A stretch of DNA of 64,000 nucleotides, taken from positions 5,728,001-5,792,000 of the forward strand of contig OZ245002.1 in the NCBI GenBank assembly GCA_965223415.1, written 5' to 3'. Shown here piece by piece: positions 1 to 64,000 of the stretch. Numbering within the stretch: position 1 is the first letter of the stretch; the number at the start of each line of letters is the position of its first letter. The stretch comes from Myxococcota bacterium. Its GTDB lineage: Bacteria > Myxococcota_A > UBA9160 > UBA6930. The notes under the pieces were generated by a model that did no database searches, was not told where the DNA came from, and saw only the letters and a list, made by a program, of their open reading frames with translations. Position numbers and translations under genes: made by a program.

Positions 1-157
1 AGGCCGTGCTCGGCGCGCTCCCGGTGGCACCATCCGGCGGGGCCGACTCGCTGGTCGCACCCGGCGAGTCCGGCTAGAACCGGCCTCCGAAGTGTAGAGC
101 GCCTGCCGGCCTTCCTCGCCGAGCTGGACACACTGGATATTTCTGAGAGGGGCTCTA

Positions 158-1369
158 GTGTCCTGTTTCGGAAAAAAGTACGCAAAATAGTGCGAACTCC
201 CAACGTGCAGGGGGCATCTTACCGGCATCACGTTGGGGGGACGTATGGCGAATCGTGGCCGGCCCAAGACGCCGATTGTGCTGACGGATGCGGAGCGAGA
301 AGAGCTCCAGACGCACGCCAGAAGGCGGAAGAGCGCGCATCAGTTGGCCTACCGCTCGCGCATTGTATTGCTCGCAGAGCAGGGGCTGACGAATGGGGAA
401 ATCGCGGAACGCGTAGGCAAGCGACGAGAGACCGTCGGGATCTGGCGCAAGCGCTTCGTCGAAAAGCGGATCGCTGGGCTCTACGACGAGCCCAAGCCGG
501 GAGCGCCCCGGACGGTGACCGACGAGCAGGTCGATGAGGTCGTGCGCTTGACGCTAGAGGAAACGCCCACGGGAGCGACGCACTGGTCCGTTCGCCTGAT
601 GGCGAAGCGGGTAGGCCTCCCGACGACGACGGTTCATCGCATCTGGCGAGCATTCAGCCTCCAGCCGCACCGAGTCGAGCGCTTCCGGCTCTCCAACGAT
701 CCCCATTTTGTGGACAAGGTGGTGGATATCGTCGGCCTGTACATGTCTCCGCCGGCGAACGCGGTCGTCCTCTGCGTCGACGAGAAATCGCAGATCCAAG
801 CGCTGGAACGGAACCAGCCTGTCTTGCCGATGCAACCGGGCCGGGCGGAGCAGCGCACACACGGATACCTACGCCATGGCACGACGACACTCTTTGCCGC
901 ACTCAACATCGCAACGGGCGAAGTGATCGGATCCCTCCATCGCCGGCACCGCACGGAGGAGTTCCTGAAGTTCCTCAGGACGATCGACGACAACGTACCC
1001 GCCGAACTCGACATCCATCTCGTGCTCGACAACTACACCACGCACAAGACGAAGCGAACTCGGAGCTGGCTCGCGCGCCACCCTCGTTTCCACGTGCACT
1101 TCACCCCGACGTACAGCTCATGGCTGAATCAGGTCGAGCGGTTCTTTGCACTCATCACCGAGCGTTGCATCCGTCGCGGCGTGCATCGCAGCACGAGGGC
1201 GCTCGAGAACGACATCCGGAGCTTCCTGAAGACGACGAACGACGATCCGAGACCCTTCGTCTGGACCAAGACCGCGGATCAGATCCTCGCGAGTGTGCGG
1301 CGCTACTGTGGTCGCGTCCTCGACGTCCACTCCGATTCTAATCGAGTGGTTTCTTCTGGAACAGGACAC
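158..1369 (+). mobile_element. IS630-family insertion sequence
   Basis: Terminal inverted repeats: left (CTA)GTGTCCTGTTTCGGAAAAAA, right TTTCTTCTGGAACAGGACAC(TAG). Both ends sit in CTAG, with TA at 156-157 and 1370-1371 (the TA duplication typical of IS630). Encodes a DDE transposase; visibly lower GC than the flanks. Confidence 0.93.
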
Positions 1370-1372
1370 TAG
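245..1372 (+). CDS. IS630-family transposase (single intact ORF)
   Basis: N-terminal HTH; catalytic-type motifs [26 protein letters not shown]. The stop TAG includes the target-site TA. Confidence 0.95.
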
Positions 1373-1385
1373 CCTGCGCCGCTCC

Positions 1386-2864
1386 ATGCCCCGCCCCGCC
1401 GACCCCGCCGATCGTGCCCGGCGGGCGGTGGAGGAGCAGCTCGAGGAGCTGGGCGATCCGGAGGCGGGCCCGGCCAATCCCACCGGCACCCTGGTCGTCG
1501 GAAGCGGTGCCGGCGACCCGGACGAGCTCGTCCTCGGCAGCCGACCGACGGCCTCGACCGGCGAGATCTGGCGTCTGGCCTGGCCGGTGATGCTCTCCCA
1601 GAGCCTGGCGGCCCTCGTGAACCTGGTGGACGTGGCGATGGTCGGCCGGATCGGACCCGAAGCCCAGGCGGCGGTGGGCTACGCCGTGCAGCTCTTCTTC
1701 GTGTCCCAGTCGGCGCTCTTCGCCCTCTCCTTCGCCTGCGTGGCGGTGATGGCCCGGGCGATCGGGGCGAGAGATCCGGCGGAGTCCCGGCGGGCCTTCG
1801 CCGCATCCCTGGTCCTCGGCGTCGCGGCCGCGGCGGTGCTGAGCGGGGCGATGTTGGCGGCGCCGGAGACGGTGCTCGGCTGGCTCTCGGCCTCGCCGGA
1901 GGTCGTGGACCAGTGCGTTCCCTACCTGCGGTACCTGATGGCCTCGGCCGTGTTGATGAGCGTCTGCCTCACGATCGAGAGCGGCCTGCGGGCGAACAAG
2001 GACACGCGCACGCCACTGCGCATCACCCTCGTGATCACCGTCGTGAAGATCGCGCTGAACGCGCTCTTGATCTTCGGGCTCTGGGGCTTCCCCGAGATGG
2101 GCGTGGCGGGTGCCGGTGTCGCCACCCTGGCGGCCCAGGCGGTGGCGGTGGTGCTCTTCGTCGCGGCCGTGCTGCGCTCCCCCCGCGACGGACCCACCGG
2201 GTTGCGGCGGCGGGACCTCGACGGCATGGCCCGCCACCTGCCGGAGCTGGTGCGCATCTCGCTGCCGGGCGTCGGCGAGCGCCTGGTGATGAACGTGGCG
2301 ATGATCTCCTACTTCGCGTTCATCGGCGCCTACGGCACGGTCGCGGCGGCCGCCTACACGATCGGCATCCGCATCCTCTCGTTCTCCTGGATCCCGGGCA
2401 TCGGCTACAGCCAGGCCGTCGCCACCCTGGTGGGCCAGGCCCTGGGCGCCGGCGACCGGGACGCCGCGCGGCGGGCCACGGCCCGTGCCGCCGGGCTGGC
2501 CGTCGTGACCGCCGTGGGCATGGGCGCAGTGGGCGCCGTCGCGCGCGAGCCCCTGGCCGAGCTCTTCACCGTCGACCCGGAGACGGTGGCCACCCTGGGC
2601 CCCTTCATGCTCTGCCTCTCCCTGGCCCAGCCGGTGATGCAGCTCCACTTCACCCTGGCCGGCGCCTTCCGCGGCGCCGGCGATACCTGGACGCCGCTCG
2701 TCGCCTCCGTCGTCGGCAACTGGCTCCTGCGCGTCCCCCTCGCCTGGCTCGCCGCCACCGTCCTGGACGGCCCCCTCCTCTGGATCTGGCTCGTCCTCAT
2801 CCTCGACCACCTCGCGCGCGCCCTCTATCTCACCCACGCCTACCTGAGAAACGGAGTCCGTTAA
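1386..2864 (+). CDS. MATE family efflux transporter
   Basis: About 12 TM segments; LAWPVMLSQ..DVAMVGRIG, GLRANKDTRTPL, FRGAGDTWTPL repeats. ATG at 1386. Confidence 0.9.
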   Translation: MPRPADPADRARRAVEEQLEELGDPEAGPANPTGTLVVGSGAGDPDELVLGSRPTASTGEIWRLAWPVMLSQSLAALVNLVDVAMVGRIGPEAQAAVGYAVQLFFVSQSALFALSFACVAVMARAIGARDPAESRRAFAASLVLGVAAAAVLSGAMLAAPETVLGWLSASPEVVDQCVPYLRYLMASAVLMSVCLTIESGLRANKDTRTPLRITLVITVVKIALNALLIFGLWGFPEMGVAGAGVATLAAQAVAVVLFVAAVLRSPRDGPTGLRRRDLDGMARHLPELVRISLPGVGERLVMNVAMISYFAFIGAYGTVAAAAYTIGIRILSFSWIPGIGYSQAVATLVGQALGAGDRDAARRATARAAGLAVVTAVGMGAVGAVAREPLAELFTVDPETVATLGPFMLCLSLAQPVMQLHFTLAGAFRGAGDTWTPLVASVVGNWLLRVPLAWLAATVLDGPLLWIWLVLILDHLARALYLTHAYLRNGVR

Positions 2865-2939
2865 GTTGGGGGCCGGTTTCGTTTGTTAAGTTGTTCGCGT
2901 ATGGAGAGGACAACTTAACAAACGAGACCGGCCCCCAAC

Positions 2940-2944
<5 letters not shown>
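2860..2944. repeat. 85-bp palindromic element (35-bp arms, 1 mismatch, 15-nt loop)
   Basis: GTTAAGTTGGGGGCCGGTTTCGTTTGTTAAGTTGT ... ACAACTTAACAAACGAGACCGGCCCCCAACTTAAC. Contains the TAA stops of both convergent genes. Confidence 0.95.
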
Positions 2945-5225
<2,281 letters not shown>

Positions 5226-5567
5226 CTATTCTTCTTCGACTCCGGCGCGCAGCGGATAGCCCCGGCTCTCGGCCTCCTTGTGAACCGTCGCCACCTTCGT
5301 CTCCGCCACCTCCAGGGTGTAGACACCGGCCACGCCGGATCCGGAGCGATGGATCTTGAGCATCAGGGCGTTCGACTCCACGGGGCTCTTGCGAAAGACC
5401 GATTCGAGCAGGGCGACCACGAAGGCCATGGGAGTGTAGTCGTCGTTGTAGAGGACCACCTTGAACCGCGGCGGCTTCGCGGCCTTCTTCCTCGTCTTCT
5501 CGGCGACGCCGCCTTCCCGGTCGCGCCAGGTCCCGCCCCCCGGCGGCCCACCCGGATCGTTCGACAT
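5226..5567 (-). CDS. clpS: Clp protease adaptor ClpS
   Basis: VVLYNDDYTPMAFVV...IHRSGSGVAGVYTLEVAETK signature. Confidence 0.96.
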   Translation of the reverse strand: MSNDPGGPPGGGTWRDREGGVAEKTRKKAAKPPRFKVVLYNDDYTPMAFVVALLESVFRKSPVESNALMLKIHRSGSGVAGVYTLEVAETKVATVHKEAESRGYPLRAGVEEE

Positions 5568-5631
5568 CCCGGGAGCGTAGCAAGGCCGCCCCGCGCGCCG
5601 TCACCCGCGGCCCCCGGTTACACTGCGGCCG

Positions 5632-6774
5632 ATGGCCGAGCTGGAGATGCTTTCGGGGGTGCGCGACGTGCCCCGCGAGGCGTGGAACGAGCTGGTGGGC
5701 GACGCGTCGCCCTTCCTCGAATGGGAATGGCTCGCCTCCCTCGAGGAGGCGGGCTGCGTCGGGCCGGAGAAGGGCTGGGCGCCCCGACCGCTCGTGGTGC
5801 GCGAGGAGGGCCGGCTGGTCGCCGCCTGTCCGGTCTACCTGAAGGGCCACAGCGAGGGCGAGTTCGTCTTCGACTGGAGCTGGGCCGACGCCGCCTACCG
5901 GGCGGGCATCGAGTACTACCCGAAGATGCTGGTCGGCGTGCCCTTCACGCCGGTGACCGGCGCGCGCTTCCTGGTCGCGCCCGGGGAGGATCAGGCGGAG
6001 CGCTCGGCGCTCCTCGCCCGGGCGCTCCTGGCGGTGTGCGAGGGCAACGATCTCTCCGGCGTCCACGTGAACTTCTGCCTCGAGGAGGAACGCCCGGCCC
6101 TGGAGAAGGCCGGCTACCTGCCGCGGCTCGGTTTCCAGTACCACTGGCACAACCGGGGCTTCGAGAGCTTCGACGACTACCTGGCCAGCCTGCGCAGCAA
6201 GCGCCGCAACCAGGTGCGGCGCGAGCGCCGGGAGCTCGAGCGCCAGGGCGTCACGATCGACTGTCTCGCCGGGGACGACATCTCCGACGACCTCTTCGAG
6301 CCCATGTATCGGATCTACCTCTCGACGATCCGCGACAACCCGTGGGGCCGCCAGTACCTGAATCGGGAGCTCTTCGACCTTCTCCGCGAACGCTTCCGCC
6401 ACCGGCTGTGCTTCATGGTGGCGCGGCAGGACGGGGAGATCCTGGCCGGCACCGTCAACGTCCAGAAGGGCGACGCGCTCTACGGCCGCTACTGGGGCTG
6501 CTTCCAGGAGCTGCGCCACCTCCACTTCAATGTCTGCTACTACGCGGGCATCGAGCACTGCATCGCCCACGGCCTGCGCCGCTTCGAGCCCGGCGCCGGC
6601 GGCCAGTACAAGCAGCTCCGCGGCTTCGACGCCCACCCCACCTGGAGCTTCCACCACCTCCGCGACCGGCGCCTGGCCGACGCCGTCGCCCGCTTCCTCG
6701 AGGCCGAGCGCCACGAAGCCGACGCCACCATCGACTGGTACGCCGACCACTCCGCCAACCGCCGCGACCGCTAA
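5632..6774 (+). CDS. DUF482 / FemAB-like GNAT-fold protein
   Basis: YLKGHSEGEFVFDWSWA, YYPK..PFTPVTG, LYGRYWG, LHFNVCYY, FEPGAGGQYK..RGF. Confidence 0.88.
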   Translation: MAELEMLSGVRDVPREAWNELVGDASPFLEWEWLASLEEAGCVGPEKGWAPRPLVVREEGRLVAACPVYLKGHSEGEFVFDWSWADAAYRAGIEYYPKMLVGVPFTPVTGARFLVAPGEDQAERSALLARALLAVCEGNDLSGVHVNFCLEEERPALEKAGYLPRLGFQYHWHNRGFESFDDYLASLRSKRRNQVRRERRELERQGVTIDCLAGDDISDDLFEPMYRIYLSTIRDNPWGRQYLNRELFDLLRERFRHRLCFMVARQDGEILAGTVNVQKGDALYGRYWGCFQELRHLHFNVCYYAGIEHCIAHGLRRFEPGAGGQYKQLRGFDAHPTWSFHHLRDRRLADAVARFLEAERHEADATIDWYADHSANRRDR

Positions 6775-6780
6775 CCCCAA

Positions 6781-6854
6781 AACGCAAGAGTGGGGACGTT
6801 CCTTGCAACTTGCGCATTTGCGCAAGTTGCAAGGAACGTCCCCACTCTTGCGTT
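6781..6854. repeat. 74-bp palindromic element (perfect 36-bp arms, TT centre)
   Basis: AACGCAAGAGTGGGGACGTTCCTTGCAACTTGCGCA-TT-TGCGCAAGTTGCAAGGAACGTCCCCACTCTTGCGTT, between convergent stops. Confidence 0.97.
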
Positions 6855-6855
6855 C

Positions 6856-7344
6856 TCAGGTACGGAGGGAGACGCTGCGGCCGTCGGGCTCGACCTCGGG
6901 GATCCAGACCTGGCTGCCGTACTCGGTGCCGAGCCAGATGGCGGTGTTGCAGCGGAAGAGGCGCTTCTTCGGCTCCTCCCCGTAGAGGGTGACCTCGATC
7001 TCGTCGAGCTCGTAGGCGTCGTCCCGGCGGGCGCTGCGACTGGATTGCTTGCGGAGGTAGACGCGATCGATGGCGTCGAAGCCCACGTAGAAGAGCGCGG
7101 GATCGTTCCAATCGGCGTGGGCCATCTTCGGCTGCTTGGAGCCGGCGAGGGCGGCCTCCTCCCATACCTTGCCCAGGTGGTACTTGATCCGGCTGCGACG
7201 CTCGAAGTCGTCGAACCAGGCCACGTCGAGGGGAAACTCGCGACCACCGGCGGTGCCGGACACCCCGATGTAGAGCGCGTCGTCGGTCCCCGCCTCCTTG
7301 GCGGTCCCGGTGTTGAGCTGAACAACCATGCCTCGGAGTGTCAC
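6856..7344 (-). CDS. Hypothetical protein, PLAT/LH2-like beta domain
   Basis: GTG start behind AGGAGG. TG..AGTDD..YIG.SG..G...DDFER pattern resembles PLAT/LH2. Confidence 0.6.
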   Translation of the reverse strand: MTLRGMVVQLNTGTAKEAGTDDALYIGVSGTAGGREFPLDVAWFDDFERRSRIKYHLGKVWEEAALAGSKQPKMAHADWNDPALFYVGFDAIDRVYLRKQSSRSARRDDAYELDEIEVTLYGEEPKKRLFRCNTAIWLGTEYGSQVWIPEVEPDGRSVSLRT

Positions 7345-7393
7345 CCGGAGCCTCCTCTCGAGTCGGGTAGTATACCCGGCCAAGGAGGCCCCC

Positions 7394-8374
7394 ATGGCCA
7401 AGATCATCGGCAACCTCGATCCCCAGGACGACTACCTCCACGAGCTCGGCCCCGAGCCGAACTTCAACGAGAGCGCCTACTACAACTTCTTCGACCAGAA
7501 GCAGTCCCTGGGCGGGTGGTTCCGCCTGGGCAACCGGGCGAACGAGGGCAACGCCGAGATGACGGTGTGCCTCTACCTTCCCGACGGCCGCGTGCTCTTC
7601 ACCTTTCGCCGGGCGCCCATCGACCACAATGACGCCTTCGACGCCGGCGGCCTCGCCTTCGAGGTGCTCGAGCCCACCGAGCGCCACCGCACCACCTTCG
7701 AGGGCACGGTGGTCGAGCTGGCGGAGCCACGGGACATGGCCGAACCCCGCCGCGCCTTCAAGGACAACCCGAAGAAGCGCATCTCCTTCGACCTGCTGCA
7801 CGAGGCCGTCGGCCCGCTCTACGGGAGCAAGGCCGCGAAGCAGGAGGAGGAGCGCGACGCGGAGCAATCCTTCGCCAAGGCCCACTTCGAGCAGCACATG
7901 CACGTGACCGGCGCCCTCGACATCGACGGCGAGAGCCTCCCGATCGACGGCTACGGCCTGCGCGACCACAGCTGGGGCCCGCGCTATTGGCAGGCGATCC
8001 ACTCCTACGAGTGGCTGACCCTGAACTTCGGCCCGGACCTGGGCGCCATGGTCTCGGTGATCCAGCGCGATGCCGAGGGCAAGGAGCGCAGCGCCGGGGG
8101 CGTGCTCGTGCGCGGCGACGAGATGGAGCGCCTCGTCGACGCCACCATCGAGGCCGAGTTCGAGGAGAACGGCCTCTACCACAAGCAGGTGACGGCGAAG
8201 GTCAAGACCGAGAGCGGCGAGGAGCTCACCATCGAAGGCCAGGTGGAGAGCTTCATCCCCCTGCGAAACCGCCGCGAAGGCAGGGTCACCCACATCGGCG
8301 AGGGCATGACCACCTGGACCCTCGGCGACCGCACCGGCCACGGCCTCTCCGAGTTCCTGCGGCAGGTGAAATAG
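7394..8374 (+). CDS. Conserved hypothetical, tocopherol-cyclase/AttH-like beta-barrel protein
   Basis: AAGGAGG RBS; NESAYYNFFD, HFEQH and GLRDHSWGPR motifs. Confidence 0.65.
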   Translation: MAKIIGNLDPQDDYLHELGPEPNFNESAYYNFFDQKQSLGGWFRLGNRANEGNAEMTVCLYLPDGRVLFTFRRAPIDHNDAFDAGGLAFEVLEPTERHRTTFEGTVVELAEPRDMAEPRRAFKDNPKKRISFDLLHEAVGPLYGSKAAKQEEERDAEQSFAKAHFEQHMHVTGALDIDGESLPIDGYGLRDHSWGPRYWQAIHSYEWLTLNFGPDLGAMVSVIQRDAEGKERSAGGVLVRGDEMERLVDATIEAEFEENGLYHKQVTAKVKTESGEELTIEGQVESFIPLRNRREGRVTHIGEGMTTWTLGDRTGHGLSEFLRQVK

Positions 8375-9408
8375 TGGCGCTCCGCATTCTCCTGGCGGCT
8401 GGTGCGGCGGCCGCCCTGGCCGCCAGCGCGCAGGCCCAGAGCGTGAAGCTCAAGGTGCAGTCCGCCTGGAGCCGGAACATGCCCGTGCTGGGCGAGACGA
8501 TCCAGAACTTCGCCTCGCGCATGGAGGCGATGGGTGGTCACGGTATCCGCCTGCGCGTCTACGATGCGGACAAGCTCGTGCCCACCCTCCAGATCATGGA
8601 CGCGGTCTCCGCTGGGAAGGTCGATGCCGGCTTCGCCTGGCCCGGCTACTGGATGGGGAAGCTCCCGGCCGCGGCGGTGTTCGGCGCGGTCCCCTTCGGC
8701 CCGGAGGCGCCGGAGTACCTGGCCTGGCTCCACGAGGGCGGCGGCCTCCAGCTCTGGGAGGAGATCTACGCGGAGCTCGGCGTCGTTCCCATTCCCTGCG
8801 GCGTAATCCCACCGGAGGCGTCGGGCTGGTTCCGCAAGCCGATCGAGAGCGAGGCGGATCTCCAGGGCCTCAAGGTACGCTACGCCGGCCTGGGCGGGAA
8901 GACCCTGGAGAAGCTCGGGGCGTCGATCACCATGCTGGCCGCCGGAGACATCTTCCTCTCCCTGGAGCGCGGCGTGCTCGACGCCACCGAGTACTCCATG
9001 CCCGCCGTCGACAGGCCCCTGGGCTTCTACAAGGTGGCCAAGCACTACTACTTCCCGGGCTGGCACCAGCCTTCGTCGATCATGGAGCTGGTGGTGAACG
9101 CCGAGAGCTGGGCCGAGCTCTCGGCGGCCCAGCAGGCGGCAGTGCGCACGGCCTGCGACGCCTCGACCACCTGGAGCCTCACCCGGGGCCTGGCGATCCA
9201 GGGCGAGGCCCTGGCCTACTTCGAGGAGCAGGGCGTGACGGTCCACACCTGGCCGCCGGAGCTCATGGCCCGCTTCCGCTCCGCCGCCGCGGAGGTGATG
9301 GCGGAGGCCAGCGCAGCGGACCCGGACTTCAAGCGGGCGTGGGAATCCCTGCAAGCCTTCCGGGCCGAGCACCGGCCCTGGTCGTCGATCGCGACGCCCG
9401 AGGACTAG
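8374..9408 (+). CDS. dctP: TRAP transporter substrate-binding protein (DctP, TakP-like)
   Basis: GTG overlaps the previous TAG; signal peptide; GWFRKPI..DLQGLKVR, LERGVLDATE, YYFPGWHQP. Confidence 0.9.
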   Translation: MALRILLAAGAAAALAASAQAQSVKLKVQSAWSRNMPVLGETIQNFASRMEAMGGHGIRLRVYDADKLVPTLQIMDAVSAGKVDAGFAWPGYWMGKLPAAAVFGAVPFGPEAPEYLAWLHEGGGLQLWEEIYAELGVVPIPCGVIPPEASGWFRKPIESEADLQGLKVRYAGLGGKTLEKLGASITMLAAGDIFLSLERGVLDATEYSMPAVDRPLGFYKVAKHYYFPGWHQPSSIMELVVNAESWAELSAAQQAAVRTACDASTTWSLTRGLAIQGEALAYFEEQGVTVHTWPPELMARFRSAAAEVMAEASAADPDFKRAWESLQAFRAEHRPWSSIATPED

Positions 9409-9409
9409 C

Positions 9410-9931
9410 ATGAGGCGGACGCTGCGGCGGTTCGCCGACGGGGTAGCGGCCCTCTCGGAACGCGTGGGCACGGCTGCGGCCTGGCTCTACCCGGCGCTCG
9501 TGGGCGTGATGGTCGTGAACGTGGCCCTGCGCTACGGCCTCGGCCGCGGCTTCATCGAGCTGGAGGAGCTCCAGTGGCACCTCTACGCCGGCGCGTTCCT
9601 GCTCGGCTTCGCCTACACCTACGTCGCGGACGAGCACGTGCGCGTGGACGTCGTGGCCTCGCAACTGCCGCCCCGGGCCCGCGCGTGGATCGAGCTCCTG
9701 GGCTGCCTGCTGCTCCTCTTCCCTTTCACGGCGATCGTGTCGGCCTCGGCCTTCGACTTCTTCCTCCAGTCCTGGCAGCTCGGCGAGCGCTCGCCCATGC
9801 CGAGCGGGCTCCCCCACCGCTGGATCATCAAGGCTGTGCTCTTCGCGGCGCTCTCGCTGCTGTGCCTCCAGTCCCTGGGCACGGCGGCGAGTCGGGCGCT
9901 CTTCCTCTGGCCCGAGCGGGAGGAGCGCTAG
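9410..9931 (+). CDS. dctQ: TRAP transporter small permease (DctQ)
   Basis: 4 TM segments; EELQWHLY, HVRVD motif. Confidence 0.9.
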   Translation: MRRTLRRFADGVAALSERVGTAAAWLYPALVGVMVVNVALRYGLGRGFIELEELQWHLYAGAFLLGFAYTYVADEHVRVDVVASQLPPRARAWIELLGCLLLLFPFTAIVSASAFDFFLQSWQLGERSPMPSGLPHRWIIKAVLFAALSLLCLQSLGTAASRALFLWPEREER

Positions 9932-9937
9932 GCGGCC

Positions 9938-11284
9938 GTGGAAGGTGATCTCAACGTCCTCTTCGTCGTGCTCATGTTCGCGAGCTTCGTGGCGCTGCTG
10001 CTCACGGGCTACCCGGTCGCGTGGGTGCTGGCGGGCGTCGGGGTCGTCTTTGCCGCGACCGGCGAACTCCTGAACGCCCGCGGTGTCGACGTGGACGCGG
10101 ACCTGGCCACCCTCGGGCTCGTGGTGGACCGCATCTACGGAACGATGTCGAACTACGGGCTGGTTCCGCTTCCCCTCTTCGTGTTCATGGGCCACATGCT
10201 CGATCGCAGCGGCGTGGCGGCGGAGCTGCTGCGCGCCCTCCAGGCGTTGATGGGGCGCCTGGCCGGCGGCCTCGCCCTCGCGGTGACGCTCCTGGGCGTG
10301 GTGTTGGCGGCCTCGACGGGCATCATCGGCGCGTCGGTGGCACTCCTCGGCACCCTCGCGCTGCCGGCCATGCTCGAGGACGGCTACCAGCCGGAGCTGG
10401 CGGTCGGCACCGTCGCGGCGTCGGGCTGCCTCGGGATCCTGATCCCGCCGAGCATCATGCTCGTGCTGATGAGCGACCCCATGCAGCTCTCGGTGGGCGA
10501 TCTCTTCCTCGGCGCGGTCTTCCCGGGCCTGCTGCTCGCCGGCCTCTACCTGGGCTACCTGGGCCTGCGCTGCTGGTGGCAGCCCGAGCTGGCGCCACCC
10601 CACCGCGGCAGCGCCGGCAGCGCCGCCCTGGGCGATGTGCTGCGCGCCCTCCTCCCGCCCCTGGGCCTGATCGCCCTGGTGCTGGGCTCGATCTTCTTCG
10701 GCGTGGTCTCGCCGTCGGAGGCCGCCGGGGTGGGCGCCCTGGGTGCCACCCTTCTCTCTCTGGCGCGCCGTCGTCTCGACCGCCGGGTCGTGCGGGAGGT
10801 ATCCCGCGCCACCGCCCGCACCACGTCGTTCATCTTCGCCATCTTCCTCGGCGCGACCTGCTTCTCCGTCGTGCTCCGGGAGCTGGGCGGCGACCAGGTG
10901 ATCGAGGGGGCCATCACCGCCCTGCCCTTCGGCCCCACCGGCATCGTCGTCTCGTTGATGGCCCTCGTCTTCGTGCTGGGCTTCTTCCTGGACTGGATCG
11001 AGATCACCTTGATCGTCCTGCCCCTCGTCGAGCCGATCACCGGCGTGCTCGGCATCGACAAGCTCTGGTTCACCATGCTGGTCGCGGTCTGCCTGCAGAC
11101 CTCCTTCCTGACGCCACCCGTGGGCTTCGCCCTCTTCTACCTGAAGGGCGTGGCGCCGCCGGAGATCGAGCTGCCCCATCTGTACCGCGGCATCGTGCCC
11201 TTCGTCCTGCTCCAGCTGGTGGGGCTGGCCGCCCTCTTCCTCTGGCCGGAGCTGGTCACCTGGCTCCCGGCAGCGGCCTTCTGA
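9938..11284 (+). CDS. dctM: TRAP transporter large permease (DctM)
   Basis: PLFVFMG, LGILIPPSIML, TSFLTPPVGFALFYLKG. Confidence 0.93.
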   Translation: MEGDLNVLFVVLMFASFVALLLTGYPVAWVLAGVGVVFAATGELLNARGVDVDADLATLGLVVDRIYGTMSNYGLVPLPLFVFMGHMLDRSGVAAELLRALQALMGRLAGGLALAVTLLGVVLAASTGIIGASVALLGTLALPAMLEDGYQPELAVGTVAASGCLGILIPPSIMLVLMSDPMQLSVGDLFLGAVFPGLLLAGLYLGYLGLRCWWQPELAPPHRGSAGSAALGDVLRALLPPLGLIALVLGSIFFGVVSPSEAAGVGALGATLLSLARRRLDRRVVREVSRATARTTSFIFAIFLGATCFSVVLRELGGDQVIEGAITALPFGPTGIVVSLMALVFVLGFFLDWIEITLIVLPLVEPITGVLGIDKLWFTMLVAVCLQTSFLTPPVGFALFYLKGVAPPEIELPHLYRGIVPFVLLQLVGLAALFLWPELVTWLPAAAF

Positions 11285-11324
11285 TGCTGCGCACCTGCCT
11301 CCCGATGGCGGCCTTCTGATGCTG
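11257..11324 (+). repeat. Imperfect 35-bp-period tandem duplication of the dctM 3' end
   Basis: CACCTGGCTCCCGGCAGCGGCCTTCTGATGCTG vs CACCTGCCTCCCGATGGCGGCCTTCTGATGCTG. Confidence 0.85.
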
Positions 11325-12359
11325 GACGCGCACCCCAGCGCGGCCCGCGTCCACGGCGCCCTCCTGGCCCGCGGCCGCGAAGCCCTCCCCACCCGCCACG
11401 GCCGTTTCGTGCTCCACCGCTTCCTCCACCTGGGGCGCGGCGAGACCCTCCTCGCGGCGACGATCGGGGAGCTCGCGGGAGACGAGCCGCTCCTGGCTCG
11501 CGTGCACTCCGCCTGCGTCACGAGCGAGGTGCTCGGCGCCTGCGACTGCGACTGCGCCGCCCAGCTGCAGGCCGCTCTCGGCGAGATCGCCGCCGAAGGG
11601 CGGGGCGTTCTCTTCTACCCCGGTCAGGAGGGACGCGGCGCCGGCCTGGTGGCGAAGGCACGGGATCGCATGCTGGTGCAGGCGAGCCGGGAGCGCATCA
11701 CCACCTTCGAGGCCTACGAGCGCCTGGGCTTGCCCCACGACCCGCGCGGCTACGACGAGATCGCCGACATGCGCGCGCTGCTGGGATGCAGCGCGCCGCT
11801 CCTCCTGCTGACGAACAACCCGGACAAGGTGTCGGGCCTCGACCGGGCCAAGGTGCCCCTGGCGGGCGTTCGGCCCCTGGTGACGGAGCCCTCGCCCTTC
11901 AACCAGCACTACCTGGCCGCGAAGGGACGCGCGGGCCACGAGCTCTCCGCCGCAGACGCCCGCCGGGCGCCGCTTCCCCGCCCGGTGGAAGCGCGGCCGC
12001 CGGCGCACCACGCCCGGGACCCGGACTGGATCCGTGCCGCGGCGTACCTGATCCCCGTGGGCCCCCGGACCGGCGAGCCGCCCTGCTGGATGGAGGCGCA
12101 GGTCTGGCTCGACCTCCGGCGCGGACGGCCACGCCTGCTGCTGGTGGGCCTGGACGGCCCGGGCCCCGTCGGCGGCTGGCTCGGCCAGCGCTGGGCCGAC
12201 CGCTTCGTCGAGGCCCCCGGCCCGCGCGCGGTCCTCGCGGACTGGCTGGGCCGCCTCGCCCGGGACGGCGTCGGCTGCATCGGGCTCCTGGATCCCGGCG
12301 AGTCGGCGCCGGACGGGCCGAGCGAGCGACTGTGGCGGCATCCGGTGACCGGGCCGTGA
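11319..12359 (+). CDS. GTP cyclohydrolase II (RibA)-like protein, atypical active site, C-terminal extension
   Basis: RVHSAC..CDCDC zinc ligands, QEGRG, DPR, LTNNPDK, NQHYL..K..GH. KARDR in place of the canonical KIRAY. Confidence 0.85.
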   Translation: MLDAHPSAARVHGALLARGREALPTRHGRFVLHRFLHLGRGETLLAATIGELAGDEPLLARVHSACVTSEVLGACDCDCAAQLQAALGEIAAEGRGVLFYPGQEGRGAGLVAKARDRMLVQASRERITTFEAYERLGLPHDPRGYDEIADMRALLGCSAPLLLLTNNPDKVSGLDRAKVPLAGVRPLVTEPSPFNQHYLAAKGRAGHELSAADARRAPLPRPVEARPPAHHARDPDWIRAAAYLIPVGPRTGEPPCWMEAQVWLDLRRGRPRLLLVGLDGPGPVGGWLGQRWADRFVEAPGPRAVLADWLGRLARDGVGCIGLLDPGESAPDGPSERLWRHPVTGP

Positions 12360-14185
12360 GCACGACCGCCGAGCTGCGCGCCCGCCTGGAGCAGGTCCCC
12401 GCGCGGCTGGTCGAGGCCGCGCACGACGGGACGACCCTGCCCCGTAGCCTGCGGACGTGCCGCAGGCTGCTCGTGACCGGTGCCGGCAGCTCCGCCGGGC
12501 ACGCGCGCTTCCTCGTCGACGCCCTCGCCGAGGCCCGGCCCGCTCGCTGGCGCCCGCTCACCGCCTTCGCCGCCGGCCCGCCGCCGGACGCGGAGCGCGA
12601 CGGGCTGATCGTCTTCAGCCAGGGCCTCTCGCCGAACGCGTGTCTCGCGCTCCACGGAGCCGAGCGCTTCCGGGCCGTCGTTCTCGTCACCGCCGCCCGG
12701 AACGCCGACGCGGCCACCCGCCGGCGACTCGACGGCCTTCGCGAGCGCGGGGTTTGCGTCGTCGACACGGGGGCCGACGAGGAGCGCGGCAGCCTGGTGC
12801 GGTTGGCGGGACCCGTCCTCGCCTACGCCGCCGCCCTTCGCATCGCCGGAGCCCTGGAGGGCTCCCCGGTCTTCTCGGACGCAGAGGTCGCCGCGGCCCT
12901 CGAGCGAGGCTTCCGGCGTGGCATCGACGAAGTGGGCGGGCTCCCCGACGCCGCCTTCACCGGCGACTTCCTCCTGCTCGGAAGCGGCCTCGACCCGGGC
13001 GCCCGCGACAACCTGCGGCTCAAGCTCGCGGAAGGCCTGCTCGCGACGGTGCCACCGGTGTGCGACCTCCTCGAGTTTCCCCACGGCCCCTTCCAGCAGC
13101 TCTACGGGCGGGACGCCACCCTGCTCGCCCTCGCCGATCCGGGCGACCCGGCGGGCGCGGCGCTCCTGCCCCGGGTCGCCGGGATGCTCACGCCGGCGCA
13201 GCGGCTGATCGAGGTGCCCGCCGCGCTTCCGGGGCGGCTCTCGGTCTTCGAGCACGAGATCTGGCTCGGCTGCTTCACCCTGGAGGGCATGGAGCGGCGG
13301 GGCATCGACGCGGCCCGCTGGCCGGGCCGCGGCCTTGACGAGCCGCTCTACGAGCTGGCGGCCCCGGTGGCGGCGCCAGCGTCGGCGGCCGCGCCGCAGC
13401 CCGACCCGGCGCGTCGTCGCCTCGAGCACTTGACCTGGCCCGAGCTGGAGCGTCTGCGCGAGGCGGGCCCCCTCACGGCCGTGATCGCGCTGGGCTCGAC
13501 GGAGCAGCACGGCCCGCACCTCCCGTTCGGAACCGACACCTGGATCGCCGACGCCCTGGCCGAGCGCTTCTGCGCGCGGGTGCCCGAGGCCGTCGCCCTC
13601 CCGGCCGTGCCCTTCGGCTGCGCACGAGAGCACATGGCCTTCCCCGGAACCCTCGACCTGGGCGAGGATCACCTGACCGGGCTGCTCGTCGACCTGCTCC
13701 GCTCGCTGGCGCACCACGGCTTCGCCCGGGCCTACGTCTTCTCGGCGCACGGCGGGAACGTGGAGCTCCTGCGCCGCAGCCAGGAAGGCCTCGCCGCGAG
13801 CGCCCCTTCCCTGGCGCTCCACGTCTCCACCGATCACCGGCGCCTGAACGAGGCGCTCCTTGCGGTCGCCGCCGACCAGGGCGTCGCCGCGTCGGCCGCC
13901 GGGCTCCACGCGGGCGAGCTCGAGGCTTCGATCATCGCCGGCCTCGCGCCCGGGGCCCTGCGGCGGGCGGAGGCGCGGCCGGGCTACCGGGAGCCGGTCG
14001 ACGACGCCCGCGCCCTCTTCTACCCGAGCCTCCGCGACCATGCGCCGGACGGGACGGTCGGCGATCCCACCGCCGCCTCAGCGGCCCGCGCCGAGCGCTA
14101 CCTCGAGACGTGGGCCGAGCTCCTGGTCGCGGACTACCGGGCCCGGAAGAACGCCCAGTGCACGAAGGGCACGAAGAAGGCGTAG
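12356..14185 (+). CDS. SIS (sugar isomerase)-creatininase/amidohydrolase fusion
   Basis: GTGA overlap with the upstream gene. SIS-type TGAGSS, FSQGLS, KLAEG and EFPHGP motifs, then creatininase motifs EQHGPHLPFGTD, AHGGN and HAGELE. Confidence 0.85.
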   Translation: MSTTAELRARLEQVPARLVEAAHDGTTLPRSLRTCRRLLVTGAGSSAGHARFLVDALAEARPARWRPLTAFAAGPPPDAERDGLIVFSQGLSPNACLALHGAERFRAVVLVTAARNADAATRRRLDGLRERGVCVVDTGADEERGSLVRLAGPVLAYAAALRIAGALEGSPVFSDAEVAAALERGFRRGIDEVGGLPDAAFTGDFLLLGSGLDPGARDNLRLKLAEGLLATVPPVCDLLEFPHGPFQQLYGRDATLLALADPGDPAGAALLPRVAGMLTPAQRLIEVPAALPGRLSVFEHEIWLGCFTLEGMERRGIDAARWPGRGLDEPLYELAAPVAAPASAAAPQPDPARRRLEHLTWPELERLREAGPLTAVIALGSTEQHGPHLPFGTDTWIADALAERFCARVPEAVALPAVPFGCAREHMAFPGTLDLGEDHLTGLLVDLLRSLAHHGFARAYVFSAHGGNVELLRRSQEGLAASAPSLALHVSTDHRRLNEALLAVAADQGVAASAAGLHAGELEASIIAGLAPGALRRAEARPGYREPVDDARALFYPSLRDHAPDGTVGDPTAASAARAERYLETWAELLVADYRARKNAQCTKGTKKA

Positions 14186-14841
14186 TAGAGCTGGTTCGGG
14201 ACGAGCCGGATCGCCCAGCCCTCGTCCAGCCCGGCCAGGATCATCACGTCCGCCGAGGCCCACAGGCCGTAGTAGGCGACGACGTAGCCGAGCACCGCGC
14301 GCAGGAAGGCCGCGCGGGCCCCGCCCTCGCCGAGACGTCCGGGCACGACGCGGCGGGCGAGCACGAGGGAGACGACGACGAAGGCGCTCTCGTGGACGAG
14401 CCACAGCACCTGGTTCGGCACCTCGCCGAGCGCACGGGCAAGGGCGAGCTCGACGACGAAGGCGAATACCGGCACCAACGCCGTGAGGCCCGCCGCGCGC
14501 GCCGCCGAGCGCCCGGGGCCGCCGCCGGGCGCCAGGAGGTGCAGGACGAGCCAATACACGCGGAAGTCGCCCAGCAGCACGAACGAGAGGCCGAGGGCGG
14601 TCGAGACCGTCTCGCTCCCCGCGGCCGTCGCAATCGGCCCGGTGGCCACCGGGTCGAGCATCGTCTCGGCGGCGAAGAGCAGGAGCCAGCCGGACACGAA
14701 GCCCGCCTGGGCCGGCGCGGCCCCGCCGCGCGGCGGTTCCGTGGCCGCGCGCATCGCCAGGTAGGCGAAGGGCACCACGAGCAGCGCCCAGGGCCATTGC
14801 CAGGACGCGTAGTAGAAGGTCTGCCAGCTAGACGCGTCCAA
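14134..14841 (-). CDS. Hypothetical multi-pass membrane protein
   Basis: TTG start behind GGAGG; about 6-7 hydrophobic segments; overlaps the stop of the carF-like gene. Confidence 0.7.
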   Translation of the reverse strand: MDASSWQTFYYASWQWPWALLVVPFAYLAMRAATEPPRGGAAPAQAGFVSGWLLLFAAETMLDPVATGPIATAAGSETVSTALGLSFVLLGDFRVYWLVLHLLAPGGGPGRSAARAAGLTALVPVFAFVVELALARALGEVPNQVLWLVHESAFVVVSLVLARRVVPGRLGEGGARAAFLRAVLGYVVAYYGLWASADVMILAGLDEGWAIRLVPNQLYYAFFVPFVHWAFFRAR

Positions 14842-15499
14842 CGCCCGCCTCCCGGTGCTCGTGCCGCCGACGCGGCTCGAGGGCGCGGAACAGGCCGAGC
14901 CGGTCGACGAGCGGGTTCATCCAGCCGGTCACGACACAGAAATGCGTCGCGTGGGCGCCGCGATGGTGGCGGGCGTGGTGCCGCGGCGGAAGCAGCAGGT
15001 GGTAGCGCTGGAGCCAGGCGAGGGGCGCCGGCACCCGCGGCAGGTGCGCCCAGCGATGGATGGGGTTGCTGAAGAGCGCCGCCAGGGCCAAGGTGCCCAG
15101 CGCCCCGAGGCCGCCGCTGGCCAGCCCGGAGGTGCCGAAGGCGGGTGCCAGCCAGGCGCCGAGGGCGACCACCGGCAGCAGGGCCAGGGCGTTGTTGCCC
15201 GTCACCTCCACGAAGCCGTGGCGGGTGATGCCCAGCGGGTCCACGTGGTGCTCCCGAAACGGCTGGATCACGGCGCGCCCGATCCACGGGGTGTCGGCGT
15301 CGAAACAGCGGTCCCCCAGCCAGTGGACGAAGCCTGTCGCGAGGTCCGCCGCCGCGACGCCGGCCAACGCGCCGACGAGGATCCAGGGGGCGTGGGCTGC
15401 GCCAGGGAGCGGACCCAGGCGCAGCGCGGCCGCCGACGAGAGCAGCGCGAAGGCCAGGAGCGAGGCACCGTCCAGGACGCGAAGCCAGGGGGGTCGCAC
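14828..15499 (-). CDS. carF: CarF/TMEM189(PEDS1)-family lipid desaturase (plasmanylethanolamine desaturase-like)
   Basis: His motifs D..TGFVHWLGD, FREHH.DP..IT.H, IHRWAH, HHARHH, FCVVTGWMN. Confidence 0.85.
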   Translation of the reverse strand: MRPPWLRVLDGASLLAFALLSSAAALRLGPLPGAAHAPWILVGALAGVAAADLATGFVHWLGDRCFDADTPWIGRAVIQPFREHHVDPLGITRHGFVEVTGNNALALLPVVALGAWLAPAFGTSGLASGGLGALGTLALAALFSNPIHRWAHLPRVPAPLAWLQRYHLLLPPRHHARHHRGAHATHFCVVTGWMNPLVDRLGLFRALEPRRRHEHREAGVGRV

Positions 15500-15541
15500 G
15501 ACTCGCAGGGTAGACCGGCCCCGGACACGGCGCTCACGCCG

Positions 15542-15571
15542 AAACGCCCCCGTCCGCCAGAACGGGGGCGT
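15542..15571 (-). terminator. Intrinsic terminator-like hairpin
   Basis: Minus strand ACGCCCCCGT-TCTGGCGG-ACGGGGGCGT-TTC, downstream of the lipoprotein gene; short U tract. Confidence 0.6.
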
Positions 15572-15587
15572 CGGTGAAGAGCCTCGC

Positions 15588-15676
15588 GGCAGCTAGAAGC
15601 GGACGCTCCGGTGCCCCGCTAGGCAGCTAGAAGCGGACGCTCCGGTGCCCTGCTAGGCAGCTAGAAGCCGACGCTC
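15588..15676. repeat. 34-bp tandem repeat, about 2.6 copies
   Basis: GGCAGCTAGAAGCGGACGCTCCGGTGCCC(C/T)GCTA twice, plus partial GGCAGCTAGAAGCCGACGCTC overlapping the gene stop. Confidence 0.9.
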
Positions 15677-16053
15677 TCGCTGCCGAGCTGGCGGGTGAAG
15701 TAGTTCACCTCCACCACCTTGCCGTTGCCGCCGAAGTACACGTCGCAGGTGTAGGCCTGGCCCTTCGACGCGCCCGCGCCCGCACCGATGAACGGGATCG
15801 GGATCGGGATGCCGACGCCGGTGTTCTGGACGTACTCGAAGTGCCAGTGCTCGCGGCCGCCGGACTTGCCGGTGGCGCGCGGCTCGGCCTCGAGGATCTG
15901 GAGCACCTGGTCCTTGCTCATCCCCTTCTTGAGGGTCGCGGCGTTGTCGTAGTTGAACTGGTTGCCCGAGCGCGTGAGCCCGAGGCTCGCGCAGCCCAGG
16001 CTGGAGGCGAGCAGGAAAGCGGTGATCAGAGCGACCCCTCGGGTCTTGGTCAT
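15661..16053 (-). CDS. SmpA/OmlA (BamE-like) lipoprotein
   Basis: AAGGAGG RBS; lipobox SLGC; LKKGMSKDQVLQIL..P...W..EY pattern. Confidence 0.75.
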   Translation of the reverse strand: MTKTRGVALITAFLLASSLGCASLGLTRSGNQFNYDNAATLKKGMSKDQVLQILEAEPRATGKSGGREHWHFEYVQNTGVGIPIPIPFIGAGAGASKGQAYTCDVYFGGNGKVVEVNYFTRQLGSESVGF

Positions 16054-16192
16054 GGCCGAAGCCTCCTTGGCGCAGTGGCGGTGATGTGCCGGTCCTATCG
16101 GGTCGCGCCGAACCGAGCTTGACGGCGACGCGCAGCTCCCGCTGGAACCCCTCAGGATCATTTCAAATTTCCCGGGCAGGGCAACCGGGCTC

Positions 16193-16966
16193 CTAGGACT
16201 CGAAGCTGCCGTGGCGGCCGGCCCCTTCCCGGAAGCGGGTGGCACCCTCGCGGGTCTCGCCGCTGCGGATCACGTCCCAGCCGAGCTCGTACTCGGCCAG
16301 GAGCGCCTCGGGCACCGGCTTGTTCCACTGCTGCAGGGCGGAGATCCGGTCGGCCCGCATGCAGCGCTCCGGGAAGCCCGCGATCTCGCGAGCCAGGGCT
16401 TCAGCGGCCCGCCGCGCGTCGCCGTCGGGCACGACCCGATCCGCCAGTCCGATGCGGAGGGCCTCCACGGCGCTCACGGGCCGGCCGGTCAGGATCAGGT
16501 CCATGGCGCGACCGTGGCCCACGATGCGGGGCAGGCGGACCGTGCCCCCGTCCACCAGGGGCACGCCCCAGCGGCGGCAGAAGACCCCGAAGGTCGCGCT
16601 CGCCTCCATCACGCGCAGATCGCACCACACCGCGAGCTCGAGCCCGCCCGCCACGGCATGGCCCGCCACCGCCGCGATCACCGGCTTCGAGAGCTCCATG
16701 CGCGTGGGCCCCATCGGCCCGTCGCCCTCGCGCAGCACCAGGTTGGCGTTGCCTGCGGCGGCGGAAACCTCCTTCAGGTCGGCTCCGGCACAAAAGGTGC
16801 CGTGCTCGCCGAACAGCACCGCCACCTTCGCGTCATCGTCGGCCTCGAAGGCGCGGAAGGCGTCGGCCAGCGCCCGGGCGTGCTCCCGGTCGACCGCGTT
16901 GCGCCGCTCCTTGCGGTCCATCACCACGGTGAACACCGGCCCGTCCCGCTCGGTTCGAATGGCCAC
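16193..16966 (-). CDS. Enoyl-CoA hydratase/crotonase family protein
   Basis: FCAGADLKE, KPVIAAVAGHAVAGGLELA, GVFCRRWGVPLVDGG. Confidence 0.92.
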   Translation of the reverse strand: MAIRTERDGPVFTVVMDRKERRNAVDREHARALADAFRAFEADDDAKVAVLFGEHGTFCAGADLKEVSAAAGNANLVLREGDGPMGPTRMELSKPVIAAVAGHAVAGGLELAVWCDLRVMEASATFGVFCRRWGVPLVDGGTVRLPRIVGHGRAMDLILTGRPVSAVEALRIGLADRVVPDGDARRAAEALAREIAGFPERCMRADRISALQQWNKPVPEALLAEYELGWDVIRSGETREGATRFREGAGRHGSFES

Positions 16967-18228
16967 TAGGCCGTCACCTCCCGGGGCGCGCCGCGGGCGA
17001 CGCGCACCCGCGTGATGCGGCTGCCGGACACGCCGGCGACCGTGACCGTGAAGCCCTCGAGATCCGCCCGGTCCCCCTGCTTGGGGGCGTGACCGAGGGT
17101 GTTGAAGACGAGGCCACCCAGCGAGTCGCCGCGTTCGGCGGGCACGTCCCAGCCGGTCTCCCGGTTGAAGTCCAGCACCTTGACCCGGCCCAGGGCTTCG
17201 TAGGTGCCGTCGCCGGTCTGGCGGATGGTCTGCAGCTCTTCCCGGTCGAACTCGTCGCGGATCTCGCCGACGATCTCCTCCAGGATGTCCTCGGCGGTGC
17301 ACAGGCCCAGGGTCACGCCGAACTCGTCCTTCACCAGGGCCATGTGCATGAAGCCGCGCTGCATCTCCTGGAGGAGCCGCAGGATCGGCTTTCGCTCCGG
17401 CACCCGCAGCACCGGCTTCAGGATGCCGACCACCTGGGTGCCACCCTCACGCACGAGCTCGATCAGATCCTTCAGGTGGACGACGCCGGCGACGTCGTCG
17501 ATGTCCTCCCGGTAGATCGGCACCCGCGTGTAGCGCTCCTCGAGCACCTTCTCGAGCAGCTCGACCGGCGGCATCGAGTCGGGGAAGGCCACGATCTCGG
17601 TGCGCGGCACCATGATCTCCTCCACCGTCATGTCGGCCGCGCCGGCGGTGGCACCGATGATGGCCAGCGGCGTGCCCTCGGGCTTGCCGTTCGCGTTGGC
17701 GCGGGCGACGCGCAGCACCGCCTCGGTGGCAGCGGCGGCATCGGTGCTCTCCTGCCCGCCCACACGGCGCACCACCGGCTCCACCAGCCGGTCGAAGACC
17801 GCGTGCACCGGGCGCAGCGCCTGGTGCAGCACGTAGATGGGGAGCGCGACGCCGAAGCCGATGCGGCGCGGGTGGCTGGCCGCGGCGGCCTTCGGAAGCA
17901 CCTCGCAGAAGACGAGCACGAGGATCGTCATCACCACCGTGGACACGAGGATGCCCGTGCGATCCCCCAGCGTGTGGATCGCCAGGGCGGAGGCCGCACT
18001 CGCGCCGAGGATGTTCACGAGGTTGTTGCCGAGCAGGATCGTGACGAGCAGGCGTGAGGTGTGGTCGAGCAGGTCCCGGGCCGCCAGGGCGGCCGGACCG
18101 CGCAACGCCTTCACCTCCTCCTCCAGCTCGTGGGGGCCCAGCCGCAGCAGCGCCGTCTCGCTGCCGGAGAAGAACGCCGACAGGAGCAGACACACCACGA
18201 CCAGGATCACCAGGGACAAGGCATCCAT
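16966..18228 (-). CDS. HlyC/CorC (CNNM-CBS-CorC) family metal transporter
   Basis: SAFFSGSETA, ILLGNNLVN, EVLPK, IMVPRTEI, TRVPIY, EDILEEIVGEIRDEFD. Confidence 0.92.
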   Translation of the reverse strand: MDALSLVILVVVCLLLSAFFSGSETALLRLGPHELEEEVKALRGPAALAARDLLDHTSRLLVTILLGNNLVNILGASAASALAIHTLGDRTGILVSTVVMTILVLVFCEVLPKAAAASHPRRIGFGVALPIYVLHQALRPVHAVFDRLVEPVVRRVGGQESTDAAAATEAVLRVARANANGKPEGTPLAIIGATAGAADMTVEEIMVPRTEIVAFPDSMPPVELLEKVLEERYTRVPIYREDIDDVAGVVHLKDLIELVREGGTQVVGILKPVLRVPERKPILRLLQEMQRGFMHMALVKDEFGVTLGLCTAEDILEEIVGEIRDEFDREELQTIRQTGDGTYEALGRVKVLDFNRETGWDVPAERGDSLGGLVFNTLGHAPKQGDRADLEGFTVTVAGVSGSRITRVRVARGAPREVTA

Positions 18229-18397
18229 GGGACCTCCTCCGGTCTGCCCACGGGAGGTGGACAGCCGAGTGAGCGAGCGCCGCCGGGATCGCGGTTCGCG
18301 GGATTCGCTGGGAACCGGGACCGGTGGGTCTTTGGGGGCGACGCGTGCATCGACTCCCCAAGGCTAGGGCGGCGCCGGGGCGCCGGCAAATGGGCCC

Positions 18398-18646
18398 TCA
18401 GAAGCCCACCCCGATGCGGTCGTACCAACGCTCCCTGCGCCAGCCGCGGCGATGCATGCAGCGGTCCATGCGCTCCCGGTCCACGCTCCCGTCGTCCAGA
18501 TCCGTGAGCTGGTGACACACCTTCCGGGCCTCGCGGAAGCGGCCCTCCCGCCCCTTGGGCACGTGCCAGGGGTTCGGGGGGCCGGTCGCGCAGGCGGCGG
18601 CCAGGGTGAGCAGCGCCAGAAGCGCTGCAGCGTGGCGGCGGTGCAT
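18398..18646 (-). CDS. Small putative lipoprotein
   Basis: Lipobox AAAC; C..(CM..RGW) pattern; starts 4 bp after the upstream stop. Confidence 0.65.
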   Translation of the reverse strand: MHRRHAAALLALLTLAAACATGPPNPWHVPKGREGRFREARKVCHQLTDLDDGSVDRERMDRCMHRRGWRRERWYDRIGVGF

Positions 18647-18649
18647 CCC

Positions 18650-19894
18650 CTACTTGCCGGACCCGCTGGGAACGTCCCGGAAGGGGATGCCCTTGTCGGC
18701 CCGGTGCTCGCCAGGCAGCCCCAGCACGCGCTCGGCGATCACGTTCTTCAGGATCTCGTCCGTGCCACCGGCGATGCGGATGCCGGGGGAGCCCAGGTAG
18801 CTCTCCTGCCAGATCGCCTCCATCGGGACGGCCGACGGGTCCATGACCCCGCCCATGGCGCCTTGCAGCTCCATGGCGAAGGCCGCCAGCTCCTGACTGA
18901 ACGGGGCACCGACCGCCTTGCCGATCGAGCCTTCGGGTCCCGGCGTGGCGCCGCGGGAGAGCGCGGAGAGCGTCCGGTAGCCGGTGTACTTGAGGCCGGT
19001 CGAGGTGATGAAGGCGTCCGCCAGGCGCTGGCGCACCGAGCTGTCCTCGAGGGCCGGGCGTCCGTTCTTCTGGCACGAAGCCGCCAGACGGAAGAGATCC
19101 TTCGTCCGCCCCGCGCCGCCGCCGGCGCCGATCGAGACGCGCTCGTTCATCAGCGTGGTGATGGCCACCTGCCAGCCCTGGCCCACCGCCCCGAGCTGGT
19201 TCTCCGCCGGCACCCGCACGTCCGTGAAGAACACCTCGTTGAAGCCGGCGCCGCCGTTGATCTGCTTGATCGGCCGGCACTCGACGCCCGGGGCGTGCAT
19301 GTCGACGATGAAGTAGGTGAGGCCGTCGTGCTTCGGCACGTCCGGGTCCGTGCGGGTGACGATCATGCCCCAGTCGCAGAAGTGGGCGCCTGTGCTCCAG
19401 ATCTTCTGGCCGTTGATCACCCACTCGTCGCCGTCGCGCACCGCGGTGGTGCGCAGGCCCGCGAGGTCCGAGCCCGCCGCCGGCTCGCTGAAGAGCTGGC
19501 ACCAGACGACCTGTCCGCGGGCCATCTCCTTCAGGTACTTGTCCTTCTGCTCGTCCGTGCCATGGGCCATCAAGGTGGGTCCGAGCATCCCGTGGCCGAT
19601 GCCGTAGATGGCGGCCGGCGTGCGGAACTTGGCCTCCTCCTGGTTGAAGACCACGTTCTCGAGCCGGCCCAGGCCCTGGCCGCCGTACTCCTTCGGCCAG
19701 GTCAGGACCGCCCAGCCGCTGTCGTATTTCGTGGCCTGCCATTCCTTGGCCTTCTTGATCGCGTCCGCGTCCTCCCGCTCGCCCAGCAGACCGGGAGAGG
19801 TCTGGTTCGGGTCGAGGGGCTCGAGGTGCTGCTCGAGGAAGGCGCGGGCCTTGGCGCGGAACTCGGCTTCCTGGGGGGTATCGTCGAAATCCAT
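18650..19894 (-). CDS. Acyl-CoA dehydrogenase (catalytic subunit)
   Basis: WCQLFSEPAAGSDLA, NGQKIWST, FNEVFF, IAGGTDEI. Confidence 0.93.
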   Translation of the reverse strand: MDFDDTPQEAEFRAKARAFLEQHLEPLDPNQTSPGLLGEREDADAIKKAKEWQATKYDSGWAVLTWPKEYGGQGLGRLENVVFNQEEAKFRTPAAIYGIGHGMLGPTLMAHGTDEQKDKYLKEMARGQVVWCQLFSEPAAGSDLAGLRTTAVRDGDEWVINGQKIWSTGAHFCDWGMIVTRTDPDVPKHDGLTYFIVDMHAPGVECRPIKQINGGAGFNEVFFTDVRVPAENQLGAVGQGWQVAITTLMNERVSIGAGGGAGRTKDLFRLAASCQKNGRPALEDSSVRQRLADAFITSTGLKYTGYRTLSALSRGATPGPEGSIGKAVGAPFSQELAAFAMELQGAMGGVMDPSAVPMEAIWQESYLGSPGIRIAGGTDEILKNVIAERVLGLPGEHRADKGIPFRDVPSGSGK

Positions 19895-19929
19895 GGTGGT
19901 TCTCCGTCGAAGTCGTTGGTTCGGCCTTG

Positions 19930-21042
19930 CTAGGCCGCGTAGGTCTTCTCGAGGCGGGAGACCAGCTTCTCGCGCCACTCGTCCGGGGTGCCGAGGACGT
20001 GGCTCGTGCCCTTCGCCCGGCGGTAGAAGAGGTGGCAGTCGTACTCCCACGTGTAGCCGACGCCGCCGTACATCTGGATCATCTCCTCGCCGGCCAAGCA
20101 GAAGGCGTCGCTGGCCGCGACGCGGGTGCTGGCTGCCGCCGCGGGCAGCTCGTCGTTGCCCTCGGAGAGGGCCCAGGCCGCGTAGTAGCCGTTCGAGATC
20201 GCGATCTGGATCGCGCAGTACACGTCGGCCATGCGGTGCTTGAGCGCCTGGAAGGAGGCGACCGGACGTCCGAAGGCGAAGCGTCCCATGGTCTGCTCCT
20301 TGGTCAGCTCGAGGGCGCGCTCGGCGCCGCCGATCTGCTCGTAGGCCAGCAGCACCGCCGTGCGGTCGAGGACGGCGGCGGCGATCGCGTCGCCCTGCCC
20401 CGCCTCGCCGAGCCGCTCGGCGGCGGCGCCGTCGAAGTCCACGCGGTAGAGGGGACGGGAGGGGTCGAAGCTCTCGAGGGGCGTGCGCGTGACGCCGGCA
20501 CCATCCAGATCGACGAGGGCGAGGGAGTGGCCGCTGCCCTCCTTTGCCACGATGACGGCGGTGCCCGCCGCCGCCGCGTCGGGCACCGGCAGCTTCGAGC
20601 CGCTCAGCTTGGCGCCGTCGAAGGTGGTGGCGCAGCGGCCCGGGGCGAAGTCGCCCAGGCCTTCGGCCTGGGCGAAGGTGCCGATCAGCTCTCCGTTGGC
20701 CAGCCGGGGAAGCAGGCTCTGCTTCTGGTCCTCGCTGCCCGCCTGGAGGATGGCCTCGGTCGCGAGGCCGACGGAAGACGAGAACGGGATCGGCGCCAGG
20801 GCGCGGCCCAGCTCCTGAGCGATCAGCACGAGCTCGAGGTAGCCGAGGCCGGCTCCGCCGTAGCTCTCGGGGACGACGGCGCCGAGCCAGCCCATCTCGG
20901 CCACGCCCTTCCAGAGCTCCGGGTCGTGGGTGCCGCCGGCTTCGAGCACGGCGCGGCACTTCTCGAGCCCGCTGTGCTCCTGGAGGTAGTCGCGCGCAGT
21001 CTGCTGCACGAACTTCTGGTCGTCGGAAAACTCGAGATTCAT
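19930..21042 (-). CDS. Acyl-CoA dehydrogenase (partner subunit of a heteromeric pair)
   Basis: RFAFGRPVASFQALKHRMAD, IQMYGGVGYTWEYD. Confidence 0.9.
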   Translation of the reverse strand: MNLEFSDDQKFVQQTARDYLQEHSGLEKCRAVLEAGGTHDPELWKGVAEMGWLGAVVPESYGGAGLGYLELVLIAQELGRALAPIPFSSSVGLATEAILQAGSEDQKQSLLPRLANGELIGTFAQAEGLGDFAPGRCATTFDGAKLSGSKLPVPDAAAAGTAVIVAKEGSGHSLALVDLDGAGVTRTPLESFDPSRPLYRVDFDGAAAERLGEAGQGDAIAAAVLDRTAVLLAYEQIGGAERALELTKEQTMGRFAFGRPVASFQALKHRMADVYCAIQIAISNGYYAAWALSEGNDELPAAAASTRVAASDAFCLAGEEMIQMYGGVGYTWEYDCHLFYRRAKGTSHVLGTPDEWREKLVSRLEKTYAA

Positions 21043-21100
21043 CGGGCCCTCGGTGCGATCGGTTCGAAGAATTGGCAGTCGGCGGGGCATTATAGGCGGG

Positions 21101-21775
21101 ATGCCGGTGTATCGCCTCGGGCCCGATGTCGTCTTCCCGCCTCCGGAGGAAGCGGAGGAGAGCGGGCTGCTCGCCGTCGGCGGCGACCTCTCCCCGGAAC
21201 GCCTGCTGCTGGCCTACGCGCTGGGGATCTTCCCCTGGTACGACGAGCCGCCGATCCTCTGGTTCTCGCCGGATCCGCGCATGGTGCTGATTCCGGCGGA
21301 GCTGCACGTCCCTCGCCGGCTGGAGCGGACCCTGCGCAGCGGCCGCTTCGAGACGAGCTTCGACCTCGCGTTCTCCCGTGTGATCCGCGCCTGCGCCGAG
21401 GCCCCGAGAAAGGGGCAGGAAGGGACATGGATCAACGCGGACATGATCGCCGCCTACGAGCGCCTCCACGAAGAGGGCCTCGCCCACTCCTGTGAGGCAT
21501 GGCAGGAGGGCGCGCTGGTGGGCGGCGTCTACGGCGTGTCGCTGGGCAGCGCCTTCTTCGGCGAGTCCATGTTCCATCACCGCAGCGACGCCTCGAAGGT
21601 CGCCCTCGTCACCCTGGTGCGCCGCCTCGCCGCCTGGGACTTCACGCTCCTCGACTGCCAGATGCACACCGAGCACCTCGCCCACTTCGGCGCCGTGGAG
21701 TGGCCCCGCCCCCGCTTCCAGGCGGCCCTGCGAGACGCCCTCGAGTCCCCCACCCGCCGCGGCCGCTGGACCTGA
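21101..21775 (+). CDS. aat: Leucyl/phenylalanyl-tRNA--protein transferase
   Basis: GLLAVGGDLSPERLLLAY..GIFPW, WFSPDPR, FFGESMF, DASKVAL. Confidence 0.96.
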   Translation: MPVYRLGPDVVFPPPEEAEESGLLAVGGDLSPERLLLAYALGIFPWYDEPPILWFSPDPRMVLIPAELHVPRRLERTLRSGRFETSFDLAFSRVIRACAEAPRKGQEGTWINADMIAAYERLHEEGLAHSCEAWQEGALVGGVYGVSLGSAFFGESMFHHRSDASKVALVTLVRRLAAWDFTLLDCQMHTEHLAHFGAVEWPRPRFQAALRDALESPTRRGRWT

Positions 21776-21854
21776 AGAACGCAAGAGTGGGGACGTTCCT
21801 TGCAACTTGCGCAATTGCGCAAGTTGCAAGGAACGTCCCCACTCTTGCGTTCTT
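21775..21854. repeat. Perfect 80-bp palindrome (no loop)
   Basis: AAGAACGCAAGAGTGGGGACGTTCCTTGCAACTTGCGCAA|TTGCGCAAGTTGCAAGGAACGTCCCCACTCTTGCGTTCTT; overlaps both convergent stop codons. Confidence 0.98.
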
Positions 21855-23157
21855 AGCGGTCGGGGGAGGCCTTGCGGAGCTCGGCGCGGAAATCGGGATG
21901 GGCGATGGCGATCAGGGCTTCGGCGCGCTCGGCGACCGTGAGGCCGGCGAGCTCGGCGGCGCCGTGCTCGGTGACGACGACGTCGACCTGATGGCGCGGC
22001 GTGGTCACGGTCGTGCCGGGGGCGAAGGCGGCGGCGATGCGGGAGACGCTGCGGCCGCCGGGCCTCGACGTAGACGGGAGACAGATGAAGGAGCGGTCGC
22101 GGCTCTCCAGGCCGGTGCCGCTCACGAAGTCCTCGTGGCCGCCCACACCCGAGTACTGGTTGGTGCCGAGGGTGTCGGCGGCCACCTGCCCCGCCAGGTC
22201 GACCGCCAACGCGCCGTTCAGGCTGATCATGTCCGGGTTCACGGCGATGTGCTCGGCGCCGTTCACCTGCTCGACCGGGAGGAAGCGCACCTCCTCGTTG
22301 CCGTCGAGCCACCGGTAGAGCTCGGCGGTCCCGCCGGCGAAGGTGCAGATCGAATGGCCAGCGTGCACGCCCTTGCGGGCGTTGCTCACCTTGCCGCTCC
22401 GGTGCAGGGCCATCAGACCGTCGGTGAACATCTCCGAGTGCACGCCGAAATCGCCCGGCCGACCCTCGGCGAGGGCGGCCACCACCTGGCTCGGGATCGC
22501 GCCGATGCCCGTCTGGAGCGTGGCGCCCTCGTGCACGAAGGGCAGGACGTGGGAGGCAATCGCCGCTTCGACCTCGCCTCCGGGCGTCATGGGGAGGACC
22601 GGTAGCGGTGTGGCCGCCTCGACGATCCAGTCCGCCTCGTCCACGTGCACCGCATGGGGCGAAGCCGGCGGGATCCCGAGGGTCCGCGGCAGCTCCGGGT
22701 TGACCTCCACCACGAGCAGTCGGTCCGGATCCTGGCCTGCGGCCCGCAGCTCGTGGGTCGTGGCGCCGGCGTGAAGCGAGAGGCTCATCCAGCCGCCATC
22801 GTCCGGTGGCGTGGCCACCGTCGCCATCACCCGCGGCCGCAGGGTCTCGAGGATGCGTGTGAAGCGCCGGAAGTCCGCCGGGACGAACTGCACGTCGTGG
22901 CCGGCGCCCCGGAGCCCGCGCTCCACGGGCCCGAAGAAGCCGCTGCGCAGGCTCACGCCGGGGCGGGTGAACACGGTGTACATCCCGAGCAGGAGGCCCG
23001 TGAAGACCACCAGCTCCTCGAAGTCCTCCCGCTCGCCGAGGGCGGTGAGCAGCGCCTTCGGCTGGCCGGGCCCGAGCGGCAGCCCGAGGGTGTCCCGGCG
23101 CTCGAGGAGCGCGGCCGCCTCCGCCGGGGTGCGACGCTTCGCCGAGGGAACCTCCAC
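21853..23157 (-). CDS. Acetyl-CoA hydrolase/4-hydroxybutyrate CoA-transferase family protein
   Basis: ATLQTGIGAIP, GVHSEMF, SGVGGHEDF, VVTEHG..L, IAHPDFR. Confidence 0.92.
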   Translation of the reverse strand: MEVPSAKRRTPAEAAALLERRDTLGLPLGPGQPKALLTALGEREDFEELVVFTGLLLGMYTVFTRPGVSLRSGFFGPVERGLRGAGHDVQFVPADFRRFTRILETLRPRVMATVATPPDDGGWMSLSLHAGATTHELRAAGQDPDRLLVVEVNPELPRTLGIPPASPHAVHVDEADWIVEAATPLPVLPMTPGGEVEAAIASHVLPFVHEGATLQTGIGAIPSQVVAALAEGRPGDFGVHSEMFTDGLMALHRSGKVSNARKGVHAGHSICTFAGGTAELYRWLDGNEEVRFLPVEQVNGAEHIAVNPDMISLNGALAVDLAGQVAADTLGTNQYSGVGGHEDFVSGTGLESRDRSFICLPSTSRPGGRSVSRIAAAFAPGTTVTTPRHQVDVVVTEHGAAELAGLTVAERAEALIAIAHPDFRAELRKASPDR

Positions 23158-23158
23158 C

Positions 23159-23944
23159 TCAGCCGACCCGGCGATCGTGCCCGGCCCAGTAGGGCTCGCG
23201 CAGGTCCTTCTTGAGCACCTTGCCGCTCGGGTTGCGCGGGAGCTCGCCGATGAAGTCGATGGAGCGCGGGCGCTTGTAGCCGCCGAGCCGGCCCTTGCAG
23301 AACTCGAGGATGTCGCCCTCGGTCGCCGTCTCGCCGTCCTTGATCACGACCACGGCCTTCACCGCCTCGCCCCACTTCTCGTCCGGAACGCCGACCACCG
23401 CCGCCTCCGCCACGGCCGGGTGCTCGTAGAGGGCGTCCTCCACCTCGCGTGGGTACATCTGGTAGAGGTCGGCGGTGGGCGGAACGTGGCGCTCCGGCGG
23501 CGCATCGGATTCGGCAGCCGCGGCGGCGGCCAGCTCCTCGTAGCCCGGCGCCGCGCCGTTGACAGACAGGAACCGCTTCACCGTCGCCAGCTCGCCCCGC
23601 ACGGGCTCCAGGGCCGCGGCCAGCTCCGGCTGGGCGACGAGCAGCTTGGCCTGGGCGTCATTCACGATGTACGACCACTCCGGCGGTGCGAGCCGGTAGT
23701 TCAGCGGCACCGGCGCCACACCCGCCTTCGAGCAGGCGTAGTAGAAGATCGCCATCTCGATGGAGTTCTTGGAGAGGATTGCGGCCCGGTCGCCGACCTC
23801 GAGGCCTTCCGCCACGAGCACCCGCGCGACGCGATTCACCTCGCGGACCGCCTCCGCATAGCTGATGCTCCGGTCGCTCGTCTCGGCGAAGGCCATGTCC
23901 GGCGCCTGGCGCGCGCGGTAGTCGAGGCTGTCGTGGAGCCGCAT
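23159..23944 (-). pseudogene. Acyl-CoA ligase (AMP-binding) with large in-frame internal deletion
   Basis: The N-part ends at ..LYQMY, just before the expected TSGTTG.PKG loop, and runs straight into PREVE..HPAV..AVVGVPD.KWGE..LPRNPSGKVLK. 261 aa versus about 520 aa typical. Confidence 0.85.
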
Positions 23945-23977
23945 GGATCCCTCCTGCTGCGTGGAGGGATCAGTATA

Positions 23978-24013
23978 CGTTGCGTTTGGGGGCCGTTCCG
24001 TTCGTTGCGTTGT
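23978..24013. repeat. Solo arm related to the 2860-2944 element
   Basis: CGTTGCGTT-TGGGGGCCGTTCCGTT-CGTTGCGTTGT aligns with CGTTAAGTT-GGGGGCCGGTTTCGTT-TGTTAAGTTGT. Confidence 0.7.
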
Positions 24014-25290
24014 CAATGGTCCTCGGCGGGGCGGCCGAGGCTGAGGCGGGCGAGGGCGCGGATGCCGTCGTCCGGGTGGCTCGCGGCGGCCTCGGCGACC
24101 ACGGCTCGTGCTTCCCGAGAGCCGACCAGGCGGAGCGCCACGAGGGCGGTCTCCGAGGCGGGGCGGGCCCAGCCAAAGAGCACGTCCCGGAGGCGCTGAA
24201 GGTCGAGGGCTGGGGAGCGCGCGACGGCGTGGGCTGCGCTGGCGCGGACCGAGGCCTCGGGATCCTCGAAGGCCCGGAGCGCGAGCTCGAAGCCGCGCTC
24301 GCCCAGCGCGGCGGCCCGCACCGCCGCCGCCGACCGCACTTGCGATGCGTCGTCGCCGGCCACCAGGGCCGCCAACGTACCGAGCTGAGCCGGGCCGGCG
24401 TGTCCGGCTGCCGATGCCCGAAGTGCCGGATCTCCGGCGGCCAGGAGCCGCTCGGTGCGCTCCTCCGGCAGCTCGCCCTCCACATGGGCGAGGGCCCAGA
24501 GGAGCTCCGGCGCGGGCTGCTCCACCGCCGCGATGCGAGCGGAGAGCACGTCTCGCACGCGAGTGGGCTGGGCCCGGGCCAGCCAGCCGAGGAGCGCCTC
24601 GCCCAGCGCGCCCTCGGCGTCCCGGCGCAGCAGGGCGTCGGCGAGCAGGCCCGCCACCGGCTCGGTCGTGCTCGCCTCCGGGTCCTGGATGCTGCCGAGC
24701 CAGCGGGCGGCCGAGACCGCGAGGGGCAGCTCGGCGCCGGCACACAGCGCCGCTAGGTGGCGAAGGCCGTCGGGGCCGCGCCGGGCTTCGGCCGGAAGGG
24801 CCCAGTAGTGGTGGAGCAGGTTCACGGCGCCGGGCGAAGGCGAGCGCACGAAGGCCTTGTCGCCACCGGCCACGCGGCGGGCCCGAGCCCGGCTGGCCGG
24901 CTCGGGGAAGCGCTTCCTCCACAGCGTTCCGGACGGGACTGGCGAGAGCACCAGAAGCACCGACTCGCCCTCCCGGAAGCGGTCCTCCCGGGAGGGGGAG
25001 AGCTCCTCCCACGTGAGCTGCAGGTTCTCGGGCAGGCCGGCGCGGCCGGACAGCACGCGGGTCACGTCCAGGGCCGCGACCCGCCCGCTGCGATCGAGGG
25101 CCTTCGGCTTCCCGACGACGCCGACCACGACGCTCCGCGCCTCGGCCGCATCGTGGAAGATGCGCGTGCCGTCCGCCGCTCGGAGCGCCGCTGCAGACAG
25201 CGGCGCTCCGAGCAGGAGAGCGAGGATCGCGATGGCGAGGGGTCTAGGGGTTCGGCGGCTGGAAGCCCGCAACGCCGTCCACGTCCGCAT
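24013..25290 (-). CDS. Exported HEAT-repeat-like protein (start uncertain)
   Basis: Signal-peptide-like segment; repeated D.D..VR..AA.A helices. Confidence 0.7.
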   Translation of the reverse strand: MRTWTALRASSRRTPRPLAIAILALLLGAPLSAAALRAADGTRIFHDAAEARSVVVGVVGKPKALDRSGRVAALDVTRVLSGRAGLPENLQLTWEELSPSREDRFREGESVLLVLSPVPSGTLWRKRFPEPASRARARRVAGGDKAFVRSPSPGAVNLLHHYWALPAEARRGPDGLRHLAALCAGAELPLAVSAARWLGSIQDPEASTTEPVAGLLADALLRRDAEGALGEALLGWLARAQPTRVRDVLSARIAAVEQPAPELLWALAHVEGELPEERTERLLAAGDPALRASAAGHAGPAQLGTLAALVAGDDASQVRSAAAVRAAALGERGFELALRAFEDPEASVRASAAHAVARSPALDLQRLRDVLFGWARPASETALVALRLVGSREARAVVAEAAASHPDDGIRALARLSLGRPAEDH

Positions 25291-28200
25291 AGAGGGCGTT
25301 GGTCACGCCCAGGGGCATCACGCCCGATTCGCCCACGTTCCCGTCGAGCAGGTCGGCGAGGGTCGTGTTCGAGGCGGAGTCCAGGTTGCTCGCGAACACC
25401 GGGAACATGGGCGCGCAGCTGCCGTCGGTTCCCTTGGCGACGACGACGAACCAGGTGTCCTGGGTGAGGCCTGTGAAGTTCACCGTGATCGTCGCATCGA
25501 GCCGCGAGGCGCCGGGAACGCCGGCCTGCACCACGACCTGCGTGAAGTCGAAGTCGCCGTCGCCGGTCGTGTTCGGATCGCAGTCGCCTTCCGAGAGCAC
25601 CTGGGCCGTGGCCGGATCCGCCGTGTAGAGGTAGGGCTCCGCCGGGTTCACCGGCAGCGTGCCGCCGTTGGCGTAGATCTCGATCCGGTCGAAGGCGGCC
25701 CAGAGCGGGGCCTGCACCCGGATCTCCAGGTCAACCGCGTTGTTCGTCACGGTCAGATCGGTGCTCCCGCCGAGGGTCAGGTCGGCGATGCCCGCGGAGC
25801 CGTCGGTGGCCAGGAGGCGGGCCTGCATGTAGATGCCCTGCCCGCCCACGGCGCGCCCTGCGTCCACGGACTGGGCCACCTCGCCGGGCAGGATCGACGC
25901 CGGCGCGTCGGTGGACGCCGCGGTCCAGGTGCGCGCACCCGCCGTGCGCAGGTTCGTGTAGGTGTGCGTGTCCGTGTCCGAGATCGCCGTCGTGCGCAGC
26001 CCCTTGTTCAGCTGGTTGAACCAGATCCCGATGCGGTCGTCCAGGAACTCGCTCTGGTGCCCTCGGGTCATGCCGTTCCAGAGCTCGAGGGCCGGGAAGT
26101 GGAAGAACAGGTTCCCGGTCGGGGGCAGGCGCAGGTCGTCGCGCTCGGCCGCCGTGGTGAGACCGTCCTGGATCGCCCCCGCCACCGACGTGTCGATCTT
26201 GAGCGGCGCGTAGTGGGAATCGATGTGGTTCACCTGGAGGGTCGTGTCGGGCAGGCTCTGGGCGCCCGTGGTCCCGAGGGTGAAGATCGCGGCCGGCGTC
26301 GCATTCAGGGCGCCGTGGGACGGGAAGTCCATGCCGGGAGGCGCCGCCTGGCCCCAGTCGGTCGAGCCGCCAGACGGCTTCGTGGCGTCGACCGAGAACG
26401 GGTACCCGTTGAAGTGCCCGTAGTCGAAAGTGGTGATCTCCTCTCCGACGGTCGAGGTGACCCAGCTCCCCAGCCCGGCGGCGGTGATCGCGGGGACCAG
26501 GTCCGTGTGGACGTGGTGATCCGTCATGATCACGTTCTCGACACCCTCGCCGGCGAACTGCAGCACGCGCCGCAGGTCGGGCACGCGGGAGTCGGCGCTG
26601 CGGATCCCGTGCACGTGGAAGTCCGACGAGACGAAGCCCGCCGTGTCCAGCACCGGCGCGATCTGGGCGGCCACCGCCGTCGGCGCACCGGCCGCGACCG
26701 TCACCGGGGCCTGGAAGAGCGAGTACTCCGTCCCCCGACTGACGAACACCTGGTAGCTGCCCGGCTCGACGTCGAAGGTGACGGTGCCGTCCTTGTCGGT
26801 GTAGTCGAAGGCGACCACGCCGAAGGGGAGGTCGTCGTCGACGTCGTGGAGCAGGCCCAGGTCGCCGGGGGGGAAGCCCAGGAAGTTGCCCGGGTGGATG
26901 ATCTCCGGGCTCGGGTCGAAGCCCACCACCGTCACCCGCGCCGGGAGCTTCGCCGAAGCGTGGTCGGTCACGGTGACCTGGAGCTGCCCGGTCGCCGGAA
27001 GTGCGAAGTCGACGCCCGAGGTAGTGGCGCCAGCCGTCACGCTGACCGCCTGGGTCGGCGGCGCCGCCGCGTTCGTCTCGTAGGGCGCTCCGAGGCGCCC
27101 GGCCACGGCGTCGTGGGTGCCGGCGGGCACCGACGCGCTGTAGTTCGGGCACGGGCCGGCCACGGTCTCGATCGACTGGTCGACCTGGGTGAAGGCGCCG
27201 CCCGCGTCGGTCTGACCGAAGGTCACGCGGGAGCCTTGGCGGGGCGTGCCACCGACGGTGACGCAGCCCTCGACGGTTCCGACGGCGACCCCCTGGAGGT
27301 CTGCCTCCAGCTGGAGGGCCGCCGCGCCGGTGCCGTCGCCGACGGTGAAGACCCGGGTGTAGGAAAGCGAGCCGCCCTGGGGCACGACGAACAGGGGCGG
27401 GATGCCGACCAGCGAGGGCACCGCCGCGGCGTTGTGCAGCACCACGAAGACGCCGCTCTGCACGAAGTAGTTGCCGGTCACCTGGCTGAAGGCGGGATCC
27501 GGGACCCCCATCCAGCCGTACTCGACGCCGTCCGCCTGGTCGACGCCCAGGAAGGAGAGTGACGTGAAGTTGGCGTTGCTCCCGTCGCCCCAGCCGGGCT
27601 CGTCGGTGGCGCGGGTGTCGAGCTGACCGCCCGGGTTCAGCCAATCGCCCACGAGCAGCGGAAGATCCTCGGGGATCGGCGGCACGCTGCCGGGGAAGCC
27701 TCCCGGCGGGTTGTTGTTCATCACCTCCGTCGTCATCTCGAGGTGGGCCGAGCCGGGCTCGAGGCGGTACTCGGTGCAGCCGTCGATCTCGAGATCCAGG
27801 TCGTCGGTCAGGGGCGGCGGCGTGAAGCCGAACTCGCGGATCGAGGTGGACGGGTTCACGAAGTCCAGCAGGTCGTCGGGTCCACAGGTGCGCAGCACCG
27901 CGGCGAGCCCGTCCTGCCCATCGTTCACCTCGTCGAAGGTCTGGGCGTTGATCACGGTCTCGAGGTTCAGCATCGGCTGGGTCTCGAGGAAGTGGTCGTT
28001 TCCCGGGTTGGCCTTGAGCTCCGCGTCGATCAGGTTCCCGCCGAAGGCGCCCACGCTGTACATGTCGCGCTGGCCGACGTCCTGAATGATGTAGCGGGCG
28101 TGGTCGTTCTCGAGCAGCCAGTCGCCGAGCTGACCGTGAGCGAGGGGACCGCTGATCAGGTCGGCCGGGTCGGTGATGCGACGTAGCCGCGCCTTGGGCG

Positions 28201-28543
28201 GCGCGTACTGGAAGCCGCGGCCGCGGGTCTTCGTGTTGCCGGCGGCGTCCGTCACGCTGGCCTGCACCAGGTTGTCGTCCAGCAGCGGCGCACCGGGGTT
28301 GATGGTCGCCGTGAAGACGGTCGGGCCGCCGGAGACCACCACCGGGGTGCCGTTGATGGTGACGTCCTGGGCCGGGTCGAAGAGGGTCCCGGCCGGGATC
28401 GTCACCTGGAGGACGAAGCTCGGCGTGGTGATGACCGACCCGGAGCCCGGGAACTCGATCTTCGGCAGCGCGGGGCCGCAGGTCATGGCCAGGGCGAGCG
28501 GCGCGAGGACGAGGACGAGCCAGCGCGGGTGCTTGCGATGCAT
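25244..28543 (-). CDS. Large secreted PHP-domain (CehA/McbA-like) metallohydrolase
   Basis: Signal/lipobox LAMTC; DFHVHG..SADS, TDHH, GEE.T..GHFN, NH, ELWNG, DTDTH motifs; Ig/carboxypeptidase-regulatory-like repeats. Confidence 0.8.
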   Translation of the reverse strand: MHRKHPRWLVLVLAPLALAMTCGPALPKIEFPGSGSVITTPSFVLQVTIPAGTLFDPAQDVTINGTPVVVSGGPTVFTATINPGAPLLDDNLVQASVTDAAGNTKTRGRGFQYAPPKARLRRITDPADLISGPLAHGQLGDWLLENDHARYIIQDVGQRDMYSVGAFGGNLIDAELKANPGNDHFLETQPMLNLETVINAQTFDEVNDGQDGLAAVLRTCGPDDLLDFVNPSTSIREFGFTPPPLTDDLDLEIDGCTEYRLEPGSAHLEMTTEVMNNNPPGGFPGSVPPIPEDLPLLVGDWLNPGGQLDTRATDEPGWGDGSNANFTSLSFLGVDQADGVEYGWMGVPDPAFSQVTGNYFVQSGVFVVLHNAAAVPSLVGIPPLFVVPQGGSLSYTRVFTVGDGTGAAALQLEADLQGVAVGTVEGCVTVGGTPRQGSRVTFGQTDAGGAFTQVDQSIETVAGPCPNYSASVPAGTHDAVAGRLGAPYETNAAAPPTQAVSVTAGATTSGVDFALPATGQLQVTVTDHASAKLPARVTVVGFDPSPEIIHPGNFLGFPPGDLGLLHDVDDDLPFGVVAFDYTDKDGTVTFDVEPGSYQVFVSRGTEYSLFQAPVTVAAGAPTAVAAQIAPVLDTAGFVSSDFHVHGIRSADSRVPDLRRVLQFAGEGVENVIMTDHHVHTDLVPAITAAGLGSWVTSTVGEEITTFDYGHFNGYPFSVDATKPSGGSTDWGQAAPPGMDFPSHGALNATPAAIFTLGTTGAQSLPDTTLQVNHIDSHYAPLKIDTSVAGAIQDGLTTAAERDDLRLPPTGNLFFHFPALELWNGMTRGHQSEFLDDRIGIWFNQLNKGLRTTAISDTDTHTYTNLRTAGARTWTAASTDAPASILPGEVAQSVDAGRAVGGQGIYMQARLLATDGSAGIADLTLGGSTDLTVTNNAVDLEIRVQAPLWAAFDRIEIYANGGTLPVNPAEPYLYTADPATAQVLSEGDCDPNTTGDGDFDFTQVVVQAGVPGASRLDATITVNFTGLTQDTWFVVVAKGTDGSCAPMFPVFASNLDSASNTTLADLLDGNVGESGVMPLGVTNALYADVDGVAGFQPPNP

Positions 28544-28678
28544 GGGAGGACCCCTTCGAGCAGAGAGGTGTGCGGAGATCACCTCACTCTACGCGAAGGG
28601 CCGGCAAAACGGAACGCGCCGGAGTGCGAAAGCCCTGGGATCGGGTGACTCGAAGTCACCTCCGGGCGGGGGGCCTTC

Positions 28679-29785
28679 TCAGAACGTCACGACGGTCCGG
28701 ATCGACTCCCCCCCGTGCATCATCTCGAACGCGTCGTTGATCTTCTCGAGGGGCAGGACGTGGGTGATCAGGTCGTCGATGTTGATCTTCCCCTCCATGT
28801 ACCAATCGACGATCTTCGGCACGTCCCGGCGGCTCTTGGCGCCGCCGAAGGCGCAGCCCTTCCAGACGCGCCCGGTCACCAGCTGGAAGGGGCGGGTCGC
28901 GATCTCCTCGCCGGCGCCCGCGACGCCGATGATGATCGACTCGCCCCAGCCCCGGTGACAGCACTCGAGGGCCTGGCGCATCACGTCCACGCTGCCGATG
29001 CACTCGAAGCTGTAGTCGGCGCCGCCATCGGTGAGCTCGACCAGATGGGGGACGAGATCGTCCACCTCCTTCGGGTTCACGAAGTGGGTCATGCCGAAGC
29101 GCTCGGCGAGCTCGCGCTTGGCGGGGTTCGTGTCGACGCCGACGATGCGGTCGGCGCCGACCATGCGCAGGCCCTGGATCACGTTGAGGCCGATGCCGCC
29201 GAGGCCGAACACGACGCAGTTGGCGCCGGCCTCGACCCCGGCCGTGTTCACGACGGCGCCCACGCCGGTCGTGACGCCGCAGCCGATGTAGCAGACCTTG
29301 TCGAAGGGGGCGTCGCTGCGGATCTTCGCCAGCGCGATCTCCGGCAGCACCGTGCGACTCGCGAAGGTCGAGGTGCCCATGTAGTGGTAGAGGGCCTCGC
29401 CGCCGGCCGAGAAGCGGCTGGTGCCGTCGGGCATCACGCCCTGGCCCTGAGTCGCGCGGATCGCGGTGCAGAGATTGCTCTTGCCGGACAGGCAGGTCTT
29501 GCACTGCCGACACTCCGGCGTGTAGAGCGGAATGACGTGGTCGCCAGGGGCGACGCTGGTGACGCCGGCGCCCACCTCGACGACGACGCCGGCGCCCTCG
29601 TGGCCCAGGATGCTCGGGAAGATGCCTTCCGGATCCCGACCGGACAGGGTGTAGGCGTCCGTGTGGCAGACGCCGCTCGCCTTGATCTCGACGAGCACCT
29701 CGCCGGCCTTCGGCCCGTCGAGGTCCACCTCTTCGATCGTGAGCGGCTTGCCGGCCTCGCGGGCCACGGCGGCGCGCACCTTCAT
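28679..29785 (-). CDS. frmA: S-(hydroxymethyl)glutathione dehydrogenase / class III alcohol dehydrogenase
   Basis: [55 protein letters not shown]. Confidence 0.95.
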
Positions 29786-29879
29786 CGTCTCCCCTCCTGA
29801 TTGCCTGCATGGTTGGCTGCGGCCCAGCGCCAAGGTACCGCGCCTGCGGTTCGCCCGGGCCCATGCTAACGACGCCGCG

Positions 29880-30752
29880 ATGACCGAGCGATTCCACGAG
29901 CTCCTGCGCCTGCTCGATCTCGAGGAGATCGACCTCAACATCTTCCGCGGTCAGAACGAGGCGGGCCAGGTGGGGCGGCTCTTCGGCGGGCAGGTCCTGT
30001 CCCAGGCCCTGGCCGCCGCCGGGCGCACGGTGGAGGAGCTGCCGGCCCACTCGCTGCACGCCTACTTCCTCCGGCCCGGGAACCCGGCGGTCCCCGTTCT
30101 CTACCAGGTGGACCGCATTCGCGACGGGCGCTCGTTCACGACGCGGCGGGTGGTCGCCATCCAGGAAGGGCGCGCCATCCTCAACATGGCGGCCTCCTTC
30201 CACGCCGCCGAGCCCGGCTACGACCATCAGGTCGGGGTGCCGGAAGCGCCCGCTCCGGAGAGCCTCCCGACCTGGACCGAGCTGATCGCCGCCAACCGGG
30301 AGCGCATCCCGAACGTGGAGGGCCGGGAGGCCCGGGGCGCTCCGCCGGTCGACTACCGCTACGTGGACCTGCCCGTGTACCTCGGCGGCGACGCCATGCC
30401 CGATCCGAACCGCATCTGGGTGCGGGCCGCTGGGGAGCTCCCTGACGACGCCCTGCTCCACCAGTGCTTCCTGGTCTACGCCTCGGACATGTCGATGATC
30501 GACACGGTGATGCGGCACCACGGCCCGAAGAGCCCCCTCGGGCCGCCGGTCATGGGCGCCAGCCTCGATCACGCCGTCTGGTTCCACCGCCCGTTCCGCG
30601 CCGACGAGTGGCTCCTCTACGCCCAGGACAGCCCCTCCGCCGCCGGCGCCCGCGGCTTCGCCCGGGGCTCCATCTACCAGGAGGACGGTGACCTCGTCGC
30701 CTCCGTCGCCCAGGAAGGCCTGGTCCGGCCTGAGACAAGGGGACGTTCCTGA
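29880..30752 (+). CDS. tesB: Acyl-CoA thioesterase II
   Basis: [51 protein letters not shown]. Confidence 0.95.
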
Positions 30753-30801
30753 CTGTCTCACGGCTCTGCCGTGAGACAGTCAGGAACGTCCCCTTGTCTC
30801 A
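30731..30801. repeat. 71-bp palindromic element (perfect 34-bp arms, TCT loop)
   Basis: TGAGACAAGGGGACGTTCCTGACTGTCTCACGGC-TCT-GCCGTGAGACAGTCAGGAACGTCCCCTTGTCTCA; shares the GGGGACGTTCCT core. Confidence 0.97.
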
Positions 30802-31208
30802 CGCTCGCGCAGCTGGGCGAGGGTTCGGCGGGCGTCGCGCAGGGCTCCGGCTTCGAGGCCGGCGGCCAGCTCGTTCAGGCGGGCGACCTCTTCGGCCTCG
30901 GCAGCGGCGAAGGCTTCGCGACCCGCCGGGGTGAGCTCGAGCAGGACGGCGCGACGGCTGCGCGGGTCCGGCTGCTTGCGCACCCAGCCCCTCCCCGTGA
31001 GCTCGTCGGCCAGGCGCCGGACGCCCTGCCGGCTGGCCCCGCGGTGGCGGGCGATCTCACTGGCCGTCTGGGGCCCGTGGTGGGCGAGCAGGCGCAGGAC
31101 CTCCCGGCGGCCCCGGCGCAGGCGGAGGTCCGGAAGGGCTGCGTGGGCTGCGACCTCCTCCAAGAGGTCGTACAAGGCCGCGCCGGATAAGGTGAATCGC
31201 TGGGTCAT
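30780..31208 (-). CDS. MarR family transcriptional regulator
   Basis: wHTH: SEIARHRGASRQGV..L...GWV.KQPDPRSRRA..LELT..GR. Confidence 0.88.
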   Translation of the reverse strand: MTQRFTLSGAALYDLLEEVAAHAALPDLRLRRGRREVLRLLAHHGPQTASEIARHRGASRQGVRRLADELTGRGWVRKQPDPRSRRAVLLELTPAGREAFAAAEAEEVARLNELAAGLEAGALRDARRTLAQLRERETRGRS

Positions 31209-31303
31209 TCGATATGACAATATATTTCCATATGATATTGACAATAGATAGTCAATCATCCATCCGATTGACGATTCCTCAAAGATGAAGAATCATCAGC
31301 CAC
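31209..31303. promoter_or_regulatory. AT-rich divergent promoter with overlapping inverted repeats
   Basis: ATATG-N12-CATAT (31212-31233), ATTGAC-N8-GTCAAT (31237-31256), GTCAATC-N8-GATTGAC (31251-31272); TTGACA at 31238. Confidence 0.7.
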
Positions 31304-31933
31304 ATGAGCCTGCCCATCCCCCTGGCGGAGGGCGCAGGGCGGCGGGAGCGCCGGAAGGCGGAGACCCGCGCCCGGCTGCTGGCGGCAGCCCGCGCCCTCT
31401 TCATCGAGCGCGGCTACCACGCCACCCGGCCCCAGGACATCGCCGCGGCTGCCGATGTCGCCACCGGCACCTTCTACGTCCACTTCGCCGACAAGCGCGA
31501 GGCCTTCCTGGCCTTCAGCGACGAAGCTACCCGCGAGCTGATGGAGCGGGTCCGGGAAGCCGCCCGGGATAGCGCCGATTTCGCGGAGCGCCTCTACCGC
31601 TCCCTCGAAGCCCTGCTCGCCTACTCCGACGAGAACCCGGGCACCCTGCGCGCCGCCTTCGCCGACGCCTCGGTGATCACCGCCGATCTCTCACGGGGGC
31701 GCGGGCTGCCGGAGCAGCTGGCCGCGTCCCTCGCCCAGGGCCTGCGCCAGGGCATGGCGGAGGGACGGCTCACCGACGAGCTGGACCCGGACGTCGTCGC
31801 CCACGGCATCGTCGGCCTGGTCAGCGGCGCCCTGCGCTTCGGCGCCGAGCGGGGCACGCCGCGCCCGGATCTCTTGCGGGACGTCACCCGCTTCGTGAGT
31901 CGCGCCCTCGTGCGCGGGAAGGAGGAAGGATGA
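31304..31933 (+). CDS. TetR family regulator
   Basis: RERRKAETRARLL.AA..LF..RGY..T...IA..ADVATGTFYVHF.DK. Confidence 0.93.
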   Translation: MSLPIPLAEGAGRRERRKAETRARLLAAARALFIERGYHATRPQDIAAAADVATGTFYVHFADKREAFLAFSDEATRELMERVREAARDSADFAERLYRSLEALLAYSDENPGTLRAAFADASVITADLSRGRGLPEQLAASLAQGLRQGMAEGRLTDELDPDVVAHGIVGLVSGALRFGAERGTPRPDLLRDVTRFVSRALVRGKEEG

Positions 31934-32955
31934 CCACGCTTCGCTTCAGCGAGGAGGAGCTGATGCGTTCCCACGCCTACGCGAGCCCCCAGATGGAGGC
32001 GGGCCAACGCCTCCACGGTGGCTTCCTGGCGAGCGGCGAGTACATGCCGCCGCGCACCGCCGTGCGCGGACCGGCCATCGACGCCTGGACCGAAGCCCTG
32101 CGCGCCCGCGGCGGCGACCTGCTGGCCGCCGACGCCTCCCTGCTGGCCGGCATCCGTTACCCGAGCGAACCCCAGATGAAGCTCCTCCTGAAAGAGGGCC
32201 TCGGCCAGACCTTCTGGAACACCCTCACGATCACCGGACACATCGAAGCCCGCGGCCGGCTCCTCGCGGAGATGACGTTCCCGGAGTTCGCCGACGTCGT
32301 GGAGGAGGACGTGTCCGAGATGGGCATCGGCCACCTGGGCCGGGGCCTCCTCGTCGCCCACGGCCTCGACGAAGGCGGCGAGCCCGCGAAGGGCATCGGC
32401 GGCCACGACGTCATGTGGTTCGCGCTCCGCGACCTGGCCTTCGGCGAGACCGACTACCCGGAGCCCCAGGTGCCGGAGAACATCGCGCGTCCCGAGGAGC
32501 AGCTCGTGCTGCCGGGTGAGATCCCGGAGGCCCACGCCCGCTACCTCTACTTCCTGATGAACCTGCTGCTGATCGAGTTCCGCGCCGAGCGCGGCTTCTC
32601 CCTCACCGAGAGCCTGCTGCGCGATCCCGGGCTCTTCGCCGGGCGCCGCGCCCAGGCCGAGAAGGCTGCCGAGATCGTCGGGCGCATCCGCACCGACGAA
32701 GAGATCCACGTGCGCTCGCTGCGGCTCTTCCTGGGGGAGCTGCGCCACGTCCACTTCCAGGGCAGCAGCGGCGGGCGGACCCCCGGCCACGAGATCATCG
32801 ACCCGATCTGGGACGGCATCGTGCACTGGGCGACCGTCGACCAGCCCAAGCTCGCTGCCGAGCAGCAACGCGAGCTCATCACCGGCCGCATCCGCGCCCA
32901 CCCGGAGGGCGAGCGGATCCTCGCCGAGTTCGACGCGCTGGAGGAGGCGGCGTGA
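31930..32955 (+). CDS. Putative ferritin-like di-iron protein
   Basis: E (IEARG), DE....H (DEGG..GGHD), E (IEFRAE) and DEEIH spaced like a four-helix di-iron ligand set. Confidence 0.6.
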   Translation: MTTLRFSEEELMRSHAYASPQMEAGQRLHGGFLASGEYMPPRTAVRGPAIDAWTEALRARGGDLLAADASLLAGIRYPSEPQMKLLLKEGLGQTFWNTLTITGHIEARGRLLAEMTFPEFADVVEEDVSEMGIGHLGRGLLVAHGLDEGGEPAKGIGGHDVMWFALRDLAFGETDYPEPQVPENIARPEEQLVLPGEIPEAHARYLYFLMNLLLIEFRAERGFSLTESLLRDPGLFAGRRAQAEKAAEIVGRIRTDEEIHVRSLRLFLGELRHVHFQGSSGGRTPGHEIIDPIWDGIVHWATVDQPKLAAEQQRELITGRIRAHPEGERILAEFDALEEAA

Positions 32956-33806
32956 GCGAGCGGGAGATCGTCTTCCGCACCGACGATGGCCTGCGCCTCG
33001 TCGCCTCGGCCTGGGGCGACCCGGACGCGCCGCCGGTGCTCTTCCAGCACGGCGGCGGCCAGACCCGCCACTCCTGGAAGGGCAGCGCCGAGGCCCTGGC
33101 CGATGCGGGCTGGCACGCCCTCACCCTCGACCTTCGCGGCCACGGCGAGAGCGATTGGTGCCCCGCTGAGGACTACACCCTGGGCCGCTATGGCCACGAC
33201 GCGGTGTGCGTCGCCCGTGCGCTGGGTCGGCCGCCGGTCGTGGTGGGCGCCTCGCTAGGCGGCGTCTCGGCGCTGCTCGGCACCCACGGCGCCGAGGGCT
33301 CGCCCTTCGCCGGCCTCGTGCTCGTGGACGTGACGCCGCGCATGGACATGGACGGCGCCGCCAAGATCATGGGCTTCATGTCCGAGCACGTTGAGGAGGG
33401 CTTCGCGACCCTCGAGGAAGCCGCCGACGCCATCGCCGCCTACCTCCCCCACCGCCCGCGCCCGAAGACCACGGAGGGGCTGGCGAAGAACCTGCGCCGC
33501 AAGGAAGACGGCCGCTGGTACTGGCACTGGGACCCAGCCTTCATGACCGGCCGCAGCCGGCCCGGCCTGGCGCTGCGCCAGGCCGATCTCCTCGACGCCG
33601 CCCGCGCCCTCGCCGTCCCGACGATGCTCGTGCGCGGCCGCATGAGCGAGCTGGTCACCGAGGAGCACGCGCGCGAGTTCCTGGAGCTCGTGCCCCACGC
33701 CCGCTACGAAGATGTGTCCGACGCCGGCCACATGGTCGCCGGCGACAAGAACGACGCCTTCACCGACGCGGTGGTGCGCTTCCTGGCCGAGCTCGCCGCC
33801 GGGTGA
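32952..33806 (+). CDS. Alpha/beta hydrolase
   Basis: HGGGQ, DLRGHGES, GASLGG nucleophile elbow, AGHMVAGD. Confidence 0.92.
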   Translation: MSEREIVFRTDDGLRLVASAWGDPDAPPVLFQHGGGQTRHSWKGSAEALADAGWHALTLDLRGHGESDWCPAEDYTLGRYGHDAVCVARALGRPPVVVGASLGGVSALLGTHGAEGSPFAGLVLVDVTPRMDMDGAAKIMGFMSEHVEEGFATLEEAADAIAAYLPHRPRPKTTEGLAKNLRRKEDGRWYWHWDPAFMTGRSRPGLALRQADLLDAARALAVPTMLVRGRMSELVTEEHAREFLELVPHARYEDVSDAGHMVAGDKNDAFTDAVVRFLAELAAG

Positions 33807-35212
33807 GCGAGCAAGCGAGCACTGCCGAGTCGGAGCCCCGCAGCCCCGGCTCCTGGACGAGCTATGACCACACCCGCGGCCGGCTGCTCGTGTCCCTGCT
33901 CGTGCTGTCGCTCCCGCTGATGGTGACGAGCCTCTCCCAGACCGCCTTCCAGATGATCGACCTCACCTTCCTCTCCTGGCTCGGCGAGGAGGCGACCACG
34001 GCCGTCGTGGTGACGAACCAGTCGATCCGCCAGGTCTTCTTCATGCTGGCGATGGGCGGGAGCTTCGGCGCCCAGGCGCTGATCGCCCGCGCCATCGGCG
34101 AGGGCAACCAGGACCGGGCCGAGCACGTCACCGGCCAGGTGCTGCTGCTCGGCGCCGCCCTCTCGGTGGTGGTCGCCCTGCTCGGCCTCTTCTTCGCCGG
34201 CCCCCTCCTCGCGGCGATGAACGTGAGCCCCGCCGTCCTCGAGCTCGGCATCCCCTACCTTCGCATCTCGCTGCTGCTCGCCTTCGGCTTCCTCTTCGGC
34301 ATGCTCTTCCAGGGCGTGCTCCAGGGCGCCGGCGACACCACCACGCCGATGGTGATCAGCATCGTGCAGATCCCCGTCACCCTCATCGCCGAGTACGTCC
34401 TCATGTTCGGCGCCGGCCCGATCCCGGCCCTGGGCATCGTCGGCGTCGCCCTCGGCCTGGCCGTGGGCCAGGTGTTCGGCCTGTGCCTCATGTTCCGCGT
34501 GCTCTTCAGCGGCCGGAGCCGCGTCCACCTGCGCGCGCACCACCTGAAGCCGGACCGCCCCTGGCTCGGCCGCATCCTCTCGCTCTCGTGGCGCCCGGGC
34601 CTGCAGATGATCGGCGGCTTCGTCGTGAATGTCGCCTTCCTCGGCCTGGTCGGCAGCTTCGGCGACAAGCCCCAGAGCGCCTACTCGATCGGCCTGCGCC
34701 TCGGCATGGTGGGCCCGATGATCGCCTTCCCCCTGGCCGGCGCCGCCGCCACCCTGGTCGGCCAGAACCTGGGCGCCGGCAACGTGCCCCGGGCCTGGCG
34801 GGCGATCGGCGTCGGCCTGGGCGTGCACGCGCCCCTGCTCTGGACGATCGCCCTCGGCCTGTTCTTCTTCCGCGAGCCGCTGATGGCCTTCTTCAGCGAC
34901 GACCCGGAGATCATCCGCATCGGCGCGGAGTTCATGGCCTTCCAGGCCGGCCAGTTCTTCTTCTTCGGCCTGTCCTTCGTCTTCTTCCGCACCCTCCAGG
35001 GAGCGGGCGACATGACGGTGCCGATGGCGATCTCGATCGGCCTCTCGACGCTCTTCACCATCCCGCTGGGCTTCTACCTGGCGAGCGACTGGGGCCAGGG
35101 GATGGGACCGCGGGGCGTGTTCACGGCGAGCCTGGCGAGCGCGGCGCTGATGACGCTGCTGAACGGCGCGTACCTCCTGACGGGGCGCTGGACGAGGAAG
35201 CGGCTGGGCTGA
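33803..35212 (+). CDS. MATE family efflux transporter
   Basis: QGAGDTTTPM and QGAGDMTVPM, GQNLGAGN; about 12 TM segments. Confidence 0.9.
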   Translation: MSEQASTAESEPRSPGSWTSYDHTRGRLLVSLLVLSLPLMVTSLSQTAFQMIDLTFLSWLGEEATTAVVVTNQSIRQVFFMLAMGGSFGAQALIARAIGEGNQDRAEHVTGQVLLLGAALSVVVALLGLFFAGPLLAAMNVSPAVLELGIPYLRISLLLAFGFLFGMLFQGVLQGAGDTTTPMVISIVQIPVTLIAEYVLMFGAGPIPALGIVGVALGLAVGQVFGLCLMFRVLFSGRSRVHLRAHHLKPDRPWLGRILSLSWRPGLQMIGGFVVNVAFLGLVGSFGDKPQSAYSIGLRLGMVGPMIAFPLAGAAATLVGQNLGAGNVPRAWRAIGVGLGVHAPLLWTIALGLFFFREPLMAFFSDDPEIIRIGAEFMAFQAGQFFFFGLSFVFFRTLQGAGDMTVPMAISIGLSTLFTIPLGFYLASDWGQGMGPRGVFTASLASAALMTLLNGAYLLTGRWTRKRLG

Positions 35213-35301
35213 GGCAGCCTCCCGCGGCCGGAGCGATTCCGCGCGAGGGCGCCTACAAGAAGACTGAGCGGCTCGGGAGCGACGACGCAGCGACAGTGCC
35301 G

Positions 35302-36501
35302 CTACGTCCGCCCAGCAGCCGCAGCGTTCGTCAGCGGCAGCCGCAGCCACCCCCGCAAGATCCCCGTCGGAATCCGGGCACCGTCCCTGGGACGGAGCCG
35401 CACCTCCGGCAGCAGCTCGGCGAGCGCCTCGAGCCCCACCCGCGCCTCGAGCCGCGCGAGGTGCGAGCCCAGACAGAAGTGGATGCCGTGGCCGAAGGCC
35501 ACGTGGTCGCCCGGGCGGCGGGCGAGGTCGAGCTCGCCGGGGCGCTCGAAGTGGCGGGGGTCCCGGTTCGCGGAGGCGAAGAAGATCATCAGCACGTTGC
35601 CTTCGCGGATCTTCTGGCCGTGGAGCTCCAGATCCTCGTTCGCCACGCGGGCCAGGCAGTTGACCGGGGACTCGAGGCGCAGCAGCTCCTCGACGAGATC
35701 CGGGATGCGTTCCGGCCGGGTGCGCACGAGCTCGACCAGGTCGGGTCGGTCCTGCAGGACGAGGGCGGCGTTCGAGAGCAAGTTCGTGGTCGTCTCGTTG
35801 CCCGCCGCCCACAGGAGCTGACACAGGCCGACGAGCTCGTCGGGCGCGAGCGGGCTCTCGTCGTTCTCCGAGGCGTCGATCAGGGCGGAGAACAGGTCGT
35901 CCTGCCGGTCGCGACGCCGCGCCTCGATGAACTCGGCGAGGGTGGCGTGCATCTCCTGCATCACGTTGGGCATGTCGTCGAGCGAGAGCTCGCCGGCGGC
36001 GGAGACGCTGGTCGTCGCGTTCCACATGCGCAGTCGATCGTGGTACGCGGGCGGGATGCCGAGAATGCCGGCGATCACGCTCACCGGCAGCGGGCTGGTG
36101 AAGGAGGCGACCAGGTCGGCCTCCTCGCCCTCGGCCAGCCGCTTGCGGAGACGGTCCAGCAGCCCGCGCGCGATCCCGCGCACCCACTCCTCCCGCTCGG
36201 CGGTGATGCGCGGCGTGAAGGCCTTCGACAGGATGCGGCGGAGCCGGTCGTGATGGGGCGGGTCGTCCTGGATGAGGGGCTGGCGCGGGAGACCGGCCTC
36301 CTCGGAGCGTCCGATGGCGCCGCCCTTGGACGAGAAGCGGGCCGGGTCGTGCAGGATCGCCATCACGTCGTCGTAGCGGGTGATCGCCCAGAAGCGGTTC
36401 TCCTCGCACCAGTAGACCGGGGCCTCGTCCCGCAGGTGTGCCCAATGAGCGTACGGGTCGGCGACGTAGGCGGGATCGTTGAAGGGGAGCCATTCGGTCA
36501 T
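35302..36501 (-). CDS. Cytochrome P450
   Basis: DPPHH.RLR, AAGNETT, EELLR, FGHGIHFCLG. Confidence 0.96.
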   Translation of the reverse strand: MTEWLPFNDPAYVADPYAHWAHLRDEAPVYWCEENRFWAITRYDDVMAILHDPARFSSKGGAIGRSEEAGLPRQPLIQDDPPHHDRLRRILSKAFTPRITAEREEWVRGIARGLLDRLRKRLAEGEEADLVASFTSPLPVSVIAGILGIPPAYHDRLRMWNATTSVSAAGELSLDDMPNVMQEMHATLAEFIEARRRDRQDDLFSALIDASENDESPLAPDELVGLCQLLWAAGNETTTNLLSNAALVLQDRPDLVELVRTRPERIPDLVEELLRLESPVNCLARVANEDLELHGQKIREGNVLMIFFASANRDPRHFERPGELDLARRPGDHVAFGHGIHFCLGSHLARLEARVGLEALAELLPEVRLRPRDGARIPTGILRGWLRLPLTNAAAAGRT

Positions 36502-37094
36502 GTCGGGATCTCCTCGATGTACAGGGACATCAGGACTTCCAGGTCCTGTCGGCGCGAAGCCGGGGGCGCGTCGGTGGCGATCAGGTAGCCGAACACGCTG
36601 GTCAGGAAGAGACGCGCCGCCTGGGCGGGCTCGAGGCCGGCACGCAGGTCATCGTTGCGGGCTCCCTCGGCGAAGCGGCGGCCGATCTCGCGTACCAGCG
36701 GGAATGGCTGATCGTCGAGGGGGAGCCCTTCCGGGCGCCGCACGTACACCCGCAGCATGTCGCGGAAGAGCTGCGGGTCGCCGATGCCGTCCTCCGCTTC
36801 GATCAGGCCGTCGACGAACACGCGCATCGCGGAGCGCAGGCCGGTCACGCCCGCCAGCTGCTCGACGACGCCCCGCTCGAGGTTCCACTGCAGCGCGAGC
36901 AGCACGTGCTCCTTCGTCGGGAAGTGGAAGTAGAAGCTGGCCCGGGAGACGCCGGCCCGCTTCGCGATGGTGGAGACGCTGGTCCGATCGAAGCCCTCAC
37001 GGCGGAAGGCCTCGATGGCGGATTCGAACAAGCGCCCCCGGGTCCGATCCCGCTGACGATCTCGTGCGGTGGGAGCGTGGAAGGGGAACTCCAT
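36498..37094 (-). CDS. TetR family regulator
   Basis: IAKRAGVSRASFYFHFPTKE; ATGA overlap with the P450 gene. Confidence 0.9.
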   Translation of the reverse strand: MEFPFHAPTARDRQRDRTRGRLFESAIEAFRREGFDRTSVSTIAKRAGVSRASFYFHFPTKEHVLLALQWNLERGVVEQLAGVTGLRSAMRVFVDGLIEAEDGIGDPQLFRDMLRVYVRRPEGLPLDDQPFPLVREIGRRFAEGARNDDLRAGLEPAQAARLFLTSVFGYLIATDAPPASRRQDLEVLMSLYIEEIPT

Positions 37095-37210
37095 GCCCAG
37101 GTAGGATGGCGATGAAGCTGACAGCCGCCAATCAAAACCGACGATCGTCACCCCGAGGGGATCCAAGAGGCTCCGCCAGTTCCCCGCGACGCCTGCGCGG
37201 ATCGACGGGG

Positions 37211-37759
37211 CTAGGCGCGCTGGCAGCGCCGCCGCGTCGCGAGCGCGAGGCCCGCGAGCGCCAGCAGGGCAGCGACCGAGGCCTCGGGGGCGAGGATCAT
37301 GCCTTCGGCGACCGGGTCCATGCCGGCGGGGAACAGGGTCGCGAGGTCGTAGGTCGCACCGGTCCAGGTCGCGCGGTCCCAATTCGCCGTCCCGGAGAGA
37401 TCGGCGCCGACGAGCGTCGCGTTGGTGAAGTTCGCGTTGCGGAGCTGGGAGCCGGACAGGTTCGCGTTCGTCAGGTCGGCGCCAGCGAAGGTGGCTCCGC
37501 GGAGCTGGGCGGAGAGGAAGAACGCGCCCAGGAAGCTCGTGCCGCTGAAGTCGGTGTTCCGGAGGTTCGCGCTCGACAGGATGATGCCGTCGAGGTGCGC
37601 TCCGGCGTGCACCTCGTTCGCGTGGTTCTCGCCACTGTGATCGGCCCCGGCCAGCAGCGGACTGGCGCCGGCGGCAGACGCGGCCACCAGGGCCAGCGCG
37701 AACGCGAGCGTCGCCCTGCGGACGGTCTGGCGAAACGGACTGAGGGGGAAAGGGGGCAT
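37211..37759 (-). CDS. Secreted pentapeptide-repeat protein with PEP-CTERM-like tail
   Basis: Signal peptide; ANLRN/ADLTN/ANLSG repeats; C-terminal APE + TM + RRR. Confidence 0.85.
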   Translation of the reverse strand: MPPFPLSPFRQTVRRATLAFALALVAASAAGASPLLAGADHSGENHANEVHAGAHLDGIILSSANLRNTDFSGTSFLGAFFLSAQLRGATFAGADLTNANLSGSQLRNANFTNATLVGADLSGTANWDRATWTGATYDLATLFPAGMDPVAEGMILAPEASVAALLALAGLALATRRRCQRA

Positions 37760-37850
37760 TCCCCAGCTTCTTCGGTGAGCTGAGTCACGATCTTGACCCC
37801 GCGGGGCAACTGCGGTCGAGAGGGCTCCCCGCGGGTCGGCACAGCGTGGC

Positions 37851-40800
37851 CTAGGCGGCCTCCTCGGCCGGGATCCCGGCCTCCTCGGCGGCTCCCCGGC
37901 CCCGCGCCCCACGCAGGTCCTCCAGGATCACGTAGCCCGCCGGTACCACGAAGAGCGTGATGAAGGTGGAGAACGCCACGCCGAAGGCGAGCGAGATGGC
38001 CATCGGGACCAGGAACTGGGCCTGGACGCTGCGGTTCAGCATCAGCGGCAGGAGCCCGACGAAGGTGGTCATCGAGGTCAGCAGGATCGGCCGGAAGCGG
38101 GAAGCGGCGGCCTCGGCGACGGACTCGTGGATGGTCGCGCCCTGCTCGCGGCGCCCGTTCACGTGGTGGACCAGCACCAGGCTCGAGTTCACGACGACGC
38201 CGGAGGCCGCGATGATGCCCATGATCGACATCATCGCGAGGCCGCTGACCAGATCGAAGCTCTTCATCAGCATGTGGCCCAGGATGGCGCCGACGAAGGC
38301 GAACGGGATCACGCTCATGATGATGAAGGGCTGGACGTAGGACCGCAGCGGAATGGCCAGGAGCGCGTAGATCACGAACAGCGCGATGGCGAAGTTGGGG
38401 AGCAGGCTGGCCATCGCCTCGCCCTGCTCGCGCTGGGTGCCCTCCAGGCGCGTCGTCACCCGAGGATGGTCCCGCATGATCTCGTCCAGGGGACCGGCCC
38501 GCAGACTGGCCAGCACCTCGTTGGCGGTGATCTGGGTGCGGTCGACATCCGCAGTGACGTTCACGACGCGGCGCCGGTCCGCGCGGCGGATGGTCGAGAA
38601 GCCGCGTCCGAGGCGCGCCTCGGCCACGGTAGCGAAGGGCACCTCGGAGCCGTCCGGCGTGCGGATGCGCATGTCGTCGAGGGCGCCGAGGGAGCGTCGC
38701 TCCGCCTCCGTGTAGCGGACCATCACCCGGACGTCGTCGCGACCGCGCTGGACCCGCTGGATCTCCTCGCCGTAGAACGCCTGGCGCACCTGGCGGGCCA
38801 GGTCGCCGAGGCCGAGGCCCAGGGCCTCGCCGCTCGGCAGGATGTCGAGCTTGAGCTCTGCCTTTCCGGAGCGGAAGGAATCGGCGATGTCGATGACGCC
38901 CGGGTACTCGGCCAGCTTCCCCCGGATCGCAGCGGCGACGCTGCGCAGCTCCTCGACGTCGTGGCCCTCGAGCTGGATGTTGATGGCCTCGCCCACGCTG
39001 AAGAGCGACGTCGCGAAGGTCAGCTCCACCGCGTCCTGCACGTGACCGACCTGCTGGCGCCACAGGTCCGCCACCTCCCGGGTCTCGAGGCTGCGCGATT
39101 GGCTGGGCGTGAGCTGCATCGTCACCTCGCCCAGGTGACCGCCGCCGACGGCCGGGTCGGAGCCCCCGGGCGGCCCCGCGCCGCCGCTGGATACGGGCTG
39201 TCCTCCGACGGCCGACAGGATGTGCATCACGGGCGGCGCGTCCTCGAACTGGGCGGCCAGCTCCGTCGCGACCTGCTCCGCCGTCCGCTCGAGGTGGAGC
39301 ACCGCCTCCCCGGTCACCCGCGCCGGCGTTCCCAGCGGCATGGTGAGCTTGGCGATCACCCGATCGGATTCGAGGGGAGGGAAGAAGGAGAACGGCAGGC
39401 GACCGCTGGCCAGCGCGCCGATCGTCGAGACGAAGATGGCGAAGGCCACGGCGATGGTGGCGTAGCGCAGCTCGACCACCTGCTCGACCGCCGGCTGGAA
39501 GCGCTCGCGAACGAAGCGCTCGAGGCCCGCAGCGAAGCGCGCCTGGAGCGCGATGACCCGCTCGGCCTCGCGGTCGAAGCCGCCGCTCTTGTGCCAGGCG
39601 TAGAGGCCGGAAGTAGCCGCGATCACCAATGCCAGATAGCTGCGCGCGTCCCAGGCGAAGCCGATGAGCGCGATCCCGAGCACCGGCACCAGCATCAGGC
39701 CCACCTCGGCGGCGGGGCTCTCCGCGTGCCGGTGGCCCAGGTGGGCGGGCAGCACCAGCTGGGACTCGATCAGGGAGAAGGCCAGGCAGCACATCACCAC
39801 CGTGGCAATCACCGACTGGATCTGGCCGATCGTGCCGGGCCCGAGCAGCAGCGGCGTGAACGCGGCCACGGTCGTGAGCACGCCGAAGATGACGGGAACC
39901 GACACCTCCTGGGTTCCCGCGATCGAGGCCGGCAGCCAGCTCTCGTTGCGCTGCTGGTGCGAATGGACGTTCTCTCCCACCACGATGGCGTCGTCCACCA
40001 GGATGCCGAGGACGAGGATGAATCCGAAGAGCGAGATGCTGTCGATCGAGAGGCCGAGCAGCGACGCCAGCCACAGCGCCCCCAGGAAGGACACCGGTAC
40101 GCCGACACTCACCCAGAACGAGAGCCGCGGCCGCAGGAAGAGCGCAAGCAGCAGGAGCACCATCAGGAAGCCCTGCCGCGCGCTGTCCAGCAGCGTGTCG
40201 AGGCGGTCCCGGAGCATCACCGAGTTGTCGCTCCAGATGGTGAGCTCCACGCCGGCTGGCAGGCGCTGCCGCGCCTCGGCGAGGTAGACGTTCAGCGCCG
40301 CGGTGATGTCGAGGATGTCCTGGTCGCCGACCCGCGACACGCGGATGATGGCCGCTGGCTTCCCGTCGAAGCGCACGAGCTGGTCCGTGTCCTCGAAACC
40401 GTCTACCACCCGGCCGATGTCGCGGACGCGCACCCGGGTGCCGTCGGGCCGGGTCAGGATCACGAGCTCCTCGAACTCGGCGCCCCAGTAGGCCTGGCCC
40501 TTGGTGCGCAGCAGCACCTCGCCGCCCTCGGTCTTGATGGCCCCGCCGGGCAGGTCGAGGGACGCGCGCCGGATGGCGGCGGCCACCTCCTGGAAGGACA
40601 GGCCGTGGCGGCGCAGCGAGGCCTCGGACACCTCGATCGAGATCTCGTAGGGCCGCGTGTTGGAGAGCTCGACCTGGGTCACGTCGGGCAGCGACGCGAT
40701 CTCGTCCCGCACCTGCTGACCGAGCTCCTTCAGGTCGCGCTCGTCGTGGGGCCCGGTGATCGCGATCTCCATCACCGAGCGCTGGGGGGAGACCAGGTTG

Positions 40801-41183
40801 ATGACGGGCTTCTCGGTCTCCTCGGGGAAGGTGTCGATGGCGTCGACCCGGTTCTTGACGTCGTCCAGGGCCTTGCTCTCGTCCGCGTCCTCGAAGAGCT
40901 CGACGCTCACCGAGCAGGCGCCTTCGACGGCGGTCGAGCGGACCCGTTCCACGCCCTCGATGCCCTCGATTTCCTCCTCGATCCGGACGCAGACGCCTTC
41001 CTCGGCCTCCTCCGGCGCCGCACCCCGGTACTCGACGCCGATGCTGATCACCGGCACGTCGATGTCCGGGAAGGACTTCTGGGGCATGGCCGGAAGCGAG
41101 GCGAAGCCGCCGACGACGATCACGCCGAGCAGCAGGTTCGCCGCCACGTCGTTGCGGGCGAACCAGGCGATCGCCCCCTTCAC
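37851..41183 (-). CDS. RND efflux permease (AcrB/D/F family)
   Basis: GILVDDAIVVGEN, GVVVNSSLVLV, RFRPILLTSMTT. Confidence 0.94.
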   Translation of the reverse strand: MKGAIAWFARNDVAANLLLGVIVVGGFASLPAMPQKSFPDIDVPVISIGVEYRGAAPEEAEEGVCVRIEEEIEGIEGVERVRSTAVEGACSVSVELFEDADESKALDDVKNRVDAIDTFPEETEKPVINLVSPQRSVMEIAITGPHDERDLKELGQQVRDEIASLPDVTQVELSNTRPYEISIEVSEASLRRHGLSFQEVAAAIRRASLDLPGGAIKTEGGEVLLRTKGQAYWGAEFEELVILTRPDGTRVRVRDIGRVVDGFEDTDQLVRFDGKPAAIIRVSRVGDQDILDITAALNVYLAEARQRLPAGVELTIWSDNSVMLRDRLDTLLDSARQGFLMVLLLLALFLRPRLSFWVSVGVPVSFLGALWLASLLGLSIDSISLFGFILVLGILVDDAIVVGENVHSHQQRNESWLPASIAGTQEVSVPVIFGVLTTVAAFTPLLLGPGTIGQIQSVIATVVMCCLAFSLIESQLVLPAHLGHRHAESPAAEVGLMLVPVLGIALIGFAWDARSYLALVIAATSGLYAWHKSGGFDREAERVIALQARFAAGLERFVRERFQPAVEQVVELRYATIAVAFAIFVSTIGALASGRLPFSFFPPLESDRVIAKLTMPLGTPARVTGEAVLHLERTAEQVATELAAQFEDAPPVMHILSAVGGQPVSSGGAGPPGGSDPAVGGGHLGEVTMQLTPSQSRSLETREVADLWRQQVGHVQDAVELTFATSLFSVGEAINIQLEGHDVEELRSVAAAIRGKLAEYPGVIDIADSFRSGKAELKLDILPSGEALGLGLGDLARQVRQAFYGEEIQRVQRGRDDVRVMVRYTEAERRSLGALDDMRIRTPDGSEVPFATVAEARLGRGFSTIRRADRRRVVNVTADVDRTQITANEVLASLRAGPLDEIMRDHPRVTTRLEGTQREQGEAMASLLPNFAIALFVIYALLAIPLRSYVQPFIIMSVIPFAFVGAILGHMLMKSFDLVSGLAMMSIMGIIAASGVVVNSSLVLVHHVNGRREQGATIHESVAEAAASRFRPILLTSMTTFVGLLPLMLNRSVQAQFLVPMAISLAFGVAFSTFITLFVVPAGYVILEDLRGARGRGAAEEAGIPAEEAA

Positions 41184-42352
41184 GACGCGGCTCCCGCCGG
41201 CGGATCGTCGCGGACCCGCACGGCCATGCCCTCGGTGGCGCTCTCGAGAGGCGAGATGCACACCCGCTCCCCGCGGGCGAGCCCGCCGCGCACGAGGATC
41301 TCGTCCGCGTCCACCCGCAGCAGGTCGACGTCCCGGAAGCGCAGCCGGTCCTCCTCGTCCACGACCAGCACCTGGCCGGCGCCTCGCAGGGAGGAGCGGG
41401 GCAGCACCACGACGCCCTTCGCCTCGGCGCCGGTGATCTCGGCCTCGACGAAGAGCCCGACCGAGAGCGGCGGAGCGTCGCCCTGGGCGTAGGGTGCGGG
41501 GACCTGGGCGACGACGTGCACCATGCGCGTTCGCGGGTCGAGCTCGCCCTCGGTGCGGACGACGTGCCCGTGCCACTCGTGCCGGGTTCCGGCGAATCGG
41601 GCGCGGAGCGTGACCGGGACCGCGGGCGTGCCATCCTCCCCCGCTCCCCCGTTCCGCAAGAGCGGGAGATCGATGAAGGCCAGCTCCTCGTCGTGCACCG
41701 GGAGCCGCACCTCCGCCAGGTCCACCGCGTAGATCGTGGCGACGGGCGTGCCCCGCCCGACGAACTGGCCGACGTCCACCCGTTCGGAGCGGACGCGTCC
41801 CTGGTAGGGCGCGGTGATCTCGGTCCGCGCCAGGTCGCGCTCGGCCCGGGCGAGGGCCGCCCGCGCCTCCCGCAGCGAGGCCTCGGCGACGGCCAGGCGG
41901 TTGGCCGCGTCGTCCCGCGCGGCATCGCTGGCGACGCCCTGGGCCTTGAGGTCGCGCTGTCGCGCGTCGTCCCGACGCGCGTCCGCCAGATCGCTCCGGG
42001 CCCGGGCGGCGGCGGCGCGCCCCTGCTCGAGCGCCGCCTCGTAGTCGAGCGGGTCGATCCGCAGGAGCGGCTCGCCCTCCTCGAAGAAGCCGCCGGACAC
42101 CAGCTCCGGCGACATCCACACGACCCTCCCGGATACCTCCGGCACGAGCTCGCTCTCGGTCCTCGGCATCACGGTGCCGTGGGTGGAGACGCGCAGCCGG
42201 ATCGTCTCGGGCGCGACCTCGATCGCCCGCACCAGCGGGGCCACGCGATCCGGCGGCCGCGGCTCGACCTGCGGACCGGTGGCGATGAGCAGCCCCGCAC
42301 AGGCGAAGCCGCCCAGGGCGATGGCGATCGGGGTGAGCTGGCGTCGGTTCAT
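41180..42352 (-). CDS. RND periplasmic adaptor subunit
   Basis: N-terminal TM, PEVSGRV, alpha-hairpin, RTEITAPYQG. Confidence 0.93.
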   Translation of the reverse strand: MNRRQLTPIAIALGGFACAGLLIATGPQVEPRPPDRVAPLVRAIEVAPETIRLRVSTHGTVMPRTESELVPEVSGRVVWMSPELVSGGFFEEGEPLLRIDPLDYEAALEQGRAAAARARSDLADARRDDARQRDLKAQGVASDAARDDAANRLAVAEASLREARAALARAERDLARTEITAPYQGRVRSERVDVGQFVGRGTPVATIYAVDLAEVRLPVHDEELAFIDLPLLRNGGAGEDGTPAVPVTLRARFAGTRHEWHGHVVRTEGELDPRTRMVHVVAQVPAPYAQGDAPPLSVGLFVEAEITGAEAKGVVVLPRSSLRGAGQVLVVDEEDRLRFRDVDLLRVDADEILVRGGLARGERVCISPLESATEGMAVRVRDDPPAGAAS

Positions 42353-42996
42353 GGTCGGTCCTCTCCAGGCGCCGGAAGGGGGGAGCCGCCTTCGATGCCC
42401 GCGGTGGCGAACGCAGCGAGGCGGTCGAGAAAGTGCGGGTCGGGCGGCGTCGCAATCGGGTTCTCGGTGGCGAGGATGTGGACCATCGCGCCGATCGCGA
42501 AGTGGAGCCGCCAGCGAATCTCGGTGGCGTCGACCTGCGGCAGCGCCCGAGCCAGCACCTCGCTGAAGCGGTCGAAGGTGGTGCCGAACTGCGCCTCGAT
42601 CAGCGGCCGGGAGATCGAGCCGGGCTCGCCGAACAGCCGCGCGACGAGCCTCGGCGTGTCGCCGACCCCCTCGGTCGCCAGCGGCGCGAGGAACGCCTCC
42701 ACCACTTCGCGAACGCTAGGCGCGGCCTTGCTCGCGAGCAGGGCGTCGAGGGCGCGGGTCCGCTCCTCGTGGATCGGGGCGAAGCGCCGGTCCACCACCG
42801 CGCCGAACAGCGCCTGCTTCGAGCCGAAGTGGTAGTGGGCCGCGCCCAGGTTGACGCCCGCCCGCTGGGCGATGGCGCGCACCGAGGTGGCGGCGAAGCC
42901 ACGCTCGATGAAGAGCGCCTCGGCGGCATCGAGGATCCGGGTGGGCGTGTCGGCTGCGCCCTGGGGGTTCGCCAGGGAGTGGGCCTGTGAGGACAT
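42349..42996 (-). CDS. TetR family regulator (PsrA/CecR-like)
   Basis: RILDAAEALF.ERGF.ATSVRAIA..AGVNLGAAHYHFGSK. Confidence 0.92.
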   Translation of the reverse strand: MSSQAHSLANPQGAADTPTRILDAAEALFIERGFAATSVRAIAQRAGVNLGAAHYHFGSKQALFGAVVDRRFAPIHEERTRALDALLASKAAPSVREVVEAFLAPLATEGVGDTPRLVARLFGEPGSISRPLIEAQFGTTFDRFSEVLARALPQVDATEIRWRLHFAIGAMVHILATENPIATPPDPHFLDRLAAFATAGIEGGSPLPAPGEDRP

Positions 42997-43006
42997 CGGC
43001 GCCTCA

Positions 43007-43024
43007 TTCGAACGTTCGTTTGAA
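43007..43024. promoter_or_regulatory. Probable TetR operator
   Basis: TTCGAACGTTCGTTTGAA, an imperfect palindrome 11 bp upstream of the TetR start. Confidence 0.65.
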
Positions 43025-43119
43025 ATGCTATCGTCGCGGCCCTGACGCTGCAAGCGAGACGGCGGCCCCGGACCGGTCGCTATCGTCCGGGCGGGTGCGG
43101 TCGCTCGGGGGAGCAGCGG

Positions 43120-43887
43120 TTGACGGAGCCTCGGGACGGTTCGGGTGTCCGGTGGAGCGCCGCCCTCCACGCCTGCGACCCCGCCTTGCGAGCACTCTTC
43201 ACGGGCTACCTCGTCGTGATCGGAATCGGGCTGCTCATGTCGTTCGCCCAGATCCTCTTCACCCACGGCATGGCCGACGGGCGCTTCGGCCTCTCCGTCG
43301 ACGACATCGTCTACTCGTACTACGGCAACCGCGAAGGCAGCCGCATCGAGGCCAAGCTCCAGGGATCCATGAAGCTGATGGCCTCCGAGCAGGTCCGCGC
43401 CGAGATCGTCCGCTGGGTGCGCGAGGGCTCGCCGCGGGACGAGTGGGACGAGCGGATGCAGAGCGTGGTCGTCACCCACTGCGGCCGCTGCCACGGCGAA
43501 GTCCCCGGGATTGCGGACCTGACCCGCTACGAGGGCATCCAGGCCGTCGCTCAAATCGACGAGGGAGCGACGGTTCCCACCCTCGCACGGGTGTCGCACA
43601 TCCACCTGTTCGGGATCGCCTTCATCTTCTTCTTCGTGTGCCTGATCTTCACGTTGGCCTCCGGCGTGCCCGGCTGGCTGCGGGTGACGGCGGTCGCGAT
43701 GCCCTACGTCTTCCTGAGCGTCGACGTCTTCTCCTGGTGGGCCACGAAGTGGGTGCCCGCGGCCGCCTACCTGACGATCGGGGCCGGCGCCGGCTACGCC
43801 CTCTCCTCCGGGTTCATGATCCTGACCGCCCTCTACCAGATGTGGTGGCCGGGCTACCTGGAGCGGGCGCGACGGGCGAGCCCCTGA
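43120..43887 (+). CDS. Membrane protein with single CxxCH heme-c motif
   Basis: CGRCH in a soluble loop; SHIHLFG; about 4 TM segments; TTG start. Confidence 0.7.
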   Translation: MTEPRDGSGVRWSAALHACDPALRALFTGYLVVIGIGLLMSFAQILFTHGMADGRFGLSVDDIVYSYYGNREGSRIEAKLQGSMKLMASEQVRAEIVRWVREGSPRDEWDERMQSVVVTHCGRCHGEVPGIADLTRYEGIQAVAQIDEGATVPTLARVSHIHLFGIAFIFFFVCLIFTLASGVPGWLRVTAVAMPYVFLSVDVFSWWATKWVPAAAYLTIGAGAGYALSSGFMILTALYQMWWPGYLERARRASP

Positions 43888-44146
43888 GCGCGCGGGCTCT
43901 CCCGCCCGGCCCCGGCCGAGGAGCCCGACCCGGTCGGCCCGGGAGCCGGGCATCGACTGCCAGCGAAAGGAGGTGTGCGGCGAGAGCCGCCGTCCTGCGA
44001 CCACCTCGCCGGTCGGGCACGGCGCCACAGCTCCGGGCTCGGACGTTGTCTTTTCCCAACGATTCCAACAACTTGCCCTCAAGTTCCGCCCCCTTGGTAA
44101 CCGATTCGCCGTAGGCGACTCTCACCCGAAGCCTTGAGGGGGGCTC

Positions 44147-46807
<2,661 letters not shown>

Positions 46808-46814
46808 GCGCGCC

Positions 46815-48119
46815 ATGGCCACACTCCACGAGTTCCACCTGCCGGACATCGGCGACTTCCAGGGCGTCGACGTGGTCGAGGTGCTCGTCGCACCGGGCGA
46901 CAAGGTCGAGAAGGAGCAATCGCTCATCGTGCTGGAGAGCGACAAGGCCACCATGGAGGTGCCCGCCCCATGCGCCGGCGTCGTGCGCGAGCTGCGCGTC
47001 GGAGTGGGAGACCAGGTGAGCGAAGGCGACCTGATCGCCGTGATCGAGGGCAGCGAGGAAGCGGCCGCCCAGGAGCCGTCTCCCGAGCCGCCGCCGTCAG
47101 CGGAGCGCACTCCTGCGCCCGAAGCCGCGCCGGCCGTCGGCACGCCCAACGCGATGGCCGTGCCCACGGTCCTCGACGCCGATGCAGCGCCACCCGAGGC
47201 GTGGAAGCCCCCTGTCCCCCACGCCAGCCCGTCGGTGCGCCTGCTGGCCCGGGAGCTCGGCGTCGACCTGACCCTCGTGCCCGGCTCCGGGCGCAAGGGC
47301 CGCATCCTGAAGGAGGACGTGCAGTCCTTCGTGAAGGCGTCCCTCTCCCAGGGCACGGGCGCCGGGGTGCCGATCGCCGGCGTCCAGGTGGCCGCGCCGC
47401 TCGAGATCGACTTCTCGAAATTCGGCGCGACCGAGCTGCAGCCCCTCAACCGGATCCGCAAGCTCTCCGCGGCCAACCTGCACCGGAGCTGGGTCACGGT
47501 CCCCCACGTCACCCAGTTCGACGAGGCCGACATCACCGACCTCGACGCCTTCCGCAAGGAGCAGAAGGCCGCCGCGGCGGAGCGCGGCGTGAAGCTGACC
47601 TTCCTGCCCTTCGTGGTGAAGGCGGTCACCACCGCCCTACGCGACTTCCCACACTTCAACGCCTCCCTCGACGTGACCGGCGAGAACCTGATCCTGAAGC
47701 GCTACTTCCACATCGGCGTCGCCGTCGACACCGAGAACGGCCTGGTGGTGCCGACCATCAAGGACGCCGAGAAGAAGGGGCTCTTCGAGATCGCCGGCGA
47801 GCTGCAGGACCTCTCGGAGCGGGCGCGCACGCGGAAGCTGCGCCCCTCGGACCTCCAGGGCGGGAGCTTCAGCATCTCGAGCCTGGGCGGCATCGGCGGG
47901 ACCTTCTTCACGCCGATCGTGAACCACCCGGAGGTGGCGATCCTGGGCGTCTCGCGCATGGAGTGGAAGCCCGTGCACCGCGACGGGGAGTTCGTGCCGC
48001 GCCTCATCCTCCCCCTCTCCCTCTCCTACGACCACCGGGTGATCGACGGCGCCGACGCGGTGCGCTTCACCAGTCATCTCGCAGCGCTGCTCTCGGACCT
48101 GCGTCGCCTGCTCCTCTGA
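46815..48119 (+). CDS. aceF: Dihydrolipoamide acetyltransferase E2
   Basis: Lipoyl ESDKA, ASPSVR binding domain, DHRVIDG. Confidence 0.96.
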
Positions 48120-49825
48120 TGCCGCAGGAGATCACGGTCCGCGTCCCCGACATCGGGGAGTTCGAAGGCGTCGACGTGGTGGAGCTGCTGGTCGGCCCCG
48201 GCGACCACGTCGCCGTGGAGGACCCGCTCGTCACCCTCGAGAGCGACAAGGCCTCGATGGACGTGCCGTGCCCGGTGGACGGCGTCGTGGTGCGGATGGC
48301 GGTGGCCGTCGGCGACCAGGTGAGCGAGGGCGATGCCCTGTGCGCGGTGGAGGTGGAGGCCGCCCTGGAGAGCCCGCCGCCGGCCGGCGAGCCCGCACCG
48401 GCGGCATCCGCGGCGCGGGCCGACGGACCATCCACCGAGGTCCTGGTGCTCGGGGGCGGGCCCGGCGGCTACACCGCCGCCTTCCGCGCCGCCGATCTCG
48501 GCAAGCGCGTCACCCTGGTCGAGCGCTTCCCGACCCTCGGCGGCGTGTGCCTCAACGTGGGCTGCATCCCCTCCAAGGCCCTGCTGCACATGGCCGACGT
48601 GATCGAGGAAGCCGCCGCACTCCGGGAGCACGGCGTCGACTTCGGAACGCCGCGGCTCGACCTGGCGCGGATCCGCGCGCGCAAGGACGAGGTGGTGGGA
48701 ACCCTCACGAAGGGCCTTGCCGGCCTCGCGCGGCAGCGGCAGGTGGAGGTCGTCCAAGGCGAGGGACGCTTCGTCGGGCCCCACGAAGTGGAGGTGACGG
48801 GCGCGGAGGGAACGCGCCGGCTGCGCTTCGAACACGCCATCGTCGCTGCCGGCTCGCGGACGGTGGAGCTTCCGGGCGTGCCGGACGATCCGCGCATCCT
48901 CGACTCGACCTCCGCCCTCGAGCTGCCCCTGGTCGAGGGCCGTCTACTGGTGATCGGCGGCGGCATCATCGGCCTCGAGATGGCGACGGTCTACGCCGGC
49001 TTCGGCGCCGAGGTCTCGGTCGTGGAGCTCCTGGACCAGCTCATGACCGGCGCCGACCGGGACCTGGTGCGCCCCCTCGAGCGCCGCCTGAAGCAGCGCC
49101 TTGCCGCGATCTGGGTCGGCACGCGGGTCGAGGGAATCGAGGCGAAGGACGACGGCCTGCACGCGACGTTCTCGGGAGAGGGCGCGCCGGCCAGCGAGCG
49201 CTTCGACCAGGTGCTCGTCGCCGTGGGACGTCGGCCGAACGGCGACCGCATCGGCGCGGACGCGGCGGGCCTTCGCGTCGACGAGCGGGGCTTCGTGCCG
49301 GTGGACGCCAAGCAGCGCACCAACCTGGCCCACGTCTACGCCATCGGCGATGTCACGGGCCAGCCCATGCTGGCCCACAAGGCCACCCACGAGGGCAAGA
49401 CCGCCGCCGAGGTGATCGCCGGCCTGCCCGCCTCCTTCGACGCCCGAGCGATCCCGTCGGTGGCCTACACGGATCCGGAAGTCGCCTGGACCGGTCTCAC
49501 CGAGGAGGCGGCCGAGGGCGTGGCGGTGCGCAAGGCGGTCTTTCCGTGGGCCGCGAGCGGTCGTGCCCTGGGCATGGGCCGCAGCGAGGGAATGACGAAG
49601 CTGCTCTTCTCCGCCGAGGACGGCCGTCTGCTCGGCGCCGGCATCACGGGCCCGAACGCCGGCGACCTGATCGCGGAGGCGACCCTGGCCCTCGAGCTGG
49701 GTGCCGACGCGGAGGACCTCGGGCTGACGATCCACCCCCACCCCACCCTCTCCGAGACGATCGCCTTCGCCGCCGAGCTCGCCGCCGGGACCATCACGGA
49801 CCTGATGCCACCCCGGCGATCCTGA
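48119..49825 (+). CDS. lpdA: Dihydrolipoamide dehydrogenase E3 with N-terminal lipoyl domain
   Basis: ESDKAS lipoyl domain, GGGPGG, CLNVGCIPSK, HPHPTLSE; TGATG overlap with aceF. Confidence 0.96.
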   Translation: MPQEITVRVPDIGEFEGVDVVELLVGPGDHVAVEDPLVTLESDKASMDVPCPVDGVVVRMAVAVGDQVSEGDALCAVEVEAALESPPPAGEPAPAASAARADGPSTEVLVLGGGPGGYTAAFRAADLGKRVTLVERFPTLGGVCLNVGCIPSKALLHMADVIEEAAALREHGVDFGTPRLDLARIRARKDEVVGTLTKGLAGLARQRQVEVVQGEGRFVGPHEVEVTGAEGTRRLRFEHAIVAAGSRTVELPGVPDDPRILDSTSALELPLVEGRLLVIGGGIIGLEMATVYAGFGAEVSVVELLDQLMTGADRDLVRPLERRLKQRLAAIWVGTRVEGIEAKDDGLHATFSGEGAPASERFDQVLVAVGRRPNGDRIGADAAGLRVDERGFVPVDAKQRTNLAHVYAIGDVTGQPMLAHKATHEGKTAAEVIAGLPASFDARAIPSVAYTDPEVAWTGLTEEAAEGVAVRKAVFPWAASGRALGMGRSEGMTKLLFSAEDGRLLGAGITGPNAGDLIAEATLALELGADAEDLGLTIHPHPTLSETIAFAAELAAGTITDLMPPRRS

Positions 49826-49913
49826 CCGGGAAACGGACGCGAGCCGAACGCGAGGGGTCGGCAGGCTGAGGTGCAGCCACTCACCGGCCAGACAGCTCGT
49901 CGAGGTGATTCCC

Positions 49914-50483
49914 ATGCGGCTCCGCTCCCAGCTGACCCTGCTGCTCCTCCTCTGCCCCACGGCCGCCCTGTCGATACCCGTCACGCTGTCGGTCCAGACC
50001 GGGGGCGTCCCGGGCTTCAGCTACTCGTGGCTCCACACCGCCGACGCCTGCCCCCATGGCGGCTACTGGATGTGCGGGACCCAGCCGAACCAGGCGGTCA
50101 CCGGCAGCCTCACCGCCAACCAGAACGGCAACGCCTTCGCGGGCATCGCCGGCAGCCTGGTCATCGGCGGCACCCGCCACGTCGTGTCCGGGAGCCTGAA
50201 CTTCTCGGTGGCGGCGGGCGCCTCGCTCGGCAACCTCACGATCGGCAGCCTGGGGACCTTCGACTTCGTGAACGCCCAACTCTCGGGCCCGGCGAACGGC
50301 TATGCCGGCAACGTGATCTCGCTGTGGGGCCAGAACTTCGCGCCCAGCAAGACCCCCGTGAAGGGCGGCTACGGCGTCGATCTCTCACTCAAGGTCTCGC
50401 CTGCGATCCCGGAGCCCACCGCCGCCCTGGTCTTCGCGCTCGGCGCGCTGGTCGCGCGCGGCGCGGCCCGCCGACGCGCCTAG
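49914..50483 (+). CDS. PEP-CTERM-like secreted protein (paralog 1)
   Basis: Signal peptide; IPEPTAAL + TM + RRRA. Confidence 0.85.
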   Translation: MRLRSQLTLLLLLCPTAALSIPVTLSVQTGGVPGFSYSWLHTADACPHGGYWMCGTQPNQAVTGSLTANQNGNAFAGIAGSLVIGGTRHVVSGSLNFSVAAGASLGNLTIGSLGTFDFVNAQLSGPANGYAGNVISLWGQNFAPSKTPVKGGYGVDLSLKVSPAIPEPTAALVFALGALVARGAARRRA

Positions 50484-50635
50484 CGAGGCCACCCCCGGCG
50501 CGGAATCTCGAGCGAGCAGACGACCGGCAACCCGTGCGCAGGCAATGCGCAGACCGGGTAGAAACGGGACCCTGCGCGTTACCTCCCGGGCCGCCGCGGA
50601 GACTCACTCACGAACACCCTTTCGTGGAGTCTCCC

Positions 50636-51220
50636 ATGACCCTGCTGCGCACCCTCCTGATCCTCGCCGCCCTGGCCCTTCCGGCCGCGGCCTCCGCTGC
50701 CACGGTGCACCTGCACTCGCTCACCGGCAGCGTGCCCGGCTTCGGCTTCAGCACGATCCACTCGCTGGACGGCTGCCCGAACGGCGGCTTCTACATGTGC
50801 GGCAGCGAGACCCACGCGGTGACCCAGTCGATTCTCACCGCTCAGCAGGTGGGCTCGGCTTTCCACAACATCCACGGAAGCGTGAGCGTCGACGGCGTGC
50901 AGCGGCAGGTGAGCGGCGATCTCGACTTCGGCGTGGCCCCGGGCGCGGCGATCGGCCATCTGACGATCGCGGGCTGGGGCACCTTCCAGTTCCTGAACCT
51001 CCACTTCTCCGGCCCGGCCAACGGCTTCAGCGACGACAAGCTGTGGCTCTGGGGCCAGACCTACGATCCGCAGCTGCAGCTCGAGCCCGGCGAAGGCGAC
51101 TGGGGCCTGGACATCGCCTTCGAGGTGACGCCGGCGATGCCCGAGCCCAGCGGCGCCCTGGCCTTCGGCCTGGGTGCGCTGATCGTGCGGGCCGGCACCC
51201 GGCGGCTCCGCCGGTCCTAG
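50636..51220 (+). CDS. PEP-CTERM-like secreted protein (paralog 2)
   Basis: Signal peptide; MPEPSGAL + TM + RRLRRS; aligns with paralog 1 throughout. Confidence 0.85.
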   Translation: MTLLRTLLILAALALPAAASAATVHLHSLTGSVPGFGFSTIHSLDGCPNGGFYMCGSETHAVTQSILTAQQVGSAFHNIHGSVSVDGVQRQVSGDLDFGVAPGAAIGHLTIAGWGTFQFLNLHFSGPANGFSDDKLWLWGQTYDPQLQLEPGEGDWGLDIAFEVTPAMPEPSGALAFGLGALIVRAGTRRLRRS

Positions 51221-51984
51221 CCCGACGACCCTTCTTCGCGCCGGCGGCGGACCCGAACGGCCCGCGGCCGGCGTCGTGTTTCGGCCGCCGCCCCCTGCTC
51301 GAGGAACGCCGCGGCCATGCGCGGGCCGGCCCCCGCGTCCTCGTGCTTGAAGAAGACGTAGGCCTCCTCGGCGCCAGCGTCGGCGACCTTGTCGGCCCAG
51401 GCGAGGAGCGCAGCGTCGTCGTAGTTCGGGCGGCGCAGCCGCAGATAGAGGAGCCGACCGGCCCCCGGAAACGCCTCGGCGGGAGCCTCCTCGGTGTCCG
51501 CGAGGACGACGGCCAGGCCCCGCTCCCGCAGCCGCTCGTCGGCGCCCTCCTCGAGCCAAGAGGGATGGCGGAACTCGAAGGCGGCCGAGGTGCCGTCCGG
51601 GAGGAGATCGACGAAGCGATCGAGGCGTTCCATGTCGGCCGGGAGGTTCGGCGGGAGCTGGAAGAGCAAGGCCCCGAGCCGTTCGCCGAGGACGGCAGTG
51701 GTCTGGAGCAGGTAGCCCGTCTCCTCGCCCGCCTCCTTCAGCCGCTTGAAGTGGGTGATGCGGCGCGACGCCTTGATGACGAAGCGGAACTCCGACGGCA
51801 CCTGCTCCGCCCAGCCCTCGAGGACGCTCGTCTTCGGCATCCGGTAGAAGGTGTTGTTGATCTCGACCGCCGGCAGCCGCTCGGCATAGAAGGAGAGCAT
51901 CTCCTTCGCGGGGAGCTTCTCCGGGTAGAAGGGACCCTTCCACTCCTTGTACGAGAAGCCGCTGGTGCCGGCGCGCAGCGTCAT
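51217..51984 (-). CDS. DUF72 (YecE) family protein
   Basis: GTSGFSYKEWKGPFYP, VEINNTFYRMP, LFQLPP, FEFRHPSW. Confidence 0.93.
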   Translation of the reverse strand: MTLRAGTSGFSYKEWKGPFYPEKLPAKEMLSFYAERLPAVEINNTFYRMPKTSVLEGWAEQVPSEFRFVIKASRRITHFKRLKEAGEETGYLLQTTAVLGERLGALLFQLPPNLPADMERLDRFVDLLPDGTSAAFEFRHPSWLEEGADERLRERGLAVVLADTEEAPAEAFPGAGRLLYLRLRRPNYDDAALLAWADKVADAGAEEAYVFFKHEDAGAGPRMAAAFLEQGAAAETRRRPRAVRVRRRREEGSSG

Positions 51985-52045
51985 GGGCACCGGAGTATAG
52001 CTGCGGGGCCCTCGCGAGAGTGGGGGCGCTTCGACACGTCCCCGG

Positions 52046-53836
52046 TCACTCGGAGTCCGGACGGAGCACGAGGAAATGCTCGTCGTCTCCTACGTGGACG
52101 TTGCGGGTCGTGATCCGTCCGTCCGGAAAGCGAGCGACCACCCGCCGCAGACCCTGGGGCACGATCAGCTCGCCGAGGGGCGTCTCGCCCTTGGGCTCGC
52201 CATCGATCTCGATCGACGCCCAGGGAATCGCGTTCACGCTGAGCCGCCCCGGGGCGGGAGCCTCCGAGGGCGCGGGGGCCCGGGAAGGCGGCGGGGGAGG
52301 CGACTCGACGACGGGCGCAGCCGCGGGGCTGCCGGCCCGTGGCGAAGGCGTCGCGACCCGGGCCTCGCGCGGCGGCGCCGCCGCAACGTCCGGACGGGTG
52401 GCGGGCGACGGCTCGGCCGCGACGTCCGGGCGCGGCTCCGGCGGCGGCTCGACGACCACCTCGGGAGGCGCTTCCGGCTGCGGCTCCACGGCCAGTTCGG
52501 GGCGCGATTCCGGCTGCGCCTCGACCGCGACTTCGGGGCGCGATTCCGGCTGCGCCTCAACCGCGACTTCGGGACGGGCGTCGGGCTGCGCCTGCTCCGC
52601 CGGATCGGATTGAGTCAGGAAGGCGCCCACCGCGCCGAGCAGCAAACCGGCCACCAGGCCTGCGGCCACGACGCGCGCTCGCTCGCTCTGGAGCAGCGGC
52701 CGCCCGACGTCCTGCGCACCGCGAAGCCACGAGCGCCCCTGCCGAAGCAGCGCGGAGCCGACGCGGCGGCCTCGCAGGGCGAGGGCCCGGAGCGGGACGA
52801 CGTCGGGTGCGGCCCGCACCGCCGGCCCCGCCTGCGTGCTCGGCTCGTCGGGGGACGTGGCGACCGGGGCGACCGCCTGCGCGACCTCCGCGCCCGGAAC
52901 GGCCGCCGCGGGCGGGGTCGCCGGCGGCTCGGGGCGGCGGAAGGTGAACGGGAGGTTCCTGGCAATCTCCTCGATCGCCTCGCGGTCCGTCTTCGGGCGG
53001 GGCGTTTCGGTGCCGGGGCGGCGAGCCGGGGCGGGCGGCGCATCGATCGGCGGCTCGGGCGCCGCGATCTTCTCGGCCGGAGGCGGTGCGAGATCGACGG
53101 GCGGTGAGGACGGCGGCGACGACGGGATCGGATCGCCGCGAGCCTCCGGCTCCTCCGACGCCTCCGGGCCGACGCCCTGCAGCAGCTTGATCGTCAGGCC
53201 GTGGAGCGTGTTCGTGCTGCCCGCGGCCCGGCGATGGAGATCGGCGATCGTCGCGTCGTCGAAGCGGGCGCAGACCTCCTCCGACGCACCGCTCTGCTCC
53301 AGCCGTTCGCGCAGGTACTCCCGGGTCTCGGCGAGGGTCATCGGCTCGGTCAGCCAGACCTCACCCTGGGGCGGGTCCTCGTCGTCCTCGGGCGTCGCCG
53401 TCTCACTCACCAGCAGCCGAAGCCCCTCCTGGTGGGCGCACGCGCGAGCGAGATGGCGACGGGTCTCCTGGGGCTGGAGGTGGGCGTCGTCGACCATCAA
53501 CAGGAGCGCACCCCCGCGGCGGTGGGCCCGCGCGGCGGCGTGGGCCACTGCCGCCTCCGGATCGCCGCGGGCACCCAGCTCGTCGGCCACCCAGGCCCAC
53601 AGCTCCTGGGGCTCCAGCTTCGGGTAGGGAAGGTACACGCACCGCCACGCGGGACCGAGCCGCTCGGCGACCAGGCGGAGTAGCAGCGTCTTGCCGAGGC
53701 CGGCGGGCCCGGCCAGGCGCACGCAGAGATCGCCGCCGTGGAGGAGCCGGAGCAGCCCGGCCAGGGCCCTCTCCATCGCCGGACGCGGCACGTAGCTCTC
53801 GGTCGCGGCGGTCAGGGGAAAGGGATCGAAGGGCAC
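52046..53836 (-). CDS. ExeA-like AAA ATPase with TM segment, Pro-rich linker and C-terminal PEGA domain
   Basis: DPF N-terminus, GPAGLGKT, LLMVDDAH, TM segment, GRLSVNAIPWA...GETP. Confidence 0.8.
   Translation of the reverse strand: MPFDPFPLTAATESYVPRPAMERALAGLLRLLHGGDLCVRLAGPAGLGKTLLLRLVAERLGPAWRCVYLPYPKLEPQELWAWVADELGARGDPEAAVAHAAARAHRRGGALLLMVDDAHLQPQETRRHLARACAHQEGLRLLVSETATPEDDEDPPQGEVWLTEPMTLAETREYLRERLEQSGASEEVCARFDDATIADLHRRAAGSTNTLHGLTIKLLQGVGPEASEEPEARGDPIPSSPPSSPPVDLAPPPAEKIAAPEPPIDAPPAPARRPGTETPRPKTDREAIEEIARNLPFTFRRPEPPATPPAAAVPGAEVAQAVAPVATSPDEPSTQAGPAVRAAPDVVPLRALALRGRRVGSALLRQGRSWLRGAQDVGRPLLQSERARVVAAGLVAGLLLGAVGAFLTQSDPAEQAQPDARPEVAVEAQPESRPEVAVEAQPESRPELAVEPQPEAPPEVVVEPPPEPRPDVAAEPSPATRPDVAAAPPREARVATPSPRAGSPAAAPVVESPPPPPSRAPAPSEAPAPGRLSVNAIPWASIEIDGEPKGETPLGELIVPQGLRRVVARFPDGRITTRNVHVGDDEHFLVLRPDSE
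52400..52592 (-). repeat. Coding 36-bp (12-aa) tandem repeats, boundaries approximate
   Basis: QPESRPEVAVEA-like units, about 5 degenerate copies. Confidence 0.75.
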
Positions 53837-53841
53837 GGTGC

Positions 53842-54681
53842 TCAGTCCCGGAACGCCGGCAGTTTGGTCGTGGCTTCGAGGGTGCGCGCGGAGAAGAGCG
53901 TGTCGGGGATCTCCGGGTTCACGCGAATGCGCCGGAAGTACACGTCGGTGACGACGCCCTCTTCCTCTCCTTCGATCACCCAGTGGCTGGGCAGCAGGTG
54001 GCCCGGAAAGGGCACCATCTCTTCGGCCGGCGCCAGGATCGTCCGCCCCGGGGTCTCGGAGCCGGGCCGGAAGTAGCGGGCCTCCCGGATCGCGTAGCTG
54101 CCGGGCTCGATGAAGATCTCGACGCTCGAATAGCCGGTGTCCTTGAACGGCTCGACGCGCACCCGGTGGACCCGTTCGTCCCCGCGCTGCTCCACGCTCC
54201 GCCCGACGACGGCGAACTCGTCCGCATGGTTCACCTCCAGGTCCCCGAGGTGCAGGTCGGTCCCCAGGACCAGGTCCGCGCGTTGGGCGCTGGTGAAGCG
54301 GCGGACGCGCTGGAACTGGGGGAGGAAGAGGAAGCGGTCGTAGCTCGCCCCCCCACGGTGCTCGATCCGCAGCGAACGCAGGCCGTAGAGCTCGTTGCCC
54401 AGGCGGTAGTCGAGGAGGCTGTGGGCGCGGCCGCCGATCCGCTTGCGCGCCTGGGTAACCTCGTGCCGGCGCACCACCTTGCCGTCCTTGCGGGTCACGA
54501 TCTCCACGTGCTGGGAGAGGTCGACGCCGTAGAGGTTCTGGAAGGCGCGCTCGAGCACCTCTCTTCCCGAAACGTGGTGGAGCGGGTCGTCGACGACGGG
54601 AAAGGCGTCGCCCAGGGATTGGGACGCCGCCGGAGCCGCCGCGGCCAGCACCAGCCAGACGATCGCCGAGCCTCGGATCAC
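53842..54681 (-). CDS. Outer-membrane lipoprotein-sorting (LolA-like) protein
   Basis: Signal peptide; FLFLP..QRVRR, LGTDL..GDL, V..EIPDTLFS motifs. Confidence 0.7.
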   Translation of the reverse strand: MIRGSAIVWLVLAAAAPAASQSLGDAFPVVDDPLHHVSGREVLERAFQNLYGVDLSQHVEIVTRKDGKVVRRHEVTQARKRIGGRAHSLLDYRLGNELYGLRSLRIEHRGGASYDRFLFLPQFQRVRRFTSAQRADLVLGTDLHLGDLEVNHADEFAVVGRSVEQRGDERVHRVRVEPFKDTGYSSVEIFIEPGSYAIREARYFRPGSETPGRTILAPAEEMVPFPGHLLPSHWVIEGEEEGVVTDVYFRRIRVNPEIPDTLFSARTLEATTKLPAFRD

Positions 54682-55577
54682 GGCGTGCCCCGCTCGAGCC
54701 ACCAGGTGCGCAGCGGCGGCTCCCGCATCGGGAAGTCCAGGACGTGCACGCTGGCGACCTCGCCCGGCGCGAGCCGCAGCGGGCCGATGATCTCCGGCGG
54801 CGACACGTCGAGCCACACCGTCACGTCGCCGGGGATCACCGAGACCGTGTCCCCGGAGCGGCCCGCGGCGAGGGCGTCGCCGTCCGGCGCGTGACCGATG
54901 CGCACCTGGAAGCTCGGCTCGCTCGGGGACAGGCGGCCCACCAACGGCCCGGGCCCCTCGATGCGCGGCCGCAGGCCGGCCAGACAGCTCGGAACGGCAA
55001 CCTCCGGTGGGACGACCCAGTCGATCCAGAGCCCGCGGGTGCTCAGCTGCTGGGCGGCGACGCAGAGATCGGAGCAGGCATCCTCCAGCGCGGCGCTGAA
55101 GACGACGAGCCGCTCGGACGAGCGCGCCGAGCGGGGCTCGACCGCGACACCGCGGAGCGCCGCCGCCAGGGAGCCGGAGCCGCCCGAACTGGCGCGCTGG
55201 AGCTGCGCCGCGAGATCCTGGCCCGTGCGCGGCTCGAGCCGCAGCCCCTCGTCGCAGCCCTCGGCCGTCGCGTGGCCGACCAGCCGCGCGCGCGTCAGGC
55301 TCCCGGGCGGGAGCGCGTCGACGAAGGCCGAGGCGTGTCCGAGCGACCGCCCGCCAGAGCCCCCCCGCGCGTCGACGAGCACCTCCACGGGCGTCGGCGG
55401 ATCGCCGAGAGGCGTGTCCGGAACCGCGAAGCCCCGGTGCACCTGCACCGAGAGCTGGGCGGGGCCCGACGGGCCCGGCGCCTGCAAGGACGGCAGGGCC
55501 TGGCAGCCCACCAGGGTCAGGGCGGCGAAGAGGGGCGCAAGCCCGTTCCATTCCTCGAGGGGAAAGGGGAGCCTCAT
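54678..55577 (-). CDS. Putative lipoprotein with degenerate vWA-like domain
   Basis: Lipobox LVGC; VEVLVDARGG..., RLVVFS....DAC..DLC. Confidence 0.55.
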   Translation of the reverse strand: MRLPFPLEEWNGLAPLFAALTLVGCQALPSLQAPGPSGPAQLSVQVHRGFAVPDTPLGDPPTPVEVLVDARGGSGGRSLGHASAFVDALPPGSLTRARLVGHATAEGCDEGLRLEPRTGQDLAAQLQRASSGGSGSLAAALRGVAVEPRSARSSERLVVFSAALEDACSDLCVAAQQLSTRGLWIDWVVPPEVAVPSCLAGLRPRIEGPGPLVGRLSPSEPSFQVRIGHAPDGDALAAGRSGDTVSVIPGDVTVWLDVSPPEIIGPLRLAPGEVASVHVLDFPMREPPLRTWWLERGTP

Positions 55578-56665
55578 GTCCCGTTCCGAACCGCCTCGAA
55601 GGCGCGCCGAACCTTGGGCGGCGTGGAGGCCCCGAGCTCCAGGCCGGGCTGCGCCCGGAGTGCGCGACGGAAGTGCTCCTGGGCGGCGCCCTCTTGGCCC
55701 AGGGCGATCTGGGCGGTGCCGGCCAGGAGCTCCGCCCGCGCCACGCGGTCGCGCCGCGCCTGCTCCGCCGGGAGCTCCTCCGAGGCGCGCACCACCTGGG
55801 GCAGCAGCTCGAGGGCACTGCGGAAGCGCGCCTGGTCGATGAGCCGCTGGGCATCGGCCAGCACCACGTCCACCGCATCGAGGGGGGACGGCTCGGGCAG
55901 GGCAGGTTCCGCCACCGGCGGCGCGGCGGCCACCACCGCGGGGCCGGGAACATCGGCCTCCAGAGCCGCGCCCGTCACCGCGGGACCGGGAAGGTCCGAC
56001 TCGGGGGCCGAGGCCTGCGGCGCCGGCGTGGGGGCAACGGGCTCGGGAGGCGAGGGCTCGGGCGGCGGAGCCCCCGCCACCGGGGAGGGCGCCGGCTCCG
56101 CGGGCTCGGTCTCGGGAACCGCCTGCATCCGAACCACGACCACCGGCGCGGGCTCCGGGGCCGGTGCCGCCTCACGCTCGGGCGGCGGTGCGCTCGGAGC
56201 GGCGACCTGCGCGGAGGCGTCGGACCGGCGCGGCACGAGCGCGAGGCGAAGCGCTCCGTCCACGCTCTCCGCGGTGCCGGACGGGCCCTCGAAGGGACTG
56301 TCGCCCGCGAGACCGAGGGCCCGGTGGACGTTCTCGGCGGCGACCTCTTCCGCCCGCCGGGCGATCTGCTCGTTGCCCGGATCGAGGCATCGCGCGTGGC
56401 TCCAGAAGCGGTAGGCCTCGATCCGATCGATGGGCTCGAGTACGAGCGCCAACCGGTTCAGCTCCGCCACCCGCGCACGGGCCCACTCGGCCTGGGCCTT
56501 CTGCGGGTGGTCGACCGTGGGGAGCGGATCGGGCTCGCCCGGCCAGGCCGGACACGCACGTCCCTCCGCCGAGCGGGCGGCGACGAGGAGGACGAGGAGA
56601 AGGAAGAGGACGACGGACGCGTGACCGCGACGCGAAGGCCCCTGCATCGGAGGGGGAAGGGACAT
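55574..56665 (-). CDS. Exported protein with TPR-like helices and Pro-rich linker
   Basis: Signal peptide; C-terminal AQIALGQ..AA..HFRRAL...P..L....PPKV helix pair. Confidence 0.6.
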   Translation of the reverse strand: MSLPPPMQGPSRRGHASVVLFLLLVLLVAARSAEGRACPAWPGEPDPLPTVDHPQKAQAEWARARVAELNRLALVLEPIDRIEAYRFWSHARCLDPGNEQIARRAEEVAAENVHRALGLAGDSPFEGPSGTAESVDGALRLALVPRRSDASAQVAAPSAPPPEREAAPAPEPAPVVVVRMQAVPETEPAEPAPSPVAGAPPPEPSPPEPVAPTPAPQASAPESDLPGPAVTGAALEADVPGPAVVAAAPPVAEPALPEPSPLDAVDVVLADAQRLIDQARFRSALELLPQVVRASEELPAEQARRDRVARAELLAGTAQIALGQEGAAQEHFRRALRAQPGLELGASTPPKVRRAFEAVRNGT

Positions 56666-56735
56666 TCAAACAGGATTCTACGACGGATCCCGACGGGAAT
56701 CTCCCTCCAATACGCGCATCGCGAATCGGAACCGG

Positions 56736-59258
56736 CTACGGCTCGGACGCGCGCTCCTCGATGGCGGAGAGCAGCGCAGGGACGTCGATGCTCGCCTCCA
56801 GCACCCGCCGCAGCGGGTCCCCGCTCTTCTCCAGGCGCTTCCGGGCGGTGCGGAGGTTCCACCTCGTCGGATCCAAGCGTCGGGTCACCTGGGGCCAGGT
56901 CAGGGGCATCGACACCGGGGCTCCGGGGCGTGGCCGCACCGAGAGGGGCGACGCGATCAGCTGCCCCCGGGCGTTCTGCCCGTAGTCCACGTAGACCTTG
57001 CCGCCGCGGCTGGCGGCGGGCCGCGTCACGGTCGCGATCCCCGGCAAGGCCGCCACCACGCGCCGGGCGAGCACCTCGGCCAGGGTGCGCGACTCCTTGT
57101 GGGTGAGCTGCCCTCCGAGGGGCAGCAGGATGTGCAGCCCGTCCTGGCCGGACGTCTTCACGAAGTGGCACACGTCCAGAGCCTCGAGCTGCCGATGCAG
57201 CTCCCGTGCGATCGCCACCACGTCGGCGAAGGGCGCCTCCTTCGGGTCGAGGTCCACGATGCACCAGTCCGGATGCTCGAGATCGGTGATGCGGGAGCTC
57301 CACACGTGCAGGGGGATCGCGCCGGAGTTGACCACGTAGAGCAGCGTGCGCAGCTCGTTGCAGACGAAGTAGTCGGTGCCATCGATCGTCTCGCGCTGCA
57401 CCCAGGCGGGCGTGAAGCTGGGCGCGTTCTTCTGGTAGAAGTGCTTGCCCTCGATGCCGTCCGGGTAGCGAGTGAGCACGACCGGGCGATCGCGCAGGTA
57501 GGGCGCGATCCAGGGCCAGACCCCCTCGTAGTAGGCCAGCAGGTCGCCCTTCGTGTAGCCGCTGGCCGGCCAGAACACCTTGTCCTGGCGGGTGAGCTGG
57601 AGCTCCTCGCCCTGGGCCGGCGGATCGGGGGTCGGCAGGTCGGGTTCGGCCGCGGGCCGCGCCCCCGGCGCCGCGCACTCGGCGAGCGACACGTCCGGGA
57701 GCAGCCGGCGGAACACCGGATGGCGGAGCGTCCCGTTCGAAGTGAGGTCTGTGTAGCCCGCCTCGCAGACGAGCTCCGGCTCCAGGTAGCGCGTGCCGTC
57801 GGGCGGACGCTCGGGCCCGTCGCGCATGGCGGGTGTCGCCCGCTGCAGGCGCTCGGCGTCGGCAAGGATCTCGTCGATGTGGCCGTCCCGGAGGCCGGAG
57901 CCCGCGTTGCCCACGTAGCAGAGCTCGCCGTCGCGCCAGCCCGCGAGCATCACCGAGCCCAGCGAACGGCGGGAGCCCTGACCGGGCGAGATACCGACGA
58001 TCGCCAGGGCGGCGGAGCGCGGCACCTTGATCTTGAGCCAGCGCTTCGAGCGGCGGCCGTCTTCGTAGGGGGCGTCGGACCGCTTGGCCACGACGCCTTC
58101 GAGGCCGTGCTCGGTGGCGGCGGCGAAGAGCACCTCGCCGTCTCCTTCGACGTGGTCCGCGAAGCGAAGCGTCCCGATCGGCGGGACGCACCGGGCGAGC
58201 AGGCCCTTGCGCTCCACGAGGGACAGTGCACGCAGGTCGAAGCCCGCGGCGCCGAGCAGGTCGAAGGCGTAGAAGACCGTCGGCACCTCGACCACGCCGC
58301 GGGCGATCGCGGCGGCGTCGGTCTGGGTGAAGCGTCGGGTCAGGTCGCCGAACGACGCGCGCCCGGAGGCATCGAGGGCGACGACCTCGCCGTCGAGGAG
58401 CGCGTCGTCGAGCGGAAGGTGGCGGAGCGCGGTGGCGATCTCCGGATAGACGGCCGTGCGGTCCCGGCCCAGCCGCGAGAAGAGCCGCACCGCGTCGCCG
58501 CGCTTCTCGGCGAGGAGGCGCACCCCGTCGTACTTGAGCTCGAACAGCCAGGCGGGGTCCGAAAAGGCGGTCTTGCGAACGTCGGCGAGCATCGGCCGCA
58601 GCCGGGCGGCGTCGAGCTCGGCGCGCCGCGCGCCGGCGGCCTCGGCCGCCGCGGCCACCGCCTCGTCGCGGCGGGTGCCGGCTTCGAGCTCGTCCACCGT
58701 GAGCCCGGAGAACACGGAGGCGGGCTGGGCCTCCACCAGCTCGCGGTCCTCCGGGGGCGTCGCCCCCTTCTTGAAGAGCAGCCAGTCCCGCTCGCCGTCC
58801 CGGGCGGTACGCACCAGGGCGAAGCGGCCGCGCAGCTTCGAGCCCTCGAGCAGCAGGTCGAGCTTGCCGGCGGCCAGGCCCTCGGCCGGCGTGCGGCCGT
58901 CCACGCTCCGGTAGACGCCGTGGTCCCAGACGATCATCGCGCCGGCGCCGTAGTTGCCCTCCGGGATGACGCCCTCGAAGTCGCCGTACTCGAGGGGGTG
59001 GTCCTCGGTCTGCACGGCGAGGCGCTTCTCCGCCGGGTCCAGGCTCGGCCCCCGCGGCACCGCCCAGCTCACCAGGACCCCTTCGATCTCGAGGCGCAGG
59101 TCCCAGTGCATGCGGCTGGCGTCGTGCTGCTGGACCACGAAGCGGCGGCGGGCATCGGGGGGAAGAGCACGCGGCGCAGCACCCCCGGAGAGATCCCCGA
59201 AGGGCTCCGGCGTGCGATCCGGGTCGCGCTTCTTCCGGTAAAGCCGGAGATCTGCCAT
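56736..59258 (-). CDS. ligD: NHEJ DNA ligase D (phosphoesterase-ligase-polymerase)
   Basis: HDASRMHWDLRLE, ELKYDGVR, EGVVAK, TRYPDGI, DLDP, KTSG..GLH. Confidence 0.95.
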   Translation of the reverse strand: MADLRLYRKKRDPDRTPEPFGDLSGGAAPRALPPDARRRFVVQQHDASRMHWDLRLEIEGVLVSWAVPRGPSLDPAEKRLAVQTEDHPLEYGDFEGVIPEGNYGAGAMIVWDHGVYRSVDGRTPAEGLAAGKLDLLLEGSKLRGRFALVRTARDGERDWLLFKKGATPPEDRELVEAQPASVFSGLTVDELEAGTRRDEAVAAAAEAAGARRAELDAARLRPMLADVRKTAFSDPAWLFELKYDGVRLLAEKRGDAVRLFSRLGRDRTAVYPEIATALRHLPLDDALLDGEVVALDASGRASFGDLTRRFTQTDAAAIARGVVEVPTVFYAFDLLGAAGFDLRALSLVERKGLLARCVPPIGTLRFADHVEGDGEVLFAAATEHGLEGVVAKRSDAPYEDGRRSKRWLKIKVPRSAALAIVGISPGQGSRRSLGSVMLAGWRDGELCYVGNAGSGLRDGHIDEILADAERLQRATPAMRDGPERPPDGTRYLEPELVCEAGYTDLTSNGTLRHPVFRRLLPDVSLAECAAPGARPAAEPDLPTPDPPAQGEELQLTRQDKVFWPASGYTKGDLLAYYEGVWPWIAPYLRDRPVVLTRYPDGIEGKHFYQKNAPSFTPAWVQRETIDGTDYFVCNELRTLLYVVNSGAIPLHVWSSRITDLEHPDWCIVDLDPKEAPFADVVAIARELHRQLEALDVCHFVKTSGQDGLHILLPLGGQLTHKESRTLAEVLARRVVAALPGIATVTRPAASRGGKVYVDYGQNARGQLIASPLSVRPRPGAPVSMPLTWPQVTRRLDPTRWNLRTARKRLEKSGDPLRRVLEASIDVPALLSAIEERASEP

Positions 59259-59336
59259 GACGAACCGCCCGTATGGTAGTCTGACTGTCCCTCTCTTCCC
59301 CACACCGGCAACCTTCCCCCTGCAGGTGTCTCCTCC

Positions 59337-60188
59337 ATGGCAGCCCGCGCGACGTCCTCTGGGACGATTTCCTTCGGCCTGGTGTCGATTCCGGTCAAGG
59401 TCTACGCGGCGACGCGTTCCAAGAGCGTCCGCTTCAACATGCTGGACCCCAAGGATCGCTCCCGCGTGAAGCAGCAGCTCGTGAACGCCCAGACCGGCGA
59501 AGCGGTCGAACGCGGCGAGACCCTCAAGGGCTACGAACACGCCCGGGACCAGTACGTGGTGTTCGACGAGGCCGAGCTGAAGGCCCTCGAGCACAAGAGC
59601 GACAAGTCGATCGAGATCGAGGAGTTCGTCCCGATCGAGCGGGTCGACCCCCGCTACTTCGCGGGCGCCCAGCTGCTCGGTCCGGACAAGGGCGGCCAGA
59701 AGGCCTACCGGCTGCTGAACGAGTCCATGACAATGATGGGCCAGGTGGCCATCGGGCGCTGGAACACGCGCGGCAAGCAGCAGCTCGTCCTGATCCGTCC
59801 GGTGCAGCGCGGCCTCATGCTGCACGCCCTCCACTACGCCGACGAGATCCGCGACTTCGACGAGATCGAGTTCGGCGACGAGGTGACGCTGAAGAAGGGC
59901 GAGGTGGACCTCGCCACCCAGCTCATCGAGCAGCTCGAGAGTGCGGAGTTCAAGCCCGAGAAGTACGAGGACGGCTACCGCCAGGCGGTGCTCGAGGCGG
60001 TGGACCGCAAGGTCGCCGGCGAAGAGGTCGTCCTCGCGAAGCCCGCCGAGACCCAGGAACAGATCATCGACCTGGTCGCGGCGCTGAAGAAGAGCCTCGA
60101 GGAGAAGAGCGCCGACGCCCCAAAGAAGGTCGGCCCCAAGAAGGTCACCCAGCCGAAAAAGGCCCCCGCCAAGCGCAAGCGCGCCTAG
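59337..60188 (+). CDS. ku: NHEJ Ku protein
   Basis: GTISFGLVSIPVK, KGYE, DLVAALKKSL, basic tail. Confidence 0.95.
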   Translation: MAARATSSGTISFGLVSIPVKVYAATRSKSVRFNMLDPKDRSRVKQQLVNAQTGEAVERGETLKGYEHARDQYVVFDEAELKALEHKSDKSIEIEEFVPIERVDPRYFAGAQLLGPDKGGQKAYRLLNESMTMMGQVAIGRWNTRGKQQLVLIRPVQRGLMLHALHYADEIRDFDEIEFGDEVTLKKGEVDLATQLIEQLESAEFKPEKYEDGYRQAVLEAVDRKVAGEEVVLAKPAETQEQIIDLVAALKKSLEEKSADAPKKVGPKKVTQPKKAPAKRKRA

Positions 60189-60265
60189 GAACGCAAGAAC
60201 GGGGACGTTCCTTGCAACTTGCGTTCTTCGCCCAAAACGCAAGTTGCAAGGAACGTCCCCGTTCT
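60189..60265. repeat. Palindromic element, variant copy (30-bp arms 60196-60225/60236-60265, 10-nt loop)
   Basis: GAACGCAAGAACGGGGACGTTCCTTGCAACTTGCGTT-CTTCGCCCAA-AACGCAAGTTGCAAGGAACGTCCCCGTTCT. Confidence 0.95.
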
Positions 60266-60348
60266 GTCACGTGTGCAATCCAGTCGCGAGTGCCTAGAAT
60301 CGGGCCATCCCTCGAACCCCCCACGCCTTCGCGCTTTCGAGGATTCCG

Positions 60349-63300
60349 ATGCTCCAGCTCCGAGGCGGACCCGCGCTGAGCGAGGCGCGCGCCGCCAGGG
60401 CCCTGGCGCAGCTCCGCACCGTTCGCCCGCAGGTGCGACGCGTCTCGGCCGAGTACGTCCATTTCGTCGCCGCCGAGGGGACGCTGTCTGCCGACGACCA
60501 CCGGCGGCTCGAGCGGCTCCTGGGCGATGGCCCCGCGGGGAGCGAGCCGCGGCCGGAGGCGCTCGCGCTGTGGGTCGTGCCGCGGCCGGGCACCCGCTCA
60601 CCCTGGTCCTCGAAGGCGACGGACATCCTGCACGGCTGCGGGCTCCGGCAGGTGCGGCGGGTCGAGCGAGGCGTGTGGTACGCGGTCGACGGCGCCGAGC
60701 CGGCGGACCGGGGGCCGCTGGGCGGGCTCCTCCACGACCGCATGACCGAGGTGGTGCTGGCCGACGCGGCCCAGGCGGAGGGCCTGTTCGAAGCGCTGCC
60801 GCCCCGCCCCCTCGCCCACGTGGACGTGCTGGCCCGGGGCCGCGAGGCCCTCGAGGAGGCCGACGCCCGGCTGGGCCTCGCCCTCGCCAAGGACGAGGTG
60901 GACTACCTGGTCGACGCCTTCCGCGCCGAGGGCCGCGACCCCACCGACGTCGAGCTGATGATGTTCGCCCAGGCGAACTCCGAGCACTGCCGGCACAAGA
61001 TCTTCAACGCCGAGTGGTTCGTGGACGGCGAGCGCCAGGCGAAGTCGCTCTTCGGGATGATCCGCAACACCACCGAGCGCTCGCCGGACGGCGTGCTCTC
61101 GGCCTACCACGACAACTCGGCGGTGATCGCCGGAGCCCATGCGTCGCGCTTCTTCCCGGACCCGGACAGCGGCATCTACCGGGCGCACGACGAGCCCGTC
61201 CCCATCCTGATGAAGGTCGAGACCCACAACCACCCCACGGCGATCTCGCCCTTCCCCGGCGCCGCCACCGGCTCCGGCGGCGAAATCCGCGACGAGGGGG
61301 CCACGGGCCGGGGCGCCAAGCCGAAAGCCGGACTCACCGGCTACTCGGTCTCGAACCTGCGCATCCCCGGCGCGGTGCAGCCCTGGGAGCACGATTTCGG
61401 CAGGCCGGCGCGCATCTCCTCCGCTCTCGACATCATGCTCGAGGGCCCGATCGGCGGCGCCGCCTTCAACAACGAGTTCGGCCGGCCGAACGTGTGCGGC
61501 TACTTCCGCACCTTCGAGGAGGAAGCCGTCGGCCCGGCGGGCCGCGAGGTGCGCGGCTACCACAAGCCGATCATGATCGCCGGCGGCCTCGGCAACGTGC
61601 GCGCCGGCCACGTCGACAAGGCCGAGATCCCGCCGGGCGCCCCGATCGTCGTGCTGGGCGGGCCCGCCATGCTGATCGGCCTGGGCGGTGGCGCCGCTTC
61701 GTCGATGGCCAGCGGCGCCAGTGCCGAAGACCTGGACTTCGCCTCCGTACAGCGCGGCAATCCGGAGATGCAGCGCCGCTGCCAGGAGGTGATCGACCGC
61801 TGCTGGGCCCAGGGAGACGCCAACCCCATCCTCTCGATCCACGACGTCGGCGCGGGCGGCCTCTCGAACGCCCTGCCGGAGCTCGTCGACCAGAGCGGGC
61901 GCGGCGCCCGCTTCGAGCTGCGCCGCATCCCGAGCGACGACCCGGGCATGTCGCCCCTCGAGATCTGGTGCAACGAGGCCCAGGAGCGCTACGTGCTCGC
62001 CGTCCAGCCGGAGCGTCTCGCGCACTTCGAGGGCCTGTGCCGCCGCGAGCGCTGCCCCTTCGCCGTGCTCGGCCACGCCACCGACGACGGTCGCCTGTTC
62101 GTGGGTGACGAGGAGCTCGCCGGGACGCCGATCGACCTGCCCTTGTCCATCGTTCTCGGCAAGGCACCGCGCATGCAGCGGCACGCGGAACACCTGGCCT
62201 TCGAGCCCGAGGCGCTCGATCTCTCCGGCGTCGACCTGGGCGACGCGATCCGGCGCGTCCTCCATCTCCCGGCCGTCGCCGACAAGACCTTCCTCGTCAC
62301 GATCGGCGATCGCACCGTCACGGGACTGATCGCCCGCGACCCGATGGTCGGGCCGTGGCAGGTGCCGGTGGCCGACGCCGCCGTCACCACCGCCGGCTTC
62401 GACACCCGCGCCGGGGAGGCGATGGCCATGGGGGAGCGCACGCCCCTCGCGCTGCTCGACCCGACGGCCTCGGCCCGCATGGCCGTGGCCGAGGCACTCA
62501 CGAACCTCCTCTCGGCGGACGTGCCCGGCCTCGGCCTTGTGAAGCTCTCCTGCAACTGGATGGCGGCGGCCGGCCACCCGGGCGAGGACGCGGGCCTGTT
62601 CGCCGCGGTGCGCGCCGTCGGCGAGGAGCTGTGCCCGGCCCTCGGCATCGCCGTGCCGGTGGGCAAGGATTCCCTCTCGATGCGCACCGTGTGGCAGGAG
62701 AACGGCGCAGAGAGGAGCGTGACGGCGCCGCTCTCGCTCGTCGTGAGCGCCTTCGCGCCGGTCGCGGACGCCGCCGCCAGCCTGACTCCCGAGCTCCGGC
62801 GCGACGCCGGACCGACCGCGCTGCTGCTCGTCGATCTGGCCGGCGGAGGCCTGCGGCTCGGCGGCTCCGCCCTCGCCCAGGTGCATCGGCAGGTCGGCGA
62901 CGAGCCGCCGGACGTGGACGAGCCCGCCCGGCTGCGGGCCTTCGCGGAGGCCCTCGCCCTGCTCCGCCGCGAGGGCCGCTTGCTCGCCTATCACGACCGC
63001 TCCGACGGCGGACTGCTCGTGACCCTGCTGGAGATGGCCTTCGCCGGCGGGTGCGGCCTGCGCATCGACCTCGATGTGCCGGAGGAGGCGCTCCTCCCGG
63101 CGCTCTTCGCCGAGGAGCTCGGCGTGGTACTGCAGGTTCGCTCCGAAGACGTCGACGCGGTCGCGGCGACGTTCGCGCGCCACGGCCTGGGCGACCTCGT
63201 GCGACCGGTGGGTGCGCCGGGGGACGACGAGGACGTGGCGATCACGGCGCGGGGGCGAGAGGTCTTCCGCGCTTCCCGCGCCACCCTGCGCGGATGGTGG

Positions 63301-64000
63301 TCCGCCACCACCCACGCGATGCAGGCCCTGCGCGACGACGGGGCCTGCGCCGACGAGGAGCAGGCGGCGCGCACCGACCTGGCCGAGCCGGGCCTGCGGG
63401 TCCACCTCCCGCCGGCCTTCCCTGCCGGTGCGCCCCCGGTGAGCAGCACCCGTCCGCGGGTCGCCATCCTGCGCGAGCAGGGCGTGAACGGACAGATCGA
63501 GATGGCCGCCGCCTTCGACCGCGCCGGCTTCGAGTGCGTCGACGTGCACACGAGCGACCTGCTGGAGGGACGCGACCTGGCGGACTTCCGCGGCCTCGTG
63601 GCCTGCGGCGGCTTCTCCTACGGGGACGTGCTCGGGGCGGGCGCCGGCTGGGCGAAGTCGATTCTCTTCCACGATCGCGCGCGCGATCGCGTCCGTGCCT
63701 TCTTCGAGCGTCCCGACACCTTCGGCCTCGGCGTGTGCAACGGCTGCCAGATGCTCTCGCACCTGGCCGAGCTGATCCCCGGCGCCGACGCGTGGCCTCG
63801 TTTCCTGCGCAACCGCTCCGAGCAGTTCGAGGCGCGCCTCGCTCTGGTCGAGGTGGTGGAGAGCCCGTCGATCCTGCTGCGCGGGATGGAGGGAGCGCGG
63901 CTCCCGATCGCCGTGGCCCACGGGGAGGGCCGGGCCGATCCGAGCGGCGAGGCGTCGGGCGTCGCCCTGCGCTTCGTCGAGGGCAACGGGCGCCCGGCCG
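60349..64000 (+). CDS. purL: Phosphoribosylformylglycinamidine synthase, large type (runs off window; absent from ORF track)
   Basis: [11 protein letters not shown] start; [16 protein letters not shown] at 60961 and GVCNGCQM at about 63730 are in the same frame; [17 protein letters not shown]. Confidence 0.96.

Follow-up and report, generated by a model that had tools for sequence, protein, structure and literature searches.

Enzymes with a double-SIS architecture, such as the isomerase domain of GlmS, NagB-II and FrlB, carry out keto-aldo isomerisation of amino-sugar phosphates. In Streptomyces coelicolor, Spoonamore and Bandarian reportedly found in 2008 that GTP cyclohydrolase II paralogues in which the catalytic tyrosine is replaced end at the formylamino product. 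The available text of Adams et al. 2014 (PMC4161248) describes how RibA of Chlamydia, together with the Amadori-type isomerase TrpF, yields dihydroneopterin monophosphate and so bypasses FolE. That of Yurgel et al. 2022 (PMC9478397) describes deformylation of the 5-formylamino pyrimidine nucleotide AFRPP by BrbF, a bacterial protein of the creatininase family. The available parts of PMC11194511 and PMC13259868 place pterin binding by PruR in the periplasm and leave the route of the pterins to that compartment unknown.

The window analysed here, a stretch of 64,000 nucleotides (genome positions 5728001-5792000), contains between 7394 and 14185 six genes on the plus strand. A GC3-based gene caller placed them at exactly 7394-8374, 8374-9408, 9410-9931, 9938-11284, 11319-12359 and 12356-14185, and their products match, in order, the Pfam families DUF7065 plus DUF7064, DctP, DctQ, DctM, GTP_cyclohydro2 and Creatininase. 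The tight packing noted in the initial annotation was also borne out when the junctions were re-read from the sequence as TAGTG (1-nt overlap), 1 bp, 6 bp, TGATG, TGATG and GTGA. Since all six junctions overlap or span at most 6 bp, they probably form a single unit of transcription and translation here, and no promoter- or terminator-like site between the six genes rose above shuffled background. There are two TGATG junctions because the 3′ end of dctM is duplicated in tandem over 35 nt (11251-11285 and 11286-11320, plus strand; repeat search, two copies, 83% alike). The duplication left an 11-codon mini-ORF (11284-11319, plus strand, read from the sequence) that has one nucleotide in common with the dctM stop and one with the start of the RibA-like gene, and there are therefore seven coupled reading frames rather than six. 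We propose that the region consists of two unrelated units that lie side by side in this lineage, a transporter operon and an enzyme pair, and that the pair is a pterin-making 'split GTP cyclohydrolase I' serving a module of a 7-TM membrane protein and a PruR-like cytochrome. We infer every mechanistic step of this explanation and, taken as a whole, give it an even chance of being right.

The first member of the pair is a RibA-like protein whose catalytic domain (11319-11960, plus strand; Pfam PF00925, 4.3e-33) has the GTP cyclohydrolase II fold and keeps the zinc cysteines, but scores 119.6 against the ribA equivalog TIGR00505, under the cut-off of 205.85. In an alignment to 2bz0, Tyr105 of Escherichia coli RibA falls on Arg117-Met118 within the sequence ARDRM, and DRM stands in place of the canonical tyrosine in 16 of 16 orthologues from the loci and 120 of 120 database homologues. 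The C-terminal extension (11961-12359, plus strand) has no Pfam match at E≤10; over 78 columns its profile matches that of the catalytic domain (E 1.1e-5, probability 82%), and it probably repeats the first half of the cyclohydrolase II fold in degenerate form, lacking the zinc cysteines. The family resembles the S. coelicolor paralogues in its fold, in the replacement of the catalytic tyrosine and in having methionine at or beside that position, and differs from them in the invariant Asp-Arg-Met with a two-residue insertion and in the putative C-terminal half-domain. In those paralogues, loss of the tyrosine reportedly stops the reaction at the formyl stage; here the aligned residue is arginine, with methionine one position later. 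Elsewhere in the genome a search for a canonical ribA, as the initial annotation had suggested, located ribBA at positions 5027905-5028405, and the ribD, ribE and ribH genes that it had noted as absent from the window lie outside it, with ribH and ribD at 128915-130035 and ribE at 5596194-5596736.

The second member is a fusion protein. Its N-terminal half (12356-13390, plus strand) was assigned by predicted fold and profile to the double-SIS enzymes of the GlmS-isomerase, NagB-II and FrlB type. Pfam gave no match to this domain even at E≤10, and a profile search of the PDB gave a weak match to 2cb0 (E 0.0011). Nevertheless, the SIS assignment made initially was confirmed at the level of the fold, with an AF2 model (pLDDT 89, pTM 0.90) for which Foldseek ranked GlmS isomerase domains, NagB-II and 2cb0 highest (E ∼1e-12, TM 0.6-0.73). 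S88-Q89, E226 and H243-G-P do not vary among fused and free SIS forms, K223 hardly does, and Lys223, Glu226 and His243 align to the LKxxE...HG residues of 2cb0. On this model the N-terminal half is a GlmS-like double-SIS domain that keeps the Lys/Glu/His pattern. It has in common with GlmS, NagB-II and FrlB the two-SIS architecture, the Ser-Gln motif of the phosphate loop and the Lys-x-x-Glu...His-Gly pattern; unlike them it escapes the Pfam SIS models, is fused to a creatininase-type hydrolase and would act on a pyrimidine-linked pentose phosphate, its presumed substrate, and its identity to them is only 12-18%. The C-terminal half (13424-14128, plus strand; Pfam PF02633, 2.3e-57) is a metal hydrolase of the creatininase family that was aligned to the creatininases 3no4 and 1q3k. 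It scores under the cut-offs for MftE, creatininase and every other NCBIfam equivalog, and its metal-ligand motifs EQHG, HGGN and HAGExE recur in 120 of 120 homologues. By sequence it is a candidate formamidase.

The two genes travel together. Of 13 fusion loci among 80 fetched, 12 include upstream DNA, and in all 12, as in 5 of 5 more (17/17), the gene immediately before the fusion gene is RibA-like. The RibA-like and creatininase genes are found in 0 of 12 loci with a free-standing SIS homologue. These locus counts, like the others given here, depend on which loci were chosen, and many of the genomes are related. The tyrosine-less cyclohydrolase II and the SIS-creatininase fusion are, as judged from their sequences, a conserved and unstudied enzyme pair.

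Convergent with the fusion gene, and overlapping it by 52 nt at its 3′ end, is a gene (14134-14841, minus strand) for a 7-TM membrane protein of no known family, which has no Pfam match and whose Atlas clusters contain only 'hypothetical protein'. In 29 of the 30 loci examined, its gene is adjacent to that for the SIS or fusion protein, and it is a constant partner of the module. Among 301 genomes of the phylum, 55 encode the 7-TM protein and 50 both this protein and the PruR-like cytochrome; 23 also have an SIS protein, 8 have the RibA-like/creatininase form, and the PruR-like domain is present in 8/8 fusion genomes and 15/15 SIS-only genomes. With the queries used, neither an SIS nor a fusion gene was found in 28 of the 50, and the biosynthetic genes are therefore dispensable for the pair of 7-TM protein and cytochrome. 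In the cytochrome partner, a periplasmic protein, a putative pterin-binding domain like that of PruR is joined to cytochrome c. The gene for this protein is unlinked in this genome, 1.4 Mb away; in 13 of 16 assessable loci it immediately precedes the RibA-like gene.

The likeness of this partner to PruR is one of fold alone, as its sequence profile retrieves only cytochrome c chains. PruR chains are the best structural matches of its N-terminal domain, the model matching 7kom, 7kp2, 7rkb (a neopterin complex) and 7kos with TM 0.69-0.74 of target. No cysteine is invariant in the PruR-like domain, and the protein carries CxxCH plus a methionine. PruR of the PruA/PruR/DcpA system, as presented in the available parts of PMC11194511 and PMC13259868, is likewise a small secreted SUOX-type fold without the molybdenum-binding cysteine. 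Unlike that PruR, the domain here is fused to a c-type cytochrome, a word with 0 occurrences in those parts of the two papers, its partner is the unclassified 7-TM protein rather than a DcpA-type sensor, and its gene often shares one operon with candidates for pterin making. A literature search found no paper describing these genes as a group. That the enzyme pair, the 7-TM protein and the PruR-like cytochrome belong to one wider, unannotated module is part of the explanation that we regard, as a whole, as evenly poised.

On the strength of three family resemblances, we propose that the probable product of the enzyme pair is a small pterin-like molecule, made from GTP and destined for the membrane protein and the exported cytochrome. 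The tyrosine-less GTP cyclohydrolase II would open the imidazole ring of GTP, release pyrophosphate and halt at the 5-formylamino pyrimidine nucleotide (AFRPP/FAPy), from which the creatininase-family domain would take off the formyl group to give 2,5-diamino-6-ribosylamino-pyrimidinone 5′-phosphate. The GlmS/FrlB-like double-SIS domain would then perform an Amadori rearrangement of the phosphoribosylamine, and ring closure onto the 5-amino group would yield a pterin of the 7,8-dihydroneopterin-3′-phosphate type. Ring opening, deformylation and Amadori rearrangement with closure would together amount to the split GTP cyclohydrolase I. The pterin, or a derivative, would serve the periplasmic cytochrome, with the 7-TM protein as exporter or membrane partner.

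As in the Chlamydia bypass of FolE/FolQ described in the available text of PMC4161248, a cyclohydrolase II product and an Amadori enzyme acting on a phosphoribosylamine would replace GTP cyclohydrolase I. However, the isomerase candidate has a GlmS-like double-SIS fold instead of the TIM barrel of TrpF, the cyclohydrolase lacks the tyrosine and has a separate candidate formamidase domain, and the genes are dedicated and clustered in a genome that retains FolE. With archaeal ArfA/ArfB and bacterial BrbF, as covered by the available text of PMC9478397, the pair would share ring opening and deformylation by two proteins, the second a candidate creatininase-family hydrolase for the 5-formylamino nucleotide. 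Unlike ArfA, the first enzyme has the cyclohydrolase II fold; unlike ArfB and BrbF, the hydrolase shares one polypeptide with a double-SIS domain and falls under all equivalog cut-offs; and a periplasmic cytochrome and a membrane protein replace their riboflavin-gene setting. Because a normal FolE and the full riboflavin pathway are present in the genome, nothing forces a new pterin route.

The SIS domain might instead be a deglycase that, as FrlB does with fructoselysine 6-phosphate, cuts the phosphoribosyl (or ribulosyl) moiety from the opened and deformylated product, leaving a free, redox-active, divicine-like triaminopyrimidinone or serving GTP disposal or damage control. Its fold family includes deaminases and deglycases, among them NagB-II and 2cb0 of the best matches, the chemistry would be the reverse Amadori step on the same residues, plants make free pyrimidines from GTP via cyclohydrolase II according to the available text of a preprint on vicine, and a PruR-type stacking pocket might take a pyrimidine. 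We nevertheless consider this unlikely, as the proteins nearest in structure to the cytochrome partner are binders of bicyclic pterins, the loci show no sign of a sink for the freed sugar phosphate, and the pair is tied to the cytochrome and membrane protein and not to catabolic genes. A second entry into riboflavin synthesis, with a bacterial enzyme of the GTP cyclohydrolase III type, an ArfB/BrbF-type formamidase and an SIS domain that is regulatory or unrelated, appears more doubtful still. BrbF is a creatininase-family formamidase of bacterial riboflavin synthesis whose partner cyclohydrolase is described as still unidentified in the available text of PMC9478397, and the RibA-like gene and creatininase domain always occur together; but ribBA, ribD, ribH and ribE are already in the genome, the pair never adjoins rib genes in annotated loci, searches of the window and of nine loci gave no FMN riboswitch, and the SIS domain, whose catalytic pattern is intact, is also encoded on its own alongside the module's cytochrome and membrane genes. 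The membrane gene adjoins a gene for a CarF/TMEM189-type lipid desaturase (14828-15499, minus strand; Pfam PF10520, 3.1e-43), a frequent neighbour (15 of 39 loci) with at most a putative link to the module, and fatty-acid synthase or hydroxylase genes are nearby in several loci. These neighbours would suit an SIS domain whose substrate is an ordinary amino-sugar phosphate and which contributes, together with the 7-TM protein and the desaturase, to an envelope or lipid head-group product, with the cyclohydrolase and creatininase in another role. This reading leaves unexplained why the SIS domain is fused to one of formamidase type, why a tyrosine-less cyclohydrolase II is so strictly paired with it and why the cytochrome partner has a pterin-binding fold, and we hold it to be very improbable.

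The initial annotation had read all six genes as a single possible pathway: the TRAP transporter would import a damaged purine or precursor, which the DUF7064 'cyclase', the RibA variant and the fusion enzyme would process. The close junctions and the lack of intervening promoter- or terminator-like sites favour this, but comparative data largely refute it and leave it hardly any likelihood. In a same-genus genome (G068, locus L104), genes at 76-90% identity follow one another as PLAT, DUF7064, dctPQM, the convergent membrane gene, the lipid desaturase and CNNM. RibA-like and fusion genes are absent there; a single copy of the 35-nt dctM end is followed by a long palindrome, the only feature before the membrane gene. 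TRAP and DUF7064 genes go with the enzyme pair in only 2 of 17 pair-bearing loci (L009 and L013), both syntenic kin from the window's own lineage, with additional genes between dctM and the pair. Thus, the pair is conserved as a set and the group of six is not, and the proposed sequence of ring opening, deformylation and isomerisation fits the last two genes and not all six. The 35-nt duplication is the junction scar that joins the transporter unit to the pair. That the coupling of dctM through the duplicated stop/start junction reflects a recent rearrangement belongs to the same explanation, for and against which we see equal chances; the coupling probably gives the pair no more than the expression of the transporter operon.

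The transporter unit (7394-11284) is predicted to be an ordinary organic-acid uptake operon with a TRAP importer of the keto-/hydroxy-acid type. DctP (8374-9408, plus strand; Pfam DctP, 2.3e-42) falls in the TakP-like subgroup of TRAP solute-binding proteins, which take 2-oxo and 2-hydroxy acids, and matches its best solved relatives over its full length (7ug8, 'ketoacid-binding protein', 3.1e-68; 2hzk, 7e-63; lactate-binding 2zzv, 1.2e-31). Salvage of an imported damaged purine, one outcome suggested initially, is unsupported, and the other, a pterin-like metabolite, gains support from the PruR-fold partner. The usual small permease DctQ (9410-9931, plus strand; Pfam DctQ, 3.1e-21) and large permease DctM (9938-11284, plus strand; Pfam DctM, 7.2e-70; 292 bits against TIGR00786, over the cut-off of 268) are present as in TakP-type systems; unlike these, the unit includes an uncharacterised DUF7065/DUF7064 protein. 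This AttH-like, Rv3169-like protein (7394-8374, plus strand; Pfam PF23213, 6.4e-22, and PF23212, 4.9e-29) reaches 64 bits against the NCBIfam Rv3169_fam (cut-off 150) and matches the 'putative AttH' 2ich weakly (E 0.019). Its Atlas neighbours are DUF7064/5 and AttH clusters, with tocopherol-cyclase families only among the distant ones, and the earlier label 'cyclase-like' is right only in that loose sense. Its gene, preceded by AAGGAGG 7 nt upstream of the ATG, is the first gene of the TRAP unit and stands outside the GTP module, and it is 90% identical in L104, which lacks the pair.

Raw ORF lists of the window are crowded because its G+C content is ∼71%. A codon-position gene caller placed six plus-strand genes at 7394–8374, 8374–9408, 9410–9931, 9938–11284, 11319–12359 and 12356–14185, the same limits as in the initial annotation, and their products match the Pfam families DUF7065 plus DUF7064, DctP, DctQ, DctM, GTP_cyclohydro2 and Creatininase, in that order. 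The first four genes comprise a DUF7065/DUF7064 gene and a TRAP transporter, and the last two form an enzyme pair that encodes a RibA-like protein and a fusion of an N-terminal double-SIS half to a C-terminal creatininase half. The tight junctions described for these genes (TAGTG, 1 bp, 6 bp, TGATG twice, and GTGA) were likewise borne out by the sequence. At the 3′ end of dctM a 35-nt stretch is duplicated in tandem (11251–11285 and 11286–11320, 83% alike). The two TGATG junctions lie at the ends of this duplication, which also gives rise to an 11-codon mini-ORF (11284–11319) between dctM and the RibA-like gene. The flanking genes are, by Pfam, unrelated to the six, encoding ClpA/ClpS, a FemAB-like protein and a PLAT protein upstream and a lipid desaturase, CNNM and an acyl-CoA dehydrogenase downstream. 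Neither the whole window nor nine related loci (134,535 bases) gave an Rfam match at or above the gathering score, and no riboswitch was found. A scan of 6700–15600 gave no sigma-70-like and two terminator-like sites, not above shuffled sequences, although such a scan is uninformative for a high-GC organism. An IS630-like element, encoding a DDE_3 transposase with HTH domains, lies ∼6 kb upstream of the operon (233–1372, plus strand).

The six genes had been read as a possible purine-derived pathway, with a cyclase-like protein as the first product. One pathway of all six is not supported, and the cyclase label fits only loosely. The product of the first gene matches no cyclase family in addition to its DUF7065 and DUF7064 domains; it falls under the cut-off of the Rv3169 family, its match to the AttH structure is weak (E 0.019), and tocopherol-cyclase families are only its distant Atlas neighbours. 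The nearest solved relatives of the TRAP binding protein are 7ug8, a ‘ketoacid-binding protein’ (3e-68), 2hzk and a lactate binder. Full-length relatives of the fusion protein number at least 120, with 42–53% identity; their named sources are Myxococcota, Binatia, Thermodesulfobacteriota and Dormibacteraeota, and relatives of Archangium or Stigmatella are among them. The 80 loci fetched with it comprise 13 with the whole fusion and 67 with the creatininase domain only, and in 12 of these 13 the RibA-like gene immediately precedes the fusion; the thirteenth contig begins within the fusion gene. The DUF7064 and TRAP genes accompany the pair in just two of 17 pair loci (L009 and L013), both of which are syntenic kin that share the wider gene order of the window. 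Even there an enoyl-CoA hydratase gene separates dctM from the pair, together with a CMD gene in L013. A same-genus genome (G068, contig L104) has the order PLAT, DUF7064, dctP, dctQ, dctM, convergent membrane gene, lipid desaturase, unnamed ORF and CNNM, with 76–90% identity to the genes of the window, so that the TRAP operon is present and the pair is absent.

Because this same-genus genome keeps the TRAP/DUF7064 operon without the pair, the operon stands on its own, and the pair is either an insertion in the genome of the window or a deletion in G068. The duplicated stop/start joint is best explained as a scar left by this rearrangement. Unrelated units can evidently be joined by tight translational coupling, which is a lesson for annotation, and a purine-related role should not be assigned to the TRAP operon of the window. 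In the same-genus contig dctM and the membrane gene converge and are separated only by a near-perfect palindrome of ∼100 nt (L104:4549–4660), at the exact place that the RibA-like pair occupies in the window. This palindrome may act as a terminator in both directions or as a site of recombination.

The RibA-like protein matches Pfam GTP_cyclohydro2 over residues 21–179 with 114.6 bits against a cut-off of 23.3, and scores below both ribA equivalog models (119.6 against 205.85 for TIGR00505 and 138.6 against 148 bits for NF001591). The true ribBA of this genome, a single contig of 5.83 Mb, scores 244 bits and is located elsewhere, as are ribH, ribD and ribE, in keeping with the noted absence of ribD/E/H from the window. 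Residues 21–209 align with E. coli RibA (2bz0), with the NNP region and three cysteines kept. The HSAC...CDC of the RibA-like protein stands opposite HSEC...CDC of 2bz0, and these cysteines are kept in 120 of 120 homologues; their counterparts Cys54, Cys65 and Cys67 we take to be the three Zn-binding cysteines of the E. coli enzyme. The canonical Tyr is absent. Arg117, followed by Met118, is found opposite Tyr105 of E. coli RibA, presumably the catalytic Tyr that acts in formate release. The replacement is fixed, with ‘DRM’ in all 16 locus orthologues (eleven and a further five) and in 120 of 120 database homologues, and the same sequences all share the extended pattern x-[R/L]-D-R-M followed by a two-residue insertion. 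The last ∼130 residues have no Pfam match. They look like a degenerate half-copy of the catalytic domain, since a profile alignment pairs them with its first half (82% probability, E 1e-5).

The fusion protein is composed of 609 residues, of which 357–591 match Pfam Creatininase with 194.6 bits against a cut-off of 31.3. Residues E383, H385, D394 and H465 align to Glu34, His36, Asp45 and His120 of creatininase, which we assume to be its metal ligands, and all 20 of the 20 sequences aligned share these four residues. The position of Glu122, presumably the fifth ligand, is Gly in the fusion (HGGN, as in 3no4). The domain scores below the NCBIfam models for both MftE (138.4 against 172 bits) and the creatininase equivalog (73.7 against 235 bits), and the annotated loci showed no mycofactocin genes. 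For the other half of the protein (residues 1–355), Pfam gives no SIS family at E≤10. A model built from a 12-sequence alignment (pLDDT 89) has a two-SIS fold and gives 209 PDB matches at E≤0.001, the best of which are GlmS isomerase domains, NagB-II, the Pyrococcus deaminase 2cb0, and 1j5x (E ∼1e-12, TM 0.6–0.73, about 350 columns). The sequence profile also matches 2cb0 (E 0.0011), and in this alignment K223-x-x-E226 and H243-G244 fall on LKMKE...HG. We take Lys485, Glu488 and His504 to be the corresponding catalytic Lys-x-x-Glu and His-Gly residues of GlmS. Among 21 fused and free SIS forms E226, H243, G244, P245 and S88-Q89 are invariant.

The fusion gene faces a membrane gene (14134–14841, minus strand) and the two overlap by 52 nt at the 3′ end of the fusion (14134–14185; compare L104:4548–4600). 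The membrane gene adjoins the fusion in 12 of 13 loci and encodes a protein of ∼240 residues with seven hydrophobic segments that belongs to no known family; an Atlas search returned ‘hypothetical protein’ clusters only. At its C terminus the fusion has a conserved tail, K-x-x-x-x-T-K-G-T-x-K, which is encoded antisense to the conserved last helix of the membrane protein (VPFV...). Since nearly the same antisense letters occur in the same-genus genome that has no fusion gene (L104:4548–4600), the conservation of the tail may be a by-product of the overlap.

The other partner of the pair is a cytochrome gene. Of the 11 assessable loci of the first set, 8 have it immediately before the RibA-like gene. 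In the genome of the window its orthologue (4304749–4305594, ∼280 residues, 51% identical, with a C-terminal cytochrome c domain) lies 1.4 Mb from the pair, after a chemotaxis cluster, and in the window's own family the cytochrome and membrane genes are on different contigs. In the region fetched around it (L083, 4296001–4305594) the cytochrome gene ends a same-strand run of chemotaxis-type genes, with CheA-, CheW- and CheY-like starts recognized by eye. In an alignment of 21 sequences CxxCH and a Met are conserved and no Cys that precedes CxxCH is invariant, so that the Mo-ligating cysteine is absent, and the hydrophobic N terminus ends in an Ala-rich stretch that was judged by eye to be a secretion signal. 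A model of the protein (pLDDT 86) matched the truncated SUOX fold in Foldseek (7kom, 7kp2, 7rkb, 7kou and 7kos, E 2e-5 to 2e-4). These five are PruR ‘pterin binding protein’ structures, including the neopterin complex 7rkb, and were matched over their whole length (TM 0.69–0.74 of the target); sulfite oxidases were also matched. According to the PruR paper and a 2026 review, PruR is secreted, has a truncated SUOX fold that lacks the Mo-binding cysteine, and holds a pterin stacked between a Tyr and a Trp (PMC11194511, PMC13259868). In the Agrobacterium protein Y104 and W160 are described there as the stacking residues and N102 as the hydrogen-bonding Asn (PMC13259868, PMC11194511). D99-G-Y101 and W149 are invariant in the cytochrome protein. 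A profile search against the PDB matched cytochrome c chains only, with no residue-level alignment to PruR, and the likeness to PruR is purely structural. A cytochrome is nowhere mentioned in the accessible text of those two sources, which state the route of reduced pterins to the periplasm to be unknown (PMC11194511, PMC13259868). The settings also differ, in that PruR systems form an operon with a DcpA-type sensor whereas the PruR-like cytochrome neighbours 7-TM, SIS and RibA-like genes. Its family numbers at least 957 clusters at E≤0.001, annotated as ‘cytochrome c’ only. A predicted complex of the 7-TM protein with the cytochrome scored 0.00, which carries no weight either way.

One sample of 301 genomes of the phylum was surveyed with three queries. 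The membrane protein was found in 55 genomes, the N-terminal domain of the cytochrome protein in 54 and the two together in 50, compared with eight for the whole fusion and 15 in which the SIS half occurs only as a free-standing homologue. In each of these 23 SIS-bearing genomes the cytochrome protein is also present, as is the membrane protein in 22 of them, and with the queries used here 28 genomes, over half of the carriers of the membrane/cytochrome pair, have no SIS match. Among the loci cut from these genomes, 5 of 5 of the fusion type carry the cytochrome, RibA-like, fusion and facing membrane genes in that order. In 12 of 12 SIS-only loci the genes for the membrane, cytochrome and SIS proteins adjoin one another, with no RibA-like or creatininase match within ∼9 kb of any of the 12. 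The creatininase domain thus accompanies the Tyr-less cyclohydrolase in 17 of 17 loci and is found in none of the 12 SIS-only loci, fractions that measure association and not independent events, as the loci were picked by the very genes counted and many of the genomes are kin. The system is nested: the membrane and cytochrome proteins form a core that is joined by the SIS protein in about half of cases, and the RibA-like gene and creatininase domain, always together, are present in a third of the SIS-bearing genomes. A CarF/TMEM189-type lipid desaturase gene (14828–15499, minus strand, in the window) adjoins the 7-TM gene in 15 of 39 loci, beyond which the flanks show no conservation, and FabH/FabF-like or fatty-acid hydroxylase genes occur near the 7-TM gene in L006, L020 and L089–L091. 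There are hints of a lipid-related role for the membrane partner.

Loss of the Tyr reportedly makes the reaction stop before the formyl group is released (Spoonamore and Bandarian 2008). Because a Tyr-less cyclohydrolase II is strictly paired with a creatininase-type hydrolase, we propose that the pair would act in two steps, with ring opening followed by deformylation. The same two steps are those of archaeal ArfA/ArfB, and the same creatininase-type deformylation is that of rhizobial BrbF, for which the partner cyclohydrolase is still sought (PMC9478397). The hydrolase is fused to an amino-sugar-phosphate isomerase fold that is catalytically intact by residue pattern, and for this reason the next step, by the SIS half, would be expected to act on the phosphoribosylamine. 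In Chlamydia, RibA and an Amadori-type isomerase lead to dihydroneopterin monophosphate (PMC4161248), and the same outcome here would yield a ligand for the PruR-like domain. A free SIS protein on its own may take its substrate from ordinary RibA. The mechanism as a whole, from ring opening to pterin ligand, is inferred.

If this route holds, it would be a third start of pterin synthesis from GTP, present in bacteria of several phyla, in which a cyclohydrolase of the riboflavin type is combined with a formamidase and a sugar-amine isomerase and linked to a pterin-binding cytochrome that is exported. The route would then matter for three questions, on the source of the formylamino intermediate for bacterial creatininase-type formamidases, on how and why pterins get to the periplasm, and on the function of the large ‘cytochrome c’ family. 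The pair was also considered as a replacement for FolE in the genome of the window and rejected: FolE is present (FolE2 is absent), and there is hence no gap to fill. A more elaborate reading, which we think improbable, is that the pair would be a ‘split GTP cyclohydrolase I’ whose reduced pterin crosses the membrane via the 7-TM protein and becomes the redox cofactor of a pterin-plus-heme periplasmic protein, serving a membrane lipid reaction with the often-adjacent CarF-type (plasmalogen-type) desaturase. If true, this lipid reading would give bacteria a parallel to the ether-lipid enzymes of animals, which depend on tetrahydrobiopterin.

Text searches, by which the subscription literature was largely not covered, found no paper on this combination of genes and domains. 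They returned only the BrbF work for GTP cyclohydrolase II with creatininase, nothing for creatininase with an SIS domain and nothing relevant for creatininase with pterin. The new findings are the rearranged layout behind the TRAP operon, a genome of the same genus that lacks the pair, and the nested pattern of distribution.

Several single loci have further features. In L008 (7086–7970), and in no other locus, the cytochrome gene is immediately preceded by a gene for a CobW/COG0523-type GTPase; the BrbF gene also adjoins a cobW gene in rhizobia (PMC9478397). A gene for an Fpg/Nei-type formamidopyrimidine DNA glycosylase adjoins the membrane gene, again in a single locus (L011:12467–13369). 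In two metagenome-assembled loci (L020:8016–8770, 8817–9617 and 10001–11830; L011:11033–11780) the cytochrome, RibA-like and fusion matches are split over several frames; these are frameshifts, caused by assembly error or decay. In the window itself, two abutting small ORFs of 110 and 96 amino acids without a Pfam match (18984–19607, plus strand) have an odd codon-position GC content of 0.48 at the first, 0.65 at the second and 0.96 at the third position.
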